The position numbers were made by a program, and so were the translations under genes. Positions 1-64,000 of a stretch of DNA of 64,000 bases are shown in pieces. Each line of letters opens with the position of its first letter. The first letter of the stretch is position 1. Origin of the DNA: Clostridia bacterium (GTDB lineage: Bacteria > Bacillota > Clostridia > Christensenellales > UBA1242); assembly GCA_045651685.1 (NCBI GenBank), contig JAZRSV010000005.1, forward strand, positions 13,592 to 77,591, written 5' to 3'. The notes beneath the pieces were generated by a model. That model did not search any database, was not told the DNA's origin, and worked only from the letters and a program-made list of their open reading frames with translations.

Positions 1-736
1 GCTCAAACCTTGGACCATACATATCGTCATCAAAGTCAAGATGTCTTATCTCACCTTTTTGGCCATACTCAATCATAGAAAAATGAACATGCATTTTATC
101 TACTTTTTCGTGACCTATGTGGTCAATAAGATATTTTATAACTTTTTCAAAACTTTCTACATCTTTTAGAGAACCTTGCTCAAAAGAATTAATGTGACCA
201 AAGTCAATTGTAGGCACTAGGCAATCATCAATTTGGCATATTTCTGCTATTTCTTGATAAGTACCTAATTGGGCACTTTTGCCCATTGTTTCTGGGCTCA
301 AATACATGTCGCCATAACCAGCGTCTTTTACTCTTTTTACAAGTTCTTTTATTCTATCTTTTAGCAATGCAAAAGCTTCTTCTCTAGGTAGTTTGCCACA
401 AGTGCCAGGATGAAATACACATCTCTTTGCACCCATAAGTCTCAAATACTTTAGACAGCTTAATACATAGCCATAAGAATTTTCTAACAAGGTTTCGTCG
501 GTACCAGCAAAATTTATATAATATGGAGCATGAACACTTATTTCTACCCCATGTTTTTTTGCTTCTTCACCAAGTGTTATTGCAGTACTTTCGTTCATCT
601 TAACACCACGAGTAAACGAATACTCATAAGCATTAAGACCTTTTTGCTCTAACCACTCTGGCGCTTGAATACTTGACTTATTGCCCTCATCATAAAACCA
701 TTGGCAATTGCCAGAAGGACCAAATCTTATTACCAT
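1..736 (-). CDS. nfo: Endonuclease IV-like TIM-barrel AP endonuclease (3' end runs off the window; not in ORF track)
   Basis: Manual translation from ATG at 736: MVIRFGPSGN...SVHAPYYIN...VFHPG...PETMGK...IDFGH...MHVHFS, the Zn-binding motifs of AP endonuclease family 2. Confidence 0.85.
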   Translation of the reverse strand, partial: MVIRFGPSGNCQWFYDEGNKSSIQAPEWLEQKGLNAYEYSFTRGVKMNESTAITLGEEAKKHGVEISVHAPYYINFAGTDETLLENSYGYVLSCLKYLRLMGAKRCVFHPGTCGKLPREEAFALLKDRIKELVKRVKDAGYGDMYLSPETMGKSAQLGTYQEIAEICQIDDCLVPTIDFGHINSFEQGSLKDVESFEKVIKYLIDHIGHEKVDKMHVHFSMIEYGQKGEIRHLDFDDDMYGPRFE

Positions 737-739
737 ATT

Positions 740-1594
740 TTACTCCCTCAAAAATGTTTTTATCTTTATAACAGACTCTTTTATCTCAACAATACCAACA
801 ACAACACCCTCACAGATTGCTAAAAACTCGCCATCTTTGTGTTTTATATTGGTCTTAAGCCCTTTTAACAATCTATCAAAAAGTTGCTGTGACATATCAA
901 ACTTTGGCATATCTGCAAGAGCAGTTTTTATATCTACCAAATTGTCTGTTATTGTTTGTATATTTAAGTCTTGCAAATCCAAACTTTCTTCTAGTGCAAA
1001 TGCTCCACATCTAGTTCGTATAAGACTTGTCATAGTAGCTACTGTGCCCAAACTTTCGGCCAAATCTCTACACAAACTTCTTATATATGTACCGGCAGAA
1101 CACTCTATATCAAACTCAAAACTTTTATCATCAATTTGTCTTAACAAATCAAACTTGTACACATGTATAAGTTTTGGTTTTAGTTCAAAATCAACACCCT
1201 GCCTAGCAAGCTCATATGCTCTGACGCCTCCAATACTTTTTGCCGAATATTTGGGTGGATATTGGTTTATTTCGCCAATTAGACCCTTTAGAGCGGCTAT
1301 AACTGTATCTTTTGTAGGCAAAATAGAGTTTTGCTCTACAACTTCGCCTTCGCTATCAAGCGTAGTTGTTAATTTGCCAAATTCGAACACCGCTGTGTAT
1401 CTTTTTGTCTTGTTCAAAAAATAATCAAAAAGTCTTGTTGCCTTGCCAACACATATTGGCAATACTCCACTTGCTAGTGGATCTAAAGTACCAAGATGAC
1501 CTACCTTGTCTTGATGTGTAAGTTTTTTTATCTTTACAACAACTTGACTACTAGACATACCACTAGGTTTGTTTATATTAATTATTCCTATCAT
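740..1594 (-). CDS. truB: tRNA pseudouridine(55) synthase
   Basis: INKPSGMSS, GHLGTLDPLASGVL, CSAGTYIRSL; start moved to MIGIIN. Confidence 0.95.
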   Translation of the reverse strand: MIGIININKPSGMSSSQVVVKIKKLTHQDKVGHLGTLDPLASGVLPICVGKATRLFDYFLNKTKRYTAVFEFGKLTTTLDSEGEVVEQNSILPTKDTVIAALKGLIGEINQYPPKYSAKSIGGVRAYELARQGVDFELKPKLIHVYKFDLLRQIDDKSFEFDIECSAGTYIRSLCRDLAESLGTVATMTSLIRTRCGAFALEESLDLQDLNIQTITDNLVDIKTALADMPKFDMSQQLFDRLLKGLKTNIKHKDGEFLAICEGVVVGIVEIKESVIKIKTFLRE

Positions 1595-2549
1595 GCTTAT
1601 CAATCTCATCAATACACAAATTTATTAGCTTGTCCAAGTTGGTCTTATAGTCGCCATCAAATCTGCAACCAGATGCCATCTTATGGCCACCACCACCAAA
1701 CTGTGTAGCAATTTCTTGAACATTAGCATAAATATTTGATCTTAATGCAACAGAATAAAATTTAGGTTCTTTTTCGACAATTTTGATAATAATTTCGTTG
1801 CCCTCGATACCTGTTAAAAATTCAAATATACCGGCAGTTTCTACAATGTCTGCTATTTTTTTGTATTCTTTATAAGGTACAGAAATCAACAAGATTTTGT
1901 CGTTGTAATAATATTGCAAATGCTTAAAGCAATATTGATAAAAATCCATTTGCTTTTTTGGCTTAAACTTAAACAAGAAAAAGTTAGTATTTTCTAGGTC
2001 AAATTTTTTACCAATCAAACTACCTACTACTCTATGGCAGCCAGCAGTTGTGTTTGTATTTTTGAAACAACCCGTATCTGTAGCAATACCAGCATACAAT
2101 AAGGTTGCTATTTCTTTAGAAATTTTTACTTTTAGACCTTTGATAATCTTATAAATCAAGTCGCAAGAACTTGGACATGAAGGATTAACAAATTTTAGAT
2201 TAAATCTGTATTTTTCTCTAATGTGGTGGTCGATACACATTTTTACAGGCATTTTTTCAAAGTATGGTGCATATTTACCCAATCTATGAGGTATGTTGCA
2301 GTCAATCAAAACACCAACTTGTACATTTTCTAAAACAGATACATCTGTGCACAAATCTGCTCCCAAAAACTCAAGGTTTTTTGTAGGCACACCATCACAA
2401 AAAACATATACTGTTTTACCTAAACTCTCCAATGCCAATTTAAGAGCTTTTGTAGAGCCCAAAGCATCAGCGTCTGGGCTAATATGAGTAAACAATGCAA
2501 AAGAATCGTACGACTTCAAAAAATTGGTAACTTTTTTTATAGAAATCAT
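1578..2549 (-). CDS. nrnA: DHH/DHHA1 oligoribonuclease / PAP phosphatase
   Basis: HISPDADALGS, IDHH, DTG, GGGGH; usual position between rbfA and truB. Confidence 0.9.
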   Translation of the reverse strand: MISIKKVTNFLKSYDSFALFTHISPDADALGSTKALKLALESLGKTVYVFCDGVPTKNLEFLGADLCTDVSVLENVQVGVLIDCNIPHRLGKYAPYFEKMPVKMCIDHHIREKYRFNLKFVNPSCPSSCDLIYKIIKGLKVKISKEIATLLYAGIATDTGCFKNTNTTAGCHRVVGSLIGKKFDLENTNFFLFKFKPKKQMDFYQYCFKHLQYYYNDKILLISVPYKEYKKIADIVETAGIFEFLTGIEGNEIIIKIVEKEPKFYSVALRSNIYANVQEIATQFGGGGHKMASGCRFDGDYKTNLDKLINLCIDEIDKHDRNN

Positions 2550-2905
2550 TCTTCATCCTCCACAGGTTTGATATCAAGAGAGTTAATAATTTTATTTATT
2601 TTATCGCTATATTCTATACCTTCATCTAGTACAAATATAAGCTTTGGTATCTCTCTTAATTTTACACTGCTTGCAAGGCATTTTCTTATATAACCACCAG
2701 CAGATCTTATAGCTTCAAAAGCTTTTTGCTTGTCGTTATCATATATGCTCAAGTAGGCTTTGCAAAACTTTAGATCTTGCGTAGTATCTACACGCAAAAC
2801 ACTTACAAAGCCAGTTATACGAGCATCGTTTACTTTGTTATTAATTATTAAAGATAATTCTTTTTGAATTTGAGAGTTTATTCTTTCTAGTCTATTTGCT
2901 GACAT
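2546..2905 (-). CDS. rbfA: Ribosome-binding factor A
   Basis: RLERINSQIQKELS...DLKFCKAY...LREIPKLIFVLD; follows infB. Confidence 0.95.
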   Translation of the reverse strand: MSANRLERINSQIQKELSLIINNKVNDARITGFVSVLRVDTTQDLKFCKAYLSIYDNDKQKAFEAIRSAGGYIRKCLASSVKLREIPKLIFVLDEGIEYSDKINKIINSLDIKPVEDEE

Positions 2906-2919
2906 ACTCTCTCCTTTTA

Positions 2920-5478
2920 TTAGTCTATTTGGACTTTTTCTCTTATGCTACATTCGATGATGTCGCCTTCTAATATGTCATTAAAACCATCAATTTTAAT
3001 ACCACACTCAAAGCCAGCCAAAACTTCTTTAGCATCATCTTTTTCTTTACGCAATGTAGCAATTTTGCCTTCGAACAATACATTGTCTTTGCGCATTACT
3101 TTTACAAGACCGTTTCTAACGATCTTACCATCAAGCACTCTACAACCAGCAACTGTACCAATACTACTAATCTTAAATAGTGCTCTAACCTCTGCATGAC
3201 CAACAACTTTGTCTTCGTATTTTGGAGCAGCAAGACCTTTTATAGCATGTTCTACTTCGTCTAATGCTTCGTAAATAATGCTGTATTGTTTAATTTGAAC
3301 ATTGTTATGTTCTGCCATAGACAATGCTTTGTTATCAACTTTTATATTAAAGCCAATAATTATTGCGTTAGACACTTGTGCAAGTTGAACATCTGTTTCT
3401 GTTACAGCACCTACCGCACTATGAATAACTTTTACTTCTGCTTCGTCAGAACTTACTTTTGACAACATTTGTTTTAGAGCTTCGGCAGAACCTTGAACAT
3501 CAGACTTAATAATCAAGTTAAGAACTTTCTTATCTTCGCTTGGGTTGCGACTCAAGAAGTCATCAAGACTTGTGCCAAGACCTTTTTCGGCCATTTCGTT
3601 AGCCATTTTTGCTTTACGCTCTTGAATAACATTTTTACTTAATTTTTCATCAACTGCTTGTACTTTGTCACCAACATTTGGTACATTGTCAAAACCAAGA
3701 ATTGATACTGGTGTAGAGGGACCAGCTTTTGTAATGTTTTTGCCTTTGTCGTCAATCATTGCTCTTACACGACCAAAGCAGAAACCAGATACAACTGTAT
3801 CACCAATTTTTAATGTACCGTTATTAACAATAACATTAGCAACAGGACCTTTACCTTTGTCTAGTCTTGCCTCAACTACTGTTGCAACAGCACTCTTATC
3901 TTTGTTAGCACGCAAATCTTGCATTTCTGCAACTAATAAAATCATTTCTAGCAACTTATCAATACCAGTACCAGCTTTTGCAGAGATAGGTACCATAATA
4001 GCATCGCCACCCCATTCTTCTGGTAAAACTTCGTATTCGGTAAGTTGTTGTTTAATTCTATCGATATTAGCTTCTGGCTTGTCAATTTTGTTGATAGCAA
4101 CAATCATAGGTACTTTTGCAGCTTTGATATGATTGATAGCTTCTACTGTTTGAGGTTTTACGCCATCATCTGCAGCAACAACTAAAACAGCCAAGTCAGT
4201 TATTTGAGCACCTCTAGCACGCATACTTGTAAACGCTGCGTGTCCTGGAGTGTCAATAAATGTGATTTTTTCGTTATTCCAATTAATAGAATAAGCACCG
4301 ATGTGTTGTGTAATACCACCAGCCTCGCCTAGTATTACATTTGTTTTTCTGATATAGTCAAGCAAAGAAGTCTTACCATGGTCAACATGACCCATAACTG
4401 TTACTATTGGAGGACGACGCTCTAGGTTAGTATCGCTGTCTTCGCTAACAGTGTCAGTAAGTTGTTCTTCGTATGTTTTATCAAGCTTAAATTCTAGTGT
4501 TATGCCAAGTTCACTTGCAACAAGTTCTGCCGCAGTAAAATCGATAACACTATTAATAGAAGCCATAATACCCAAACTCATAAGTTGTTTTATGATTTCG
4601 GTGACTGGCTTACCAATTTTTTCTGACAATAATTTTACAGTTAAGTTAGGGGTTGTAATAACTGCATTAGTTATTGCTGTATATACAGGTTGAACTTCTT
4701 GTTTAGGCTTTTTAATTTTTAACTTTCTAGTGACCATACGCTCTTCGATATTGCGCTCTTCTATTAAGCCACGAGAAAGAAGTGATTTTTTGTTAAGTTT
4801 TTTGTCCTCTTGTGGTTTGTCATGAGTTTTTTTCTTGTTAGAATAATCTCTCTCTTTATTAACAAAAACACTTGCTGCACTTGTTAGATCTGCCTTGGCA
4901 GTTTTTGCAGAACCAAATGCAGGTTTTGGACCAAAAGGTTTTTTAACATCTTTGTTTTGTGTGTTAAATTTGTTATTTGGGTTAAACTTTTGACCAGGTT
5001 TTTCACCATTTTGATTGTTAAATCTAGGTCTATCTTGACCAGCAAATCTAGGACCACGACCTTCTTGATTGTTGTATGCAGGTCTGCTTTGATTATTGCC
5101 TTGCCAAATAGGTCTAGGACCTTGCTGTTTAGAAGCAAATTGTTGTTGAGGTTTTTGTTGCTCAACTGGCTTTGGTTGTACAGCAACAGGTTTAGGTTCT
5201 ACCTTCTTCTCTACAACTTTTGGCTCTACCTTTTCTTCTACCTTTGCAGCAGCAGCTTTTTGTTCAAGAATAGCTTGTTGCTTTTGAGCTAGGTCTTTGT
5301 TCTTTTTAATTTCACCCAATTTTTCTTTTAGGCCATCGTAAAAACTAGACAACTGTTGTTTTGTCTTTTTTACTTCTTTGAACAATGTTGGTACACTGCC
5401 GTCTGCATTTAACTTTGCAACCAACTTAATATTGTCCAAGTTTTGTTGATTTTGTTTTTCTTTAACTATTTCTGCCAA
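2920..5478 (-). CDS. infB: Translation initiation factor IF-2 (TTG start)
   Basis: RPPIVTVMGHVDHGKTSLLD, GGITQHIGA, DTPGH, NKID. Confidence 0.98.
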   Translation of the reverse strand: MAEIVKEKQNQQNLDNIKLVAKLNADGSVPTLFKEVKKTKQQLSSFYDGLKEKLGEIKKNKDLAQKQQAILEQKAAAAKVEEKVEPKVVEKKVEPKPVAVQPKPVEQQKPQQQFASKQQGPRPIWQGNNQSRPAYNNQEGRGPRFAGQDRPRFNNQNGEKPGQKFNPNNKFNTQNKDVKKPFGPKPAFGSAKTAKADLTSAASVFVNKERDYSNKKKTHDKPQEDKKLNKKSLLSRGLIEERNIEERMVTRKLKIKKPKQEVQPVYTAITNAVITTPNLTVKLLSEKIGKPVTEIIKQLMSLGIMASINSVIDFTAAELVASELGITLEFKLDKTYEEQLTDTVSEDSDTNLERRPPIVTVMGHVDHGKTSLLDYIRKTNVILGEAGGITQHIGAYSINWNNEKITFIDTPGHAAFTSMRARGAQITDLAVLVVAADDGVKPQTVEAINHIKAAKVPMIVAINKIDKPEANIDRIKQQLTEYEVLPEEWGGDAIMVPISAKAGTGIDKLLEMILLVAEMQDLRANKDKSAVATVVEARLDKGKGPVANVIVNNGTLKIGDTVVSGFCFGRVRAMIDDKGKNITKAGPSTPVSILGFDNVPNVGDKVQAVDEKLSKNVIQERKAKMANEMAEKGLGTSLDDFLSRNPSEDKKVLNLIIKSDVQGSAEALKQMLSKVSSDEAEVKVIHSAVGAVTETDVQLAQVSNAIIIGFNIKVDNKALSMAEHNNVQIKQYSIIYEALDEVEHAIKGLAAPKYEDKVVGHAEVRALFKISSIGTVAGCRVLDGKIVRNGLVKVMRKDNVLFEGKIATLRKEKDDAKEVLAGFECGIKIDGFNDILEGDIIECSIREKVQID

Positions 5479-5479
5479 A

Positions 5480-5794
5480 TTAGTTCACCCCTATAATAAT
5501 GTCTAATGAATTGTCTATAATTGCCTGTGCAAGACTGTGGTTTTTGATACCAATTATCTTGCAATTATCTTTGTTTAATAATTCTGCAAGTGTTGCTTGC
5601 TTTGTGACAAACGCCTTGCAATTTTTGTTTGCTGCAACCAAATTTTTTGCAACTGTTATATATTTATCATTTGCAGTATGACACACTATAACCAAATACA
5701 ACTTTTTTGTATAAAGCTTTAGGTTGTCTATCCCATATATAATACTGTTGCTTTTTTGAGCAAAACCCAAATATGTAGATACTTTATTTTCCAA
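5480..5794 (-). CDS. L7Ae-family RNA-binding protein (YlxQ-like)
   Basis: YLGFAQKS..IIYG motif and position between ylxR and infB; TTG at 5794 with GGAGGA RBS. Confidence 0.75.
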   Translation of the reverse strand: MENKVSTYLGFAQKSNSIIYGIDNLKLYTKKLYLVIVCHTANDKYITVAKNLVAANKNCKAFVTKQATLAELLNKDNCKIIGIKNHSLAQAIIDNSLDIIIGVN

Positions 5795-6041
5795 TAGTAT
5801 CCTCCAAAAGAGCATAACTTTGCTCGCTGATGTTTTGCTTAAAAGCTTTGTTTAACATTTTTGTTTTGATACATTTTTGTATACATTGTTGATCTTTGCA
5901 AACATATGCACCCCTACCATTTGCCTTAAATGTAGGATCAATAAAAACTTCGCCTTCTTTGTTTTTTACAACTCTAACAAGTTCTTGTTTTTGTTTCATT
6001 TGTCTGCAAACAATACACATTCTAAGTGGTGTATCTTTCAT
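5784..6041 (-). CDS. ylxR: YlxR (DUF448) RNA-binding protein
   Basis: PLRMCIVC...LVRVV...GRGAYVC..C; downstream of nusA. Confidence 0.92.
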   Translation of the reverse strand: MKDTPLRMCIVCRQMKQKQELVRVVKNKEGEVFIDPTFKANGRGAYVCKDQQCIQKCIKTKMLNKAFKQNISEQSYALLEDTIGK

Positions 6042-6057
6042 ACAAACCTCTCAAATA

Positions 6058-7212
6058 TTATTCTTCGTCCAAGTCTGACATGATGTCCATATCGTCCATT
6101 GTGTCGTCACCAATGTCATATACTTCTGGTTCTTTGTTTAAGAACAAGTCACCATCAATACTCTTTGCTGCTGTTTCGCTCTTAACATCTATCTTCCAGC
6201 CAGTAAGTTTAACTGCAAGTCTAACATTTTGACCGTTTTTGCCGATAGCAAGTGATAGTTTGTCATCTTTTACAACTGCACGAGCTGTTTTGTCACCTTC
6301 TAAAGCATAAACTGTATCTACTTTAGCTGGGCTTAATGCTCTTGCGATATATTCTAGTGGATTTTCTGACCATTCGATGATGTCAATTTTTTCACCATTA
6401 AGTTCGCCAACAATTGTGTTAACACGCAAACCTTTATTACCAACACAAGCACCAATTGGATCCAAATTTGCATTAGCAGTATAAACAGACATCTTTGTAC
6501 GATATCCAGCTTCACGAACGATGTTCTTAATTTCTACTTCGCCACTTTCGATTTCTGGTACTTCTAATTCAAACAATCTCTTTACAAAACCTGCATTGCT
6601 ACGAGAAACAGGTACGCAAGTTGCTTTCATATTTTCTCTGATAGGTTTTACATATACTTTTAGTCTAGCGCCTACTTGATAAATTTCACCAGGGATTTGA
6701 TCTTTTTCTTGCAAAACACCTTCAGTTTGAGTTCCTGGAATTTCTACATAAACAGAACCAGCCTCTACTCTTCTGATGATGCAAGTAATAAGCTCATTTT
6801 GTTTTTCTGAAAGTTCACTCATAGCTACTTGTTGTTCTGCCTCTCTCAATCTTTGCATAACAACTTGTCTTGCTATTTGAGCAGAAATTCTGTCAAAGTC
6901 TTTTGTTGTCACTTCTTCCATAACAACATCGCCAACTTTGTATGACTTTTTGATTTGTCTAGCTTCTTCTAAAGTCATTTGTTTATCTGGATCTTCTATT
7001 GCGTCTTCGTTTTCTACAATAGTTTTATAACCATAAACTTTGATAGTGTGTTTTTCTGGGTTTAGTTTTACTTCTACAGATTTTGCTTCGCCAAAATTCT
7101 TTTTGTAAGCAGAAGTAAGTGCTAGTTCTAGAGATTCTAAAAAGTACTCTTTGTTAATTTTCTTTTCTCTTTCTAAATCATCAAGTGCGTTAAAAAAATC
7201 TTTGTTAATCAT
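6058..7212 (-). CDS. nusA: Transcription termination factor NusA
   Basis: S1 and KH domains: REAGYRTK, DPIGACVG, SLAIGKNGQNVRLA. Confidence 0.97.
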   Translation of the reverse strand: MINKDFFNALDDLEREKKINKEYFLESLELALTSAYKKNFGEAKSVEVKLNPEKHTIKVYGYKTIVENEDAIEDPDKQMTLEEARQIKKSYKVGDVVMEEVTTKDFDRISAQIARQVVMQRLREAEQQVAMSELSEKQNELITCIIRRVEAGSVYVEIPGTQTEGVLQEKDQIPGEIYQVGARLKVYVKPIRENMKATCVPVSRSNAGFVKRLFELEVPEIESGEVEIKNIVREAGYRTKMSVYTANANLDPIGACVGNKGLRVNTIVGELNGEKIDIIEWSENPLEYIARALSPAKVDTVYALEGDKTARAVVKDDKLSLAIGKNGQNVRLAVKLTGWKIDVKSETAAKSIDGDLFLNKEPEVYDIGDDTMDDMDIMSDLDEE

Positions 7213-7227
7213 TGTTTCAAATTTCTC

Positions 7228-7695
7228 CTAAAATATTATATATGGTTGACATACTGCAATTTTTTGTCTTGGAATGTCTAGCTGCTTTTGCTCTGTTTGT
7301 ATAGAAAGTATTTCTGCATCAAACTTGATAAGCTTGCCGACAAATTCTTTTTTGCCATCTAGTACAGTATAAAGTTTGACTATAATGTCTTTGTTTAAGT
7401 AGCGCTCATAGTCTCTTTCGTACTTAAAAGGCCTGTCTAACCCTAGTGACGATACATTTAATGTATACGAAGCACCGTTTGTTGGATCCAATTCGTCCAG
7501 TGGCAAATCTATTGCCCTGTGTACTGTCTCACAATCATTAATTGTAATTGGACTTAAGTCTGCTTTTGCTAAAAACACAGTCAAGTTCATGCCGGTATAT
7601 TTTTTTGCATATTCGACATCTGCTAGTTCATAACCTAAGCCTTCTACAATTGGTGTTATGTGATCAATAACCATTTTTTCTATCTTGCTTGGCAT
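7228..7695 (-). CDS. rimP: Ribosome maturation factor RimP
   Basis: ITINDCE, YTLNVSSLGLDRP; first gene of the nusA operon. Confidence 0.93.
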   Translation of the reverse strand: MPSKIEKMVIDHITPIVEGLGYELADVEYAKKYTGMNLTVFLAKADLSPITINDCETVHRAIDLPLDELDPTNGASYTLNVSSLGLDRPFKYERDYERYLNKDIIVKLYTVLDGKKEFVGKLIKFDAEILSIQTEQKQLDIPRQKIAVCQPYIIF

Positions 7696-7714
7696 AATAC
7701 CCCCTAACTAACAA

Positions 7715-7740
7715 TTAAGAGTGGGTCTCCCCACTCTTAA
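7715..7740 (-). terminator. rimP-nusA leader hairpin (probable NusA-dependent attenuator)
   Basis: Perfect stem TTAAGAGTGGG-gaga-CCCACTCTTAA between promoter and rimP, weak U-tract; a GAGTGGG/CCCACTC hairpin is typical of Firmicutes rimP leaders. Confidence 0.75.
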
Positions 7741-7764
7741 CAAGCATCATATATAAGCATATGT

Positions 7765-7793
7765 AGTATAACACATAGTATTATAAATTTCAA
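7765..7793 (-). promoter_or_regulatory. SigmaA promoter of the rimP-nusA-infB operon
   Basis: TTGAAA-17 nt-TATACT with extended -10 TG. Confidence 0.7.
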
Positions 7794-7800
7794 GTACTAA

Positions 7801-9375
7801 TTATAATAATTTCAAAAAAACTTCTGCAGTGGCAATAGTATCGTTAATAGCTCTATGCGCGCCAACTAGACTAATGCCCAAATAACCCGTCACAGTCTTA
7901 AGATTATGGTGTTTTAGATTGCTTAATTTTACCCTAGCCATATGCAAAGTGTCGTACTTGGCATTGTCAAAATTATAACCCAATCTCTTTGCATTAGCAT
8001 CAATAAACTTACAGTCAAAATCTATTGCATTGTGACCTACCAAAGCTGCCCCTCTAGTAAACTTATAAAAGTCTGGCAACACTTGGTTGATACTGCAAGC
8101 GCTAGCAACCATTTCGTTGGTTATATTATTAATTGCAGTTGCTTCTGCAGGTATAGGTTTTGAAGGCTTAACAAATGACCAAAAAGTTTGTTTTATTACA
8201 CCATCAACAACTTTTACTGCACCTATTTCTATTATTTCATCTTTTTCAAAATCTAGTCCTGTAGTCTCTAGGTCAAACACAACAAATGTCTTGCCGATAG
8301 CTTTTGGGTTAACATCTACATTTGCCTCGTCAAACAAGTTGCCTTGTTTACTGCTTTCGTATGCTTGAGGTATAACAAAATTATAATCAGTAGTTTCTTT
8401 TTTGAACTGTGTATTGTCTATCTCATCACCTATTTCACACAGAGCCAAATCTTTTACCTTTAAGCTAAATCGTTCGTTAAAGCTCTCAACATCACCTCTA
8501 ACCAAAACAGTTGAACCATCGCTAATCAAGTTCATCTTATGAATATTAGCCTTATTTGGAAAACATACACATTGTATTTGCAAAGCGCCATCTTGCAATA
8601 CAAATCTAAAATATTGCTTTTCTAATTGGTGCTTTTCGCCATCTTCGCCTTTTACCATACGCTTTGATAAAAAGCTTTTCATCTCAAAAAACTTAACCTT
8701 GCCGGCAAATACCCTATTAACAGCTTCTTTGTTTACAACATGCTCTGGGTCTACATCAATGTCCTCACCAATTAACTTTTGCTTGTTAGACACCTTAAAT
8801 CTACGATTCATATTGTTAACATACGCAGTTGCTGTGCTTATTTCTTCTATCTTGCGTTGGCGTTCTTGCAAAAACGAATCATACTCTTTTGAGTCTACAC
8901 TATATGTGTCAATGTTTATCAAAAAGCTGCCACAAAAATTAAAATTAAGCTTTGCAATAAGGTCACTTTTTATATCTTTTTTGGCAAAATAATCTGCCAC
9001 AAAATCATCAATAGTAAAGTTAATTTTTGCTTGTTTGTTTTCTACCTCTACTTTTATAGTATCAGTATTACAACTATCCTTTACACTTGCATGGTTGCTA
9101 TAAAAGTAGTTTATAACAAACTTTTGAATCAAATTTGGATCAAGATAACTTTTTCTTATCTTAACTTCTACAGGAGCAGTAATAGACAAGTTTTTTATAA
9201 CAAGTTGAGTTATTTTTTCTTTTTGCTCTTCGGTAAGATCTGGCACATCCTGATCATAGATAAAAGACACAACACATTTTTGTTCTTGCTTAAAGTATGT
9301 CACTTCGCTAAGCTTAAGAAAACTAAACTCGTTGTTTGTTTTTGTGTTAATATAATCAACCAAAGAATAATTCAT
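7801..9375 (-). CDS. PolC-derived protein: PolC N-terminal domain + OB fold + DEDDh 3'-5' exonuclease, no PHP or polymerase domain
   Basis: Occupies the polC position (rseP-X-rimP). ExoI FVVFDLETTG, ExoII GHNAIDFD, ExoIII HRAIND. OB-like FRFVLQDG..IQC..VLVRGDVE. ATG at 9375 with AAGGAGGAG RBS; stops right after the exonuclease. Confidence 0.85.
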   Translation of the reverse strand: MNYSLVDYINTKTNNEFSFLKLSEVTYFKQEQKCVVSFIYDQDVPDLTEEQKEKITQLVIKNLSITAPVEVKIRKSYLDPNLIQKFVINYFYSNHASVKDSCNTDTIKVEVENKQAKINFTIDDFVADYFAKKDIKSDLIAKLNFNFCGSFLINIDTYSVDSKEYDSFLQERQRKIEEISTATAYVNNMNRRFKVSNKQKLIGEDIDVDPEHVVNKEAVNRVFAGKVKFFEMKSFLSKRMVKGEDGEKHQLEKQYFRFVLQDGALQIQCVCFPNKANIHKMNLISDGSTVLVRGDVESFNERFSLKVKDLALCEIGDEIDNTQFKKETTDYNFVIPQAYESSKQGNLFDEANVDVNPKAIGKTFVVFDLETTGLDFEKDEIIEIGAVKVVDGVIKQTFWSFVKPSKPIPAEATAINNITNEMVASACSINQVLPDFYKFTRGAALVGHNAIDFDCKFIDANAKRLGYNFDNAKYDTLHMARVKLSNLKHHNLKTVTGYLGISLVGAHRAINDTIATAEVFLKLL

Positions 9376-9392
9376 ATGCTCCTCCTTATAAA

Positions 9393-9427
9393 AAAATTTA
9401 AGCAAGGCAAGTTACCCTGCCTCGCCC
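9393..9427 (-). terminator. Stem-loop between rseP and the PolC-derived gene (possible terminator or processing site)
   Basis: GGGCGAGGCAGG-gtaa-CTTGCCTTGCTT followed by AAATTTTT. Confidence 0.5.
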
Positions 9428-9436
9428 AATATCACA

Positions 9437-10705
9437 TTATAAAATAATGTGTAGCAAATCTACAACTATAACAAAGGCAAACAAAATCATCATGCCTATT
9501 GAGTGTATATACGCCTCGACTTTTCGGTTAACAGGCTTTCTAAATATCCATTCGTACAGCACAAATACCATTCTTGCGCCATCAAGCGCAGGTATTGGCA
9601 ACCAATTAAATACGGCTAGGTTTGCCGAAATAAGTGGCAGTAGTAAAAAGAAGTTTGCAAAAGATGCTTGAGTTGCAGAGGCAATTGTTGTTATTGTACC
9701 AACCGGACCAGTCATGCCCAAAATTGACACCTTGCCGCAAATTAAGCCCCACAAGATAAGCAACACTTTCCACGCCCAGCCAAAAGTAAATGGTATAGCG
9801 TGAAGCAACGCCTCACCAAAGCTATAACGATAATATTTAGTTGTTAGTCCAACTTGAGCAATACTAAACACATTGCCATCGTCAGTAACTTTTAATCTGG
9901 TATCACCTATTATAAATACACCGTTTTGATCACTTTTGTATACAACGCTAACATCGTTTGTTGCGTTTAATACATACTTACCATCATCTGTTGGTGTTAG
10001 TGTATAGATATAGTCTTTTTGTGTTGGATTAGACAAGGTAGAAAATATCTTTCTGCCGTTGCCATCAACAATATATTTAAGCTCGTTGTATTCTACATTA
10101 GCTTTGATAACCATTTTTTTGCCATCACGAATAATATTGACATCAAAATACTCGGTATCTTCAAAGTTAACGATCATAGATCTAAAGTATTTGTCGTATA
10201 CAAAAGAAGTTTTTTCTCCGTTAACACCAGTTATGATGTCACCCTCCATAAACCACTCTTGAGCAGTACCATAAGGATTGCGATTGGCACTAACAACTTG
10301 TATACGATCGGCATATCCATAAAAAGTCAAAAATATAACCGAAAATATTATACCGGCAAGCAAGTTAAAAAACGCACCCATAAACAAGACAATTAGTCTT
10401 TTCCATGGTTTTTGATTGTTAAATGCTTGTGGATTATCTTTACCATCTTCGTCTTCACCTTCAAATGCACAATAACCACCCAAAGGTATAAGTCTTAATG
10501 ATATTTTTTCGCCAGCTTTGTTTGTTTTTTGCCACAATTTTTTACCAAAGCCAACAGAAAATTCGTTAATCTTAAATTTTAATAATTTGCCGGCAGTATA
10601 ATGTCCAAGCTCATGAATCATAACCATTAGCAAAAGAACAACTATCGCCAACAAAATATATAAAATAGAAGACATAACTGATCCAAAACTTAATAAAAGT
10701 GACAA
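9437..10705 (-). CDS. rseP: RseP/RasP site-2 intramembrane Zn metalloprotease (M50)
   Basis: HELGH, IPLGGYC, NWLPIPALDG; follows cdsA. Confidence 0.93.
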   Translation of the reverse strand: MSLLLSFGSVMSSILYILLAIVVLLLMVMIHELGHYTAGKLLKFKINEFSVGFGKKLWQKTNKAGEKISLRLIPLGGYCAFEGEDEDGKDNPQAFNNQKPWKRLIVLFMGAFFNLLAGIIFSVIFLTFYGYADRIQVVSANRNPYGTAQEWFMEGDIITGVNGEKTSFVYDKYFRSMIVNFEDTEYFDVNIIRDGKKMVIKANVEYNELKYIVDGNGRKIFSTLSNPTQKDYIYTLTPTDDGKYVLNATNDVSVVYKSDQNGVFIIGDTRLKVTDDGNVFSIAQVGLTTKYYRYSFGEALLHAIPFTFGWAWKVLLILWGLICGKVSILGMTGPVGTITTIASATQASFANFFLLLPLISANLAVFNWLPIPALDGARMVFVLYEWIFRKPVNRKVEAYIHSIGMMILFAFVIVVDLLHIIL

Positions 10706-10726
10706 AAGTGTCTTCCCCCTAACAAA

Positions 10727-11671
10727 CTATGCAAATATAAATAACATGCAAATAAATACAAATAAAGTGTTAAAGCAAATAGCGTCTACTCTATCAAGCA
10801 CACCACCATGACCTGGTAGAATGTTTGAAGAATCTTTTACGCCTGATTTGCGTTTTAAGAAAGATTCGAAAATATCTCCCACTTGAGATATCATAGAACC
10901 AAACAAACCAACAAATAAGAACTTCCACCAAATTTTGCCAGAGAAAAGCATTACTGGGTATATTGCGTTAAATACAAAATAAACAACAATAGCACCAACT
11001 ATACCACCAACAAGACCAGCGCAAGCACCAGAAATTGTTTTGTTTGGACTAATTTTTGGACAAAGCTTTGGTCCGCGAATAAGAGAACCAAAAATATAAG
11101 CAAAGGTATCTGACAAGCTAGCTATAGCAAATACTAGCAAGATGCCCATAAGTCCTAAATTAACATTAGCAAATCTTTTTGCAACATCTGTAAAGCCCAT
11201 CACAGTAAAGTGATTAATCAAATACATAAATGCAAACAACATTGTTGGATACAACATTGCATAAACAGTATTTGTTGCCTTAAACAATGCAAATTTGTTT
11301 ACAGACATATTTGTTGCACATCTAAAAGTGTCATTTTTTAGATCGTTTTTGTAGGCAGTGATGCTTAATACATAGTTGATACCAAACAACAATGCTAACA
11401 AAATAATATCTGTCAAAAACAAATAAATAGCTGTAAATCCAAGTGTGACAAATAAAATATTAAATGCACATACTGCAACAGCATAAGTCACAGCTACAAA
11501 CTTATAGTTTGGTTTACCCCATTTGTTAAGCATGTTGCAAAATTCAATTGCACCCAAAACGCTTACCATGCCAACAAACACATCAAACGCTTGTGGAATA
11601 TATACTTGTAGCAACAAAAATGCAGCAAGCATAACAACCAATAGCGTACCAGTAATTATTCTTTGTTTCAT
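10727..11671 (-). CDS. cdsA: Phosphatidate cytidylyltransferase
   Basis: SDTFAY, ISPNKT, GDIFESFLKR, KDSSNILPGHGGVLDRVD. Confidence 0.95.
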   Translation of the reverse strand: MKQRIITGTLLVVMLAAFLLLQVYIPQAFDVFVGMVSVLGAIEFCNMLNKWGKPNYKFVAVTYAVAVCAFNILFVTLGFTAIYLFLTDIILLALLFGINYVLSITAYKNDLKNDTFRCATNMSVNKFALFKATNTVYAMLYPTMLFAFMYLINHFTVMGFTDVAKRFANVNLGLMGILLVFAIASLSDTFAYIFGSLIRGPKLCPKISPNKTISGACAGLVGGIVGAIVVYFVFNAIYPVMLFSGKIWWKFLFVGLFGSMISQVGDIFESFLKRKSGVKDSSNILPGHGGVLDRVDAICFNTLFVFICMLFIFA

Positions 11672-11686
11672 TAGTAAAAAACTCCT

Positions 11687-12400
11687 CTAAATACTACCAA
11701 AACGACGATTGCGTTTTTGGTATTCTATAATTGCTTTTTCTAGTTGCTTTTCGTCAAAATCTGGCCAATGAACCTTAGGAAAATACAACTCAGAATAAGC
11801 ACCTTGATATAACATAAAGTTACTTAATCTATACTCACCACTTGTACGAACTATCAAATCTGGATCAACAATGCCATGAGTTTGAAGATATCTTCTCAAA
11901 ATCTCATCGTCAACTTCTTTGATACCATCTTTTATAATTGCGTTTATGGCTCTTATAATTTCATCTCTACTACCATAATTAAGGCATATATTTACTATAA
12001 TACTGCCGCAATTTTGTGTCATACCTTGCACATCAACAAGATGCTTTTGTAAAGGTTTTCTTAATTTAGTAATATCGCCTATTATATTTAACTTTATATC
12101 GTTTTCGACAAACTTTTGCTTATTATCTTTCAAATAATCTTCAATAAGTCCAAAGATATAATCGACTTCTTCCTTTGGTCTTTTCCAATTTTCTGTAGAA
12201 AAAGCAAAAAAAGATATTACTTTTATTCCTAATTTTTTAGAATGCTTTACAACTTTTTCTAAAGAATCAACACCTTTTTTATGTCCAGCAGTACGAAGTA
12301 GGCCTCTCTTTTTTGCCCAACGACCATTGCCATCCATAATAAAAGCTATATGTTGTGGTAATCTTTCGTAGTCTATTTTTTTTGATCTAAAAATGTCCAC
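11687..12400 (-). CDS. uppS: Undecaprenyl diphosphate synthase
   Basis: HIAFIMDGNGRWA, FSTENWKRP, RTSGEYRLSNF. Confidence 0.97.
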   Translation of the reverse strand: MDIFRSKKIDYERLPQHIAFIMDGNGRWAKKRGLLRTAGHKKGVDSLEKVVKHSKKLGIKVISFFAFSTENWKRPKEEVDYIFGLIEDYLKDNKQKFVENDIKLNIIGDITKLRKPLQKHLVDVQGMTQNCGSIIVNICLNYGSRDEIIRAINAIIKDGIKEVDDEILRRYLQTHGIVDPDLIVRTSGEYRLSNFMLYQGAYSELYFPKVHWPDFDEKQLEKAIIEYQKRNRRFGSI

Positions 12401-12423
12401 AATTCCTCCAAAAGACTAAAAGA

Positions 12424-12993
12424 TTAAATCTCTAAAATTTCCTTTTCTTTTTTATCACAGATTTCTTCTGCCATAGCATTGTATTTGTCAATCAATTTTT
12501 GAACTTCATTTTCGGCTGTTTTCTTTTCGTCTTCACTAATTAATTTGTCTTTTTCTGCTTTTTTGAAGATTTCTAAAACATCACGGCGTTCGTTTCTCAA
12601 ACCAATTTTGATATCTTCGCAAATTTTCTTAACTTGTTTTACAATTTCTTTACGGCGTTCTTCTGTAAGCATAGGAAAAACAAGTCTAATAACTCTACCA
12701 TCATCGCTTGGGTTAACGCCAAGATCGCTAGCTTGAATAGCTTTGTTAATTTCTTTTACCATATTGATATCCCATGGAGAAATCAAAATCATGCGAGCTT
12801 CTGGCACATTGATGTTTGCCATTTGATTAATTGGTGTTTGTGCGCCATAATAATCTACAGTAATTTTATCAAGCATACGAGCGTTTGCTCTGCCAGCACG
12901 GATAATAGAATATTCATATTTTAATCTGTCGATTCTATCCTCTAGTTTGCTTTCGTATTCTAACATAATTTCATCATAATTTTCTAGTTGCAT
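12424..12993 (-). CDS. frr: Ribosome recycling factor
   Basis: IRAGRAN, VDYYG, NPSDDG, LTEERRKE; ATG at 12993 with AAGGTGG RBS. Confidence 0.96.
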   Translation of the reverse strand: MQLENYDEIMLEYESKLEDRIDRLKYEYSIIRAGRANARMLDKITVDYYGAQTPINQMANINVPEARMILISPWDINMVKEINKAIQASDLGVNPSDDGRVIRLVFPMLTEERRKEIVKQVKKICEDIKIGLRNERRDVLEIFKKAEKDKLISEDEKKTAENEVQKLIDKYNAMAEEICDKKEKEILEI

Positions 12994-13109
12994 AAGTAAC
13001 CACCTTAATAATTTAATATACAATAATATCATACTAGATATGTACAATTTTTGCAAACACTTTTAGACAAATACAGTGCAAAAAGTAGTATTATTTTGGT
13101 ACTTTTTGT

Positions 13110-13144
13110 AAAAAAAAGAACACTCAATCATTTTTGAGTGTTCT
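13110..13144 (-). terminator. Intrinsic terminator after tsf
   Basis: AGAACACTCAA...TTGAGTGTTCT followed by a long T-run on the minus strand. Confidence 0.8.
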
Positions 13145-13154
13145 AAATAATAAA

Positions 13155-13805
13155 CTATGCGTTTGTAGTTTGTTTCATAACTTCTTCTGCAAAGTTATCT
13201 TCTCTCTTTTGAAGACCTTCGCCCATTTCGTAACGAACAAATCTACGAATAGTGATTTTTTCACCAATTTTCAAAGTAGCTTCTGTGATAAGATCAGTGA
13301 TAGTTTTTGATGGATCTTTAACAAATGCTTGTTCCATTAAGCAAACATCTTGGTAGTACTTTTTGATTCTACCTTGAACCATTTTTTCTACAACAGCAGC
13401 AGGTTTGCCTTCGTTAAGAGCTTGAGCTGTTAAGATTTCTTTTTCTTTATCTAGGTTTTCTGCAGGTACTTCTTCGATTCTTACAAATTCTGGTTTTGCA
13501 GCAGCAATTTGCATAGCGATGTCTTTAACTAAAGTGTTAAATTCTTCACTCTTTGCAACGAAGTCAGTTTCGCAGTTAACTTCTACAAGAACACCAATCT
13601 TTCCACCAAGGTGAATATAAGAAGATACAATACCTTCTGCAGCGATTCTTGAAGATTTTTTAGCAGCAGCAGCTATACCTTTTTCACGAAGATAAGTCAT
13701 AGCTTTTTCCATATCGCCATTGCACTCTTTAAGAGCTTTTTGGCAATCTAGCATACCAGCACCAGTGCTTGCACGCAAATCTTTAATGTCTTGTGCACTA
13801 AACAT
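13155..13805 (-). CDS. tsf: Elongation factor Ts (short form)
   Basis: [21 protein letters not shown]. Confidence 0.97.
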
Positions 13806-13825
13806 AATTAAAATTCCCCCTAAAA

Positions 13826-14593
13826 TTATTCTTTGATTGTTTCAACAGCTTCGATAGCTTGTGCTAGGTCAACTTTTTCGTCTTCATTAGCATCAACATC
13901 TCTAACTTGTACGCCTTCTTTAGCTTCGATAACAGCATCAGCCATTGCGCTAACGATAAGCTTTACAGAACGGATAGCATCATCGTTTGCAGGAATAACA
14001 TAGTCAACATCATCTGGATCGCAGTTAGTATCAACGATACCTACGATAGGGATATTTAGGCTACGAGCTTCTTTAACAGCGATGTGCTCTTTTTTAGGGT
14101 CAACAACAAACATAACGCCTGGTAGGTCGTTCATATCTTTGATACCACCAAGAACTTTTTCTAGTTTGTCTCTTTCAGCTTTAAGTTTGATAACTTCTTT
14201 TTTAGGTAGAAGTTCGAACTCGCCTACTTTTTCCATTTGGTTAAGTTTGTTTAGTCTCTCAATACGAGAACGGATGGTCTTAAAGTTAGTTAAAGTACCA
14301 CCTAACCAACGGTTGTTCATGTAGAACATACCACATCTTTGAGCATCTTGCTCTACAGCTTCTTGAGCTTGTTTTTTTGTTCCTACAAAAAGAACAGTTT
14401 TGCCAGCAGCTACCATATCTCTGATAAAGTAGTATGCTTGATCAGCTTGTGCTGAAGTGTCTTCTAGGTTGATGATGTGAATATCATTACGAACTGTAAA
14501 GATATACTTTTTCATTTTTGGATTCCATTTTTTTGATTGATGACCAAAATGAACACCTGCTTCTAGAAGTTGTTTCATAGAAATTACAGACAT
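13826..14593 (-). CDS. rpsB: 30S ribosomal protein S2
   Basis: [29 protein letters not shown]. Confidence 0.98.
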
Positions 14594-14604
14594 TTATTTT
14601 TCCT

Positions 14605-14700
14605 CCTTGTTTAGTCCTCCCAGTTATACTATAAGCTATCCAAAAACTAAACTGTGTTTAGCCAACAAGTAGACAGCCAAATAACTGGTGTGTAATTTTG
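14605..14700 (-). promoter_or_regulatory. Structured rpsB 5' leader (probable S2 autoregulatory RNA)
   Basis: ACACAC start, outer stem CCAGTTAT/ATAACTGG, inner CTAAAC/GTTTAG; upstream promoter TTGATT-17-TATTAT (14711-14739). Confidence 0.6.
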
Positions 14701-14912
14701 CAACGGTGTTATAATATCATATATAAAAGCAAAAATCAAGTATTTTATCAAAAAAATATGCAATTATTTTTAGCGATATTTTGCGCTAAAAATCAGCCAT
14801 TTTTATGTTTTTTTATGCTCAAAATTTTACTATAAAAAAATAAAAACCCAAATTAAAAATTTGAGTTTTTTGTAAACATAAAGTCATGTTTGTGTTGTGC
14901 TATTTGCAAAAA

Positions 14913-15290
14913 TTATTTTCTAGAATTTTTATTTTCTTCGTCCTCGATAAGTTGATCATAAACCTTAAATACTTCGTCAATAATGTCAACATCTGTGACT
15001 AGTGTTAAATATTCTTCTTCGTCTTCATCTTTTGGCTCTTCAATGCAGAAAACCAATGCTTCGTCTTCGCCAACGCCATCCATCTCTTCGATAGGTTGCA
15101 AAATTGCATAAGTTTTGCCTTTTTTAGGGATAAGAGCTATTTGATCAAAAGCAATTTCTTCGCCTTTTTCGTTAAACAAAATGATAGCATCAGTATTGTT
15201 TTCGTCAAATAAACAATCGATAGGATTTTTTACATCTTTTTTCTCAAGTTTAACTTCTGTCATTTCTTGAACTTTTTCTTCTTTACTCAT
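14913..15290 (-). CDS. Acidic DUF1292-family protein
   Basis: IILFNEKGEEIAF, YAILQP, very acidic; directly downstream of ruvX as in many Firmicutes. Confidence 0.75.
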   Translation of the reverse strand: MSKEEKVQEMTEVKLEKKDVKNPIDCLFDENNTDAIILFNEKGEEIAFDQIALIPKKGKTYAILQPIEEMDGVGEDEALVFCIEEPKDEDEEEYLTLVTDVDIIDEVFKVYDQLIEDEENKNSRK

Positions 15291-15305
15291 AATTTTTTAT
15301 ACTCC

Positions 15306-15719
15306 TTATTTTGAATAAATATCTAGATAGTTTTGCAATATTATTGTGGCAGCAATTTTGTCTATAACTTGTTTGCGTTTTTCTCTTCTTACATCTGCCT
15401 CTATAAGTAGTCTTTCTGCGCTAACGCTTGTTAATCTTTCGTCTAGATATACAACTTTTACATTAGCTTGTGTGGCCAATTTGTCTCCAAATTGTTTTGT
15501 TAATTCTACCCTTTCGCCACTGGTGCCATCCATATTTTTTGGCAACCCCATAACTACTGTGTCAACTTGATTGTCTTTGATAACTTTTGCTAGGTATATT
15601 AAGTCATCTTCTTCATTTTTACGACTATAAGTTTCATAACCATTAGCAATAATTCCTAGCATATCGCTCATTGCGATACCTATGCGAACATCGCCATAGT
15701 CTAATCCCATTTTGCGCAT
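15306..15719 (-). CDS. ruvX: YqgF/RuvX pre-16S rRNA nuclease / resolvase-like protein
   Basis: GLDYGDVRIGIA, GLPKNMDG, DERLTS, IDKIAA. Confidence 0.95.
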   Translation of the reverse strand: MRKMGLDYGDVRIGIAMSDMLGIIANGYETYSRKNEEDDLIYLAKVIKDNQVDTVVMGLPKNMDGTSGERVELTKQFGDKLATQANVKVVYLDERLTSVSAERLLIEADVRREKRKQVIDKIAATIILQNYLDIYSK

Positions 15720-15866
15720 AAACACCTCGACAGTCAAAATTTAACTAAAAGTATTTTACCATAATTAAAGCAAAAATAAAAGTGTTTTATGCAAAATTAT
15801 TGTTTTGGAGCAAAAACCAGACTGTTTTATATAAAAAAAGATAGAGCAATGCCCTATCTAAAAAAG

Positions 15867-16016
15867 CTATTTTAATTGATTTGTCATGTCTTTTGCCTTT
15901 TGTTTTACTAGTTTTGTGCCTCTTTGCACAGCTTCTCTTGCTGGCTTGTACATTGTTGCAACGACAGCTCCTATGCAAGTGCCAGTCACTAAACCAAAAA
16001 TCATCGCGCCTTTCAT
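15867..16016 (-). CDS. 49-aa small protein, YtxH-like (hydrophobic N-terminus, basic helix); missed by ORF track
   Basis: MKGAMIFGLVTGTCIGAVVATMYKPAREAVQRGTKLVKQKAKDMTNQLK*, with AGGAGG RBS. Confidence 0.75.
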   Translation of the reverse strand: MKGAMIFGLVTGTCIGAVVATMYKPAREAVQRGTKLVKQKAKDMTNQLK

Positions 16017-16094
16017 AAAAAAAACCTCCTACTTAATACTATTATGAGTTAGTAGAAGGTTGTTTATAATATATTTGTTTGGCAAAATTTACCA

Positions 16095-16484
16095 CTAATC
16101 AGCTTTTATTGTAGCTCTTAATTGTCTCTTACGATAATCTCTAATAGCATCTTCGACAGCTTCTTGAGCTAACATAACGCTTTGCTTTTTGCTAGCTGGC
16201 AAAGTTCCAACAATTTCGGTAATATCTTGTGCAGATAACTCTAAAGCTTGCTCTACAGATTTGCCTTTAATAAGGCCCATAGCAACATCAACACATACTA
16301 TTGTTGCTACACTACCAAAAACTTTTGCTTTTGCTTGTTCTATAATATTATCTTCTATCTTTAGAAAAACTTTTATAACATCGCCTTGTGCAGCATCACC
16401 GACTTTACCAATACCACTGCAACTGCGAATTTCACCAGAGTTTTTTAGGTGTTGAAATATACTAATAATCTTTTCGTTGTACAT
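16095..16484 (-). CDS. iscU: IscU/NifU_N-like scaffold homolog lacking the canonical Cys ligands
   Basis: MYNEKI..F..KN.G, GKVG....GDVI, FG...I, GKSVEQA, LP..K pattern; directly downstream of iscS. Confidence 0.8.
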   Translation of the reverse strand: MYNEKIISIFQHLKNSGEIRSCSGIGKVGDAAQGDVIKVFLKIEDNIIEQAKAKVFGSVATIVCVDVAMGLIKGKSVEQALELSAQDITEIVGTLPASKKQSVMLAQEAVEDAIRDYRKRQLRATIKAD

Positions 16485-16495
16485 ACTCTAACTCC

Positions 16496-17665
16496 TTATT
16501 TTTTACTCTTTTTTGTAAGAGGTGACATTTCTCTTAACTTTGAAACATTTTTTTCTAAACAAGTGATAACATAGTCAACTTCTTCTTTTGTAGTTGATTT
16601 TCCAAAAGCAAATCTAATAGAACCTTTTGATTGTTCTGGGGTAAGACCAATAGCTGACAATACATGTGATGGTTCTATATCTCCTACTGAACAAGCAGAA
16701 CCAGTAGAAACTGCAATACCATCAAGGTCTAATAATGTCATCAAAGCTTCGCCATCGATATAGTCAAAGCTGATATTTACTAATCCTGGCAACTTTTGTA
16801 CTGTTGTGCAGTTAACTTTGATATCTGGTATAAGTTTTACTATGTTGTTAGTAAAGTACTCTCTCATAGTTTTTAACTTTTTGTTGTTAACTGACATATC
16901 TCTTGCAGCGATCTCTACAGCCTTGCCAAAGCCAACTGCTCCAGCAACATTGACTGTGCCAGCACGCTTGCCTTTTTCTTGGTTGCCACCATAGATAATG
17001 TTGTTTATTTTTACACCTTTTCTTACATACAAAGCGCCAATACCCTTTGGTCCGTATAGTTTGTGAGCACTCATGGTAAGAGCATCTATGCCAATAGATT
17101 TTACATCTATGCTAATTGCACCAACAGCTTGTGTTGCATCTGTATGAAAAACTGCATTTTTCTCATGAGCTATTTTTGCAATTGTTTGAAGGTTTTGAAT
17201 AATACCAATCTCGTTGTTTGCCGCCATAATACTAACCAAAATTGTATCATCATTAAGATTATGTATAAGGTCTACAATACTAACAAAACCATTGGCATCA
17301 ACTGGCAAATATGTCACTCTAAAACCAATAGTCTCCAAATATTTGCAAGCATCCAAAACACTTTTGTGCTCAATTTTTGAAGTTATAATATGATTGCCTT
17401 TAGCTCTATTTGCAAGTGCAAGACCAATAATAGCCCAGTTGTTAGCTTCTGTACCACCAGAAGTAAAATAAATTTCGCTACCACCGGCGTTAATTGCTTT
17501 AGCTATTCTGTCTCTAGCTCTATCAAGCAATGCTACACTTTCTCTACCAAAAGAATGTAAGCTAGATGAATTGCCATAAACATGGTTAAATACTGGCAAC
17601 ATTTCGGTTAAAACTTCGTTAGAAACATAAGTAGTAGCCGCATTGTCTAAATAAACTTTTTTCAT
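16496..17665 (-). CDS. iscS: Cysteine desulfurase (type I)
   Basis: YLDNAATT, FTSGGTE, HTDATQ, SAHKLYGPKG (PLP Lys), STGSACS (catalytic Cys). Confidence 0.96.
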   Translation of the reverse strand: MKKVYLDNAATTYVSNEVLTEMLPVFNHVYGNSSSLHSFGRESVALLDRARDRIAKAINAGGSEIYFTSGGTEANNWAIIGLALANRAKGNHIITSKIEHKSVLDACKYLETIGFRVTYLPVDANGFVSIVDLIHNLNDDTILVSIMAANNEIGIIQNLQTIAKIAHEKNAVFHTDATQAVGAISIDVKSIGIDALTMSAHKLYGPKGIGALYVRKGVKINNIIYGGNQEKGKRAGTVNVAGAVGFGKAVEIAARDMSVNNKKLKTMREYFTNNIVKLIPDIKVNCTTVQKLPGLVNISFDYIDGEALMTLLDLDGIAVSTGSACSVGDIEPSHVLSAIGLTPEQSKGSIRFAFGKSTTKEEVDYVITCLEKNVSKLREMSPLTKKSKK

Positions 17666-17713
17666 AAATACCTCTTATAAACTTAATGTATTAAGTTATA
17701 CTTTACCCCTAAA

Positions 17714-17747
17714 TAATAACATAGGACTGACAAACTGTCAATCCTAC
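17714..17747 (-). promoter_or_regulatory. iscS sigmaA promoter overlapping an inverted repeat
   Basis: TTGACA-17-TATTAT; the -35 lies inside TAGGATTGACA-gtt-TGTCAGTCCTA. Confidence 0.6.
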
Positions 17748-17758
17748 TTTTTTTATAT

Positions 17759-18076
17759 TTATTCGCCTTTTAGGGCTTTGATAATGTCTTGTTTTTGTCT
17801 AAAACCAACAAGGCGTTGTCTTTCTTTGCCGTTTTCTAAAACGACCATACAAGGTATGCTCATAATGCCAAATTGTTTTGACAAGTCGTAGTTTTCGTCT
17901 ACATTAATTTTTGCTATAGCGTAGTCTTCGCCCACTTCTTGTGCAACCTTGTCTAGTATTGGTGACAACATCTTGCAAGGACCACACCAGTTAGCGTAAA
18001 AATCTACTAAAACTACTTGTTTAGATGCAACAAATTCTTCAAAAGTTTTTTCTTCTAAATGTACTACTTCTGCCAT
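17759..18076 (-). CDS. trxA: Thioredoxin
   Basis: VDFYANWCGPCK. Confidence 0.96.
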   Translation of the reverse strand: MAEVVHLEEKTFEEFVASKQVVLVDFYANWCGPCKMLSPILDKVAQEVGEDYAIAKINVDENYDLSKQFGIMSIPCMVVLENGKERQRLVGFRQKQDIIKALKGE

Positions 18077-18089
18077 AAACAACTCTCCT

Positions 18090-19346
18090 TTATTTTACAA
18101 AAAACTCTACTACCTTATCTACGGCAACTTTTTCTTCTTGGCCGTTAGACATATCTTTGATAGTGACTATATTATTGTCAAGTTCTTCTTGTCCTAGACA
18201 AATAACATATTTTACATTAAGTTTGTTTGCATACTTAAACTGTGCCTTAAAGCTTCTTTCTAACAAATCAACTTCGCAGCTAATACCATTTTGTCTCAAC
18301 ACATTAGCGATCTCGACATCTAGGTTGGTATCAATATTTGGTTGTTTTGCCACATAAACTTGGGCTAATTCGTTATTTTCTACTTCGCTTGCAAGTTGTT
18401 CTTTGATCATCAAAAGTCTTTCTATACCCATACCAAAACCAACTGCTGGTGTGTGTGGACCACCTAATTGTTCTACTAGGCCATCGTATCTGCCACCACC
18501 ACCAACTACACCGGTTGCTCCTAGGCCATTGATGTTGGCATAAAACTCAAATACAGTGCGAGTATAATAATCCAAACCTCTAACAACATTGTAGTCGATA
18601 ACATAATTAATTTTTTGAGCGTCCAAAAGTTTTATAATTGCAGCAAAATGATCTTTGCAATCTTGACACAAAAAGTCTTGTATCATAGGTCTACCTTGCA
18701 ACAATTTTTGGCAATTGTCTACTTTACAATCAAGTATACGCAATGGGTTTGTCTCATATCTGCGCTTGCAATCGCCACACATATTGTCTAATCTCGAAGC
18801 GATAAAATCTCTCAAGGCTTGGTTGTATTTTTTTCTACATTCTGGGCAACCGATACTATTAATATGTACAGTCACATCGCCAAGACCAATTCTTTTTAAG
18901 AAAACAGATGCTAATTTGATAACTTCTGCTTCCATCTTTGGGCTATCGCTACCATAATATTCAATACCAAATTGGTGATGTTGTCTTAGTCTGCCTGCTT
19001 GTGGATTTTCGTATCTAAAGATTGGACTAATATAGTACATTTTTGTAGGTTGAGGGTTGTTAAAAAGACCATTTTCGATATAGCTACGAGCTACGCCAGC
19101 AGTACCTTCTGGTTTAAGGGTTATACTTCTTTCGCCCTTATCCAAAAAGGTGTACATTTCTTTGTTTACAATGTCAGTTGTATCGCCTACACCACGCAAA
19201 AATAGTTCTGTATGTTCAAATACAGGAGTCCTAATTTCTTTTACATTAAATAGCTTTGCAACTTCTCTTGCAGTGCCTTCTACAAAGTGCCACTTGTAAG
19301 CATTTTGAGGCAACATATCTTTTGTACCCTTTGGTATTTCTATCAT
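18090..19346 (-). CDS. hisS: Histidine--tRNA ligase
   Basis: PKGTKD, LKPEGTA, FRYENPQAGR, VRGLDYY, GGGRYDGL. Confidence 0.97.
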   Translation of the reverse strand: MIEIPKGTKDMLPQNAYKWHFVEGTAREVAKLFNVKEIRTPVFEHTELFLRGVGDTTDIVNKEMYTFLDKGERSITLKPEGTAGVARSYIENGLFNNPQPTKMYYISPIFRYENPQAGRLRQHHQFGIEYYGSDSPKMEAEVIKLASVFLKRIGLGDVTVHINSIGCPECRKKYNQALRDFIASRLDNMCGDCKRRYETNPLRILDCKVDNCQKLLQGRPMIQDFLCQDCKDHFAAIIKLLDAQKINYVIDYNVVRGLDYYTRTVFEFYANINGLGATGVVGGGGRYDGLVEQLGGPHTPAVGFGMGIERLLMIKEQLASEVENNELAQVYVAKQPNIDTNLDVEIANVLRQNGISCEVDLLERSFKAQFKYANKLNVKYVICLGQEELDNNIVTIKDMSNGQEEKVAVDKVVEFFVK

Positions 19347-19365
19347 AAGATTCTCCTTTTGTTAA

Positions 19366-20679
19366 TTATAATACATATTTTCTCAAGTCATGAGCTTTTA
19401 CAACTGTGTTTAGAGCTTTGTTAACATATTCTTTGTCAACAACAACATCTAGCATTGGATGTTCGCCATTGGCGTTAAAGCTAATATCTTCTAGCAACAA
19501 CTCCATAATTGTATGCAAGCGTCTTGCACCCAAGTTTTCGCTAATCTCATTTTCTTGCTCTGCATATTGAGCAATCGCCTCAATAGCATCTGGCTTAAAG
19601 ATAAGATTGATGTTGTCTACTTTTAACAATTCTTGATATTGCAATGTAACAGCATTTTTTGGTTCTGTTAATATTTTTACAAATTCTTTTGCAGTTAGGT
19701 TGTCAAGTTCTACCCTAATAGGAAAACGACCTTGCAACTCTGGTATCAAATCTTCTACTTTGCTTATATGGAAAGCACCAGCAGCTATAAACAAAATATA
19801 ATCAGTTCTAATTAAACCATACTTGGTTGTAATAGTGCTACCTTCTACAATAGGCAAAATGTCTCTTTGTACACCTTCTCTACTTACTTCTGGGCCGTTG
19901 CCAGAACTCTTGCCTGCTATTTTGTCTATCTCATCAATAAAGATAATACCTTCATTTTCGGCACGGCGTATAGCTTCGCTATTAACAGTATCAAGATCGA
20001 TAAGTTTATCACTTTCTTCTTGCATCATAATCTCTCTAGCTTGTTTTACTGTCAATTTGCGTTTTTTGCGTTTTTGAGGAAACATGTCTCCAAAAATACT
20101 ACCGATATTAATTTCTGCACCACTACCTGGCACCATTTCGATAGCTTTTGGCATGTCTTTTACATCTATTTCGATAAGTTCGTTGTCATAATCACCGCGT
20201 TCTAAACGCTCTTTTATAACTTTTTTGTGTGATTCTTCGTCAATTGTCACATCTTGAGATGCTTTTTTGATTGGATAAACAACATCAAACAATCTCTTAT
20301 CAACAACTGGTTTTGCCTTTTCGGCTACTTCTTGTATTTTTTCTTCTTTTACTAATCTTACAGAAACTTCTACCAAGTCTCTTATCATGCTCTCAACATC
20401 ACGACCAACATAACCAACTTCTGTATATTTGGTTGCTTCGACCTTAACAAAAGGTGCTTTTACCAATCTTGCAAGTCTTCTTGCAATTTCGGTTTTACCT
20501 ACACCAGTAGGACCTTTTAAGATGATATTTTTTGGTGTGATTTCGTCTTGCATATTTTTTGGAAGTTGACTGCGGCGATATCTATTGCGCAATGCTATTG
20601 ATACAGCCTTTTTTGCTTTGTCTTGACCAATAATGTACTTATCTAGCTCTGTAACGATTTGTTTTGGTGACAAATTCAT
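19366..20679 (-). CDS. hslU: HslU (ClpY) ATPase
   Basis: GPTGVGKTEIARRLA, GYVGRDVES, FIDEIDK, ELQGRFPIRVEL. Confidence 0.97.
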   Translation of the reverse strand: MNLSPKQIVTELDKYIIGQDKAKKAVSIALRNRYRRSQLPKNMQDEITPKNIILKGPTGVGKTEIARRLARLVKAPFVKVEATKYTEVGYVGRDVESMIRDLVEVSVRLVKEEKIQEVAEKAKPVVDKRLFDVVYPIKKASQDVTIDEESHKKVIKERLERGDYDNELIEIDVKDMPKAIEMVPGSGAEINIGSIFGDMFPQKRKKRKLTVKQAREIMMQEESDKLIDLDTVNSEAIRRAENEGIIFIDEIDKIAGKSSGNGPEVSREGVQRDILPIVEGSTITTKYGLIRTDYILFIAAGAFHISKVEDLIPELQGRFPIRVELDNLTAKEFVKILTEPKNAVTLQYQELLKVDNINLIFKPDAIEAIAQYAEQENEISENLGARRLHTIMELLLEDISFNANGEHPMLDVVVDKEYVNKALNTVVKAHDLRKYVL

Positions 20680-20681
20680 AA

Positions 20682-21218
20682 TTAAACCTCCTCAACAGTA
20701 ATATGATTGTTGGTAAATACACATATACCAGACGCAACAGTTATTGCTTTTGTAGCAATCTCTTTTGCAGTTAGCTCGGTATTTTCTACCAAAGCAGTTG
20801 CAGCTGCTAATGCATAATTACCACCAGAACCAATGGCACATATACCGTTTTCTGGTTCGATAACTTCACCAGTACCAGAAAGAACCAAAAGTTTTTCGCT
20901 ATCGGCAACGATAAGCATTGCTTCTAGTTGTCTCAATGCTTTGTCTAGTCTCCACAAAGATGCTAGCTCTACTGCACTGCGCATAAGGTTGCCAGAATAT
21001 TTATTAAGCATTTCTTCAAAACGATTGCACAAGCTAAACGCATCTGCAACAGAACCTGCAAAACCAGCAACAACCTTGTTGTTATACAATCTTCTTACTT
21101 TAACAGCATTGTTCTTAAAAACAACACTTTGTCCCAATGTCACTTGGCCATCGCCTGCAATAGCTGTTTTGCCATCACGCTTAACTGCAACGATAGTTGT
21201 ACCCTTAAATTCGTTCAT
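20682..21218 (-). CDS. hslV: HslV (ClpQ) threonine protease
   Basis: [27 protein letters not shown]. Confidence 0.97.
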
Positions 21219-21219
21219 A

Positions 21220-22536
21220 TTATTCTCCTAATTCATTTTTGATTACTTGTGACAACTCTTGCATTGATCTTTCAAAGATCATTTGCTTTTTTTGTTTGTC
21301 GTCTTTTATTTTTATATCTAATGCATTTATAATGCCATAATTACTATTCATTGGCTGAAAGTTTACTGGACTTGCATTTGTAATATAATTAATTATAGCA
21401 CCAATCATAGTGTTTGGCGATAAATTTATACAATTTTTTTTGTTTAGTTTTTGATACACATTTAGCGCTGCTATAAGGCCACTTGCAGTGCTCTCCATAT
21501 ATCCTTCTACACCACTTAACTGTCCTGCGATATAGATGTTAGGATGTTCTTTTAGAGCAAATGTATTGCTCAACAATTTTGGTGCATTAATATATGAGTT
21601 GCGATGCATAACACCATATCTAACAAAGTTAGCTTTGTGCAAGGCTGGTATCATACTAAATACTCTTTTTTGTTCTGGATAAGTAAGGTTTGTTTGAAAA
21701 CCTACCAAGTTGTACAAAGTACCTACTGCATCTTCTTTGCGAAGTTGTACAACAGCATATGGTTTTGTGCCTGTGTGAGGATTAACCAAACCAACAGGTT
21801 TTAGAGGGCCAAATCTTAAAGTATCTTTACCTCTCTTTGCCATAACCTCAACCGGCATACAACCTTCAAAAACTTTTTTGTTTTCAAAATCTTTTAGTTC
21901 TACGCTTTGAGCAGTGATAAGTTGATTGTAAAAATCAAAATATTCTTGCTCGTTCATAGGACAATTAATATAGTCACCATCACCTTTGTCATATCTATCA
22001 GCTACAAAGCTGTAGTTTTTGTCAATACTATCAAAAGTGACAATCGGACTAGATGCATCAAAAAAATACATATAGTCTTGTCCCAAAAGCTCATGCAAAC
22101 TCTCAATCAAGCCTTGGCTTGTAAGAGGTCCAGTAGCAATAATAACTGGCACATCTTTTGGTATATCTACTACTTCTTGATTAATGATATTAACATTTTC
22201 AAAACTTCTAATTTTGTCAGTTATTGCTTGAGCAAATTTTTCTCTATCAACTGCCAAAGCACCACCTGCTGGCACCCTACAGTCATAAGCAGTTTTTACT
22301 ATAAGACTGTCCAACGCCAAAAGTTCTTGCTTTAATAAACCAGATGATGTTGTCACCTGATCGCTCTTTAGAGAATTGCTACAAACAAGTTCTGCCAAAT
22401 TAGCATTGTGATGGGCTGGCGAAAACTTAACAGGCTTCATCTCATAAAGGTCTACGCTTATGCCTCTTTTTGCTAGTTGATAACAAGCTTCGCTACCAGC
22501 TAATCCGCCGCCTATGACTATTACTTTATTTATCAT
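21220..22536 (-). CDS. trmFO: Folate-dependent tRNA (m5U54) methyltransferase
   Basis: [34 protein letters not shown]. Confidence 0.96.
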
Positions 22537-24805
22537 TTTTTGTCTCACTTGTTTCGTAATTGCATTGTTGGTTAGAACATTTATAACGAGTTTCTTTTTT
22601 TAATTCTTTCTTTGTAAGATAACTGCCACAGGTTGGACACTTTTTGTCGGTTGGTATATCCCAACTCTTAAAGTCACATCCTGGAAAACCACTACATCCG
22701 TAGAAAATTTTGCCAGTCTTTGACTTACGCTCAAAAACATCTTTGCCACATACTGGACAAACACCCACAGGATCTTTTTTGATAACATCATCAATGCTTT
22801 TTATGTTTTTACATTTTGGATAATTAGCACAAGCTAAAAACTTACCGTATCTACCTTGTTTTACAACCATGTCTCCGCCACATTTGTCACACTTAATGTT
22901 TAGATCTTCTAGTTGCTTATCAACTTCTTGTTCTGCCTTTGTGACAGGTTTGTCATTAAGTTGTTTTATGTTGCGGCATTTTGGAAAGTTAGGACAAGCC
23001 AAAAATTTGCCATATCTACTCTCTCTAACTACCATGTTAGCTCCGCACTTATCGCATTTTACATCGCTAACTTCTACTTGCATTTTTATTCTTTGACTAC
23101 CAGTCATAGCAAAATGCACTTTATCTTCAAAACCATCATAAAAGTTTGCTACAATGTTTTGCCATTGTTGTGAGCCTTCTTCTACAAGGTCGAGTTTGTC
23201 TTCCATCTCTGCAGTAAATGATATATTCATTATATCCGCAAAGAACTTTTCTAAAAATTCTGTAACAGTTATACCAAGCTCTGTAGGTATTAGATACTTA
23301 CCATCTTTTTCGGTATATTTACGAGTAGCAAGTACAAGTATAGTTGGCGCGTATGTCGCCGGTCTACCTATACCTTTGTCTTCCATTGCCTTAACCAATG
23401 TAGCATCTGTATATCTAACTGGTGGCTTTGTAAATTTTTGTTCGGTCAAAACATCTTTTAACAAAAGTAAGTCACCTTCTTGCAAGTCTGGCAAATTGTT
23501 AGAAGGAGTTTCTTTTTCTTTGTCTTGGTCAACTTCTTCGTATACTTTGTATGCGATCGTAAAACCAGCAAATAAAGGAGTTTTGCCTGTAAGCTTAAAG
23601 CCATAATCGCCAGCGCTTATTGTCACAGTCAAAGTATTATAAGTTGCTTCACTCATTTGACTTGCCAAAAATCTGTCATAAATAAGTTTATACAACTTGT
23701 ATATATTAGAGCTTGCACCCAAAGAAGCTTTGATATCTTCTGGTGTACGCTCTAGAGATATTGGTCTAATTGCCTCGTGGGCATCTTGTACATTCTTTTT
23801 ACTTTTGAAAGTATTATATTTTTCTGGCACATATTCGTTGCCATATTTATTTATAATAAACTCTTTTGCCATTGCTTGAGCTTCTGGACTAACACGAGTA
23901 GAGTCTGTACGGATATATGTGATAAGAGCTACTTTGCCTTCACCTTTTAGGGCAACACCTTCGTACAATGATTGTGCACTAGAAGTGACTTCTTTTAGTG
24001 ACATGTTAAGTTTATTCATTGCATCTTGTTGCATTGTACTTGTGATAAAAGGTGCTGGTGCTGCAGACTTGCTAATAGTTCTCTTTACGCCATCTACAAC
24101 AAAGTCTTGAGCTTTGATATAACCTACGATATCTTTTGTCACATTCTCATTAGGGCTAGTATACTTTTTGCCTTTATAGGTAGCAAGCGCCGCCTTAAAA
24201 GGATTAGAATTGCCTTTTGTTAAAAGCGCATTGATATTCCAATACTCTTCTGGCTTAAACTCGCGAATTTCTTTTTCTCTATCTACTACCAACTTTAGGG
24301 CAACAGATTGTACACGACCTGCAGACAAATTGCTCTTTATCTTATTGCATATAACAGGAGAGACTTTATAACCAACTATTCTATCAAGAACTCTTCTACC
24401 TTGTTGAGCGTGTACAAGATTCATATTAATAAGTCTTGGCTTACTAATAGCTTTTTGCACTACTTGCTTTGAAATTTCGTTAAATTCTACCCTGCAAGGT
24501 ACATCTTCTTTTATACCAAGTACTCTCTCTACATGCCATGCGATAGCTTCACCCTCTCTATCAGGGTCGGTTGCGATAAAGACATTGCCATATTGTTTGT
24601 ATTTGCGGCGCAAATCTTCTATTATGTCTTTTTTGTCTGGCATTATCTCGTAGCGAGGTTCAAAATTATTATTAATATCAATAGCCAAAGATTTTGCAGG
24701 TAGGTCTACAATATGACCTTTTGTTGCAACAACTTCATAATCTTTGCCCAAATATTTTTGTAAGGCGTCTTTTTTACCAGGTCCTTCGATGACAACTAAA
24801 TTCAT
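22526..24805 (-). CDS. topA: DNA topoisomerase I with four C-terminal Zn ribbons
   Basis: ATDPDREGEAIAWH, SAGRVQS, LITYIRTDS, GIGRPATYA; four CxxC...C..C repeats. Confidence 0.97.
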   Translation of the reverse strand: MNLVVIEGPGKKDALQKYLGKDYEVVATKGHIVDLPAKSLAIDINNNFEPRYEIMPDKKDIIEDLRRKYKQYGNVFIATDPDREGEAIAWHVERVLGIKEDVPCRVEFNEISKQVVQKAISKPRLINMNLVHAQQGRRVLDRIVGYKVSPVICNKIKSNLSAGRVQSVALKLVVDREKEIREFKPEEYWNINALLTKGNSNPFKAALATYKGKKYTSPNENVTKDIVGYIKAQDFVVDGVKRTISKSAAPAPFITSTMQQDAMNKLNMSLKEVTSSAQSLYEGVALKGEGKVALITYIRTDSTRVSPEAQAMAKEFIINKYGNEYVPEKYNTFKSKKNVQDAHEAIRPISLERTPEDIKASLGASSNIYKLYKLIYDRFLASQMSEATYNTLTVTISAGDYGFKLTGKTPLFAGFTIAYKVYEEVDQDKEKETPSNNLPDLQEGDLLLLKDVLTEQKFTKPPVRYTDATLVKAMEDKGIGRPATYAPTILVLATRKYTEKDGKYLIPTELGITVTEFLEKFFADIMNISFTAEMEDKLDLVEEGSQQWQNIVANFYDGFEDKVHFAMTGSQRIKMQVEVSDVKCDKCGANMVVRESRYGKFLACPNFPKCRNIKQLNDKPVTKAEQEVDKQLEDLNIKCDKCGGDMVVKQGRYGKFLACANYPKCKNIKSIDDVIKKDPVGVCPVCGKDVFERKSKTGKIFYGCSGFPGCDFKSWDIPTDKKCPTCGSYLTKKELKKETRYKCSNQQCNYETSETKNDK

Positions 24806-24819
24806 CTAAATCTCCTTTT

Positions 24820-25902
24820 TTATTTCGAGTAAATATTACCCGCAAGTTTTTTGATTATCCCACGAATTGACATTGTTGTCAACAAAGTGGTAAGCGTTTT
24901 TACATCTAATTTTGTCTTAATTAATATTTCTGCAAAAGCAAGTTCTTCATCTCCCAAAACATCCAAAATCATCTGTTCTTGGCTAGATAATTCAAACATT
25001 GTTTGCTGGCGTGGTTGGTATTTGATATTGTATTCATCCAAAATATCTTCTACACACACCACTGCTTTTGCTTGCGAATTGCTAATAATTCTATTACAGC
25101 CAGCACTAACTCTGCTGGTTATGTTTCCTGGTACGGCATACACATCAATACCACAGTCTAAAGCATAGTTTTTTGTATACATAGAACCAGACTTTTCATC
25201 CGCTTCTGTTATAAGTACACCTTTGCTCAAAGCAGCAATAATGCGATTGCGTATAGGAAAATAATAAGGCTCTGCCTTTTCATTTGGCTTGCATTCTGTT
25301 ATTAGCAAACCGTTTTTTATAATATCTTGAGCAAGGTTATAGTTAGTTGGTGGATATATATAATCAAAACCACCAGCAAGTACAGCTATAGTCTTGCCAT
25401 TATTGTCTAAACATATTTGGTGTGCAACAGTATCTACACCACTAGACAAACCACTTACAATACAAAAGCCACCAATAGTAAGGCCTTTTGCAAACATCTC
25501 GGTGACCGTTCTACCATAGTTGGTTATACGACGAGTACCAACAATTGCAAAGTTATTGCTTTGAAGCAGTGTTATATCACCTTTATAAAACAAAACCAAA
25601 GGTGGATTGTCTACATTTTTAAGATTATCAGGATAAGCATTGCTCTCTATGGTCACTACTCCTGTTTGAGAGTTGTTCAAAGTGGCAACATAATTATCAA
25701 CAAAATTAATATTGTTATTATCTAGCATGCTTTGATATGTTGCAAAGTCTAATACTTCTAATATTTTTATTTTGTCTTTGGCAAAGTTATCAAACAACTC
25801 ACTCGCGCTCGAATACATTTCTAACAACAATTTGCGTTTATGATAAGTCAAATTGTTGCTAGCAACAAGCCATACCAAAGCTTTTTCTTCTTTATTAAGC
25901 AC
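24820..25902 (-). CDS. dprA: DNA-processing protein DprA/Smf
   Basis: YPDNLK..DNPP, AIVGTR, IVSGL..GVD, FPIRNRIIAALS; C-terminal winged helix. Confidence 0.95.
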   Translation of the reverse strand: MLNKEEKALVWLVASNNLTYHKRKLLLEMYSSASELFDNFAKDKIKILEVLDFATYQSMLDNNNINFVDNYVATLNNSQTGVVTIESNAYPDNLKNVDNPPLVLFYKGDITLLQSNNFAIVGTRRITNYGRTVTEMFAKGLTIGGFCIVSGLSSGVDTVAHQICLDNNGKTIAVLAGGFDYIYPPTNYNLAQDIIKNGLLITECKPNEKAEPYYFPIRNRIIAALSKGVLITEADEKSGSMYTKNYALDCGIDVYAVPGNITSRVSAGCNRIISNSQAKAVVCVEDILDEYNIKYQPRQQTMFELSSQEQMILDVLGDEELAFAEILIKTKLDVKTLTTLLTTMSIRGIIKKLAGNIYSK

Positions 25903-25936
25903 TAATATCTCCCCTAATAATTTTTATTTTTGTGCA

Positions 25937-27469
25937 TTATATCCAATACTTGTTGTCAAGATTGCGATAGCTAATCGCCTCTATCAAGTGCTCCATACCA
26001 ATATCTTGGCTACCGTCTAGATCTGCTATAGTTCTTGCAACTTTTAGTATACGATCATGAGCTCTTGCACTTAACTTAAATTTATCAAATGCCTGCTCCA
26101 TTATCTTTTGTTGCTCTTTGGTTAGTTTGCAATATTTTTTTATCATAGATGTGTTCATCTTGCTATTGCTATGAACTTTTGTACTGGCAAATCTTTGATG
26201 TTGATATCGTCTAGCACTCTCTACTCTAGTTCGTATGCTTTGTGAACTTTCTTCGGCTACTTCGCTAGACAGCTCATCAAAAGTCAGACTATCAACTTCT
26301 ACATGAAGATCAATTCTGTCCATCAAAGGGCCACTCAATTTGTTTAGATACCTATGTATTTGCATAGGGGTACATTTACATTCATGCACTTTGCTACCAT
26401 AATTGCCACATGGACAAGGATTCATGCTAGCTATCATAGTAAACTGTGCAGGGTACTCAACAGTTTGAGCATTTCTTGCTACAGTTATAACACCATCTTC
26501 TAATGGTTGACGCAAAGTCTCAATAGTATATCTGGTATACTCTGGCAGCTCGTCCAAAAATAACACACCATTATGTGCAAGGCTTATCTCGCCTGGTTTT
26601 GCATTTTTGCCACCACCGGTTAAGGCAACAGTTGTTGCTGTATGATGAGGCGCTCTAAAAGGTCTACTTGTTATTATACCAACTTTATTGTCTAAAACCC
26701 CAGCAATGCTGTGGATTTTTGTCACTTCTAAAGCTTCTTCAAAAGTCATCGTTGGCAAAATAGAAGGGAAACATTTTGCAAGCAATGTTTTGCCACTACC
26801 TGGCGGACCTATCATCAAAACATTATGCCCACCTGCAGCAGCTATCTCCAAAGCTCTCTTTGCGCTAGCTTGACCCTTTACCATAGAAAAATCAAACGCA
26901 CATACATTGTCTTCTATAGCAGTTTCGTAAGTTTTATAATCAACAGGTTTAATACTACTAACGCCTTGTAATATATCAAAAACCTCTTGTAATGTCTTAA
27001 CGGCATAAATCTCTATACCTTGTATAAAACTCGCCTCTTGGGCATTGTCAAACGGTATAAATATCTTTTTTACATGCATATCTCTTGCAGATATAAGCAT
27101 CGGCAAAAGGCCATTTATCTTCCTTACACTACCATCTAAAGATAGCTCACCAACAAAATAACTATCAGCAACAGCATCTACACTTATTTGGTTAGTTGCA
27201 GATAACAAACCAACTGCAATTGGCAAATCATAAAAAGAACCTTCTTTTTTTATGTCGGCAGGAGCTAGGTTGATTGTTATTTTGTCTATAGGAAATTTTA
27301 GATTGCTATTTTTTATAGCAGATCTAACCCTTTGTTTTGACTCTTTGATAGAAGTATCAGCAAGACCTACAATGTCATAACTTGGCAAGCCTTTGTTGAT
27401 ATCAACTTCTACTTTTACCAAATAACCATCTAGCCCTACCAATCCAAAACTATTAACTATAGAAAGCAT
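25937..27469 (-). CDS. comM: ComM/YifB Mg-chelatase-like AAA+ helicase
   Basis: INLAPADIKKEG, GPPGSGKT, RPFRAPHH, LFLDELPE, NPCPCG. Confidence 0.95.
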   Translation of the reverse strand: MLSIVNSFGLVGLDGYLVKVEVDINKGLPSYDIVGLADTSIKESKQRVRSAIKNSNLKFPIDKITINLAPADIKKEGSFYDLPIAVGLLSATNQISVDAVADSYFVGELSLDGSVRKINGLLPMLISARDMHVKKIFIPFDNAQEASFIQGIEIYAVKTLQEVFDILQGVSSIKPVDYKTYETAIEDNVCAFDFSMVKGQASAKRALEIAAAGGHNVLMIGPPGSGKTLLAKCFPSILPTMTFEEALEVTKIHSIAGVLDNKVGIITSRPFRAPHHTATTVALTGGGKNAKPGEISLAHNGVLFLDELPEYTRYTIETLRQPLEDGVITVARNAQTVEYPAQFTMIASMNPCPCGNYGSKVHECKCTPMQIHRYLNKLSGPLMDRIDLHVEVDSLTFDELSSEVAEESSQSIRTRVESARRYQHQRFASTKVHSNSKMNTSMIKKYCKLTKEQQKIMEQAFDKFKLSARAHDRILKVARTIADLDGSQDIGMEHLIEAISYRNLDNKYWI

Positions 27470-27604
27470 ATGGCGTGTTTTCTCCTAATTAAAAACTAAT
27501 TTTATTGTAGACCAATTAAAAAAATAACACAACTAATATAACAAAATTAATCAAAAAATAATTACATATATAATATATGTAGTTTTTTACGCCAAAAAAG
27601 ACAT

Positions 27605-27634
27605 AAAAAAAGAAAGGTCAAATGTGACCTTTCT
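27605..27634 (-). terminator. Intrinsic terminator after rplS
   Basis: AGAAAGGTCA-catt-TGACCTTTCT followed by a T-run. Confidence 0.85.
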
Positions 27635-27638
27635 AATT

Positions 27639-27980
27639 TTATCTTCTTTCTTTGATCTTTGCTGCGTTGCCTGTTCTATCTTTTAGATAGTACAATTTAG
27701 CTCTTCTAACTTTACCTTTCTTAATAACCTCAATCTTGTCAATTTTTGGGCTATGTAGAGGGAAAGTTCTTTCAACGCCAACGCCAAATGAAATTCTTCT
27801 AACTGTGAAAGATTCTCTTACGCTGCCGTTCTTTCTTGCGATAACAACGCCTTCGTACGCTTGAATTCTTTCTTTGTTACCTTCGATGATCTTAACATAT
27901 ACTTTAACAGTATCGCCAACTTCAAATTCAGTAACATTCTCTTTAAGATTTTCTTTCTCAATGATGTCGATAAGATTCAT
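27639..27980 (-). CDS. rplS: 50S ribosomal protein L19
   Basis: [39 protein letters not shown]. Confidence 0.98.
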
Positions 27981-27999
27981 GACTTATACCTCCCTATTA

Positions 28000-28063
28000 A
28001 ACTAAATGTTCATGCCCAGCGAGTTAAAAAACTGCATAAATTGGCAGAGGACCATCCGAAGTC
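28000..28063 (-). ncRNA. L19 leader (rplS autoregulatory RNA), putative
   Basis: GGATGGTCCTCTG ... GCATGAACATTT ends resemble the Firmicutes L19 leader; preceded by TTGATT-17-TATAAT (28071-28099). Confidence 0.65.
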
Positions 28064-28288
28064 GTAAACGATTATACTATAGTCAAAACAAAAAATCAAG
28101 CACTTTTTGAAAAAAATAAAAATATTTTTATTTATATTATATATTATCATTTTTTGCACATTTTATGTCTAAACATGACAAATAATAAGTGCATTTGCAC
28201 ACATTACACCACCTATTTAATTGACAACTTTTTATACAAAAGTATAATAAGTATGAAAAGTATAACTTATACATAAAAGGAGAACCCA

Positions 28289-28483
28289 ATGGACAAAAAC
28301 AAACTTGTAGGTATATGCAAAGTTGGTGAAAAAGGACAAATCGTTATCCCAAAAGAAATGAGAGATATGTTTGACATAAAACCAGGCGACTCTGTCATCG
28401 CCCTATGCGACAAAGAAAAAGGCATTGCCCTACTAAAAGCAGATGTTATCGAAAATTTGACCGACAAGTTGTTAGGCCAATAA
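28289..28483 (+). CDS. AbrB/MazE/SpoVT-family DNA-binding regulator
   Basis: KVGEKGQIVIPKEMR..FDIKPGD swapped-hairpin motif. Confidence 0.9.
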   Translation: MDKNKLVGICKVGEKGQIVIPKEMRDMFDIKPGDSVIALCDKEKGIALLKADVIENLTDKLLGQ

Positions 28484-28497
28484 GGAGATATAGTTGT

Positions 28498-29217
28498 ATG
28501 AACATTATAACCATAAAAGATGTGTGTAAAAATTACAAAACAACAAAGGCATTAGACAACATCTCTTTAAGCATAAAACAAGGTGAATTGTTTGGCCTAC
28601 TTGGCATAAACGGGGCCGGCAAAACAACTCTTATAAAAATTCTTTGTGGCCTAACAAAAAAGACCAGCGGCTCTATAACCATTAACGGCCTTGACCTTGA
28701 CAAAGATATTAACAAAATTAAAGAAATTATAGACATCTCCCCTCAAGAAACATCAGTTGCAAACAACCTTACTGTAAAAGAAAATTTAGAGTTTTTTGCT
28801 AATATTTATAATAACAACAATACCAACACAATAACCGAAATTGTTGATATTTTTAACCTTAATGATGTGTTAGATCAAAAAGCAAAAACTTTGTCTGGCG
28901 GATACAAAAGAAGACTATCTATAGCAATAGCGCTTATCTCTAACCCAAAAATTTTGTTTCTTGATGAACCAACACTAGGTTTGGATGTTTTTGCTAGAAG
29001 AGAACTTTGGGCTATTATAAAAAAATTGCACAAAAAGATTACTATTATTTTGACATCACATTATCTAGAAGAAATTGAAAGTTTGTGTGACAGAGTTGCT
29101 ATATTGTCACACGGCAAATTGTTGCATACAGGCAACATTAAAGAAACCTTGCAAAAAACAAATACAAAAACTTTTGAAGATGCCTTTATAAAGTTAGTGG
29201 AGGCAAAACATGAATAA
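28498..29217 (+). CDS. ABC-2 exporter ATP-binding protein
   Basis: GINGAGKTT, LSGGYKRR, FLDEPT, SH; ATG at 28498 with AAGGAG RBS. Confidence 0.92.
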   Translation: MNIITIKDVCKNYKTTKALDNISLSIKQGELFGLLGINGAGKTTLIKILCGLTKKTSGSITINGLDLDKDINKIKEIIDISPQETSVANNLTVKENLEFFANIYNNNNTNTITEIVDIFNLNDVLDQKAKTLSGGYKRRLSIAIALISNPKILFLDEPTLGLDVFARRELWAIIKKLHKKITIILTSHYLEEIESLCDRVAILSHGKLLHTGNIKETLQKTNTKTFEDAFIKLVEAKHE

Positions 29218-29992
29218 AACTTTTAACTTTTATAAAAGAAACCTAAAAGAAATTTTAAGGGACCCTATTATTTATATTTTTTGTTTAGGTTTTCCTATTG
29301 CCATGTTTTTGTTGTTTTATCTAATAAGCAGCTTTAGTGGCGAGCAGTTGCCAACTTTCGAATTATTATCATTATTACCTGGCATAATGGTTTTTTCATA
29401 TTCGTTTGTTATGCTAACTCTTGCAATTGTCGTATCTAAAGATAGACAAACATTTTTCTTAAAACGCCTATACTCTTCTCCAATGAAGTCTTATGATTTT
29501 ATTTTAGGATATTTTCTTGTAGGCTTGTTTATAGGCTTATTACAAAGCATTGTTTGCATCATAGCTGGGTTAATAATTGCACTAATAACCAATGCTGCCT
29601 TTGTATCTATAGGCAATATATTACTTTTGATAATTGCACAACTACCTATACTTATAACGAATATCTTTTTGGGCATATTATTTGGCACATTATTTAATGA
29701 CAAATCTGCCCCTGGTATTTGTTCGTTATTTATCAGTTTATCTGGCATAATCGGAGGCTGCTGGATGCCTCTAGAAACAATGGGTGGATTTGCAACTTTT
29801 TGTAGATTTTTACCATTTTACCCATCAGTTTATATAGGTAGAACAATCACAAACGCTACTAACGCATTTGGCTTTAACTATGTTTTTGATAGTGTGGCAA
29901 GTTTAGGTATGATACCAATATTTGTCTTTATGTTTGCTAGCATTATCTTAACTATTATTACCTTTAAGAAAAGTATGGTTAGTGACAAATAA
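29210..29992 (+). CDS. ABC-2 exporter permease
   Basis: About six hydrophobic segments, ILRDP, LKRLYSSP, GGCWMP. Confidence 0.88.
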   Translation: MNKTFNFYKRNLKEILRDPIIYIFCLGFPIAMFLLFYLISSFSGEQLPTFELLSLLPGIMVFSYSFVMLTLAIVVSKDRQTFFLKRLYSSPMKSYDFILGYFLVGLFIGLLQSIVCIIAGLIIALITNAAFVSIGNILLLIIAQLPILITNIFLGILFGTLFNDKSAPGICSLFISLSGIIGGCWMPLETMGGFATFCRFLPFYPSVYIGRTITNATNAFGFNYVFDSVASLGMIPIFVFMFASIILTIITFKKSMVSDK

Positions 29993-30011
29993 CCCATATA
30001 GGAGAAAAACA

Positions 30012-30521
30012 ATGATAAAGACAAAAAGACTTTTTATCACACACTTTACCCCAGATATGGCAAAAGCGGTACACCTTAACTCTCTTGACGAAGATAATAA
30101 AAAATTTAATCCTAACGAAGTATTTGAAACACTAAAAGATGCACAAAGTGTAGTTGAGTTTCTTATAAGTGTTTATAAAAATGGCAATGGTCCTTTAGCA
30201 TACCCTATCTTACTTAAAGACAACACAAACATAGGATATGTTCAGGCAGTGCCTATAAAAAACGAGTCATGGGAGATTGGCTACCATGTTGCAAAAGAAT
30301 ATACAAACAACGGCTACGCAACAGAAGCAGTAAAAGCTTTTTTGCCCAATATAATGCAACAACTTAACATAAAAACAATATACGGCATATGTATCGCCGA
30401 AAACATTGCCTCAATAAAAGTTTTAGAAAAAACAGGTTTTGTAAAAGAATTTGAAGGCATTGGTACATATCAAGGCAAAAAAAGAAATATTTGTAAGTAT
30501 ATTTATAAATTAACTCAATAA
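30012..30521 (+). CDS. RimJ/RimL-type GNAT acetyltransferase
   Basis: IKTKRL, EIGYHV..EYTNNGYATEAV, ENIASIKVLEKTGF. Confidence 0.9.
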   Translation: MIKTKRLFITHFTPDMAKAVHLNSLDEDNKKFNPNEVFETLKDAQSVVEFLISVYKNGNGPLAYPILLKDNTNIGYVQAVPIKNESWEIGYHVAKEYTNNGYATEAVKAFLPNIMQQLNIKTIYGICIAENIASIKVLEKTGFVKEFEGIGTYQGKKRNICKYIYKLTQ

Positions 30522-30533
30522 ACCAATATTAAT

Positions 30534-30568
30534 AAAAAAGAGCATTCATTGTTTTGAATGCTCTTTTT
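30534..30568. terminator. Bidirectional terminator between the GNAT gene and tyrS
   Basis: AAAAAAGAGCATTCA...TGAATGCTCTTTTT. Confidence 0.85.
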
Positions 30569-30586
30569 GTTTATATATTTTTACAA

Positions 30587-31831
30587 CTAAACCAAAGTCA
30601 CTTTTAAGAAGTTCTTTTTACCTTTTTTAAGAATAATATAACCTTCTTCAAAGTCTTTTTCGGTCAAAACTTGATTAAAGTCTTTTACCTTAACATCGTT
30701 AATAGCTAGACCATTTTGCTCTACAAGTCTTCTTGCTTCTGACTTTGATGCAACAAAGTTAGTAATTGTTGTCACCAACTCTACAACCTTAAGGTCTTTT
30801 AGGTCAGCTTTTGCAAGATCATAATTTGGCACATTTGTTAGATCAATGCCACCTTGGAACAAAGCTTGAGAAGCTTGCTCTGCAATTTTTGCATCTTCTT
30901 CGCCACGAACAAACTTTGTTATTTCGTATGAAAGAACTTTTTTGGCATTGACAATATCATCTGCAATAAGCTTTCTTACAGTTGCCATATCAATATCTGT
31001 AAATAGCGCAAACATCATCTCTACACAAGCATCTGGTGTTTGGTATACACCTTGGTAAAAATCATATGCAGAAATTTTGTCTTTATCAATCCAGATAGCA
31101 CCTTTTTCGGTTTTGCCCATCTTTTTGCCTTCTGGAGTAAGTAGCAATGGATTAGTTGCACCAACAAGTTGAACATTGGTATTGTTAGCAAAGTTAAGTT
31201 TGCGTTGCAACTCAACACCAGCAACAATATTGCCCCATTGATCGCCACCACCATATTGCAAAGTACAGCCATACTCTCTATTAAGGTGTACAAAATCATA
31301 TGCTTGCATTAACATATAACCCATCTCAAAGAATGTTAAGCCACCCTCTTCTATACGGTTAGCATATATCTCGTTAGATAGCATTTTGTTTACATTAAAG
31401 TGTACGCCTATCTCTCTCATAAAGTCGATATAGTCATAACCCTTAAACCAATCAGCATTGTTAACAATAATAGCAGGATTGTCACCTTCGAAGTTCAAAA
31501 ATACCTTAAGAGTGTTTTTTATCTTTTCGATATTTTGGCTAATTTGTTCTTTTGTTAACATTTTACGAAGTTCTGTTCTGCCAGAAGGATCACCAACACA
31601 TGCAGTTGCGCCACCCATTAACAACAAAACCTTGTGACCAGCTTGTTGAAAGCGTCTCAAAATGCAGTATGGTACGCAGTGTCCAATATGCAAGCTATCT
31701 GCTGTAGGGTCTGTACCTTCGTACAAAGTAATTGGCTTGCCACTTTCTAACATTTCTTTTAGTGCCTTTTCGTCTGTACATTGGTACAAAAGGCCTCTTT
31801 CTTTTAGTGTTTCAAATAATTTTGTATCCAT
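30587..31831 (-). CDS. tyrS: Tyrosine--tRNA ligase
   Basis: DPTADSLHIGH, GGGDQWGNI, KMGKT, C-terminal S4 domain. Confidence 0.97.
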   Translation of the reverse strand: MDTKLFETLKERGLLYQCTDEKALKEMLESGKPITLYEGTDPTADSLHIGHCVPYCILRRFQQAGHKVLLLMGGATACVGDPSGRTELRKMLTKEQISQNIEKIKNTLKVFLNFEGDNPAIIVNNADWFKGYDYIDFMREIGVHFNVNKMLSNEIYANRIEEGGLTFFEMGYMLMQAYDFVHLNREYGCTLQYGGGDQWGNIVAGVELQRKLNFANNTNVQLVGATNPLLLTPEGKKMGKTEKGAIWIDKDKISAYDFYQGVYQTPDACVEMMFALFTDIDMATVRKLIADDIVNAKKVLSYEITKFVRGEEDAKIAEQASQALFQGGIDLTNVPNYDLAKADLKDLKVVELVTTITNFVASKSEARRLVEQNGLAINDVKVKDFNQVLTEKDFEEGYIILKKGKKNFLKVTLV

Positions 31832-31845
31832 AATCAATCCTTTTA

Positions 31846-32075
31846 ATAAAAAAAGCACACCATCCTCAAAATTTTAAGGACGAAGTGTGCTTTCGTGGTA
31901 CCACCTTAATTTATCTAAAACAAATTTTAGACCTCTATTTATCTTTTTGTAGCAAAAAATAAAAAACTCTTTGCTCGTGATATTGTAATTCAAAATTATT
32001 CTCTCAAAATCTTTCACCAACCGATTTCTCTCTATATCAAGCGATAACTTCTACTATGTATCAGTCTCTGCAAAT
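31846..32075 (-). ncRNA. T-box riboswitch (Tyr specifier)
   Basis: T-box AAGGTGGTACCACG (31894-31907); terminator GCACAC.TCGTCCT/GAGGATGGTGTGC + T-run; stem I AGAGA and GGTTGGTGAAA; specifier GAAT-TAC (31985-31987); promoter TTGACA-16-TACAAT. Confidence 0.92.
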
Positions 32076-32120
32076 ATTTAACTATGTATTATTGTAAACA
32101 TTTTTTATATTTTGTCAAGG

Positions 32121-32471
32121 CTAAAAGGCATCTTTTATATGTGTTATTTTACAATCTTTTTTGTCACCGACAATTTCTATCACATCAAATCTAACAGACA
32201 TATCTGATAAACCTTTTGCCTTAAGATAAGCTGTGGTAGTTAGCCTTATTTTGTTTTGTTTTTTACAATCAACCGCTTCTCTAGGATATCCAAATTTTAA
32301 CGAAGATCGCGTCTTTACCTCTACCACAACCAACACATCATTATCATATGCAACAATATCAAGCTCACCTATTTTGTTGGTTATATTGCATTGTATATTT
32401 TTATAACCTAGTTGCTTTAAGTACTTTACCGCCAAAGCTTCGCCAATATTACCTATTTCTTTGTTAATCAT
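32121..32471 (-). CDS. yraN: YraN family (UPF0102) nuclease
   Basis: GE.LA..YL, GELDIVA, VEVKTR, RFDVIEI. Confidence 0.93.
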   Translation of the reverse strand: MINKEIGNIGEALAVKYLKQLGYKNIQCNITNKIGELDIVAYDNDVLVVVEVKTRSSLKFGYPREAVDCKKQNKIRLTTTAYLKAKGLSDMSVRFDVIEIVGDKKDCKITHIKDAF

Positions 32472-33078
32472 TTTTACCTACAAAATTTTTTATAAAACTA
32501 TCTCTATGAATATCGCATTTGCCATATTGCTTTAATGCGTCTATGTGTGCTTTTGTTCCATAGCCTTTGTGCTTTTCAAAACCATATTGCGGATATGTCT
32601 TTGCATACTCTAACATCAATCTATCACGATATACTTTGGCCAAAATGCTAGCAGCTGCAATGTTATAACTCTTTGCATCGCCTTTTATAATACTCTCTTG
32701 CATAACATCTATATCTAACTTAACAGCATCTATCAAAACCACATCTGGCACAATATTTAAGTTTTTTACAGCCATTTTCATGCCTAATTTTGTAGCATTA
32801 AGAATATTAATATCATCTATAGTATCTTTGTCAATCGCAACTATACTATAAGAGACTGCTGTTTTAATAATTTGTTCGTACAAAGCTTCACGCTTTTTTT
32901 CGGTCAACTTTTTGCTATCATTAATACCATCAATTATTTTGTCAGACTGAAGTGGCATAATAACACACGCACACACAACAGGTCCAGCAAGTGGTCCCCT
33001 GCCGGCTTCGTCAATGCCAGCAATATACGATAGATGTTTATATTTATTTTCGTACTCAAACATATCTTTTGTAGTCAT
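32464..33078 (-). CDS. rnhB: Ribonuclease HII
   Basis: GIDEAGRGPLAGPV, DSKKL, AAASILAKV.RD. Confidence 0.97.
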   Translation of the reverse strand: MTTKDMFEYENKYKHLSYIAGIDEAGRGPLAGPVVCACVIMPLQSDKIIDGINDSKKLTEKKREALYEQIIKTAVSYSIVAIDKDTIDDINILNATKLGMKMAVKNLNIVPDVVLIDAVKLDIDVMQESIIKGDAKSYNIAAASILAKVYRDRLMLEYAKTYPQYGFEKHKGYGTKAHIDALKQYGKCDIHRDSFIKNFVGKND

Positions 33079-33910
33079 CTAAAATAATCTTCCCAAACTT
33101 ACCTTTTCTAAAATCATCAACTATCATACGAGCACATCTATCATAGTCTGGCTCATTGCCTTTTAGTACACACTTTCTTGCAAAGCATATATCATCAAAA
33201 ATTTCGATTATTTCTTGCTCGTCTGTTATTTCGATATTATATCTTTCACACAAAACATCGCGTTTTAGGTCCTTAAAATCTCTCAAAAGGTTGAAAGCAA
33301 GATCGTTGATATCTAAAACATCGTCTTTAATACTGCCGATATAAGCTAAATTTTTGGCTATATTTTGATCTTCAAAACTTGGCCATAATGTACCCGGCAT
33401 ATCCAAAACTTCTATACCATTGTCAATGGTCACCCATTGTTTGCCTTTGGTCACACCAGGTCTATTGCCGGTCACTGCTCTAGCAACACCGCAAAGGTTA
33501 TTTACCAAAGTGCTCTTGCCGCTATTTGGCACACCAACAACCATAGCTCTAATAATTTTGTTAATATTTTTTGCCTTATAGCTATCTATCTTATCTTTCA
33601 TAAGTTTTTTGATAAGACCAACAATAACTTTGCAGCTGTTTGACGCTGTAGCATTAAGAGCAACAGCAACACTATCATTAGATGAAAAATATTGCACCCA
33701 TTTGTCAAGTTCTTGCTTATTTACAAGGTCACACTTGTTTAATACATATACAATTTTTTTATTACCAATAATAGAGTTTAGTTTTGGATTTTGACAAGAA
33801 TATGGCGCACGGCTATCCAAAACATATATAATAACATCTACAACTTTTAATTCTTTTTCTATAACTCTCAAGGCCTTTGTCATATGCCCAGGAAACCATT
33901 GTATAACCAT
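33056..33910 (-). CDS. rbgA: Ribosome biogenesis GTPase RbgA/YlqF
   Basis: IQWFPGHM, NKCDL, GVPNSGKS, PGVT, DMPG. Confidence 0.95.
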   Translation of the reverse strand: MVIQWFPGHMTKALRVIEKELKVVDVIIYVLDSRAPYSCQNPKLNSIIGNKKIVYVLNKCDLVNKQELDKWVQYFSSNDSVAVALNATASNSCKVIVGLIKKLMKDKIDSYKAKNINKIIRAMVVGVPNSGKSTLVNNLCGVARAVTGNRPGVTKGKQWVTIDNGIEVLDMPGTLWPSFEDQNIAKNLAYIGSIKDDVLDINDLAFNLLRDFKDLKRDVLCERYNIEITDEQEIIEIFDDICFARKCVLKGNEPDYDRCARMIVDDFRKGKFGKIILDDYKRYV

Positions 33911-33923
33911 AAACTCTCCTTTT

Positions 33924-34604
33924 TTAATTATCTTTATTATCAAGTAAGTCTGGACGGTATTTTTCTGTTTCTAACAATCTTTGTTCAGACTTCCATTTTT
34001 CTATCTCTGCGTGGTTGCCACTTAACAAAATTTCTGGGACTCTTAATCCCATAAATTCTTGTGGTCTTGTGTATTGCGGATACTCTAACAAGCCATTGCT
34101 AAAACTCTCGTCATCTGTACTTGTGCTATTGTGCAAAACACCCTCGATATATCTACTAACACTATCAACCAAAACCATTGCAGGTATCTCGCCACCTGTC
34201 AAAACATAGTCACCAATACTAATTTGCTCGTTGACACATAGCTTGATTATTCTTTCATCCAAGCCTTCGTAGTGGCCACAAATAATAACCAAGTGTTTTA
34301 CTGTTTTTGCAAGTTCAATTACTTTTTTTTGCTTAAGAACAGTGCCTTTTGGCGACATGTATACAACATAGCTATCTGGTGTCACAACGCTTTGTATGGC
34401 GTCATAAATAGGTTGTGGAGTAAGCACCATGCCTGCACCACCACTAAAAGCATAGTCGTCTACTTTTTTGTGTTTGTTTTTAGAAAAGTCTCTAAAATTA
34501 ACAATATTAATATCAAGCAAATTGTTGTCTTGAGCTCTCTTTAGCAAGCTTGCATTGATAGCAGAAAACATCTCTGGAAAAAGCGTCAAAATGTCTATTT
34601 TCAT
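33924..34604 (-). CDS. trmD: tRNA (guanine37-N1) methyltransferase
   Basis: LTLFPE, CGHYEGLDER, SIGDYVLTGGE. Confidence 0.97.
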   Translation of the reverse strand: MKIDILTLFPEMFSAINASLLKRAQDNNLLDINIVNFRDFSKNKHKKVDDYAFSGGAGMVLTPQPIYDAIQSVVTPDSYVVYMSPKGTVLKQKKVIELAKTVKHLVIICGHYEGLDERIIKLCVNEQISIGDYVLTGGEIPAMVLVDSVSRYIEGVLHNSTSTDDESFSNGLLEYPQYTRPQEFMGLRVPEILLSGNHAEIEKWKSEQRLLETEKYRPDLLDNKDN

Positions 34605-35098
34605 ACACGCACCTCTTCTAAAACTTTGCTATCTACGGTCAAAGTTCTTGTATCATAATCAACACTAACTATTAAACTTTTGATAAATGGGAAAGAAAAT
34701 ACCCCTTGTCTACCATAAACAACATAAACATCAGCAGCACCATATTGTTCAATATCTTTGATATTGCCAAGTTCTACCCCGTTATCATCTACCACTCGCA
34801 TACCAAGCATATCTTCTACAAGGTATTCGTGTTCATTTAGTGTTGGGCCATTATCACGAGTGACTTTAAGTATTTTGCCTCTAAAGTTTTCGGCTTGAGT
34901 TCTGTCGGTCAAACCTTTTATTGTGATATAACCAAAACCTTGTCTAACAACACAATGTTCTACCTCATGTGTAGTATTGCCTATTATTACTTCTTTTAGG
35001 CCTTTGTAAAAGGCATCATCTTGCATATAAACTTCTAACTTTAGTTCACCCTTTACGCCTTGTGGCTTTAGTACTTTTGCAATAGTTATAGTGTCCAT
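34601..35098 (-). CDS. rimM: 16S rRNA processing protein RimM
   Basis: KPQGVKGELK, PRC barrel (LGNIKDI..YGAADVY); ATG at 35098. Confidence 0.93.
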   Translation of the reverse strand: MDTITIAKVLKPQGVKGELKLEVYMQDDAFYKGLKEVIIGNTTHEVEHCVVRQGFGYITIKGLTDRTQAENFRGKILKVTRDNGPTLNEHEYLVEDMLGMRVVDDNGVELGNIKDIEQYGAADVYVVYGRQGVFSFPFIKSLIVSVDYDTRTLTVDSKVLEEVRV

Positions 35099-35174
35099 TT
35101 TATTTCTCCTACGATATTTTAACACAAAAAATTTGCATATGCAAAATATTTTATTGATATACCTTATCAAAAAC

Positions 35175-35203
35175 AAAAAACAACGGCATAACCGTTGTTT
35201 TTA
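35175..35203 (-). terminator. Terminator after khpA
   Basis: AAAAACAACGG-cataa-CCGTTGTTTTT. Confidence 0.75.
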
Positions 35204-35210
35204 TAGCAAG

Positions 35211-35438
35211 TTATTTTACTTTAATAACATATCTTGCACGACTTCTTGCAGAAGCAGAACGAACAATGTTGCGAATGCTTTGAACAATCTTGCCGTTTTT
35301 GCCAATTACTTTACCCATATCGTCTGGGTTAACAGTCACTGTTATAACTGTCACTTTGCCATCTACTGCAGATTCTACAACAACATCGTCTTTGTTTTCT
35401 ACAAGGTTTTTTACGATATATTCTACAAAACTTTCCAT
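35211..35438 (-). CDS. khpA: KH-domain RNA-binding protein KhpA
   Basis: DMGKVIGKNG; between rpsP and rimM. Confidence 0.92.
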   Translation of the reverse strand: MESFVEYIVKNLVENKDDVVVESAVDGKVTVITVTVNPDDMGKVIGKNGKIVQSIRNIVRSASARSRARYVIKVK

Positions 35439-35455
35439 ATTATTCTCCTAAAAGA

Positions 35456-35761
35456 TTAAGCGTTTTTGCTTTCTTTTTTAGGTGCAGTAACTTTCTTTGA
35501 AGTATAAGGTTTTGCATCTTTAACGATACCAGCCTTAACCAAAAGTGTACGCGCTGTCTCTGTAGGTTGAGCACCATTTTTGATCCATTGAGCTGTTTTG
35601 TCAGCATCAAGTTTGATTTCTACAGGTTCTTTAAGAGGGTTAAAATAACCTAGTGTATCGATAACTTTACCATCTCTTGCTGTTCTAGAATCAGCAACAA
35701 CTACTCTGTAGAATGGTGATTTTTTGTCGCCCATACGAGTTAATCTAATTTTAACTGCCAT
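35456..35761 (-). CDS. rpsP: 30S ribosomal protein S16
   Basis: [29 protein letters not shown]. Confidence 0.98.
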
Positions 35762-35830
35762 TATAAAAATTCTCCTTTTGTTGTTTTTTATATATTAAAT
35801 TTGAAAATATATAACTAATTAATCTTTGCT

Positions 35831-37150
35831 TTAGAACAAACCTCTAAAAGCACCTTTTTTCTTGCCATTAATTTGCTTCATAAGTTCTTTTGATTGTTCA
35901 AACTGTTTTAGCAATCTATTGACATCTTGTATTTGAGTACCACTACCAGCAGCTATACGCTTCTTTTGACCCGCTTTAATAAGTTCAGGGTTGCGACGCT
36001 CTCTAGGAGTCATACTTTGAATAATAGCTTTGTTTCTTGCAAGTTCTTTTTCGTCTACTTGTACGCCTTTTAGCTTATTACTTACACCAGGTATCATCGA
36101 AATAATATCATTGATGTCACCCATCTTTTTGATACTTTCTACCTGTGCCAAATAATCTTCAAATGTAAAGCTATTTTCTCTAAATTTCTTTTCTAGTTCT
36201 TTTGCTTCTTGCTCGGTCACAGCACTTTGTGCTTTTTCGATAAGTGTAAGCACATCACCCATGCCCAAAATTCTAGAAGCCATACGGTCTGGATAAAAAG
36301 GTTCGATATCACCAATTTTTTCTCCGACACCACAGAACTTAATTGGCTTGCCGGTCACCTCTCTGATAGACAATGCTGCACCACCACGAGTGTCACCATC
36401 AAGTTTTGTCAAGATAACGCCAGTGATGTCTAGGTCTTCGTTAAACTTTTGAGCAACATTGACAGACTCTTGACCAAGCATCGCATCTACAGTAAGTAAG
36501 ATTTCGGTAGGTGCAACTGCCTTTTTGATTTCTTTAAGTTCGTTCATCAATTCTTCATTGATAGAAAGTCTACCTGCAGTATCGATGATGACTGTGTCAT
36601 ACATCATTTTGTTAGCATACTCAATAGCTTGCTTTGCAGTTTTTACAGGGCTTTGAGTACCCTTTTCAAAAACTTCTGCATTGGCAGCTTTGCCAACAAC
36701 GCACAATTGAGATATAGCAGCAGGTCTATAAATGTCACCAGCAACTAACAATGGTTTTTTGCCTTGACTCTTAAGATGCATAGCAAGTTTACCACACATA
36801 GTAGTTTTACCAGCACCTTGCAAACCACACATCATTATTACTGTTGGTGGATTAGAACTTACAGCCAGCTTTGAGTTATTGCTACCCATAAGAGCTGTTA
36901 ATTCTTCGTTAACGATTTTTATAACTTGTTGTCCAGGAGTCAAACTCTCTAAAATATTTTGGCCAAGTGCTTTTTCGCTTACAGAGTTAACAAACTTTTT
37001 TGCCACCAAAAAGTTAACATCAGCTTCGAGCAAAGCTACTCTAACTTCTCTCATGGCTTCTTTTATCTCTAACTCTGTTAGTCTGCCACGCTTGGTTAGT
37101 TTGCTAAAAATGTGATTAAGTCTCTGGCTCAATCCAGAAAATAAAGACAT
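35831..37150 (-). CDS. ffh: Signal recognition particle protein
   Basis: GLQGAGKTT, DTAGR, TKLDGD, M domain. Confidence 0.98.
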   Translation of the reverse strand: MSLFSGLSQRLNHIFSKLTKRGRLTELEIKEAMREVRVALLEADVNFLVAKKFVNSVSEKALGQNILESLTPGQQVIKIVNEELTALMGSNNSKLAVSSNPPTVIMMCGLQGAGKTTMCGKLAMHLKSQGKKPLLVAGDIYRPAAISQLCVVGKAANAEVFEKGTQSPVKTAKQAIEYANKMMYDTVIIDTAGRLSINEELMNELKEIKKAVAPTEILLTVDAMLGQESVNVAQKFNEDLDITGVILTKLDGDTRGGAALSIREVTGKPIKFCGVGEKIGDIEPFYPDRMASRILGMGDVLTLIEKAQSAVTEQEAKELEKKFRENSFTFEDYLAQVESIKKMGDINDIISMIPGVSNKLKGVQVDEKELARNKAIIQSMTPRERRNPELIKAGQKKRIAAGSGTQIQDVNRLLKQFEQSKELMKQINGKKKGAFRGLF

Positions 37151-37488
37151 TACATATCCTCCAAAATTTTGTTTAGAGCATCAATTAGTGACTGCTTGTC
37201 AATATTATCAATATTGTCCAAAACATCACCAACAGTCTGCTTAATTTTGTTAAATTTTTCTAACAAACCAAGTTTATTTTCATAATCGTTTAAGACATTA
37301 ACACTGCGCTTAATCAAATCATTAACTGCTTGCCTAGAAGAATTATGAGTTTGTGCAATTTCACTTATAGAGTTGTTGTCAAAGTAAAACTCGGACAAAA
37401 TTTCGCATTGTTTGTCTGTTAGCAAGTTTTGGTACATCTCTAACAACAAACTATCTCTTAAATTTTGCTGAATATCCATAAGACCCAA
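37150..37488 (-). CDS. ylxM: YlxM/p13 SRP regulator (start may be ATG 37479)
   Basis: LLTDKQ, SISEIA, SRQAV.D, YE.KLGL; immediately upstream of ffh. Confidence 0.9.
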   Translation of the reverse strand: MGLMDIQQNLRDSLLLEMYQNLLTDKQCEILSEFYFDNNSISEIAQTHNSSRQAVNDLIKRSVNVLNDYENKLGLLEKFNKIKQTVGDVLDNIDNIDKQSLIDALNKILEDM

Positions 37489-37579
37489 CCTTTGTCAAGT
37501 GAAATTACTTTACAATGCTATTATATACTTTTATAACTTGGTTGTCAACAGTATTTTTGAAAAAAATTTTTATAAAAAA

Positions 37580-38476
37580 CTAAAATATCGCCTCTACAAA
37601 ATCGTGCGCATTAAATTCGTCAAGGTCATCTATACCCTCACCAACACCGATAAAGCATACTGGCACATTTAGCTCTTGTACAATTTGAAAAACAACGCCA
37701 CCCTTGCTTGTACCATCAAGCTTGGTAAGAACAATACCATCAATACCTACAGCATCTTTGAAAGCGTTAACTTGAGCTATAGAATTTTGACCGATTGTAG
37801 CGTCTAGCACAATAAGATTTACAACTTTTGCATCAGCATACTCTCTTGCAATAACACGATTGATCTTTTTTAGCTCTTCCATAAGGTTAACTTTTGTGTG
37901 CAATCTACCTGCTGTATCTACAATAAGTACATCTGTCTTTTTTGCTTTTGCACTAGCTATACCATCATAAACAACAGCTGCAGCATCAGCACCTTCGGCA
38001 TGTTTTACAATTTTTACATCACTACGCTTTGCCCACTCGTTAAGTTGCTCGCTTGCTGCCGCTCTAAAAGTATCACCAGCTACCAAAGTGACAGATTTTT
38101 TTTGCTTTTTGAAATAGTTTGACAGTTTACCTATGGTTGTAGTTTTACCAACACCGTTTACGCCAACTACAGTTATTATTAAAGGATATTGCCACTCTAT
38201 TTTTTCTGCTTGCAAAAGGATATCTTCTAATACTTTTTTTAGAGCACCTTTTGCTTCTTCTGCCTTATAAATTTTTTGAGTTTTTATCTCTCTTTTTAGA
38301 TTACTAATAATCTCATTGGTAGTCTCGCTACCGATATCAGAACTAATTAGGATAAATTCTAACTCATCATAAAAGTCATCGTTAATTTCGCCCAAACCAA
38401 ACAAACTATTAAGTTTGTTAACAAAGGCATCTTTGGTCTTTTTTAGACCACCAACTAATTTTTGAAAAAACCCCAT
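37580..38476 (-). CDS. ftsY: SRP receptor FtsY
   Basis: GVNGVGKTTTIGKL, DTFRAAA, DTAGRL, TKLDG. Confidence 0.97.
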   Translation of the reverse strand: MGFFQKLVGGLKKTKDAFVNKLNSLFGLGEINDDFYDELEFILISSDIGSETTNEIISNLKREIKTQKIYKAEEAKGALKKVLEDILLQAEKIEWQYPLIITVVGVNGVGKTTTIGKLSNYFKKQKKSVTLVAGDTFRAAASEQLNEWAKRSDVKIVKHAEGADAAAVVYDGIASAKAKKTDVLIVDTAGRLHTKVNLMEELKKINRVIAREYADAKVVNLIVLDATIGQNSIAQVNAFKDAVGIDGIVLTKLDGTSKGGVVFQIVQELNVPVCFIGVGEGIDDLDEFNAHDFVEAIF

Positions 38477-38617
38477 AAAATCACCCTTTTTACATTAATA
38501 TATTAATTATAACTGTAAATATAAAAAAAAGCAAAAACAAATAACAAAATATTTTTTCAAAGAGAAATATTTAACCAAAAGCAACAAAAAAATGCCCTAT
38601 AAAGAGCATTTTTTATA

Positions 38618-41600
38618 TTATTTTGCATTTTTTACAGCTTCACTCAACTTTACAGAAACAAGTTTTGATACACCTTTTTCTTCCATGGTTACACCATACA
38701 AGCTATCTGCAAGTTCCATAGTTGGCTTACGGTGAGTGATAACGATAAATTGTGTCTCTTGAGAGAAGCGTTTTAGATATGTTGCAAATCTCTCAACATT
38801 GGCATCGTCAAGCGCAGCTTCGATTTCGTCAAGCAAGCAGAAAGGCATTGGTCTTAATCTTAATATTGCAAACAAAATTGCAATAGCAGTAAGTGCCTTT
38901 TCGCCACCACTAAGCAAGGTGATGCTTTGAAGTTTTTTGCCAGGTGGTTCGGCTACAATTTCTACGCCGGCTTGCAAAGGATCATCACTTTCGGTAAGCT
39001 CTAATTTTGCATTACCGCCACCAAACAATTCTTTGAAGATCTTGCTAAAGTTTGCTTGAATTTTTGCAAATTCTGTTTCAAACTTGGTTATCATTTCGGT
39101 AGCAAGTTCTTTTATGATTTGTATTAGATCGTCACGAGCTTTGATCAAGTCTTGAGCTTGAGTATTCATCTCTTCATATCTCTCGCCTACAACTTTGCTC
39201 TCTTCGATAGCGTTAACATTGACATAACCAAGTCGAGAAATTTCTTTCTTTAATCTACCAGCATTGGTGATACCTTCTTGGATGTCATAGTTTTCTTGTT
39301 TTAGCTCTAGACAAGAAGCATATGTAAGTTCGTATTCTTCAAAAATTCTCTCTTGCATTGCCTCAATATCTGTATCGACTTTGGCAAGTGCCATATCTTC
39401 TTGATATTTTTTGTCAAGAGCACGGTTTTGTTCTGAAGTCAAAGAACCTCTTTCTTCATCAAGAGCTTTGTTTTCTGATTGAAGTTTTTGCTTATATTCG
39501 TCTAGACCTGCAAGTTTTGTTTTTACTTGTTCTAGATTTTTTACAGTTTGATCATATTTTGCTTGATCTTGGTTAACTTCAACAATGCTCATAGCACCTT
39601 TTATAGTAGCAGTGACTTTGTTAACAGCTTCGGTAAGATCTTTTATGTTAACTTGTGTTGTCTCGATAAGTTGAGTTAATCTCTCGATCTCTACATCTAG
39701 AGCTACAATTTCGCTCTCAATGCTTGCAATATTGATCTTAATAGATGTCATATCTTCGTGGTATTGATCTCTCTTTACCTTAAGATCATTAAACATCTTT
39801 TGACGAATTTCGATATTTTCTTGTGCATCATCTTTTGATGTATCAAAATTGCCATTATTTTGGTCAACTTGACTAATAGCAGCAGCTATAAGTTGTACAC
39901 GCTCTGCAATTTGGTCACGCTCTTGACACAAAGCTATACGCTCTTTGTCATGTTCTTCGACAAAAATGTTAAATTGATCAAGCATTTGGCTCTTTTGAGC
40001 ATTAGTCACTTGAGTAGAAACTACAAGTTGATTTGCTTGTTCTATTTCGTTATTTAGAGCGATAAATTGCTTGTTTAGGTCAACTTTTAGTTGTTGATAG
40101 TTAGCAAATTTTTCTTTTAATTTTTTTAGTTGAGTTGATATTGTTTCTATCTCTGTATCACGCATTAAGATGTTTGATGTGATTGCTTTTTTACTACCAC
40201 CAGACATAGAACCTTGTGGATTAATAACATCACCATCAAGAGTGACTATCTTAAACGCAAAGCTACTCTTCTTTGCAAGGTTAACAGCATCATTAATGTC
40301 ATTTACGATAACTGTTCTACCAAGCAATGAGTTAAATACATTGCTAAGTGACTTGTCAAATTTGATAATAGAACTAGCTACGCCATAGCAGTTTTTAACC
40401 TTGATCATAAGTTCTTCGGCAGAATTTAGACCTTTTGGTTTCATTGTAGCTATTGGCAAGAATGTTGCTCTACCCAAATTGTTTTGTTTGAGATAATTAA
40501 TAAGATCTTTGCTGTCTTGCTCGTTGCTGGTTATGATATTTTGTATAGCATTGCCCAAAGCGACCTCAATAGCTGTTTCAAAACCTTGAGGTATAGTCAT
40601 ACTAGATGCTACCAAACCTACTATTTTTTCTTTTAACATACGGTTTGATTCGCTATCTTGCATCAATCTTTTAACGCTATAGTTAAAACCATCATAATCT
40701 CTTTGCATATCTTCTAATACTTTTTTGCGGTTTTCTAAAATTTGAATATTAGAAGAAGTATTGTTAAGATCTTCTTGATTTTCGTCTATTTGTTGTTTTA
40801 GAGCTGATAATTTTTCATTTTTCTCATCAAGACTCTTTCTTGCACTAACATATTGGTCGTATGATTTTTGTGCATCAGCTTCTACTTGCTTGCGCTCGCT
40901 TTGACGAGAAGAGATTTTTTGATTTATAACTTCTATTTTTTTGTCAAGCTCGGTTAAGTTTGCAGTATAAGCTTCTTTTTCTGCCTTTAGAGCAGACAAG
41001 TTAGACTTGATATCAGTTAACTTTGATAAAGCATCTATCATTTGGCGTTGCTTTTCGCTAGCCTCTTCTTCGCTTTGTGTTAGTTGATCTACTATTGCTA
41101 GATACTTGTTAGAGATCTCTTCTGATTGCTTGCGCAAAGACTCCAAAAGTGCTTGTTGGCTCACCTTTTTGTTTTTGTTAGCTTCTAACAACAACTCTGC
41201 ATTTTGCATATTCATTTGTTGTTTGTTTAGCTCTGCAGATTTTTGTTGTTGCTCTTCTGTCAAAAATTTAATACGCTCTTTGACAAGGTTTGCCTCACCT
41301 GCTCGCTTTTCTAGGCTAACGGTTAGTGTTAATATTTGCTCGTGCAAGTCTTCGATAGTTTTATCAATTTTATCTACTTCTTGCATATTTTCGTTATATT
41401 TACGGTTAGCTGCGTCAATACTGCTTTGTTTTAGGCCAATTTCTTCAAGCAACGCATCAATACGATTTTGAATTTTTTGCTTTGTTTCGCTAGCTGTTTC
41501 GTATTGATAAATGTAGTTGTTAACTTCATAATTTTTTAGATCTTGTTTTAGTTCAAGATATTTTTTTGCGTTTTCGGCTTGCTTTTTTAATGGTCCAAGT

Positions 41601-42202
41601 TGACGCTCCAACTCTGCCAATACGATTTGTACTTGACCCAAGTTGTCTTGTGTACGCTCCAACTTGCGCTCTGCTTCTACCTTACGAGACTTAAATTTTG
41701 AAATGCCTGCAGCTTCTTCAAATATTGCACGGCGGTTTTCTGGTTTAGAACTGATAATTTCTTCTACCTTACCTTGACCGATAATAGAATAACCATCACG
41801 ACCAATACCAGAGTCATGCAAAGCATTTACTATATCTTTTAGTCTGCAAGGAGTACGGTTGATAAGATATTCACTCTCACCAGAACGATACAACTTACGA
41901 GTAAGCACGATTTCATTAAAGTCTAGGTTAAAGTTGCGTTGTGTATTGTCAAAAACAAGCGAAACTTCGCAGTAGCTTAAACTTTTTCTTTTTTCGGTAC
42001 CATTAAAGATAACATCTTGCATGCTAGAACCACGCAAAAGCTTGGTTGATTGCTCACCCAAAACCCAACGGATAGCATCGGCAACATTACTCTTACCACA
42101 ACCGTTAGGACCAACGATAGCTGTGATACCTGGTTCAAATTTTATTGTTAACTTGTCTGCAAATGACTTAAAACCAGCAAGTTCTATTTGTTTGAAATTC
42201 AC
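38618..42202 (-). CDS. smc: Chromosome segregation protein SMC
   Basis: GFKSF, GPNGCGKSN, hinge GRATFLP, LSGGEK, LLDEIEAALD. Confidence 0.98.
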   Translation of the reverse strand: MNFKQIELAGFKSFADKLTIKFEPGITAIVGPNGCGKSNVADAIRWVLGEQSTKLLRGSSMQDVIFNGTEKRKSLSYCEVSLVFDNTQRNFNLDFNEIVLTRKLYRSGESEYLINRTPCRLKDIVNALHDSGIGRDGYSIIGQGKVEEIISSKPENRRAIFEEAAGISKFKSRKVEAERKLERTQDNLGQVQIVLAELERQLGPLKKQAENAKKYLELKQDLKNYEVNNYIYQYETASETKQKIQNRIDALLEEIGLKQSSIDAANRKYNENMQEVDKIDKTIEDLHEQILTLTVSLEKRAGEANLVKERIKFLTEEQQQKSAELNKQQMNMQNAELLLEANKNKKVSQQALLESLRKQSEEISNKYLAIVDQLTQSEEEASEKQRQMIDALSKLTDIKSNLSALKAEKEAYTANLTELDKKIEVINQKISSRQSERKQVEADAQKSYDQYVSARKSLDEKNEKLSALKQQIDENQEDLNNTSSNIQILENRKKVLEDMQRDYDGFNYSVKRLMQDSESNRMLKEKIVGLVASSMTIPQGFETAIEVALGNAIQNIITSNEQDSKDLINYLKQNNLGRATFLPIATMKPKGLNSAEELMIKVKNCYGVASSIIKFDKSLSNVFNSLLGRTVIVNDINDAVNLAKKSSFAFKIVTLDGDVINPQGSMSGGSKKAITSNILMRDTEIETISTQLKKLKEKFANYQQLKVDLNKQFIALNNEIEQANQLVVSTQVTNAQKSQMLDQFNIFVEEHDKERIALCQERDQIAERVQLIAAAISQVDQNNGNFDTSKDDAQENIEIRQKMFNDLKVKRDQYHEDMTSIKINIASIESEIVALDVEIERLTQLIETTQVNIKDLTEAVNKVTATIKGAMSIVEVNQDQAKYDQTVKNLEQVKTKLAGLDEYKQKLQSENKALDEERGSLTSEQNRALDKKYQEDMALAKVDTDIEAMQERIFEEYELTYASCLELKQENYDIQEGITNAGRLKKEISRLGYVNVNAIEESKVVGERYEEMNTQAQDLIKARDDLIQIIKELATEMITKFETEFAKIQANFSKIFKELFGGGNAKLELTESDDPLQAGVEIVAEPPGKKLQSITLLSGGEKALTAIAILFAILRLRPMPFCLLDEIEAALDDANVERFATYLKRFSQETQFIVITHRKPTMELADSLYGVTMEEKGVSKLVSVKLSEAVKNAK

Positions 42203-42203
42203 T

Positions 42204-42875
42204 TTAGTTTTCCTTTTTATTTAATATTTGTATACAGTTTTTTGCAGCTTCTATCTCGGCAAGCTTTTTTGATTTGCCATAGCCGCACGCCATAAACTGT
42301 TGATTGATATAAACTTCACTCTTAAAGGCAAATTGCTCATTGTCACTTTCACAACTTTTATAACTTAATTTGTCTTGAGGATTGTGTTGTACCAACTCTT
42401 GTAGAGTGGTCTTGTAGTCTATATTGTTTTGTAAAAAGTCTTTTATTAAACTGTCTACATCCAAAAATCTAAATATAAATTTTTTAGCTTCGTCTATACC
42501 ACCATCAAGGTATATAGCACCAAGCAAAGCTTCGTACAAATCAGCTTTTATCGAAGAAAAATCGGTATTTGTCTGCTTTAACAAACTACTACCAAGTTTT
42601 ACATAGTCAAACAAACCCAACTTGTCAATAACTTGTTTTAGAGTGCTGGCACTAACAAGTTGAGCTTTTAATTTAGAAAGTTTACCTTCTGGGTCAGCAA
42701 GATAGTTGTATAGGTATTCGCTCATCACAAAACCAAGTATACTATCCCCCAAAAACTCTAATCTTTCGTTGCTTTTTGTATTATGTTCGTTAGCATAAGA
42801 AGAATGTGTAAAGGCATTTTCTATCAAAGATACATCTCTAAAGTTGTATCCGATAGTCAAATATACTTGTTTCAT
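42204..42875 (-). CDS. rnc: Ribonuclease III
   Basis: NERLEFLGD, ADLYEAL.GAIYLD, dsRBD DYKTTLQE. Confidence 0.96.
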   Translation of the reverse strand: MKQVYLTIGYNFRDVSLIENAFTHSSYANEHNTKSNERLEFLGDSILGFVMSEYLYNYLADPEGKLSKLKAQLVSASTLKQVIDKLGLFDYVKLGSSLLKQTNTDFSSIKADLYEALLGAIYLDGGIDEAKKFIFRFLDVDSLIKDFLQNNIDYKTTLQELVQHNPQDKLSYKSCESDNEQFAFKSEVYINQQFMACGYGKSKKLAEIEAAKNCIQILNKKEN

Positions 42876-43885
42876 TATTCTACTATTTCCTTGCTCAAAC
42901 TCTCTTCTATAGTTGTAATAAAGTTTGTGCTGTGCATCTTAACAATATTTTCGATACTTCTAAATATTGCCAAAGCATCACTAGAACCATGAGATTTTAT
43001 AACCAACTTTCTTATACCCAAAAATGGTGAGCCACCATAATTGTTATAGTTAAGGTCTGCTTTGATATTTTTGAAAGCTTTGTTCATAAACAAATAGCCA
43101 AACTTTGCACTTGCGCTTGCCTTAATGTTCTTTTTTACAACTTTCATAGCAAACAAAATAGCACCTTCGGTTGATTTTAGCAAGATATTGCCATAAAAAC
43201 CATCAGTCACAACTACATCGTATTTGCCACTTAAAAAGTCTCTTGCTTCCATATTGCCTACAAAGTTAATGTTAGGCATCTTTTTTAACTCTTCAAAGCA
43301 CTCTTTGGTAAACTCATTGCCTTTTTTGTCTTCTACACCAATATTAAGCAAAGCTACTCTGGGATTTTCTACCCCACATACTTGCTTCATGTACACACTG
43401 CCCATAAGAGCAAAGTGACAGATGTTAAGAGATTTACAATCTACATTGGCACCCGCGTCTACAAGCAAAACTCTACCACCATCTTGTGTTGGCAACAATG
43501 GTGACAAACAAGGGCGAGAAATACCCCTAATTCTACCAATTTTTAAGAACGAGCCAGTTAATACTGCGCCGGTAGAACCAGTAGAAACCAAACCAACAAC
43601 ATCTTTGTCAGCCTTTAGTGTGTCAAAAGCTTTTACCATAGAAGAATCGGTTTTTTGTTTTATCGCCTCGGTTGGCACATCGGTATTAAGAACCTCTTGT
43701 GTACAGCCGATAACTTGCACGCGATCGCCTGTATAGTTTAGCTCTTTTAGTGCTTGATCAATTTGATCTTGATAGCCGGTAAGAACAACTGTTAGGTCGT
43801 CAAAAGCTTCTACACCTCTTACTGCACCTAATACTATTTCTTTGCAGCCATTATCAGCACCACAAGTATCGATTACTATTTTCAT
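42875..43885 (-). CDS. plsX: Phosphate acyltransferase PlsX
   Basis: IVID..G.D, DAGANVD, LLNIGVE..KG, DGFYGNI.LK, KSHGSS. Confidence 0.95.
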   Translation of the reverse strand: MKIVIDTCGADNGCKEIVLGAVRGVEAFDDLTVVLTGYQDQIDQALKELNYTGDRVQVIGCTQEVLNTDVPTEAIKQKTDSSMVKAFDTLKADKDVVGLVSTGSTGAVLTGSFLKIGRIRGISRPCLSPLLPTQDGGRVLLVDAGANVDCKSLNICHFALMGSVYMKQVCGVENPRVALLNIGVEDKKGNEFTKECFEELKKMPNINFVGNMEARDFLSGKYDVVVTDGFYGNILLKSTEGAILFAMKVVKKNIKASASAKFGYLFMNKAFKNIKADLNYNNYGGSPFLGIRKLVIKSHGSSDALAIFRSIENIVKMHSTNFITTIEESLSKEIVE

Positions 43886-44048
43886 ACAAACTCCTATTGC
43901 AGAAATTTACTTGATAATAGTTTTAGCAACAAACCTATTGTCAAGTACACTTCTTGCATTTTTACATAATACATTTTATTATACATAAATATATATTATT
44001 TAACAACTAATTACGCACAATTTTGGATATTTTTTCTACATATAGCAA

Positions 44049-44078
44049 CAAAAAAAAGACTACAAATGTAGTCTTTTT
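44049..44078 (-). terminator. Terminator after rpmF
   Basis: AAAAAGACTACA-aa-TGTAGTCTTTTT. Confidence 0.8.
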
Positions 44079-44122
44079 GTATGCATTTTTATGGGTTAGC
44101 AAAACCCAAAGGCAAAATATAA

Positions 44123-44317
44123 TTATTTAGATTCTTTCTTTTCTTTTTTTGCTACTACTTCTTTGCCATCATAGTATCCACAGTTTTTGCAAACAACATG
44201 AGGTTGTTTAGCTTCTTTACAATGTGGGCATTCTACAAGAGTAGGAGCTGTTGCCTTCCAATTAGCATTGCGAGAATTTCTTCTTGCTTTTGATACTTTT
44301 GTTTTTGGTACTGCCAT
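44123..44317 (-). CDS. rpmF: 50S ribosomal protein L32 (Zn-binding form)
   Basis: MAVPK.KVSK.RR, CPHC...HVVC..CGYY. Confidence 0.97.
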   Translation of the reverse strand: MAVPKTKVSKARRNSRNANWKATAPTLVECPHCKEAKQPHVVCKNCGYYDGKEVVAKKEKKESK

Positions 44318-44329
44318 TTCACTATCCCC

Positions 44330-44842
44330 CTAATTATTTTTATCCAAATTTTTTAATTTGTAAAATGGATTATTTTGTTTTTCTAGTTCTGCTTCTATAT
44401 CTTCACAACTACATTGGTAGTTATTAAGATTTTTGCCACAGTGTCTACACAAACCTTTGCAATCAGGTTTACACATCATCTTTGATGGCAAACTAACTAA
44501 AAGATTGTCTATTAGTGGTTTTGAAATATCTACTGTGTTAGAACCTAATTCGTAATAATTACTAAATTCGTCAAGCGAGTTTGCAAAAGTTTCTTCAACA
44601 TCAAAGTCTATTGTATAAACAAACTCTTCGCCACAGGCATCACACATAACATTAAGCTTTGCTTGGGCTTTTGCAAAAACTTTTAGGGTTTCAAACTCAT
44701 AAATCATTGTACCAATAAGTTTGACATCTTGAACAAATGTATAACCTCTAAAGGCTATTAATTCGTTGTCAATTGGTACTTGCAAATCTATATCAATTTG
44801 TTTGCCTTGATTAAATTGTGCTTGTTGAAAATTTAATAACAT
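44330..44842 (-). CDS. yceD: YceD/DUF177 protein
   Basis: CDAC, C.PDCKGLC..CG.NLN; upstream of rpmF. Confidence 0.9.
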   Translation of the reverse strand: MLLNFQQAQFNQGKQIDIDLQVPIDNELIAFRGYTFVQDVKLIGTMIYEFETLKVFAKAQAKLNVMCDACGEEFVYTIDFDVEETFANSLDEFSNYYELGSNTVDISKPLIDNLLVSLPSKMMCKPDCKGLCRHCGKNLNNYQCSCEDIEAELEKQNNPFYKLKNLDKNN

Positions 44843-44903
44843 ATAAAACCACTGTGTATATTATATACAAATAAAACAATTTGTCAACACTTTTTGATAA
44901 GGT

Positions 44904-46100
44904 TTATTTGCCTTCTACTAGTTTTTTGGTTTCTCTAGCGATCAAAATTTCTTCGTCGGTAGGTACTACATAAACAGCTACTTTTGAAGTTGGTTTAGAG
45001 ATTAGGCATACTTCACCTCTAGTAAAGTTGCGATTTGCATCAAAGTCAAAGTCAACACCCAAAAACTCCATATCTGCCATAACAGCTTCTCTAACATCGT
45101 CACGGTTTTCACCACTACCAGCTGTAAATGTGATAACATCTACACCACCCATAGCTGCTGCATAAGCACCAATGTACTTTTTAACTCTATAATTAAACAT
45201 ATCAAGAGCAAGTCTAGCTCTGTCGTTGCCTTCTTTGCTAGCTTTGATAACATCTCTGATATCGCTTGATACACCACTAACACCCAAGAAACCACTCTTT
45301 TTGTTAGCAGCATTGATAACTTCTTTAATAGACATACCAGTGTTGTCCATCATATATTCGGCTACTGCCATATCGATGTCACCACAACGGCTACCCATCA
45401 TAAGACCTTCTAGTGGAGTTAGACCCATAGAAGTATCTACACACTTACCATTTTTGATAGCACAAACGCTTGCACCATTGCCCAAGTGGCAGTTGATAAC
45501 TTTTAGATCAGATCTACCAGTGATACGCTCTACTTCGCTAGAAATAAAGTCATGGCTCATACCGTGGAAACCATATTTTCTAACGCCATATTTTTCTAAC
45601 CATTCGTATGGTACTGGATAAGTATAAGCATAATCTGGCATAGTTGCATGAAAACCAGTGTCAAACAAAGCAACATTTGGTTTACCAGGCATAACTTGTT
45701 GACAAGCTTTTACACCAAGGATATTTGGTGGCATATGCAAAGGTCCAAGTGGAACTAATTTTTCTAGATTAGCCATAACTTCGTCTGTGATCAAAGTTGC
45801 TTTGTTATAAATAGTACCACCATGCAATACTCTGTGACCAATAGCACCGATCTCATCAAGAGATTTGATAGCGCCGATGTTTTGATCTTGCAATGTCTTT
45901 AGTACAAGTTCGATACCTTGTTCGTGATTGCTCAATTGTTGTTCGATTAGATGAGCTTGTCCGTTAATTTTGTGTGTTAGTTGAGAACCTTGCAAACCGA
46001 TTTTTTCTACCAAACCTTTTGCAACTACTTTCTCATTGTCCATGTCAATAAGCTGATATTTTATAGAGCTGCTACCAGCATTAATTACTAAAACTTTCAT
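44904..46100 (-). CDS. ackA: Acetate kinase
   Basis: VINAGSSS.K, GHRVLHGG, YGFHG, HLGNGAS, TDEE. Confidence 0.97.
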   Translation of the reverse strand: MKVLVINAGSSSIKYQLIDMDNEKVVAKGLVEKIGLQGSQLTHKINGQAHLIEQQLSNHEQGIELVLKTLQDQNIGAIKSLDEIGAIGHRVLHGGTIYNKATLITDEVMANLEKLVPLGPLHMPPNILGVKACQQVMPGKPNVALFDTGFHATMPDYAYTYPVPYEWLEKYGVRKYGFHGMSHDFISSEVERITGRSDLKVINCHLGNGASVCAIKNGKCVDTSMGLTPLEGLMMGSRCGDIDMAVAEYMMDNTGMSIKEVINAANKKSGFLGVSGVSSDIRDVIKASKEGNDRARLALDMFNYRVKKYIGAYAAAMGGVDVITFTAGSGENRDDVREAVMADMEFLGVDFDFDANRNFTRGEVCLISKPTSKVAVYVVPTDEEILIARETKKLVEGK

Positions 46101-46110
46101 ATTTTTCTCC

Positions 46111-47109
46111 TTAACTAATTTGTGTTTGCAACGCTGTAACAGCTGTTAGCAAAACGATATCATCAACATTGCAGCCACGAGACAAATCGTTGACTGGTTT
46201 GTTAAAGCCTTGTTGTATTTGACCTACTGCTTGCAATCTGCCAAATCTTTCTGCAATTTTGTATCCGATGTTGGCACTGTTTAGATCTGGGAAGACCAAA
46301 ACATTAGCTTCGCCAGCAACTTTGCTCTTTGGTGCTTTTAGTTTACCAACAGATTTTACTACAGATGCATCAAATTGCAATTCGCCATCAACAAGCAAAT
46401 TTTTGTCTTTTTTCTTAATAATCTCTAAAGCTTCTTTCATCTTTAGTATGCTTGGGTGATCACCACCACTACCATAACTAGAAAAAGATAGTAGAGAAAC
46501 TTTTGGAGTTATTTGTGCAAGCAATTTTGCAGTGTCTACTGTTGCAAAAACTATATCACTAAGTTGCTCACTTGTTGGGTCTATATTAAGACTTGTGTCT
46601 GTAAAGAAAATAGTGTTATTTTCGCCATATCCTAATTTTTGAGTACCAACAAACATTGTGCAAGAAGATATTGTATTAATACCTTTTTTTGCTTTAATAA
46701 TTTGCAAGCCTGGTCTTAACGAATCTGCAGTAGAAGTTTCTGCACCACCCAAAGTGCCATCAGCATAGTCACATTGAACCATCATAGCAGCAAAATAAAA
46801 TGGGTTGTCAGTCACCAAAGCTGTTGCTTGTTCGATAGTCATGCCTTTTGCTTTGCGCATCTCATAAAATTTTTCTGCAAACTCTTTTGTAAGTTCGCTA
46901 TCTTTTGGGTTAATAATTGTAGCACCTTTAAGATTAAAACCCTTGTTTAGTATAACTTCTGGGTCACCTATAAGTATAGGTCTAGCAATATGTTTTTTTA
47001 GGACTTTTTCTACAGCGCCCAAAACTCTGTCACTAAAAGCTGCTTCTGGATAAACTACTGACTTGTTTAATGCGGCAGCTCTTTTTAATAAGTTTTTTAC
47101 CTTAAACAT
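46111..47109 (-). CDS. pta: Phosphate acetyltransferase
   Basis: LLSFSSYGS, DGELQFDA, FPDLN.ANIGYK, NDLSRG; adjacent to ackA. Confidence 0.93.
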   Translation of the reverse strand: MFKVKNLLKRAAALNKSVVYPEAAFSDRVLGAVEKVLKKHIARPILIGDPEVILNKGFNLKGATIINPKDSELTKEFAEKFYEMRKAKGMTIEQATALVTDNPFYFAAMMVQCDYADGTLGGAETSTADSLRPGLQIIKAKKGINTISSCTMFVGTQKLGYGENNTIFFTDTSLNIDPTSEQLSDIVFATVDTAKLLAQITPKVSLLSFSSYGSGGDHPSILKMKEALEIIKKKDKNLLVDGELQFDASVVKSVGKLKAPKSKVAGEANVLVFPDLNSANIGYKIAERFGRLQAVGQIQQGFNKPVNDLSRGCNVDDIVLLTAVTALQTQIS

Positions 47110-47193
47110 AAAAACTCCTTAATTTGTTTGTAAAGACTGAAATATTCAGATATAATAACTATATACCAAGATTAAAAAAAAGTAAAATGTTTT

Positions 47194-48441
47194 ATGAAAA
47201 GTCAAAAAATTTGTGCAATAATTTGCGAATATAACCCACTACATAACGGGCACCAATATCTTATACAAAAAGCTAAAGAATTGTCTGGCTGTTCTTATGT
47301 CATGTGTATTATGAGTGGCAACTTTACACAGCGTGGCGACATTGCCATTTTGAACAAGCACAGCAGAGCTAGACTAGCATTGCAAGCTGGCGCAGATGTA
47401 GTTGTTCAGATACCTACTGCATATGCATCATGCTCGGCAGAAGTCTTTGCCCTAGCAGGGGTAAAAATTGCAAATAGCTTTAACAATGTCACTCACTTGT
47501 GCTTTGGTAGCGCTTATAATGAGATAGAGCCTTTGTACCAAATTGCCACCTATCTTGCAAAAGAACCAAAAGAATACAAAAAGCTACTAAAAGCATACCT
47601 TGACAAAGGCAATAGCTATAACATAAGCAAAACTAATGCCCTAGTAGATTTGGCAAAAAGCAACAAAGATCTACCACAAGATATAAAAGAAGTTTTGTCA
47701 AACTCTAACAACATACTTGGCATAGAATATCTAAAAGCGATTATCAGTACAAATAGCAAAATTACACCAATAACAATAAAGCGTGTTGGCGAGCAATTTA
47801 ATAGCGAAAAATTGTCAGAATTTTGCAGTGCTACAGCAATACGAAAAGAACTATATAAGTCAAAAAATACCAAAAATATTGCAAAAACAATGCCAGACAA
47901 CATCTTTGAAAGTTTTAGACAATATATAGTTAACCAAGGACTTGTCAACCAAGACTTGTACGAAGAATTGCGACTTTTTAGAATAAGAACTGCCAACCTT
48001 GCAGATTTGCAACAAGTTTTTGATGTGTCAGAAGGTTTAGAAAATAGACTTTATAATTTATCAAAACAAAGTGACAACTACACCAATTTTATCAAACAAG
48101 TTCAAACAAAACGCTACAGCGAAAGTAAAATAAACAGAGTTATAACTGGTTATATGTTGGGCATAGACAAAAAAGTTGTTGAGCAAATTTATAAGATATC
48201 TCACTTGCCATATATCAAAGTTTTGGCTGTTAGAAAAAATAGAGTTCTTAATAACTTGCAAGCAAAAACTAGTGTTATTGTTAGAACCAACGATACAAGC
48301 AAAACAACCAACTACCTATACAATAAACTAACCAATATAGAAGATAATGCAGATAGCATATATGCGCAATTAACCAACTCACGCATAGTTAACTTGCCAT
48401 ATCTATCTCAACCACCAATAATAGATAGCAATTTGGATTAA
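47194..48441 (+). CDS. tmcAL: tRNA(Met) cytidine acetate ligase (YlbM family)
   Basis: EYNPLHNGH, MSGNFTQRG, SNNILGIEY, SATAIR. Confidence 0.92.
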   Translation: MKSQKICAIICEYNPLHNGHQYLIQKAKELSGCSYVMCIMSGNFTQRGDIAILNKHSRARLALQAGADVVVQIPTAYASCSAEVFALAGVKIANSFNNVTHLCFGSAYNEIEPLYQIATYLAKEPKEYKKLLKAYLDKGNSYNISKTNALVDLAKSNKDLPQDIKEVLSNSNNILGIEYLKAIISTNSKITPITIKRVGEQFNSEKLSEFCSATAIRKELYKSKNTKNIAKTMPDNIFESFRQYIVNQGLVNQDLYEELRLFRIRTANLADLQQVFDVSEGLENRLYNLSKQSDNYTNFIKQVQTKRYSESKINRVITGYMLGIDKKVVEQIYKISHLPYIKVLAVRKNRVLNNLQAKTSVIVRTNDTSKTTNYLYNKLTNIEDNADSIYAQLTNSRIVNLPYLSQPPIIDSNLD

Positions 48442-48456
48442 AGGAGAATAACAAAA

Positions 48457-48951
48457 ATGCCAAAGAGAACTAATTATATTAACTGGGACGAATATTTTAT
48501 GGGGGTTGCGCTACTTGCTGCCAACCGTAGCAAGGACCCAAACTCACAAGTAGGATGCTGTATAGCAACTAGCGACAATGTTATTGTTTCTGTAGGTTAT
48601 AATGGCTTTCCTAGAGGCTGCAGCGATGATGATTTGCCATGGGAGCGCGAGGGCGAATACCAAGATACAAAATACCCTTATGTAGTACATGCAGAACTTA
48701 ATGCCATACTTAACGCAACCGAAAAGAACTTGCATGGTTGCAAGTTGTATGTCACACTATTCCCTTGCAATGAATGTTGCAAAGCTATTATCCAAAGCGG
48801 CATCACAAAAGTATTTTACTTAAGTGACAAATATGCTACAAGCAAAGAAACTATCGCATCAAAACGCATGTTTAATCTTGCAGGCATACAAACAGAACAA
48901 CTAAAAACATCTATCGATAGTTTGACAATTAACTACAAAGTAGAAAAATAA
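48457..48951 (+). CDS. dCMP deaminase
   Basis: WDEYFM, RSKDP, GYNG, HAE..., PCNEC. Confidence 0.93.
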   Translation: MPKRTNYINWDEYFMGVALLAANRSKDPNSQVGCCIATSDNVIVSVGYNGFPRGCSDDDLPWEREGEYQDTKYPYVVHAELNAILNATEKNLHGCKLYVTLFPCNECCKAIIQSGITKVFYLSDKYATSKETIASKRMFNLAGIQTEQLKTSIDSLTINYKVEK

Positions 48952-48955
48952 TAAT

Positions 48956-48984
48956 AAAAAACAGTGGCAATCCACTGTTTTTTT
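48956..48984 (+). terminator. Terminator after the dCMP deaminase gene
   Basis: AAAAAACAGTGG-caat-CCACTGTTTTTTT. Confidence 0.8.
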
Positions 48985-48999
48985 GTTGCCTTCTTGAAA

Positions 49000-49028
49000 G
49001 CATAAAGACAAAAAACAACTCATAATTT
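49000..49028 (+). promoter_or_regulatory. SigmaE-like (sporulation) promoter of ylbJ
   Basis: GCATA-16 nt-CATAATTT; ylbJ is sigmaE-dependent in B. subtilis. Confidence 0.6.
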
Positions 49029-49034
49029 ATTAAT

Positions 49035-50006
49035 ATGTCACAATCAAAAAACAAACAACTTGTATGCGTTGTTGTTATATTATTTGTTATTATTTTTATA
49101 GCAATAAACCCAGCAATATATACCAAGTCTGCATATAATGGCCTAGTATTGTGGGCAACAATTGTTTTGCCTAGTCTTTTGCCATTTTTCTTTTTTACAA
49201 AAATTTTGTCATACATGCCACAAGTATATACCCTAACAAAACCACTAAAAAAACCTATTGGCAAATTGTATAACTGTCCGCCGCCTGCAAGCTACATCTG
49301 TCTTATGAGCATTATATCTGGCTACCCCGTAGGAGCTAAACTTACGAGCGAATTTTATAAAAACAATCTCATATCCAGCGCTCAAGCACATCGCATTATT
49401 AGTTTTTGTTCTACATCTGGTCCTTTATTTATTATAGGCAGTGTCGGCGTTAGTCTTTTTTGTAGCAAGACTTGTGGTTTTGTAATATTTGCATCACACA
49501 TTATAGCTTCTTTATTAAACGGCCTTATTTATCGCAAATATAAGCTTACCGACAACAACGACCTTTTACCTACAATAACAACCAGCAACAATATACTTAA
49601 CGATAGTATGTACAACACTATAGTATCTACTATGCTAGTTGGCGGTTTTATATCAATATCGTTTGTTATGATAGATATGCTTAACAATATTGGACTTTTG
49701 ACGCCTATAAATTATGTTTTATCGCCTATTACATCTACTTTTGGCATAACAAGTTCTGCCGTGACTAATGGACTGTTAGAGGTCACTAGAGGCTGTGTAG
49801 ATCTTTCTACTCAAAACATTAATCCTTACCTTTTAAGCATTGTTAGCTGCGGTCTTATATCATTTGGTGGTATATCTGTACACTTACAATCGTTAGTGTT
49901 CTTGCAAGAGTGCAAAATAAAATACCGATATTTTTTGCTAACAAAAAGCACACACGCCATCTTATCAATAGCAGTGTGTGCTCTACTTGGTATAATTTTT
50001 ATCTAA
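49035..50006 (+). CDS. ylbJ: Sporulation integral membrane protein YlbJ
   Basis: GL.LW...VLPSLLPF, SGYPVGAK, SGPLFIIG.VG, GLLEVTRG, FGGISVHLQ. Confidence 0.9.
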   Translation: MSQSKNKQLVCVVVILFVIIFIAINPAIYTKSAYNGLVLWATIVLPSLLPFFFFTKILSYMPQVYTLTKPLKKPIGKLYNCPPPASYICLMSIISGYPVGAKLTSEFYKNNLISSAQAHRIISFCSTSGPLFIIGSVGVSLFCSKTCGFVIFASHIIASLLNGLIYRKYKLTDNNDLLPTITTSNNILNDSMYNTIVSTMLVGGFISISFVMIDMLNNIGLLTPINYVLSPITSTFGITSSAVTNGLLEVTRGCVDLSTQNINPYLLSIVSCGLISFGGISVHLQSLVFLQECKIKYRYFLLTKSTHAILSIAVCALLGIIFI

Positions 50007-50820
50007 ATATATAATTTGCAAAAGCTTGTTTTAACTCTGCAAGTGTATCTCTTAAATACTTGTCATTATCAACAACTTCGTTTAGCGAAATAATAAGGCC
50101 GTTAATAATAGCCATTTCTTCTATTTGACAAGCTCTAATCAAAGCGTCCAAAATCATGCGGATATTGTCGCGTTTTGTTTCTTTTTTGATATAGCCAAGA
50201 TCTTGTTGCATCTCTTTAGCATAACCAATCATCTTTTCACAAAACTCTTGCATTGGTGTTTTTGGTTCTTCGATTTCTTCTTCTGGCTCTTCTTCGACAA
50301 CAGTTGCCAAGATTTCTCTTTCTTGTATTCTGATATCAATAATATTAAGCTCTGGTTTTGCAGCTGGTTTTTCTTCTTCGACAACACTTGCACCAAACTT
50401 GCTAGCTACACTATCTCTAAAAGGTACGATTATTTCGCTTGCAAATCTGTCATATTGTTCGTTTTGGTTGTTAGCAAAAGGAAATTGAGTTCTTAAAAAA
50501 CAATCAAAATCAATGCCTTTGCTATCTATCTGAACAAGTATGCAAAATACCAAAGGAATAATGATGTTGTCATCTTTTGGAAGCTTAAAAGATCCACCAT
50601 CAACAGCATTTTTTACGCAGCATTTTTTTAGCTCTGTCTCAAAGTCAAAGTTAATCATATGCTCTGCCAATAAATTATAAACACACTCGCTCTCTGCAAT
50701 AGCTTTTAGAATGTTAGCAAGTTTGATATCAGTTAGTATAAATTTACCTTTAATAAAGCTGTTGCAAGCAGATATAAAGTTTTTTACTTGTAGTTGTTGC
50801 TCTTGATTAAGTTGTTCCAT
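49999..50820 (-). CDS. Hypothetical helical protein with an acidic linker
   Basis: 273-aa ORF with GAGGTG RBS; no motif recognised. Confidence 0.75.
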   Translation of the reverse strand: MEQLNQEQQLQVKNFISACNSFIKGKFILTDIKLANILKAIAESECVYNLLAEHMINFDFETELKKCCVKNAVDGGSFKLPKDDNIIIPLVFCILVQIDSKGIDFDCFLRTQFPFANNQNEQYDRFASEIIVPFRDSVASKFGASVVEEEKPAAKPELNIIDIRIQEREILATVVEEEPEEEIEEPKTPMQEFCEKMIGYAKEMQQDLGYIKKETKRDNIRMILDALIRACQIEEMAIINGLIISLNEVVDNDKYLRDTLAELKQAFANYIFR

Positions 50821-51085
50821 CTTTCACCTCAAAATTTTATTTATAAATAAAATATATCATACAACCTTGCAAAAGTAAAACAAACAAAAGCATTTGCTTT
50901 ATTAAAATTTTTTGTCGCAAAAACCAGTATTTTTTGATTATTTGTCAAAAAATATTGCTAAATCTTGCACAAAAATAAAAAATTTTTTATACATAATTGT
51001 TAAACAATATCTAAAAACTGCTCAAAAACATTGTAAAGCAGACAAATATGTGTTATACTTTGGGCATAAGGGGAAATTTTGCAAT

Positions 51086-51661
51086 ATGGATTTTGTCGCA
51101 GATGCAATGGTAAACAAGTTAATATTGTTGTTTGTGTTAGACAAGATGGAGATACCACTAACCGAAAACTCTATCATCGACATATGCACTAGCAGAAACG
51201 GCTGGATCAATTATATGGACTGCCAAGAAGCTCTATATCAACTACTTGATGCAAAATTTATCTACAAAACAGTGAGCGAAGGCTCAAAATCAATAAAAGA
51301 AAACGGCGAATATACAAAAGAATCTGTATACAATATCACCTACGATGGCAGAAATTGTATTTCTCACTTTTTTAACCGTGTACCTCAAAGCTTGCGCGAA
51401 GAAATATCTGGTTTTGCCAAACAAAATCGTATGATATTTAAGCGCAGTCAAGAATATGTTAGCGACTACTTTAAGAATACCGAAGATGGTTCTCATACTA
51501 TCGTTTTGAGAATAAAAGAACCTCTTATCAACCAACCTATGTTTGAGATAAAGATAAAGGCTCCTACCAGAAACGCAGCGGTTAATGCTTGCAAAAAATG
51601 GCGTGAAAAAGCACCTAACATATATGAATTTATATACGAAAATCTTATTGATAATACATAA
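51086..51661 (+). CDS. DUF4364-like (winged-helix) protein
   Basis: NKLILLFVLDK..IPLT, WINY, Y.IT..G, A...C..W...A..IY; promoter TTGTAA-17-TATACT and AAGGGG RBS. Confidence 0.75.
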   Translation: MDFVADAMVNKLILLFVLDKMEIPLTENSIIDICTSRNGWINYMDCQEALYQLLDAKFIYKTVSEGSKSIKENGEYTKESVYNITYDGRNCISHFFNRVPQSLREEISGFAKQNRMIFKRSQEYVSDYFKNTEDGSHTIVLRIKEPLINQPMFEIKIKAPTRNAAVNACKKWREKAPNIYEFIYENLIDNT

Positions 51662-51763
51662 GAAATGCAAAAAACCTACCAAAATGGCAGGTTTTATTTT
51701 TTTACATAGAATTCTTGCAAATCATCTAAACACAAACTACAATACAAAAGGTAAAATATCAAT

Positions 51764-51797
51764 AAAAAAACAACCTAAATTGCTTTAGGTTGTTTTT
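51764..51797. terminator. Terminator after valS (bidirectional)
   Basis: AAAAAAACAACCTAAA-ttgc-TTTAGGTTGTTTTT. Confidence 0.8.
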
Positions 51798-51802
51798 GTT
51801 TT

Positions 51803-54424
51803 TTATAAAGCTTTTATTGCGTCTTGAATAGTTTGTTTTAACTCTTCATTTTTTTGCAATTTAATTTTTTCTTGCTCAATCATTGCTGCAGGAGCTTTGT
51901 TAACAAAGCCTGGGTTTGACAACATTTTTTGACTACGAGCAATTTCGAACTCAACTTTTTCTAACTCTTTGTTTAGTCTTTCTAGCTCTTGTTTGCTATC
52001 AACCATACCACTCATTGGCAAGAAAATTTTTGCTATACCAAATACTATTGTCACACAAGTTTCGTCAATTTGAGACTCTCTATCAATAAATGAAATTTCG
52101 CTTGCTGTTGATAGTTTTTGAATATACAAAGAAGCTTCTTTTAGTAATTTTTCTTCTTTGATAGGCAATACAACTATTCTTATCTTTTTGTTGTCTGCAA
52201 TATTCTTTTCGCTACGAGCATTACGAATAGCCTTGATTATTGACATAATTTGAGCCATGTTTCTAGAAGCTCTAGTGTTAGATAGTTTTTCGTTAACAGT
52301 TGGCCAATTTGATATAACAATACTTTCGTCATGTATTGGCAATGACAAATAAATTTCTTCTGTTATAAATGGAATAAATGGGTGTAATAGCTTTAGAAGA
52401 ACTGTTAATACATATATCAATGTAGATGCTGTAGCATCTTTTACTTCTTGAGTACCATTTGCCATTTGAGTTTTTGTAAGTTCAATATACCAGTCACAGA
52501 ACTTGCTCCAGAAGAAATCATACAACTCACTAGCAGCCATACCCAAATCGTATTTTTCAAACTTTTTGTCTATGCTCTTGATTAGCTTGTTAAGTTCTGT
52601 CAAAATCCACTTGTCAGCAAGTGAAAATTCTTTTACTTCTTCGATAGGTTTTACTGTGCAGTTTTCTGCTTGCATCAATACAAAACGGCTAGCATTCCAA
52701 ACTTTGTTAATAAAGTTGCGGCATAGTTCTACCTTTTTGTGAGAGAACTTGCTATCCATATCGATAGAAACACCGTTAAACAATGAGAATCTCAAAGTAT
52801 CAACACCGTGTTCTTCAATAATACCAACAGGGTCTACACCATTGCCCAAGCTCTTGCTCATCTTTTTGCCGGTAGCATCTTTGATAGTACCGTTGATAAG
52901 AACTTCTCTAAAAGGTATGTCGCCTCTGTATTCTAGACCACTAAATATCATACGAGCAACCCATAGTTGGATAATCTCTTGTGCAGTAACCATAACATTG
53001 GTTGGATAGAAATAATCTAACTCTGGAGTTTTTTCTGGATAGCCCAATGTAGACAATGGCCACAATGCAGAGCTAAACCATGTATCAAGTGTATCTTCGT
53101 CTTGAGTAATATTCTTTTTGCCACATTTTGGACAAACTTTTGGATCTTCTAATTCACAAATTACTTCGCCACAGTCTTGGCAAGTAAAGATAGGTATACG
53201 GTGACCACTCCACAATTGTCTAGAGATACACCAGTCTTTAATATTTTTCATCCAATGAAGATAAATTTTCTTAAATCTTTCTTCAGTAAAGTGTACTGTA
53301 TCTTCTTCTACAACCTTAATAGCTGGTTTTGCAAGTTCTTCCATCTTAACAAACCATTGGCTAGAAATAAGAGGTTCGATAACAGTTTTGCATCTATCAC
53401 AATGACCAACATTGTGAGAATAATCTTCGATACGAACTAGGTTGCCAAGTTCTTGCAAGTCTTTTACAATTTGCTCACGAGCTTTTTCTCTAGTAAGACC
53501 TTTGTAAGCACCTGCATTGTCATTCATAGTGCCGTCATCGTTAAGTATACAGATAACTTCTAGATTATGTCTCAAACCAACTTCAAAGTCGTTAGGATCA
53601 TGAGCAGGAGTAATTTTTACTACACCTGTACCAAAATCCATCTCAACATAATCATCAGCAACTACTGGTATTGGCTTATTTAGTATTGGCAATATAACAT
53701 TTTTGCCAACCAATTTTTTGTATCTATCATCGTTAGGGTTAACAGCAACAGCTGTATCGCCAAGCATTGTTTCTGGTCTAGTTGTTGCAATTTCGATATA
53801 ATCGTTAGTACCTTCTATTTGGTATCTAATATGCCAGAAATTACCTTTTAGCTCCTTAAAGTCTACTTCGATATCAGATATAGAGCTACGGCAATGTGGG
53901 CACCAGTTAACTATACGCTTACCACGATAGATAAGACCTTTTTTGTACAAGTGTACAAAAACTTCTCTAACTGCTCTGCAGTTTTGCTCGTCCATAGTAA
54001 AACGCAATCTATCCCAATCGCAAGAATATCCCATACGCTTAAATTGATTAATAATAGTACCTTTGTACTCTTGGTACCAATCTTCGATATGTCTTAAAAA
54101 CGCCTTACGACCGATGTCTTCTTTTTTGATACCTGCTTGAGCAAGCTTTTCTACAACCTTTGCTTCGGTAGCGATAGCTGCATGGTCTGTACCAGGTAGC
54201 CAAAGCGCTTCATAACCTTGCATACGCTTGCGGCGAATAATAATATCTTGAATAGTTTGTTGAAAGGCATGACCCATGTGCAATTTGCTAGTGATGTTTG
54301 GTGGTGGCATAATAATTGTAAATGGAGTTTTATCCTTATTTACACTTGCCTTAAAATAACCTTTACTCAACCATTTTTGATAAAGCTTTTCTTCAAAATC
54401 CTTTGGATTATAATTCTTTTCCAT
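51803..54424 (-). CDS. valS: Valine--tRNA ligase
   Basis: PPPNIT..LHMGH, GTDHA, TTRPET, DWCISRQLW, KMSKS, C-terminal coiled coil. Confidence 0.98.
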   Translation of the reverse strand: MEKNYNPKDFEEKLYQKWLSKGYFKASVNKDKTPFTIIMPPPNITSKLHMGHAFQQTIQDIIIRRKRMQGYEALWLPGTDHAAIATEAKVVEKLAQAGIKKEDIGRKAFLRHIEDWYQEYKGTIINQFKRMGYSCDWDRLRFTMDEQNCRAVREVFVHLYKKGLIYRGKRIVNWCPHCRSSISDIEVDFKELKGNFWHIRYQIEGTNDYIEIATTRPETMLGDTAVAVNPNDDRYKKLVGKNVILPILNKPIPVVADDYVEMDFGTGVVKITPAHDPNDFEVGLRHNLEVICILNDDGTMNDNAGAYKGLTREKAREQIVKDLQELGNLVRIEDYSHNVGHCDRCKTVIEPLISSQWFVKMEELAKPAIKVVEEDTVHFTEERFKKIYLHWMKNIKDWCISRQLWSGHRIPIFTCQDCGEVICELEDPKVCPKCGKKNITQDEDTLDTWFSSALWPLSTLGYPEKTPELDYFYPTNVMVTAQEIIQLWVARMIFSGLEYRGDIPFREVLINGTIKDATGKKMSKSLGNGVDPVGIIEEHGVDTLRFSLFNGVSIDMDSKFSHKKVELCRNFINKVWNASRFVLMQAENCTVKPIEEVKEFSLADKWILTELNKLIKSIDKKFEKYDLGMAASELYDFFWSKFCDWYIELTKTQMANGTQEVKDATASTLIYVLTVLLKLLHPFIPFITEEIYLSLPIHDESIVISNWPTVNEKLSNTRASRNMAQIMSIIKAIRNARSEKNIADNKKIRIVVLPIKEEKLLKEASLYIQKLSTASEISFIDRESQIDETCVTIVFGIAKIFLPMSGMVDSKQELERLNKELEKVEFEIARSQKMLSNPGFVNKAPAAMIEQEKIKLQKNEELKQTIQDAIKAL

Positions 54425-54557
54425 ATATTTTCTCCCAAATTGATTACATATACTGTTTTACCAAAAAAACAGTCAATATGTCAATCAAACGACTATTGTT
54501 ATATTAATAAAATAAAAAAAAGACGCAGGCTTTTTGCCGCGTCTAAAATTTGTACAA

Positions 54558-54788
54558 TTATTGAATGACTTGAACTATCATACCTGCAACTACAAGTATA
54601 AGACCTATCATCTTAAGAGTCACATATAGTCTGTCATTATCATCAACATCATCAGTTTTTCTAACAGCGACTGTAAACCTTTTTGCCAAAAAAATCACAC
54701 TCAAGCCCACGACGGCAAGAATAATGCCAATGATGACATTGACTTGATTTAATCTAGTTAATAAATCTACAAATGCTAATAAACTCAT
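54558..54788 (-). CDS. Small two-TM membrane protein
   Basis: Two hydrophobic segments, GGAGAG RBS, own terminator near 54514-54544. Confidence 0.75.
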   Translation of the reverse strand: MSLLAFVDLLTRLNQVNVIIGIILAVVGLSVIFLAKRFTVAVRKTDDVDDNDRLYVTLKMIGLILVVAGMIVQVIQ

Positions 54789-54942
54789 AAAACTCTCTCC
54801 TAAATTACAACACTATTATATCACATAAAATAAAAATTTCAATACCTTTTTTACATCAAAATTTTTATTGTTTTTTTTCAAAATTTAACACAAGTCAGCC
54901 CTTTTGAATATTATAACTATATATCAACAAAAGGAGGATTAA

Positions 54943-55953
54943 ATGAAAAAGTTTGCATGTTTGATACTGGCTGTGTTTTTTTGTACATCAATGGTAATGT
55001 ATGGCTGTGGCAAAAAAGACGATAACAAAATAAGATTAGTCGAAGTAACCCACAGTATTTTTTATGCCCCATTATACATTGCAATAAATAATGGCTACTT
55101 TGAAGACGAAGGTCTAACGATCGAATTGTCTAATGGTGGTGGCGCAGACAAATGTATGACTGCTATATTAAGCAACAGTGCCGATATCGGTCTTATGGGT
55201 CCAGAAGCCTCAATATATGTAAAGGCAGGCAACGCAAATGACTATGCTGTTATATTTGGCCAACTTACAAAAAGAGATGGTTCTTTCTTGGTATCAAAAA
55301 CACCTACAGACAACTTTGCTTGGAGTGACCTAATTGGCAAAACAGTTATTGGTGGCCGTGAAGGTGGCGTACCAGCAATAACCCTAGACTATGTCATGAA
55401 GCAAAATGGCCTAAACCCTGGCGCAAGCATAGACGAAACTCACGATGTAAAAGTTTTAAGCAACATAGAGTTTAACCTAACAGCATCAACTTTTGAAAAC
55501 GACTCAAGTATAGACTACTGCACATTGTTCGAACCAGTCGCAAGTCAAGTAGTTGCTCGTGGCACTGGTTATGTTGTAGCTTCTGTCGGAGAATATAGTG
55601 GCGAAATACCTTATACAGCTTTTGCTGCAAAAAAGAGTTATTTGACAAGCAACCCAGAGCGTGCACAAAAATTTTTGAGAGCTGTACAAAGAGGCTACGA
55701 ATTTTTGACTAAAGAAGGCAACCTAGAAAATGCTGTCGACAGTATTATGCCATCTTTTGCAGATACATCTAGAGATGTTATAAAATCATCATTGCAACGC
55801 TACATCTCAATAGATGCGTGGACTGATAATAGAGTTATGAAAGAAAGTTCTTACAACACTCTTCATTCTTTAATATCTGCTGCAGGACTAATAACTAACG
55901 CAGTTGACTATGCTAGTATTGTTGACAACACCTATGCGCTTGCAATAGCATAA
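54943..55953 (+). CDS. ABC substrate-binding lipoprotein, NitT/TauT/SsuA (YtlA-like)
   Basis: Lipobox-like YGC; EVTHSIFYAPLYIA...GYF.DEGL, GGADK, QLTKRDGSFL. Confidence 0.9.
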   Translation: MKKFACLILAVFFCTSMVMYGCGKKDDNKIRLVEVTHSIFYAPLYIAINNGYFEDEGLTIELSNGGGADKCMTAILSNSADIGLMGPEASIYVKAGNANDYAVIFGQLTKRDGSFLVSKTPTDNFAWSDLIGKTVIGGREGGVPAITLDYVMKQNGLNPGASIDETHDVKVLSNIEFNLTASTFENDSSIDYCTLFEPVASQVVARGTGYVVASVGEYSGEIPYTAFAAKKSYLTSNPERAQKFLRAVQRGYEFLTKEGNLENAVDSIMPSFADTSRDVIKSSLQRYISIDAWTDNRVMKESSYNTLHSLISAAGLITNAVDYASIVDNTYALAIA

Positions 55954-55957
55954 CAAC

Positions 55958-55994
55958 AAAAAAAGACTTTGCTAATTAGCATGGTCTTTTTTTT
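55958..55994 (+). terminator. Terminator between the binding-protein and ATPase genes
   Basis: AAAAAAGACTTTGCTA-at-TAGCATGGTCTTTTTTTT. Confidence 0.75.
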
Positions 55995-56074
55995 AACACT
56001 TTTTGCAAAGCGCAAATATAATGAAGTATACAGCACATAGCTGTAGTGCGATAAATATTTTTTAGGAGTACCCA

Positions 56075-56839
56075 ATGAAAACACTAGTAGAACTAGTAGA
56101 TGTCAAACTAACCTATCAGACAAAAAATAGCGAAACTCTTGCTATCGAAAACATCAATCTAAAAATAAAAGAAGGTGAATTTGTAGCAATTGTAGGCCCT
56201 AGTGGCTGTGGCAAAACTACCATACTATCACTCATTGCCGGACTAATCAAACCAACCCAAGGCAAAGTCTTAATTAACAACAAAATTAGTGACGGCAAGA
56301 GTGGTCTTACTGGATATATGTTTCAACACGACCACTTGTTCGGGTGGAGAACAATTTTGAAGAATATTACGCTAGGATTAGAGCTAAAAAAAGATAAGGA
56401 CAAAACTAGCTACGATTATGCAAAAAACCTCTTAAAAAAGTATGGTTTGAGTGATTTTGAGCAAAATTATCCCGCCGAACTATCGGGCGGTATGCGCCAG
56501 AGAGCCGCATTAATACGGACTTTAACGCTCCGACCAAGCGTTCTGCTATTGGATGAGCCATTTTCTGCTCTAGATTATCAGACAAGGCTTAATGTTTGCG
56601 ATGATGTGAGCAAAATTATAAGCCAAGAAGGCAAAACTGCAATACTTGTCACACACGATTTGAGCGAGGCAATTTCTATGGCAGACAGGGTAATAGTTTT
56701 GACAAAAAGACCTGCAAAAATAAAGAATATTTTTGACATCAATCTAAAAGATTTTGGTCCCCCACTAAAGCGCCGCGAACACCCAGAATTTGCAAAATTG
56801 TTTGATAAAATATGGAGGGAGCTAACCAATGAAAACTAA
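56075..56839 (+). CDS. NitT/TauT ABC ATP-binding protein (YtlC-like)
   Basis: GPSGCGKTT, LSGGMRQR, LLLDEPFSALD. Confidence 0.93.
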   Translation: MKTLVELVDVKLTYQTKNSETLAIENINLKIKEGEFVAIVGPSGCGKTTILSLIAGLIKPTQGKVLINNKISDGKSGLTGYMFQHDHLFGWRTILKNITLGLELKKDKDKTSYDYAKNLLKKYGLSDFEQNYPAELSGGMRQRAALIRTLTLRPSVLLLDEPFSALDYQTRLNVCDDVSKIISQEGKTAILVTHDLSEAISMADRVIVLTKRPAKIKNIFDINLKDFGPPLKRREHPEFAKLFDKIWRELTNEN

Positions 56840-57638
56840 CCCAGTATCAAAAGAAAGACAACTATACCTAAACAATATCAAACGAAAAAAAATATTTGTC
56901 ACTATTTGTCAGATATTGTTGTTAGTTGCAATATTTGGACTATGGGAGCTACTCACCTTTGCAAAAGTTTTAGACCCGTTTTACTTTAGCTCACCCTCTC
57001 GTATGGTTAACACTCTTGGCAATCTTATCAAAGATGGTTCGCTGTTTTATCACATAGGTATAACACTGTACGAAGCTGTTTTGGGTTTTGCCATTGCTAT
57101 GATAATTGGTTTTGCCATTGCAGTTGTTTTGTGGTGGAGCGAAACTATTCGCCACATACTAGACCCTTACATTGTAGTGCTTAATAGTCTACCAAAAATC
57201 GCACTTGGTCCTATTATCATTATTTGGTTTGGTGCTGGTACAAAAGCAATAGTTGTTATGGCAATATTGATATTAATTGTTATAACAATACTATCTACCC
57301 TAGCTGCCTTTATCAACTGCGACAAAGACAAGATATTACTAATGCAATCAATGAACGCAAGTAAGTGGCAAATATTTTTTAAGCTAGTTTTGCCCAATGC
57401 AATGCCAGAGTTTATTTCAATACTAAAGATCAATGTTGGCATGACTTGGGTTGGCGTTGTCATGGGAGAATATCTTGTAAGTAGCGCGGGCCTTGGTTAT
57501 CTTATTGTATATGGTGGTCAAGTGTTTAAGTTAGATCTTGTTATGGCAAGCACCCTAATACTTTGTTTGCTAGCTGGTGGCATGTATGCAATTGTCGCCT
57601 TTATAGAAAAGCGCTTTGGCAAAAATAAAAAATATTAA
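56829..57638 (+). CDS. NitT/TauT ABC permease (YtlD-like)
   Basis: FSSPS, LNSLPKIALGP, GEYLVSSAGLGYLI. Confidence 0.92.
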   Translation: MKTNPVSKERQLYLNNIKRKKIFVTICQILLLVAIFGLWELLTFAKVLDPFYFSSPSRMVNTLGNLIKDGSLFYHIGITLYEAVLGFAIAMIIGFAIAVVLWWSETIRHILDPYIVVLNSLPKIALGPIIIIWFGAGTKAIVVMAILILIVITILSTLAAFINCDKDKILLMQSMNASKWQIFFKLVLPNAMPEFISILKINVGMTWVGVVMGEYLVSSAGLGYLIVYGGQVFKLDLVMASTLILCLLAGGMYAIVAFIEKRFGKNKKY

Positions 57639-57660
57639 TCGCATAAAAAAAGAGATAATG

Positions 57661-59553
57661 TTAGTTATCTCTTTTTTGCATATTATTGTTAACTATATCT
57701 TCAAATACCAAATACTTATCAACATCCAAATTATAATATTTGCATATTGTTGCTTTGCTTGGTATTTTTGGGAACTCTCTAAATCTTATTATATCAGGGC
57801 TATCTAGTTTTTTTGCCTGTTTTTTTATTTCTTCTTTTTGTACCCTACGATACGAAAAGTACATGTTGACCAAATATGCTGCTATATAATATTTTAATTC
57901 TTCTTCGGTCATGTTTGATATTGCCAAATTGCGCAAAACAGCAAATTGACTTCTTGGCGTATCAACTATTTGCATAGAAGAACTAATATCGTCATGAGAT
58001 AGTATAAAGTCATATGCCAAGCACCATGCCTTATAAAATGTAGGATATACTTGTGATAAGTATAGTGGACTATAATATGTTATTTCACCATCGTTATTAC
58101 TACGATTAGTACAATCAAAAGGTATACGATGAAGTGTGTTGTTAGTCACAAACATAATCTTTGATCTATAATAGATAATATTTTCTAATTTTATCTTTAC
58201 TATTGTTTGCTTTATTTCATCATCAACATCTTTGCATAATAGTATATCTTCTATACAGTCTAGCACTTTGACATTTTTTATTGTTGCTACTTTTATCAAA
58301 AACAAATTGCGACTCTCACAGTATGGACTTGTCGCTGCCCAACCTATTAAGTCTAGGTTATTAACAACTGCCATCTCAAGTGCATCGCCTTGCAATGCAA
58401 CAATACTATTGATTAGTTCGTTGTATTTGTAGCTACTTTTTGTCTGAACATCAAAGGTATATTCGTACTTTTTGCCGGCAGCTTTTGCACATAGTTGCAA
58501 ATAATCTTTGTATATCAAATGATTATAAATATCTATATCAAGCAAATATTGTAGTTTTTGTTTTGCCAGTTCGTACTCTTGCAAGTTTAAGCATGCTATA
58601 GCATATAGCAATTGTGAACGCAAATCGTTAGGATGCTTTGCAAGATATTTTGCCAAAAATTCTCTACCTAGTGCATGCTCTTCTGTTTGACAAAAAACTA
58701 TACCCATCTTAAAGCACTGCTCTGTTGTAGGTTTTTTGATAGCAAGCAATGTCTTCTTTATTTCTTCAAAGTTTTTTTCATCTTCGATATCATAATAAAA
58801 TAACAACAAATTGTTATAATCTAAAAAAGACAACTCTTTGCTATTGGTGACAATGCTTATAGCTTTTTCTGTTTGATTGTCCAAAAAATAACTTATTGCA
58901 ATATCTGCTTTTGCCTTTGGATATTTGTCTAGGTCATAATGCTCTAATATCGCTATAGCTTTTTTGAACTCATTTCTTACCATGTGCATCTCGGCCATGC
59001 TAATATTAGTGTCAGTATAACCTTCGTGTATATATACCATAGCAGGTAGCAAAAAGCCATCTGGGGTGACAACCTTAAAATCTGTTATTATACTTGGCTT
59101 TTCGTCTCGTTGGTTATAGTCTATAGTTTTTAGATAATAATCATGCGAATAATTTGATATCGCACCCAATGTACTCAAAAATCCCAACAAGTATGGTTCT
59201 GTATTGCTACCGTCTTTTGATATTTGGTTCCACTTTAGTTTGTCAATAAGCATATTATCGCCAAGCGTCTTAAACAAACTATAGTGTACATATTCGAACA
59301 AATGTAGCTCGCCATAAAAACTAGCTAGTTTGGCATAATAGTTGACATGTTGTGGGTACAAATCATCAAGCCTGCCAAGAAATTCTTGCACATCATAGGT
59401 AGTTGCTGGCTTTTGACTATACATATCTTTTATAGCTCTTTTTAGCAATCTAATACCTTTTTGCCTATTTGATGCAAAGGTTTTTTCTGCAATTTTTATC
59501 AATGTATCTGAATTATTAAGTTGTGTTATCTTGCAAGTATTATTTTCTTCCAT
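57661..59553 (-). CDS. TPR-containing hypothetical protein
   Basis: TPR-like helix pairs (YAIACLNLQEYELAKQKLQYLL; MGIVFCQTEEHALGREFL). Confidence 0.7.
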   Translation of the reverse strand: MEENNTCKITQLNNSDTLIKIAEKTFASNRQKGIRLLKRAIKDMYSQKPATTYDVQEFLGRLDDLYPQHVNYYAKLASFYGELHLFEYVHYSLFKTLGDNMLIDKLKWNQISKDGSNTEPYLLGFLSTLGAISNYSHDYYLKTIDYNQRDEKPSIITDFKVVTPDGFLLPAMVYIHEGYTDTNISMAEMHMVRNEFKKAIAILEHYDLDKYPKAKADIAISYFLDNQTEKAISIVTNSKELSFLDYNNLLLFYYDIEDEKNFEEIKKTLLAIKKPTTEQCFKMGIVFCQTEEHALGREFLAKYLAKHPNDLRSQLLYAIACLNLQEYELAKQKLQYLLDIDIYNHLIYKDYLQLCAKAAGKKYEYTFDVQTKSSYKYNELINSIVALQGDALEMAVVNNLDLIGWAATSPYCESRNLFLIKVATIKNVKVLDCIEDILLCKDVDDEIKQTIVKIKLENIIYYRSKIMFVTNNTLHRIPFDCTNRSNNDGEITYYSPLYLSQVYPTFYKAWCLAYDFILSHDDISSSMQIVDTPRSQFAVLRNLAISNMTEEELKYYIAAYLVNMYFSYRRVQKEEIKKQAKKLDSPDIIRFREFPKIPSKATICKYYNLDVDKYLVFEDIVNNNMQKRDN

Positions 59554-59682
59554 AAAATATATTTATTTTTCCTTTGTACAAAAAATGACAAAATACAACA
59601 TTAGTTGCATAGATACTTAAGTATATCACAAAGTTTGAAAAACTGACATCATATTTAACAAATTTTTACACATTATAACTAT

Positions 59683-60297
59683 ATGAAAAGAATTAGTGTT
59701 TTTATAATTTTGGTTATTGTTGTTTTTGCTTGTGGGTTTTCGGCAGGTTTACCTGTAATACCACCAACAAAAACAAGTAACTCTACAACAACATCACCAG
59801 AGCAAAATACAACTTTGCCACAACCAAATACCATCACCGCACCAGAAGCTCAAAAAGTAGAACTACATAAAGATAACTGGTTTGATTTTGTCAATGAATT
59901 TTGGCCAAGATATACAGATGCAGAAGTTATAGATGTTGCCACTCTTACAAGGTACAAAGTAAAAAGAGTTGGAGGCTATAACCATGCAGATGTAGAACCA
60001 TTGACAACCGCAGAGACTGACAAAATGTATAGCATCTACGACTATCAATGGAGCTGGACTCGCAGACCCGTGTGGGTATTTGTAAATAATAGATACATAG
60101 CAGCATCTATTAACGGCTACCCTCACGCATATGACTATGTATCTGGCAACAATATGACAGGCCATACTTGTATACACTTTTACAAGAGTCGCACCCACGC
60201 TAGCAACAACTGGGACCCAGCACACAAAGAAGCAGTAGAAACTGCATACTCAAGTTTGACCAAATTTAATAATTATATAAAACAACTAACCAAATAA
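59683..60297 (+). CDS. Exported protein: signal peptide, Thr/Pro-rich linker, His/Cys-containing C-terminal domain
   Basis: N-terminal hydrophobic segment; GGYNHADVEP, WSWTRRP, AASINGYPH, GHTCIHF. Confidence 0.8.
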   Translation: MKRISVFIILVIVVFACGFSAGLPVIPPTKTSNSTTTSPEQNTTLPQPNTITAPEAQKVELHKDNWFDFVNEFWPRYTDAEVIDVATLTRYKVKRVGGYNHADVEPLTTAETDKMYSIYDYQWSWTRRPVWVFVNNRYIAASINGYPHAYDYVSGNNMTGHTCIHFYKSRTHASNNWDPAHKEAVETAYSSLTKFNNYIKQLTK

Positions 60298-60324
60298 AAA
60301 AATCACTACCTAAGTAGTGATTTT
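60296..60324. terminator. Bidirectional terminator
   Basis: AAAAAAATCACTAC-ctaa-GTAGTGATTTT. Confidence 0.8.
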
Positions 60325-60329
60325 GTTTA

Positions 60330-61025
60330 TTACTTAATATAAACTAATCTGCGACATTGTTCGCATTCTAACCAGCCATTTGCTTTTACTTTGTTAACAA
60401 ACGCAGCAGAAACATCCATACGGCAACCACCACAAGTGTTGTTGTTTAGTGGTACAAATACTGGGAAGATATTGTCTTGTCTTACATGTTTGTACTTTGA
60501 CATAACAGCAGCATCGATAGTTGGCTCTAAAGCTTTCATTTGACTTTGCAATGTAGCAATTTGTGGTTCGATATCAGCTTTTACCAAATCATATTTTTCT
60601 TTAGCTTCTTTATGTTTTGTACGAGAAACAATAATGTTCTTTTTTGCAGTGTCAAATTGTTGCAAAATTTGACTAACTTTTAGAGCACATGCAGATGCTT
60701 TGCGTTCTAAATTGTTTAATGCATTTGATAAATCGTTAGCTTTTTTTGCTAATGCTTCTAATTCTTCTTCAGAAAAGTTTTTTGTGTCAACTTTTGTAAT
60801 GTCACTCATTTTTGCCAAAGCTTTGTCATATTCTGCTTTTAGGCTATCAAATTCTTTTAGAGTTTGTTTTGCTTGATCTTCTAAAGTGATTAGTTTGTTT
60901 TGCTCACCTTTTACTTGACTAACCATATCTGATACAGACTTTTTTAGTGGGTGTTGATCAAGAGTTTTTTGCAAAGACAAAAGTTTGCTCTCCAAATCTT
61001 GATATTTTAGTATGTTTGTTAGCAT
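60330..61025 (-). CDS. Coiled-coil protein with C4 zinc ribbon (DUF164/zf-RING_7-like)
   Basis: Long coiled coil then CGGC...CEQC; downstream of trmK. Confidence 0.85.
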   Translation of the reverse strand: MLTNILKYQDLESKLLSLQKTLDQHPLKKSVSDMVSQVKGEQNKLITLEDQAKQTLKEFDSLKAEYDKALAKMSDITKVDTKNFSEEELEALAKKANDLSNALNNLERKASACALKVSQILQQFDTAKKNIIVSRTKHKEAKEKYDLVKADIEPQIATLQSQMKALEPTIDAAVMSKYKHVRQDNIFPVFVPLNNNTCGGCRMDVSAAFVNKVKANGWLECEQCRRLVYIK

Positions 61026-61696
61026 TATTTATCTCCTTTGATTTGTGATAACACTTGTGATACTGCTTTGTAATAGTCTTTTACCCTATCATCATTGCAA
61101 CTTTTGTTGCTTACAATAGCACAAAATTTTTGTTCTTCTTGTGTGATATATTCTACAAAATACTTATTAGCTTGTTGCAAGTTGGTTATACCAAACAACA
61201 ACTCTAGATTGGTAAGTTGTTGTTGTCCTGCAGAAACCTTTAGTATGTTATAAAACATATTGCCTTGCTTTGTCATAACATCGGCATCTATCTTATAACC
61301 ATTGTTTGTTAACCACTGTCTTAATAATATAACATTTTTCATAGGTTGTAAAACAAAGTTGGTTATATTATCTTGCCTTGATGCTGACAAAATTTTTATT
61401 ATTTGCATGCCACCCATACCTGCAATAACAGCCATATAATCAGAATAGTCTTGCTTTAATACAGTAAGACCATCTCCTACAAAAAACTCACAACTATCTT
61501 GCAAATTTTGCTCTTTTATTAAAGTTTTTGCTTTTTGTAGACTTGATTGGCTAATATCGGTACAGATAGCTTTTGATATCTTTTTATCCAAAAGTAATTG
61601 CGCAACCAATTTGCCATGATCAGTACCAACATCAACGATGTTTTTGTCGACCATGTCATATATACATTTTAGTCTATTGTCTAAAAGATTAGTCAT
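61025..61696 (-). CDS. trmK: tRNA (adenine22-N1) methyltransferase
   Basis: RL.., DVGTDHG, GDGL, IAGMGG, LQPM. Confidence 0.93.
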
Positions 61697-62750
61697 CGCA
61701 AAAACCCTTTAAGCGTTTACATCTGTTAGGGTTTCTTAATTTGCGCAAAGCTTTTGCTTCGATCTGTCTAATACGCTCACGAGTGACATTAAACTCACGA
61801 CCAACTTCTTCTAGAGTTCTAGAATGTGCATCATCTAGACCATAACGAAGTCTAATAACCTTTTGCTCTCTTGGAGTAAGTGTATCGATAGCTGCAAGTA
61901 GTTGTTCTTTAAGAATTAGTTGTGCAGCAGCTTCTACTGGTGATTTTGTATTTTCGTCTTCTACAAAGTCGCCAATTTTGCTATCTTCTTCTTCACCTAC
62001 TGGGTTTTCTAGAGATACTGGGTCTTGTGCTATTTTTTGAATTTCGCAAACTCTTTCTTCACTGATACCCATTGCTTCGGCGATTTCGGCAGAGCTTGGG
62101 TCACGACCTAATTGTTGCAACAATTGACGGCTAACACGAATAAGCTTGTTGATAGTTTCTACCATGTGTACTGGTATACGAATTGTTCTTGCTTGATCTG
62201 CTATAGCACGAGTGATAGATTGTCTAATCCACCATGTTGCATATGTAGAAAAACGGAAACCTTTAGTATAGTCAAACTTCTCTACAGCTTTTAGTAGGCC
62301 TAGGTTGCCTTCTTGTATCAAATCCAAAAATTGCATACTTGTACGACCAACATAACGCTTTGCAATACTAACGACAAGTCTTAAGTTTGCTTCTGATAAT
62401 TTTGCTTTGGCATATTCGTCACCATCTTGCATACGCTTTGCAAGTGCAATTTCTTCATCACTAGAAAGTAGCGGAACTTTACCGATATCTTTTAGATACA
62501 TTTTTACAGGGTCATCAACATTAACTTCACTAATGATCTTTGAGATATCCTCTACTTCTTCGTTTGCATCTGATTGATAATTAATCTTAAAACCTTGTTT
62601 TTCTAGATATTTTACAACATCTTTGATTTCGTCTGCAGAAGCATCATATTTTAATAATTTTAAGATAATATCTTCTTCGTTGATATATTCTTTACCTCTA
62701 GATGTTTCTACAAGTTTGTTTACTTCTGCTGTAAACTTTTCGTTAAACAT
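61689..62750 (-). CDS. sigA: Primary sigma factor SigA/RpoD
   Basis: [41 protein letters not shown]...[10 protein letters not shown]. Confidence 0.98.
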
Positions 62751-62753
62751 ATA

Positions 62754-64000
62754 TTATTCTCCAATTCTACTATTTTTTAATTCTTTTGTTGCCAAACTTA
62801 ATTTTGCAGCAATTTCTCTGCGGCGTGTTAAGTCTGTTTCTGTCTTAAATTGTTGAGTAAGACGCTCTATTTCTTGCTCTAAACCAAGTTTTGCAATTCT
62901 ACGCAAACTTTGCTTAAAGTATAATTCTTCTTTATCACCAAACTGGCTAAAGTCAAAATTGATTATTTGTTTTAGATCTTCGTTTTCGTCAACTTCAAAC
63001 TCATCAAATATACTGCTAACAGTGTATACTTTGTCATTATTTACACAATCTAACATATAATCAAAGAGTTTTTGATAAGTTGGATTTTTGAAATATATTG
63101 TTGTTTCAAACTTTGCATACTCTTTTTTATAAAGCAAACTTGCTAACAAAAATTTGATTGCCTTTTGTACAGAATCTTCTCTAAACTCTTCTGCTTTTTG
63201 TATACTTTGTTGAGTTTGAGTGTTTACTTCTTGTCCAGTGTTGCTATTTAACAAGTCTCTTTTTAGAGTGTCAATATTGATATTAGTAAGGCGACTAATA
63301 AGCTTTAGATAAACTTCTTTTTCTGACATTGTTTTAAGTATTTTTAACAAGTCAAACGCCTGACTAACAAATTTTGCTTTTTCGTAATTGTTGGTTAGGT
63401 TGTATTGTTTTGCTAATGTCATAATCTTAAAGTCCAAACCAACAACTGCATTTTCTATATAATAAGCAAGTTTTTCTTTGCCGTATTTTTTTAAGAATTC
63501 GTCTGGATCCAAATTTTCTGGTAGAGTCACAACTCTAACATCAAGCCCGTCCTCCATCAAGATATCAACGGCACGAAAACTAGCTTTTTGACCGGCAGAA
63601 TCGCCATCTAAACACAATACAATCTTGTTTGCAAAGCGCTTTAACAATTTTGCATGATAAGGAGTTATTGCTGTGCCCATACAAGCACCGGCATTTTCAA
63701 AACCAGCTTTTGCCAGCGCTATAACATCCATCGCGCCCTCACCTATAAGTATATAGTCAAGACCTCGCTCTTGTTTGATACGCTTAATGTTGTTTATATT
63801 GTATACTGTCTTGCTCTTGTCAAAGATGACAGTTTCTTTAGTATTGCGATATTTTGCAAAGTCGCCATCTACAAGTTGTCTTGCAGTAAAGCCAATACAA
63901 TCGCCATATACATTTATTATAGGGAACATTAATCTTGTTGCCATAACATCAAATGTACGATTGTTTTTGGTATCAGCAATACCAGCTTCTTCCATACTAC
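62754..64000 (-). CDS. dnaG: DNA primase (5' part outside the window)
   Basis: RLMFPI, GFTAR, KYRNT, EGAMDVI, GTA, DGDSAG, DPDE TOPRIM motifs. Confidence 0.96.
   Translation of the reverse strand, partial: SMEEAGIADTKNNRTFDVMATRLMFPIINVYGDCIGFTARQLVDGDFAKYRNTKETVIFDKSKTVYNINNIKRIKQERGLDYILIGEGAMDVIALAKAGFENAGACMGTAITPYHAKLLKRFANKIVLCLDGDSAGQKASFRAVDILMEDGLDVRVVTLPENLDPDEFLKKYGKEKLAYYIENAVVGLDFKIMTLAKQYNLTNNYEKAKFVSQAFDLLKILKTMSEKEVYLKLISRLTNINIDTLKRDLLNSNTGQEVNTQTQQSIQKAEEFREDSVQKAIKFLLASLLYKKEYAKFETTIYFKNPTYQKLFDYMLDCVNNDKVYTVSSIFDEFEVDENEDLKQIINFDFSQFGDKEELYFKQSLRRIAKLGLEQEIERLTQQFKTETDLTRRREIAAKLSLATKELKNSRIGE

Follow-up and report, generated by a model that had tools for sequence, protein, structure and literature searches.

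PolC is regarded as the signature replicase of the Firmicutes, and in the 64,000-nt stretch of Clostridia DNA analysed here (the window) the conserved polC slot between rseP and rimP holds an open reading frame (ORF) of only 524 aa. The locus raises the question of whether this short frame, here called mini-PolC, is a broken or divided polC or a functional protein in its own right, and which polymerase copies the DNA of the bacteria that carry it.

A short gene in the polC slot

The mini-PolC ORF runs on the minus strand from an ATG at 9375-9373 to a TAA at 7803-7801, within a gene order (uppS, cdsA, rseP, mini-PolC, rimP, nusA, infB) that is entirely on the minus strand. An upstream TTG at 9405 would lengthen the product to 534 aa, but the ortholog starts match the ATG instead. 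The features of the locus are as follows:

9437..10705, minus strand: rseP, the upstream neighbour defining the polC slot (TIGR00054, 208.7 bits; synteny)
9398..9429, minus strand: terminator-like hairpin and T-run between rseP and the mini-PolC start (consensus match only)
9381..9385, minus strand: ribosome-binding site GGAGG, with a 5-nt spacer to the ATG (read from the sequence)
7801..9375, minus strand: mini-PolC coding sequence, 524 aa plus TAA stop (Pfam, NCBIfam, 81 distinct orthologs)
7765..7793, minus strand: promoter-like site before rimP, TTGAAA-17-TATACT, TG-extended (consensus match only)
7228..7695, minus strand: rimP, the downstream neighbour defining the polC slot (RimP_N and DUF150_C; synteny)

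An earlier note on this DNA, made from the sequence alone, had described a 524-aa frame with a strong ribosome-binding site at the polC position that stops right after the ExoIII motif and is followed by the rimP promoter, and both parts of this description were borne out: the protein ends 12 residues past D512 (orthologs carry 0-15 residues more), and the promoter-like site at 7793-7765 comes directly after the stop codon. Among the short-form loci L002-L022, rseP lay upstream in 19/21 and rimP-nusA downstream in 20/21, and the full-length PolC loci of the same order had identical neighbours. No Rfam match was obtained at E ≤ 0.1 between positions 5000 and 11000 of the window. For positions 7600-9500 no RNA data set was listed, and the DNA data sets listed carried small shares only (at most 0.15). 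Database entries for the short-form proteins are labelled anything from "hypothetical protein" to "PolC-type DNA polymerase III".

Four segments of the protein correspond to recognizable units:

8896..9375, minus strand: PolC-type N-terminal domain, aa 1-160, two alpha/beta (KH-like) subdomains (hhalign; model pLDDT 94.2; KH-like fold matches)
8800..8895, minus strand: long connecting helix, aa 161-192 (AlphaFold2 model, helix 162-189/191)
8431..8799, minus strand: OB fold, aa 193-315 (Pfam; 3f2b profile match; model strands 195-315)
7804..8295, minus strand: DEDDh 3'-5' exonuclease domain, aa 361-524 (RNase_T, TIGR00573, 2p1j match, catalytic residues)

The PolC-like N-terminal domain, OB fold and complete exonuclease claimed in the note were each recovered. 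In hhalign, aa 1-165 taken alone matched the N-terminal domain of PolC over 143 columns (probability 95.4%, E 1.8e-8), while the controls, five column shuffles and one reversal, all gave E ≥ 0.33. The OB fold was detected by Pfam (tRNA_anti-codon, PF01336, aa 253-310, E 1.7e-8) and by profile comparison with 3f2b, whose PolC OB fold it matched (E 8e-5). The exonuclease matched RNase_T at aa 365-520 (E 3.2e-37) and scored 101.2 bits against TIGR00573, above the cut-off of 71.5, with the motifs D368-L-E370, H448-N449..F453-D454 and H507-R-A..D512 all found; its best solved relative was the PolC exonuclease 2p1j (E 1.4e-64), followed by epsilon (7e-29) and ExoX (1.7e-22).

Pfam returned neither a PHP nor a DNA_pol3_alpha (PF07733) match on mini-PolC. 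The best NCBIfam match was the PolC model NF001688, at 168.9 bits and below its cut-off of 873, aligning only at model positions 8-332 and 419-589; TIGR01405 likewise scored 136.1 bits, below its cut-off of 1043. Aligned as profiles, the short form and 11 full-length PolCs from its order proved collinear, aa 5-521 pairing with 10-597 (probability 100%, E 1.1e-70). Mini-PolC and full-length PolC thus have in common the succession of N-terminal domain, OB fold and DEDDh exonuclease, as well as the rseP-polC-rimP slot, and the closest sequence and fold matches of mini-PolC are to PolC; it differs in its length (524 aa versus ~1400-1470 aa) and in having no PHP fold, no palm, thumb or fingers, no HhH and no C-terminal clamp motif.

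Because a fold search with the whole model returned mostly exonuclease domains, the N-terminal domain was folded separately. Its matches were tau domain V (Z 6.1), DnaA domain I (Z 7.1-7.2) and DciA (Z 5.7-6.9), all middling and all in a range (below Z 8) that may reflect a shared arrangement only; the Foldseek matches (BON and T3SS ring domains, NusA KH) and the VIA matches were generic alpha/beta or KH-like folds with middling scores. Only the tau domain V match fits the published proposal that the PolC N-terminal domain contacts the clamp loader, and it did not rank above unrelated matches.

Descent, selection and polymerase content

We gathered 81 distinct short-form orthologs of 492-596 aa (26-78% identity), all with intact frames and the same architecture. 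The short form was present in 31/36 genomes of the same family, so that intact polC, which the earlier note had wanted sought at this site, is not what close relatives carry, and in 9/24 genomes from the order's other families; across 251 genomes sampled class-wide it occurred, among the matches listed, in same-order genomes only. Relatives bear the database titles Christensenellaceae, Ca. Onthoplasma, Ca. Scatosoma, Ca. Coproplasma and Ca. Gallimonas. Every genome compared was a metagenome assembly. One of them (G032, 92% complete) yielded neither the mini-PolC gene nor rseP; the region may be unassembled there, and the absence is therefore no evidence of loss.

In a tree with 21 full PolCs, the 81 short forms were monophyletic (SH-like support 0.91) and adjoined the full-length PolCs of the same order, and in a DnaE tree of 40 genomes a single bipartition separated short-form from full-form genomes (support 1.0). 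Both topologies show a single origin of mini-PolC. The gene is conserved under purifying selection. D368, E370, N449, D454, H507 and D512 were invariant in 81/81 short forms, and NG86 dN/dS was 0.03-0.21 in 12/12 short-form pairs, values that are rough because dS is saturated (pS 0.53-0.75). By domain, 12 of 15 dN/dS estimates were scorable and none of these exceeded 0.31, far below 1 in every scorable domain; the ratio was 0.08-0.18 for the N-terminal domain and 0.02-0.07 for the exonuclease, which had the lowest value of any domain in two of three pairs. The note's view that this does not look like a decaying pseudogene is upheld by the intact ortholog frames and by these ratios.

The genome to which the window belongs (1.10 Mb, 100% complete) has one PF07733 place, a 1209-aa DnaE, and one RNase_T place, mini-PolC itself; PolA is present, and a PF00136 search found no family B polymerase. 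PF02811 gave no second alpha-type PHP domain in this genome, the sole other PHP match being an unrelated 265-aa open frame, and NF001688 matched nothing besides mini-PolC and DnaE. A split polC or second polymerase, which the earlier note had named as a refuting find, was rejected on the basis of the PF07733, PF02811, NF001688 and PF00136 searches, none of which found a PolC polymerase half in the genome. Exactly one PF07733 place, of DnaE1 type, was likewise found in 46/46 genomes without a full PolC frame, including assemblies of ~3 contigs (G028, G036, G059) and several of ~3-9 contigs. DnaE1 is the sole C-family polymerase in these genomes.

The 1209-aa enzyme satisfies the DnaE models NF005298 and NF004226, carries an internal QFSLF motif and keeps the nine PHP metal ligands when aligned to Taq DnaE. 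This PHP site, whose ligands the note had proposed to check, was intact in 40/40 genomes, among them 27 of the 46 PolC-less ones; an exonuclease acting in trans would accordingly be a second proofreader and not the only one, and proofreading need not depend on mini-PolC. A 109-aa ORF downstream of dnaX gave nothing at 1e-3 when compared with long DnaX tails by BLAST, whereas a profile comparison gave a match.

The linker between the OB fold and the exonuclease

The note had held that both PHP halves and the whole polymerase are missing. This stood for the PHP fold, the C-terminal PHP half (wholly absent) and the polymerase core, but the N-terminal PHP half proved to be partly kept:

8296..8430, minus strand: OB-exonuclease linker, aa 316-360, a vestige of the N-terminal PHP half (alignment of short forms to full-length PolC)
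8332..8346, minus strand: QGNLF, aa 344-348, candidate beta-clamp-binding motif, QxxLF (translation; ortholog alignment; complex prediction)

A 33-residue block with the HxH motif has been deleted, and aa 316-360 still align to the remainder of that half, the linker segment TDYNFV-IPQAY pairing with PolC TDHGVVQAFPDAY; Y331 and P336 of the linker are nearly invariant across orthologs. At the QxxLF position, 73/81 short forms have Q, 80/81 a hydrophobic residue at 347 and 72/81 F, so that the motif is widespread but not universal (Q absent in 8/81, F in 9/81). In full PolCs, QxxLF sits at the very C-terminal end (16/21 by the strict pattern), and none of the 21 checked has it between OB fold and exonuclease, where mini-PolC does.

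A complex prediction of mini-PolC with two copies of DnaN gave weak support for clamp binding (0.55; best of three controls 0.00; no interface returned), a score to be read against a calibration in which the mark was reached at ≤ 0.60 by 7/80 solved complexes and by both of the mismatched pairs that reached it (2/110). The runs shared at least 82% of contacts, with partner pLDDT of at least 81, and the score may reflect memory of solved clamp-peptide complexes. The linker QxxLF is a candidate clamp-binding-type motif that may have arisen within the PHP vestige.

Proposed role of mini-PolC

The explanation that we regard as probable is that mini-PolC is a functional, vertically inherited polC derivative without polymerase, which serves as an accessory replisome subunit and a clamp-tethered second proofreader for DnaE1. 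An ancestor within one Clostridia order would have had PolC together with a DnaE1-type polymerase, and in-frame deletions would have taken away the initial portion of the N-terminal PHP half as well as all that lay past the exonuclease. DnaE1 would then replicate both strands, with mini-PolC riding with the replisome, recruited perhaps through the linker QxxLF (to the clamp), the OB fold (to ssDNA) and the KH-like N-terminal domain, and its DEDDh exonuclease would act in trans to excise the mismatched 3' ends that DnaE1 leaves, alongside the DnaE1 PHP site and in the manner of the clamp-bound mycobacterial DnaQ. The interpretation in the earlier note, that the lineage may replicate with DnaE alone and use the PolC remnant for editing, is thus partly supported: every refutation test it named favoured that reading, and editing in trans for DnaE is the part that we infer.

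Precedents exist for the separate elements of such a scheme. According to the portions of PMC5627055 available, the PolC exonuclease of B. subtilis proofreads DnaE errors in trans, and in mycobacteria a noncanonical DnaQ is a clamp binder that cooperates with the DnaE1 PHP proofreader (PMC11348249, available portions). The likeness to the latter lies in the proposed working mode only, that of a clamp-binding extra proofreader beside an active DnaE1 PHP site; origin and architecture differ, and the role is experimental in mycobacteria and inferred for mini-PolC (PMC11348249).

Like E. coli epsilon (DnaQ), mini-PolC is a separate DEDDh polypeptide (fold rmsd about 2 Å; TIGR00573 above cut-off) with a clamp-binding-type motif beside the exonuclease and a DnaE1-type partner polymerase. 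In E. coli, the clamp motif of epsilon follows the exonuclease domain, and a C-terminal segment of epsilon-type subunits binds the alpha PHP domain; in mini-PolC the motif precedes the exonuclease, and there is no C-terminal alpha-binding tail. Mini-PolC further differs in having arisen independently by truncation of PolC, in its extra N-terminal domain and OB fold, and in a partner DnaE1 that retains an intact PHP site.

A stronger version, in which mini-PolC is an obligatory third subunit of an undescribed Clostridia Pol III core, its KH/tau-V-like N-terminal domain and OB fold coupling DnaE1 to the clamp loader or helicase while the exonuclease edits in trans, is possible but rather unlikely. 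If it were true, the series from PolC through mini-PolC to a protein of N-terminal domain plus OB fold would document, in living bacteria, how an embedded proofreader becomes an epsilon-like subunit and how a PolC plus DnaE1 system turns into a DnaE1-only one.

The last member of that series comes from three genera of the same family (G010, G020, G007), which have only the N-terminal domain and OB fold at the same locus, in a form of ~300-320 aa that ends directly after the last OB strand (the open frame in G007 is 217 aa). It matches aa 4-315 of the short form (probability 99.9%, E 7.7e-36), and five database proteins of 307-322 aa (36-41% identity) hold the same length. Searches of the whole G010 and G020 genomes (91% and 83% complete) turned up no RNase_T domain. 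The exonuclease is thus dispensable in some lineages, and the N-terminal half has an independent role. These proteins favour an explanation in which the conserved function is that of a replisome scaffold or ssDNA adaptor formed by the N-terminal domain and OB fold (linking, for example, DnaE1, clamp loader and helicase), with the exonuclease an optional passenger, as do the low dN/dS of the N-terminal domain and its resemblance, at middling scores, to KH-like protein-binding modules of replication proteins. We nevertheless consider it unlikely, since the exonuclease is the most conserved part of the 81 short forms, with invariant catalytic residues, the exonuclease-less form was found in only 3/37 same-family genomes, and the fold scores below Z 8 may show no more than a common arrangement.

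It is more doubtful still that mini-PolC is a repair or recombination 3'-5' exonuclease working off the fork (compare ExoX, ExoI or the DinG-linked exonuclease), with the clamp as a landing pad only. As the sole RNase_T-type exonuclease in the genome it would inherit any DEDDh repair task, the DinG-exonuclease and ExoX structures are close fold matches, and clamp binding is common among repair proteins; the nearest sequence relatives, however, are PolC exonuclease domains, and the PolC-specific N-terminal domain, the OB fold and the polC locus are kept across the clade. That the gene reflects an artefact or a pseudogene in decay, or that polC has been split and its polymerase half sits elsewhere, is hardly credible, for although metagenome bins can miss genes, length and architecture are constant in 81 distinct sequences, selection is strongly purifying, and the single PF07733 place recurs in all 46 PolC-less genomes, with no second alpha-type PHP domain in the genome of the window.

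A branch of small-genome gut Clostridia thus appears to copy its DNA with DnaE alone, its PolC cut to ~520 residues. A search of full-text literature, with most subscription journals and supplements outside its coverage, returned no description of a polymerase-less PolC, and entries for such fragments may exist in the supplementary tables of PMC3919608 and PMC12926913. In the available text of these two broad surveys, three systems are distinguished (DnaE1-only, PolC with DnaE1, and PolC with DnaE3) and truncated sequences were discarded; PMC3919608, as far as that text goes, removed fragments without a polymerase active site, so that a form like mini-PolC would have been dropped. The same text reports DnaE1-only Clostridia as well as PolCs of Clostridia and Negativicutes that lack the exonuclease insertion (PMC3919608). 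The latter resemble mini-PolC as cases of PolC domain loss in lineages that pair PolC with DnaE1 and are otherwise its mirror image, keeping the polymerase and losing the exonuclease.

With DnaE1 as sole C-family polymerase beside a conserved PolC remnant, this large and common gut lineage represents an intermediate system. Under the reading that we favour, of mini-PolC as an accessory proofreader for DnaE1, it would offer a natural example of a separate proofreading subunit derived from a polymerase, and it gives a handle on the poorly understood PolC N-terminal domain, which is retained even where the exonuclease has been lost. PolC-directed inhibitors, of which ibezapolstat is one (PMC13003532, available text), would find no polymerase target in these bacteria, and the clade could be used to test whether the PolC polymerase is needed for a high gene-strand bias.

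A short PolC at the polC locus

Mini-PolC, the 524-aa short form at the polC slot, and its surroundings comprise the following features:

Window 9375..7801, minus strand: mini-PolC ORF, 524 aa, with GGAGG 5 nt ahead of the ATG
aa 365-520: RNase_T (DEDDh exonuclease), Pfam, E 3.2e-37
aa 253-310: OB fold, Pfam, E 1.7e-8
Gene order, all minus strand: uppS, cdsA, rseP, mini-PolC, rimP, nusA, infB

The ORF, ribosome-binding site, OB fold, exonuclease and polC-slot neighbours described in the earlier note were thereby confirmed. Pfam returned no match for aa 1-240 and neither a PHP nor a pol III alpha core match in the protein. The top NCBIfam model was PolC NF001688 (169 bits against a cut-off of 873), with the match confined to model positions 8-332 and 419-589, and the protein scored above the cut-off of the dnaQ domain model TIGR00573. 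A promoter-like site was located directly 3' of the stop codon, with the rimP start 105 nt past that stop. Among loci L002-L022, rseP was upstream in 19/21 and rimP-nusA downstream in 20/21, and loci of full PolC (~1400-1470 aa, with polymerase core) had the same neighbours. Past the rseP stop and ahead of the ribosome-binding site of mini-PolC, a terminator-like hairpin with a T-run (window 9398-9429, minus strand) overlapped an alternative TTG start of mini-PolC; no promoter of mini-PolC itself was identified in the sequence. Past the promoter-like site, a 12-bp stem-loop in the rimP leader (window 7714-7741, minus strand) had no Rfam match at E <= 0.1.

A profile of 18 orthologs aligned collinearly with one of 11 full-length PolCs drawn from the order's other families (aa 5-521 against PolC 10-597; probability 100%, E 1.1e-70). 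Residues 1-165 alone matched the PolC N-terminal domain (probability 95.4%, E 1.8e-8, 143 columns) as compared with E 0.33-0.82 for controls (five column shuffles and a reversal), upholding the earlier claim that the N-terminal half is PolC-like. By sequence profile the protein was nearer to PolC than to epsilon: the closest solved chain was the PolC exonuclease domain 2p1j (E 1.4e-64, versus 7e-29 for epsilon). In an AlphaFold2 model from 76 sequences (mean pLDDT 90.9), two alpha/beta subdomains were followed by a long helix, an OB barrel, a linker of 45 residues and, last, the exonuclease; the top Foldseek match of this model was 9qpc, a structure of full-length PolC (395 columns, E 8e-19). 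The N-terminal domain modelled alone (pLDDT 94.2) gave KH-type fold matches of middling Z, including tau domain V (5fku_E; Z 6.1, rmsd 2.7, 69 residues), DnaA domain I and DciA. These predicted-fold matches, fold scores alone being no proof, are consistent with the published view (cited in PMC3919608 and PMC12926913) that the PolC N-terminal region consists of two domains related to tau domain V.

Of the two deletions proposed previously, both segments are lost, but the first only in part. Alignment with full PolCs showed that everything past the exonuclease is absent and that the N-terminal PHP half lacks a block of 33 residues carrying the HxH motif and the following helix; a vestige of that half survives, the next PHP stretch (PolC TDHGVVQAFPDAY) pairing with TDYNFV-IPQAY in the short form.

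Distribution, single origin and purifying selection

Within a set of 61 genomes (the organism's own and 60 relatives), a full-coverage short-form frame of 509-561 aa was present in 31 of the 36 same-family genomes, so that close relatives, too, were without an intact polC at this slot, as the earlier note required. Of the 24 genomes that belong to other families in the order, 9 had such a frame (509-561 aa) and 14 had PolC frames of 1405-1474 aa; the remaining one, a 51%-complete bin, is in neither count. A scan of species-representative genomes added ~60 short forms from genomes named Clostridia, Christensenellaceae, Ca. Onthoplasma, Scatosoma, Coproplasma and Gallimonas. The protein collection yielded 1288 matches (288-917 aa, E <= 1e-10), of which the best 120 were nearly all 505-540 aa; source names included "hypothetical protein", "DNA polymerase III epsilon subunit family exonuclease", "3'-5' exoribonuclease", "exonuclease domain-containing protein" and, once, "PolC-type DNA polymerase III". 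When 251 genomes were sampled across the class, 9/10 same-order genomes had the short form, and it occurred in no other order among the 150 genomes listed. With the mini-PolC protein as query, 41/251 genomes had no match at E <= 1e-12, spanning whole families (e.g., f27, 0/4; f38, 0/5), which fits the PolC-less, DnaE1-only Clostridia already noted in PMC3919608, a survey that discarded fragments without a polymerase active site.

The ortholog set started from 84 closed-ended sequences (480-600 aa), reduced to 81 by removal of 3 duplicates; L097 (596 aa), matching over the exonuclease domain only, was excluded. In a FastTree phylogeny of these 81 and 21 full PolCs (the latter cut to 760 aa; 498 columns; rooted on Lachnospiraceae-type PolCs), the short forms made up one clade (SH-like 0.91) adjoining the same-order full PolCs. 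One bipartition (support 1.0) divided 27 short-form from 13 full-form genomes in a DnaE tree (40 genomes, 1147 columns), which is not fully independent of PolC loss, as DnaE may itself have changed afterwards. All six catalytic positions were invariant in 81/81 orthologs. NG86 dN/dS was 0.03-0.21 in 12/12 pairs, far from the neutral values that would have told against the earlier reading, and 0.02-0.31 in the 12/15 per-domain estimates that were scorable (the other 3 being undefined, pS >= 0.75); the values are rough because synonymous sites were near saturation throughout (pS 0.53-0.75). We conclude that mini-PolC descends from PolC, arose once and is under purifying selection.

DnaE1 is the only C-family polymerase

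The organism's own genome (1.10 Mb, 33 contigs, 100% complete) contained one PF07733 place, a 1209-aa DnaE above the NF005298 and NF004226 cut-offs, and one RNase_T place, mini-PolC itself; PolA was present, and neither a family B polymerase nor an alpha-type PHP domain outside DnaE was found. The full-length PolC or separate PHP-polymerase half whose absence the earlier note had presumed is therefore indeed missing from this genome. Exactly one PF07733 place was likewise found in 46/46 genomes without a full PolC frame, a count that takes in assemblies of ~3 contigs (G028, G036, G059), while 13/15 PolC-bearing genomes had DnaE plus PolC, G055 (86% complete) had PolC only and G047 had several PF07733 places. 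All nine PHP metal ligands, which had been singled out for checking, were kept in the organism's DnaE aligned to Taq DnaE and in 40/40 genomes, a pattern scored as active in PMC12926913. In the genomes without a full PolC, DnaE1 is the sole C-family polymerase, and its PHP site is intact.

The sole other PHP match in this genome was an unrelated 265-aa open frame (G000:C2:6390-6692, minus strand, E 6.5e-11) ~1.5 kb upstream of dnaE. Compared with its counterpart in full-PolC relatives, DnaE of the short-form clade had insertions of ~8 residues near 500 and ~7 near 1020 (residues 496-503 and 1020-1025 in the organism's own, L114 1305-4931, minus strand) and three clade-diagnostic substitutions (residues 588, 718 and 814). 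A further observation concerned the reading frame of the clamp-loader gene:

L116 (G000:C32:7848-11909), positions 1495-2969: dnaX site

Its 369-aa ORF encodes domains I-III only and ends TCA AAA AAC TAA; behind it, the -1 frame, which is already open at the A_AAA_AAC heptamer, holds a 109-aa ORF that corresponds by profile comparison to the C-terminal domain of relatives' longer DnaX (probability 98.3%, E 1.1e-14). The A-run, AAC TAA and open -1 frame were common to G024 and G031 and not in G011, and DnaX frames of 364-391 aa occurred in many genera of the family. Frameshifting to -1 or transcriptional slippage is a candidate means of making a long, tau-like form, the inverse of E. coli dnaX in that the long form would here be the recoded one. 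On contigs >= 15 kb of the organism's own genome, 604/770 crudely called ORFs (~78%) were on the leading strand as assigned by local GC skew, an estimate that is partly circular because coding-strand composition feeds into GC skew and that equals the 78% given for PolC-bearing species, versus 58% for those without PolC, in PMC11040001.

The linker motif, exonuclease-less forms and probable role

Across the orthologs, the otherwise variable linker carries Y331..V334-x-P336..Q344-x-x-L347-F348 (at the aligned positions, Q in 73/81, hydrophobic in 80/81 and F in 72/81), overlying a former PHP strand in the alignment. This conserved QxxLF has the shape of a beta-clamp-binding pentapeptide. Such a motif was within the last 12 residues of full PolCs (16/21 by strict pattern) and was not found between OB and exonuclease in the 21 checked; the organism's DnaE has QFSLF at residue 944. 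Complex prediction for aa 316-524 with the DnaN dimer scored 0.55 against 0.00 for the best of 3 controls (>= 82% of contacts agreeing between runs, partner pLDDT >= 81). In calibration, of the solved complexes only 7/80 attained the mark with a score no higher than 0.60, as did both of the mismatched pairs (2/110) that attained it, and the pass, a score without an interface, may reflect solved clamp-peptide complexes. The prediction weakly suggests the linker as a candidate for clamp binding.

We infer that mini-PolC is probably, if by no wide measure of confidence, an accessory replisome subunit that would be tethered to the clamp, with its exonuclease editing DnaE1 errors in trans as a second proofreader beside the DnaE1 PHP. 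Such a role would resemble that of B. subtilis PolC, the exonuclease of which proofreads for DnaE in trans in a complex of DnaE, PolC and template (PMC5627055), and that of mycobacterial DnaQ, a clamp-binding protein that works together with PHP (PMC11348249). Three genera of the same family carry a form without the exonuclease after rseP:

L197 2577-3605, minus strand: Exo-less form at the polC slot, 343 aa (G010)
L198 2518-3453, minus strand: Exo-less form at the polC slot, 312 aa (G020)
L199 2482-3132, plus strand: Exo-less form at the polC slot, 217 aa (G007)

These ORFs stop just past the last OB strand and together match short-form aa 4-315 (probability 99.9%, E 7.7e-36). Searches of G010 (91% complete), G020 (83%) and G032 (92%) gave no RNase_T domain, the only one in G007 was a distant one elsewhere in the genome, and BLAST did not find an adjoining rimP. 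Five database proteins (307-322 aa, 36-41% identity) keep the same form; loss of the exonuclease is thus possible with the N-terminal domain and OB fold retained. This raises the alternative, which we regard as improbable, that the core function resides in the N-terminal-plus-OB module; a non-replicative repair nuclease seems less probable still. An artefact, pseudogene or split gene is scarcely credible against 81 distinct closed-ended orthologs of similar length, invariant catalytic positions and the low dN/dS.

PolC loss in some Clostridia and PolCs without exonuclease were already known, and our search of full-text literature (main texts, with subscription journals thinly covered) found no description of a polymerase-less PolC. 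On this evidence, what is new is a PolC remnant that has been conserved as a protein of its own, which in these DnaE1-only bacteria may serve as a trans-acting editing subunit.
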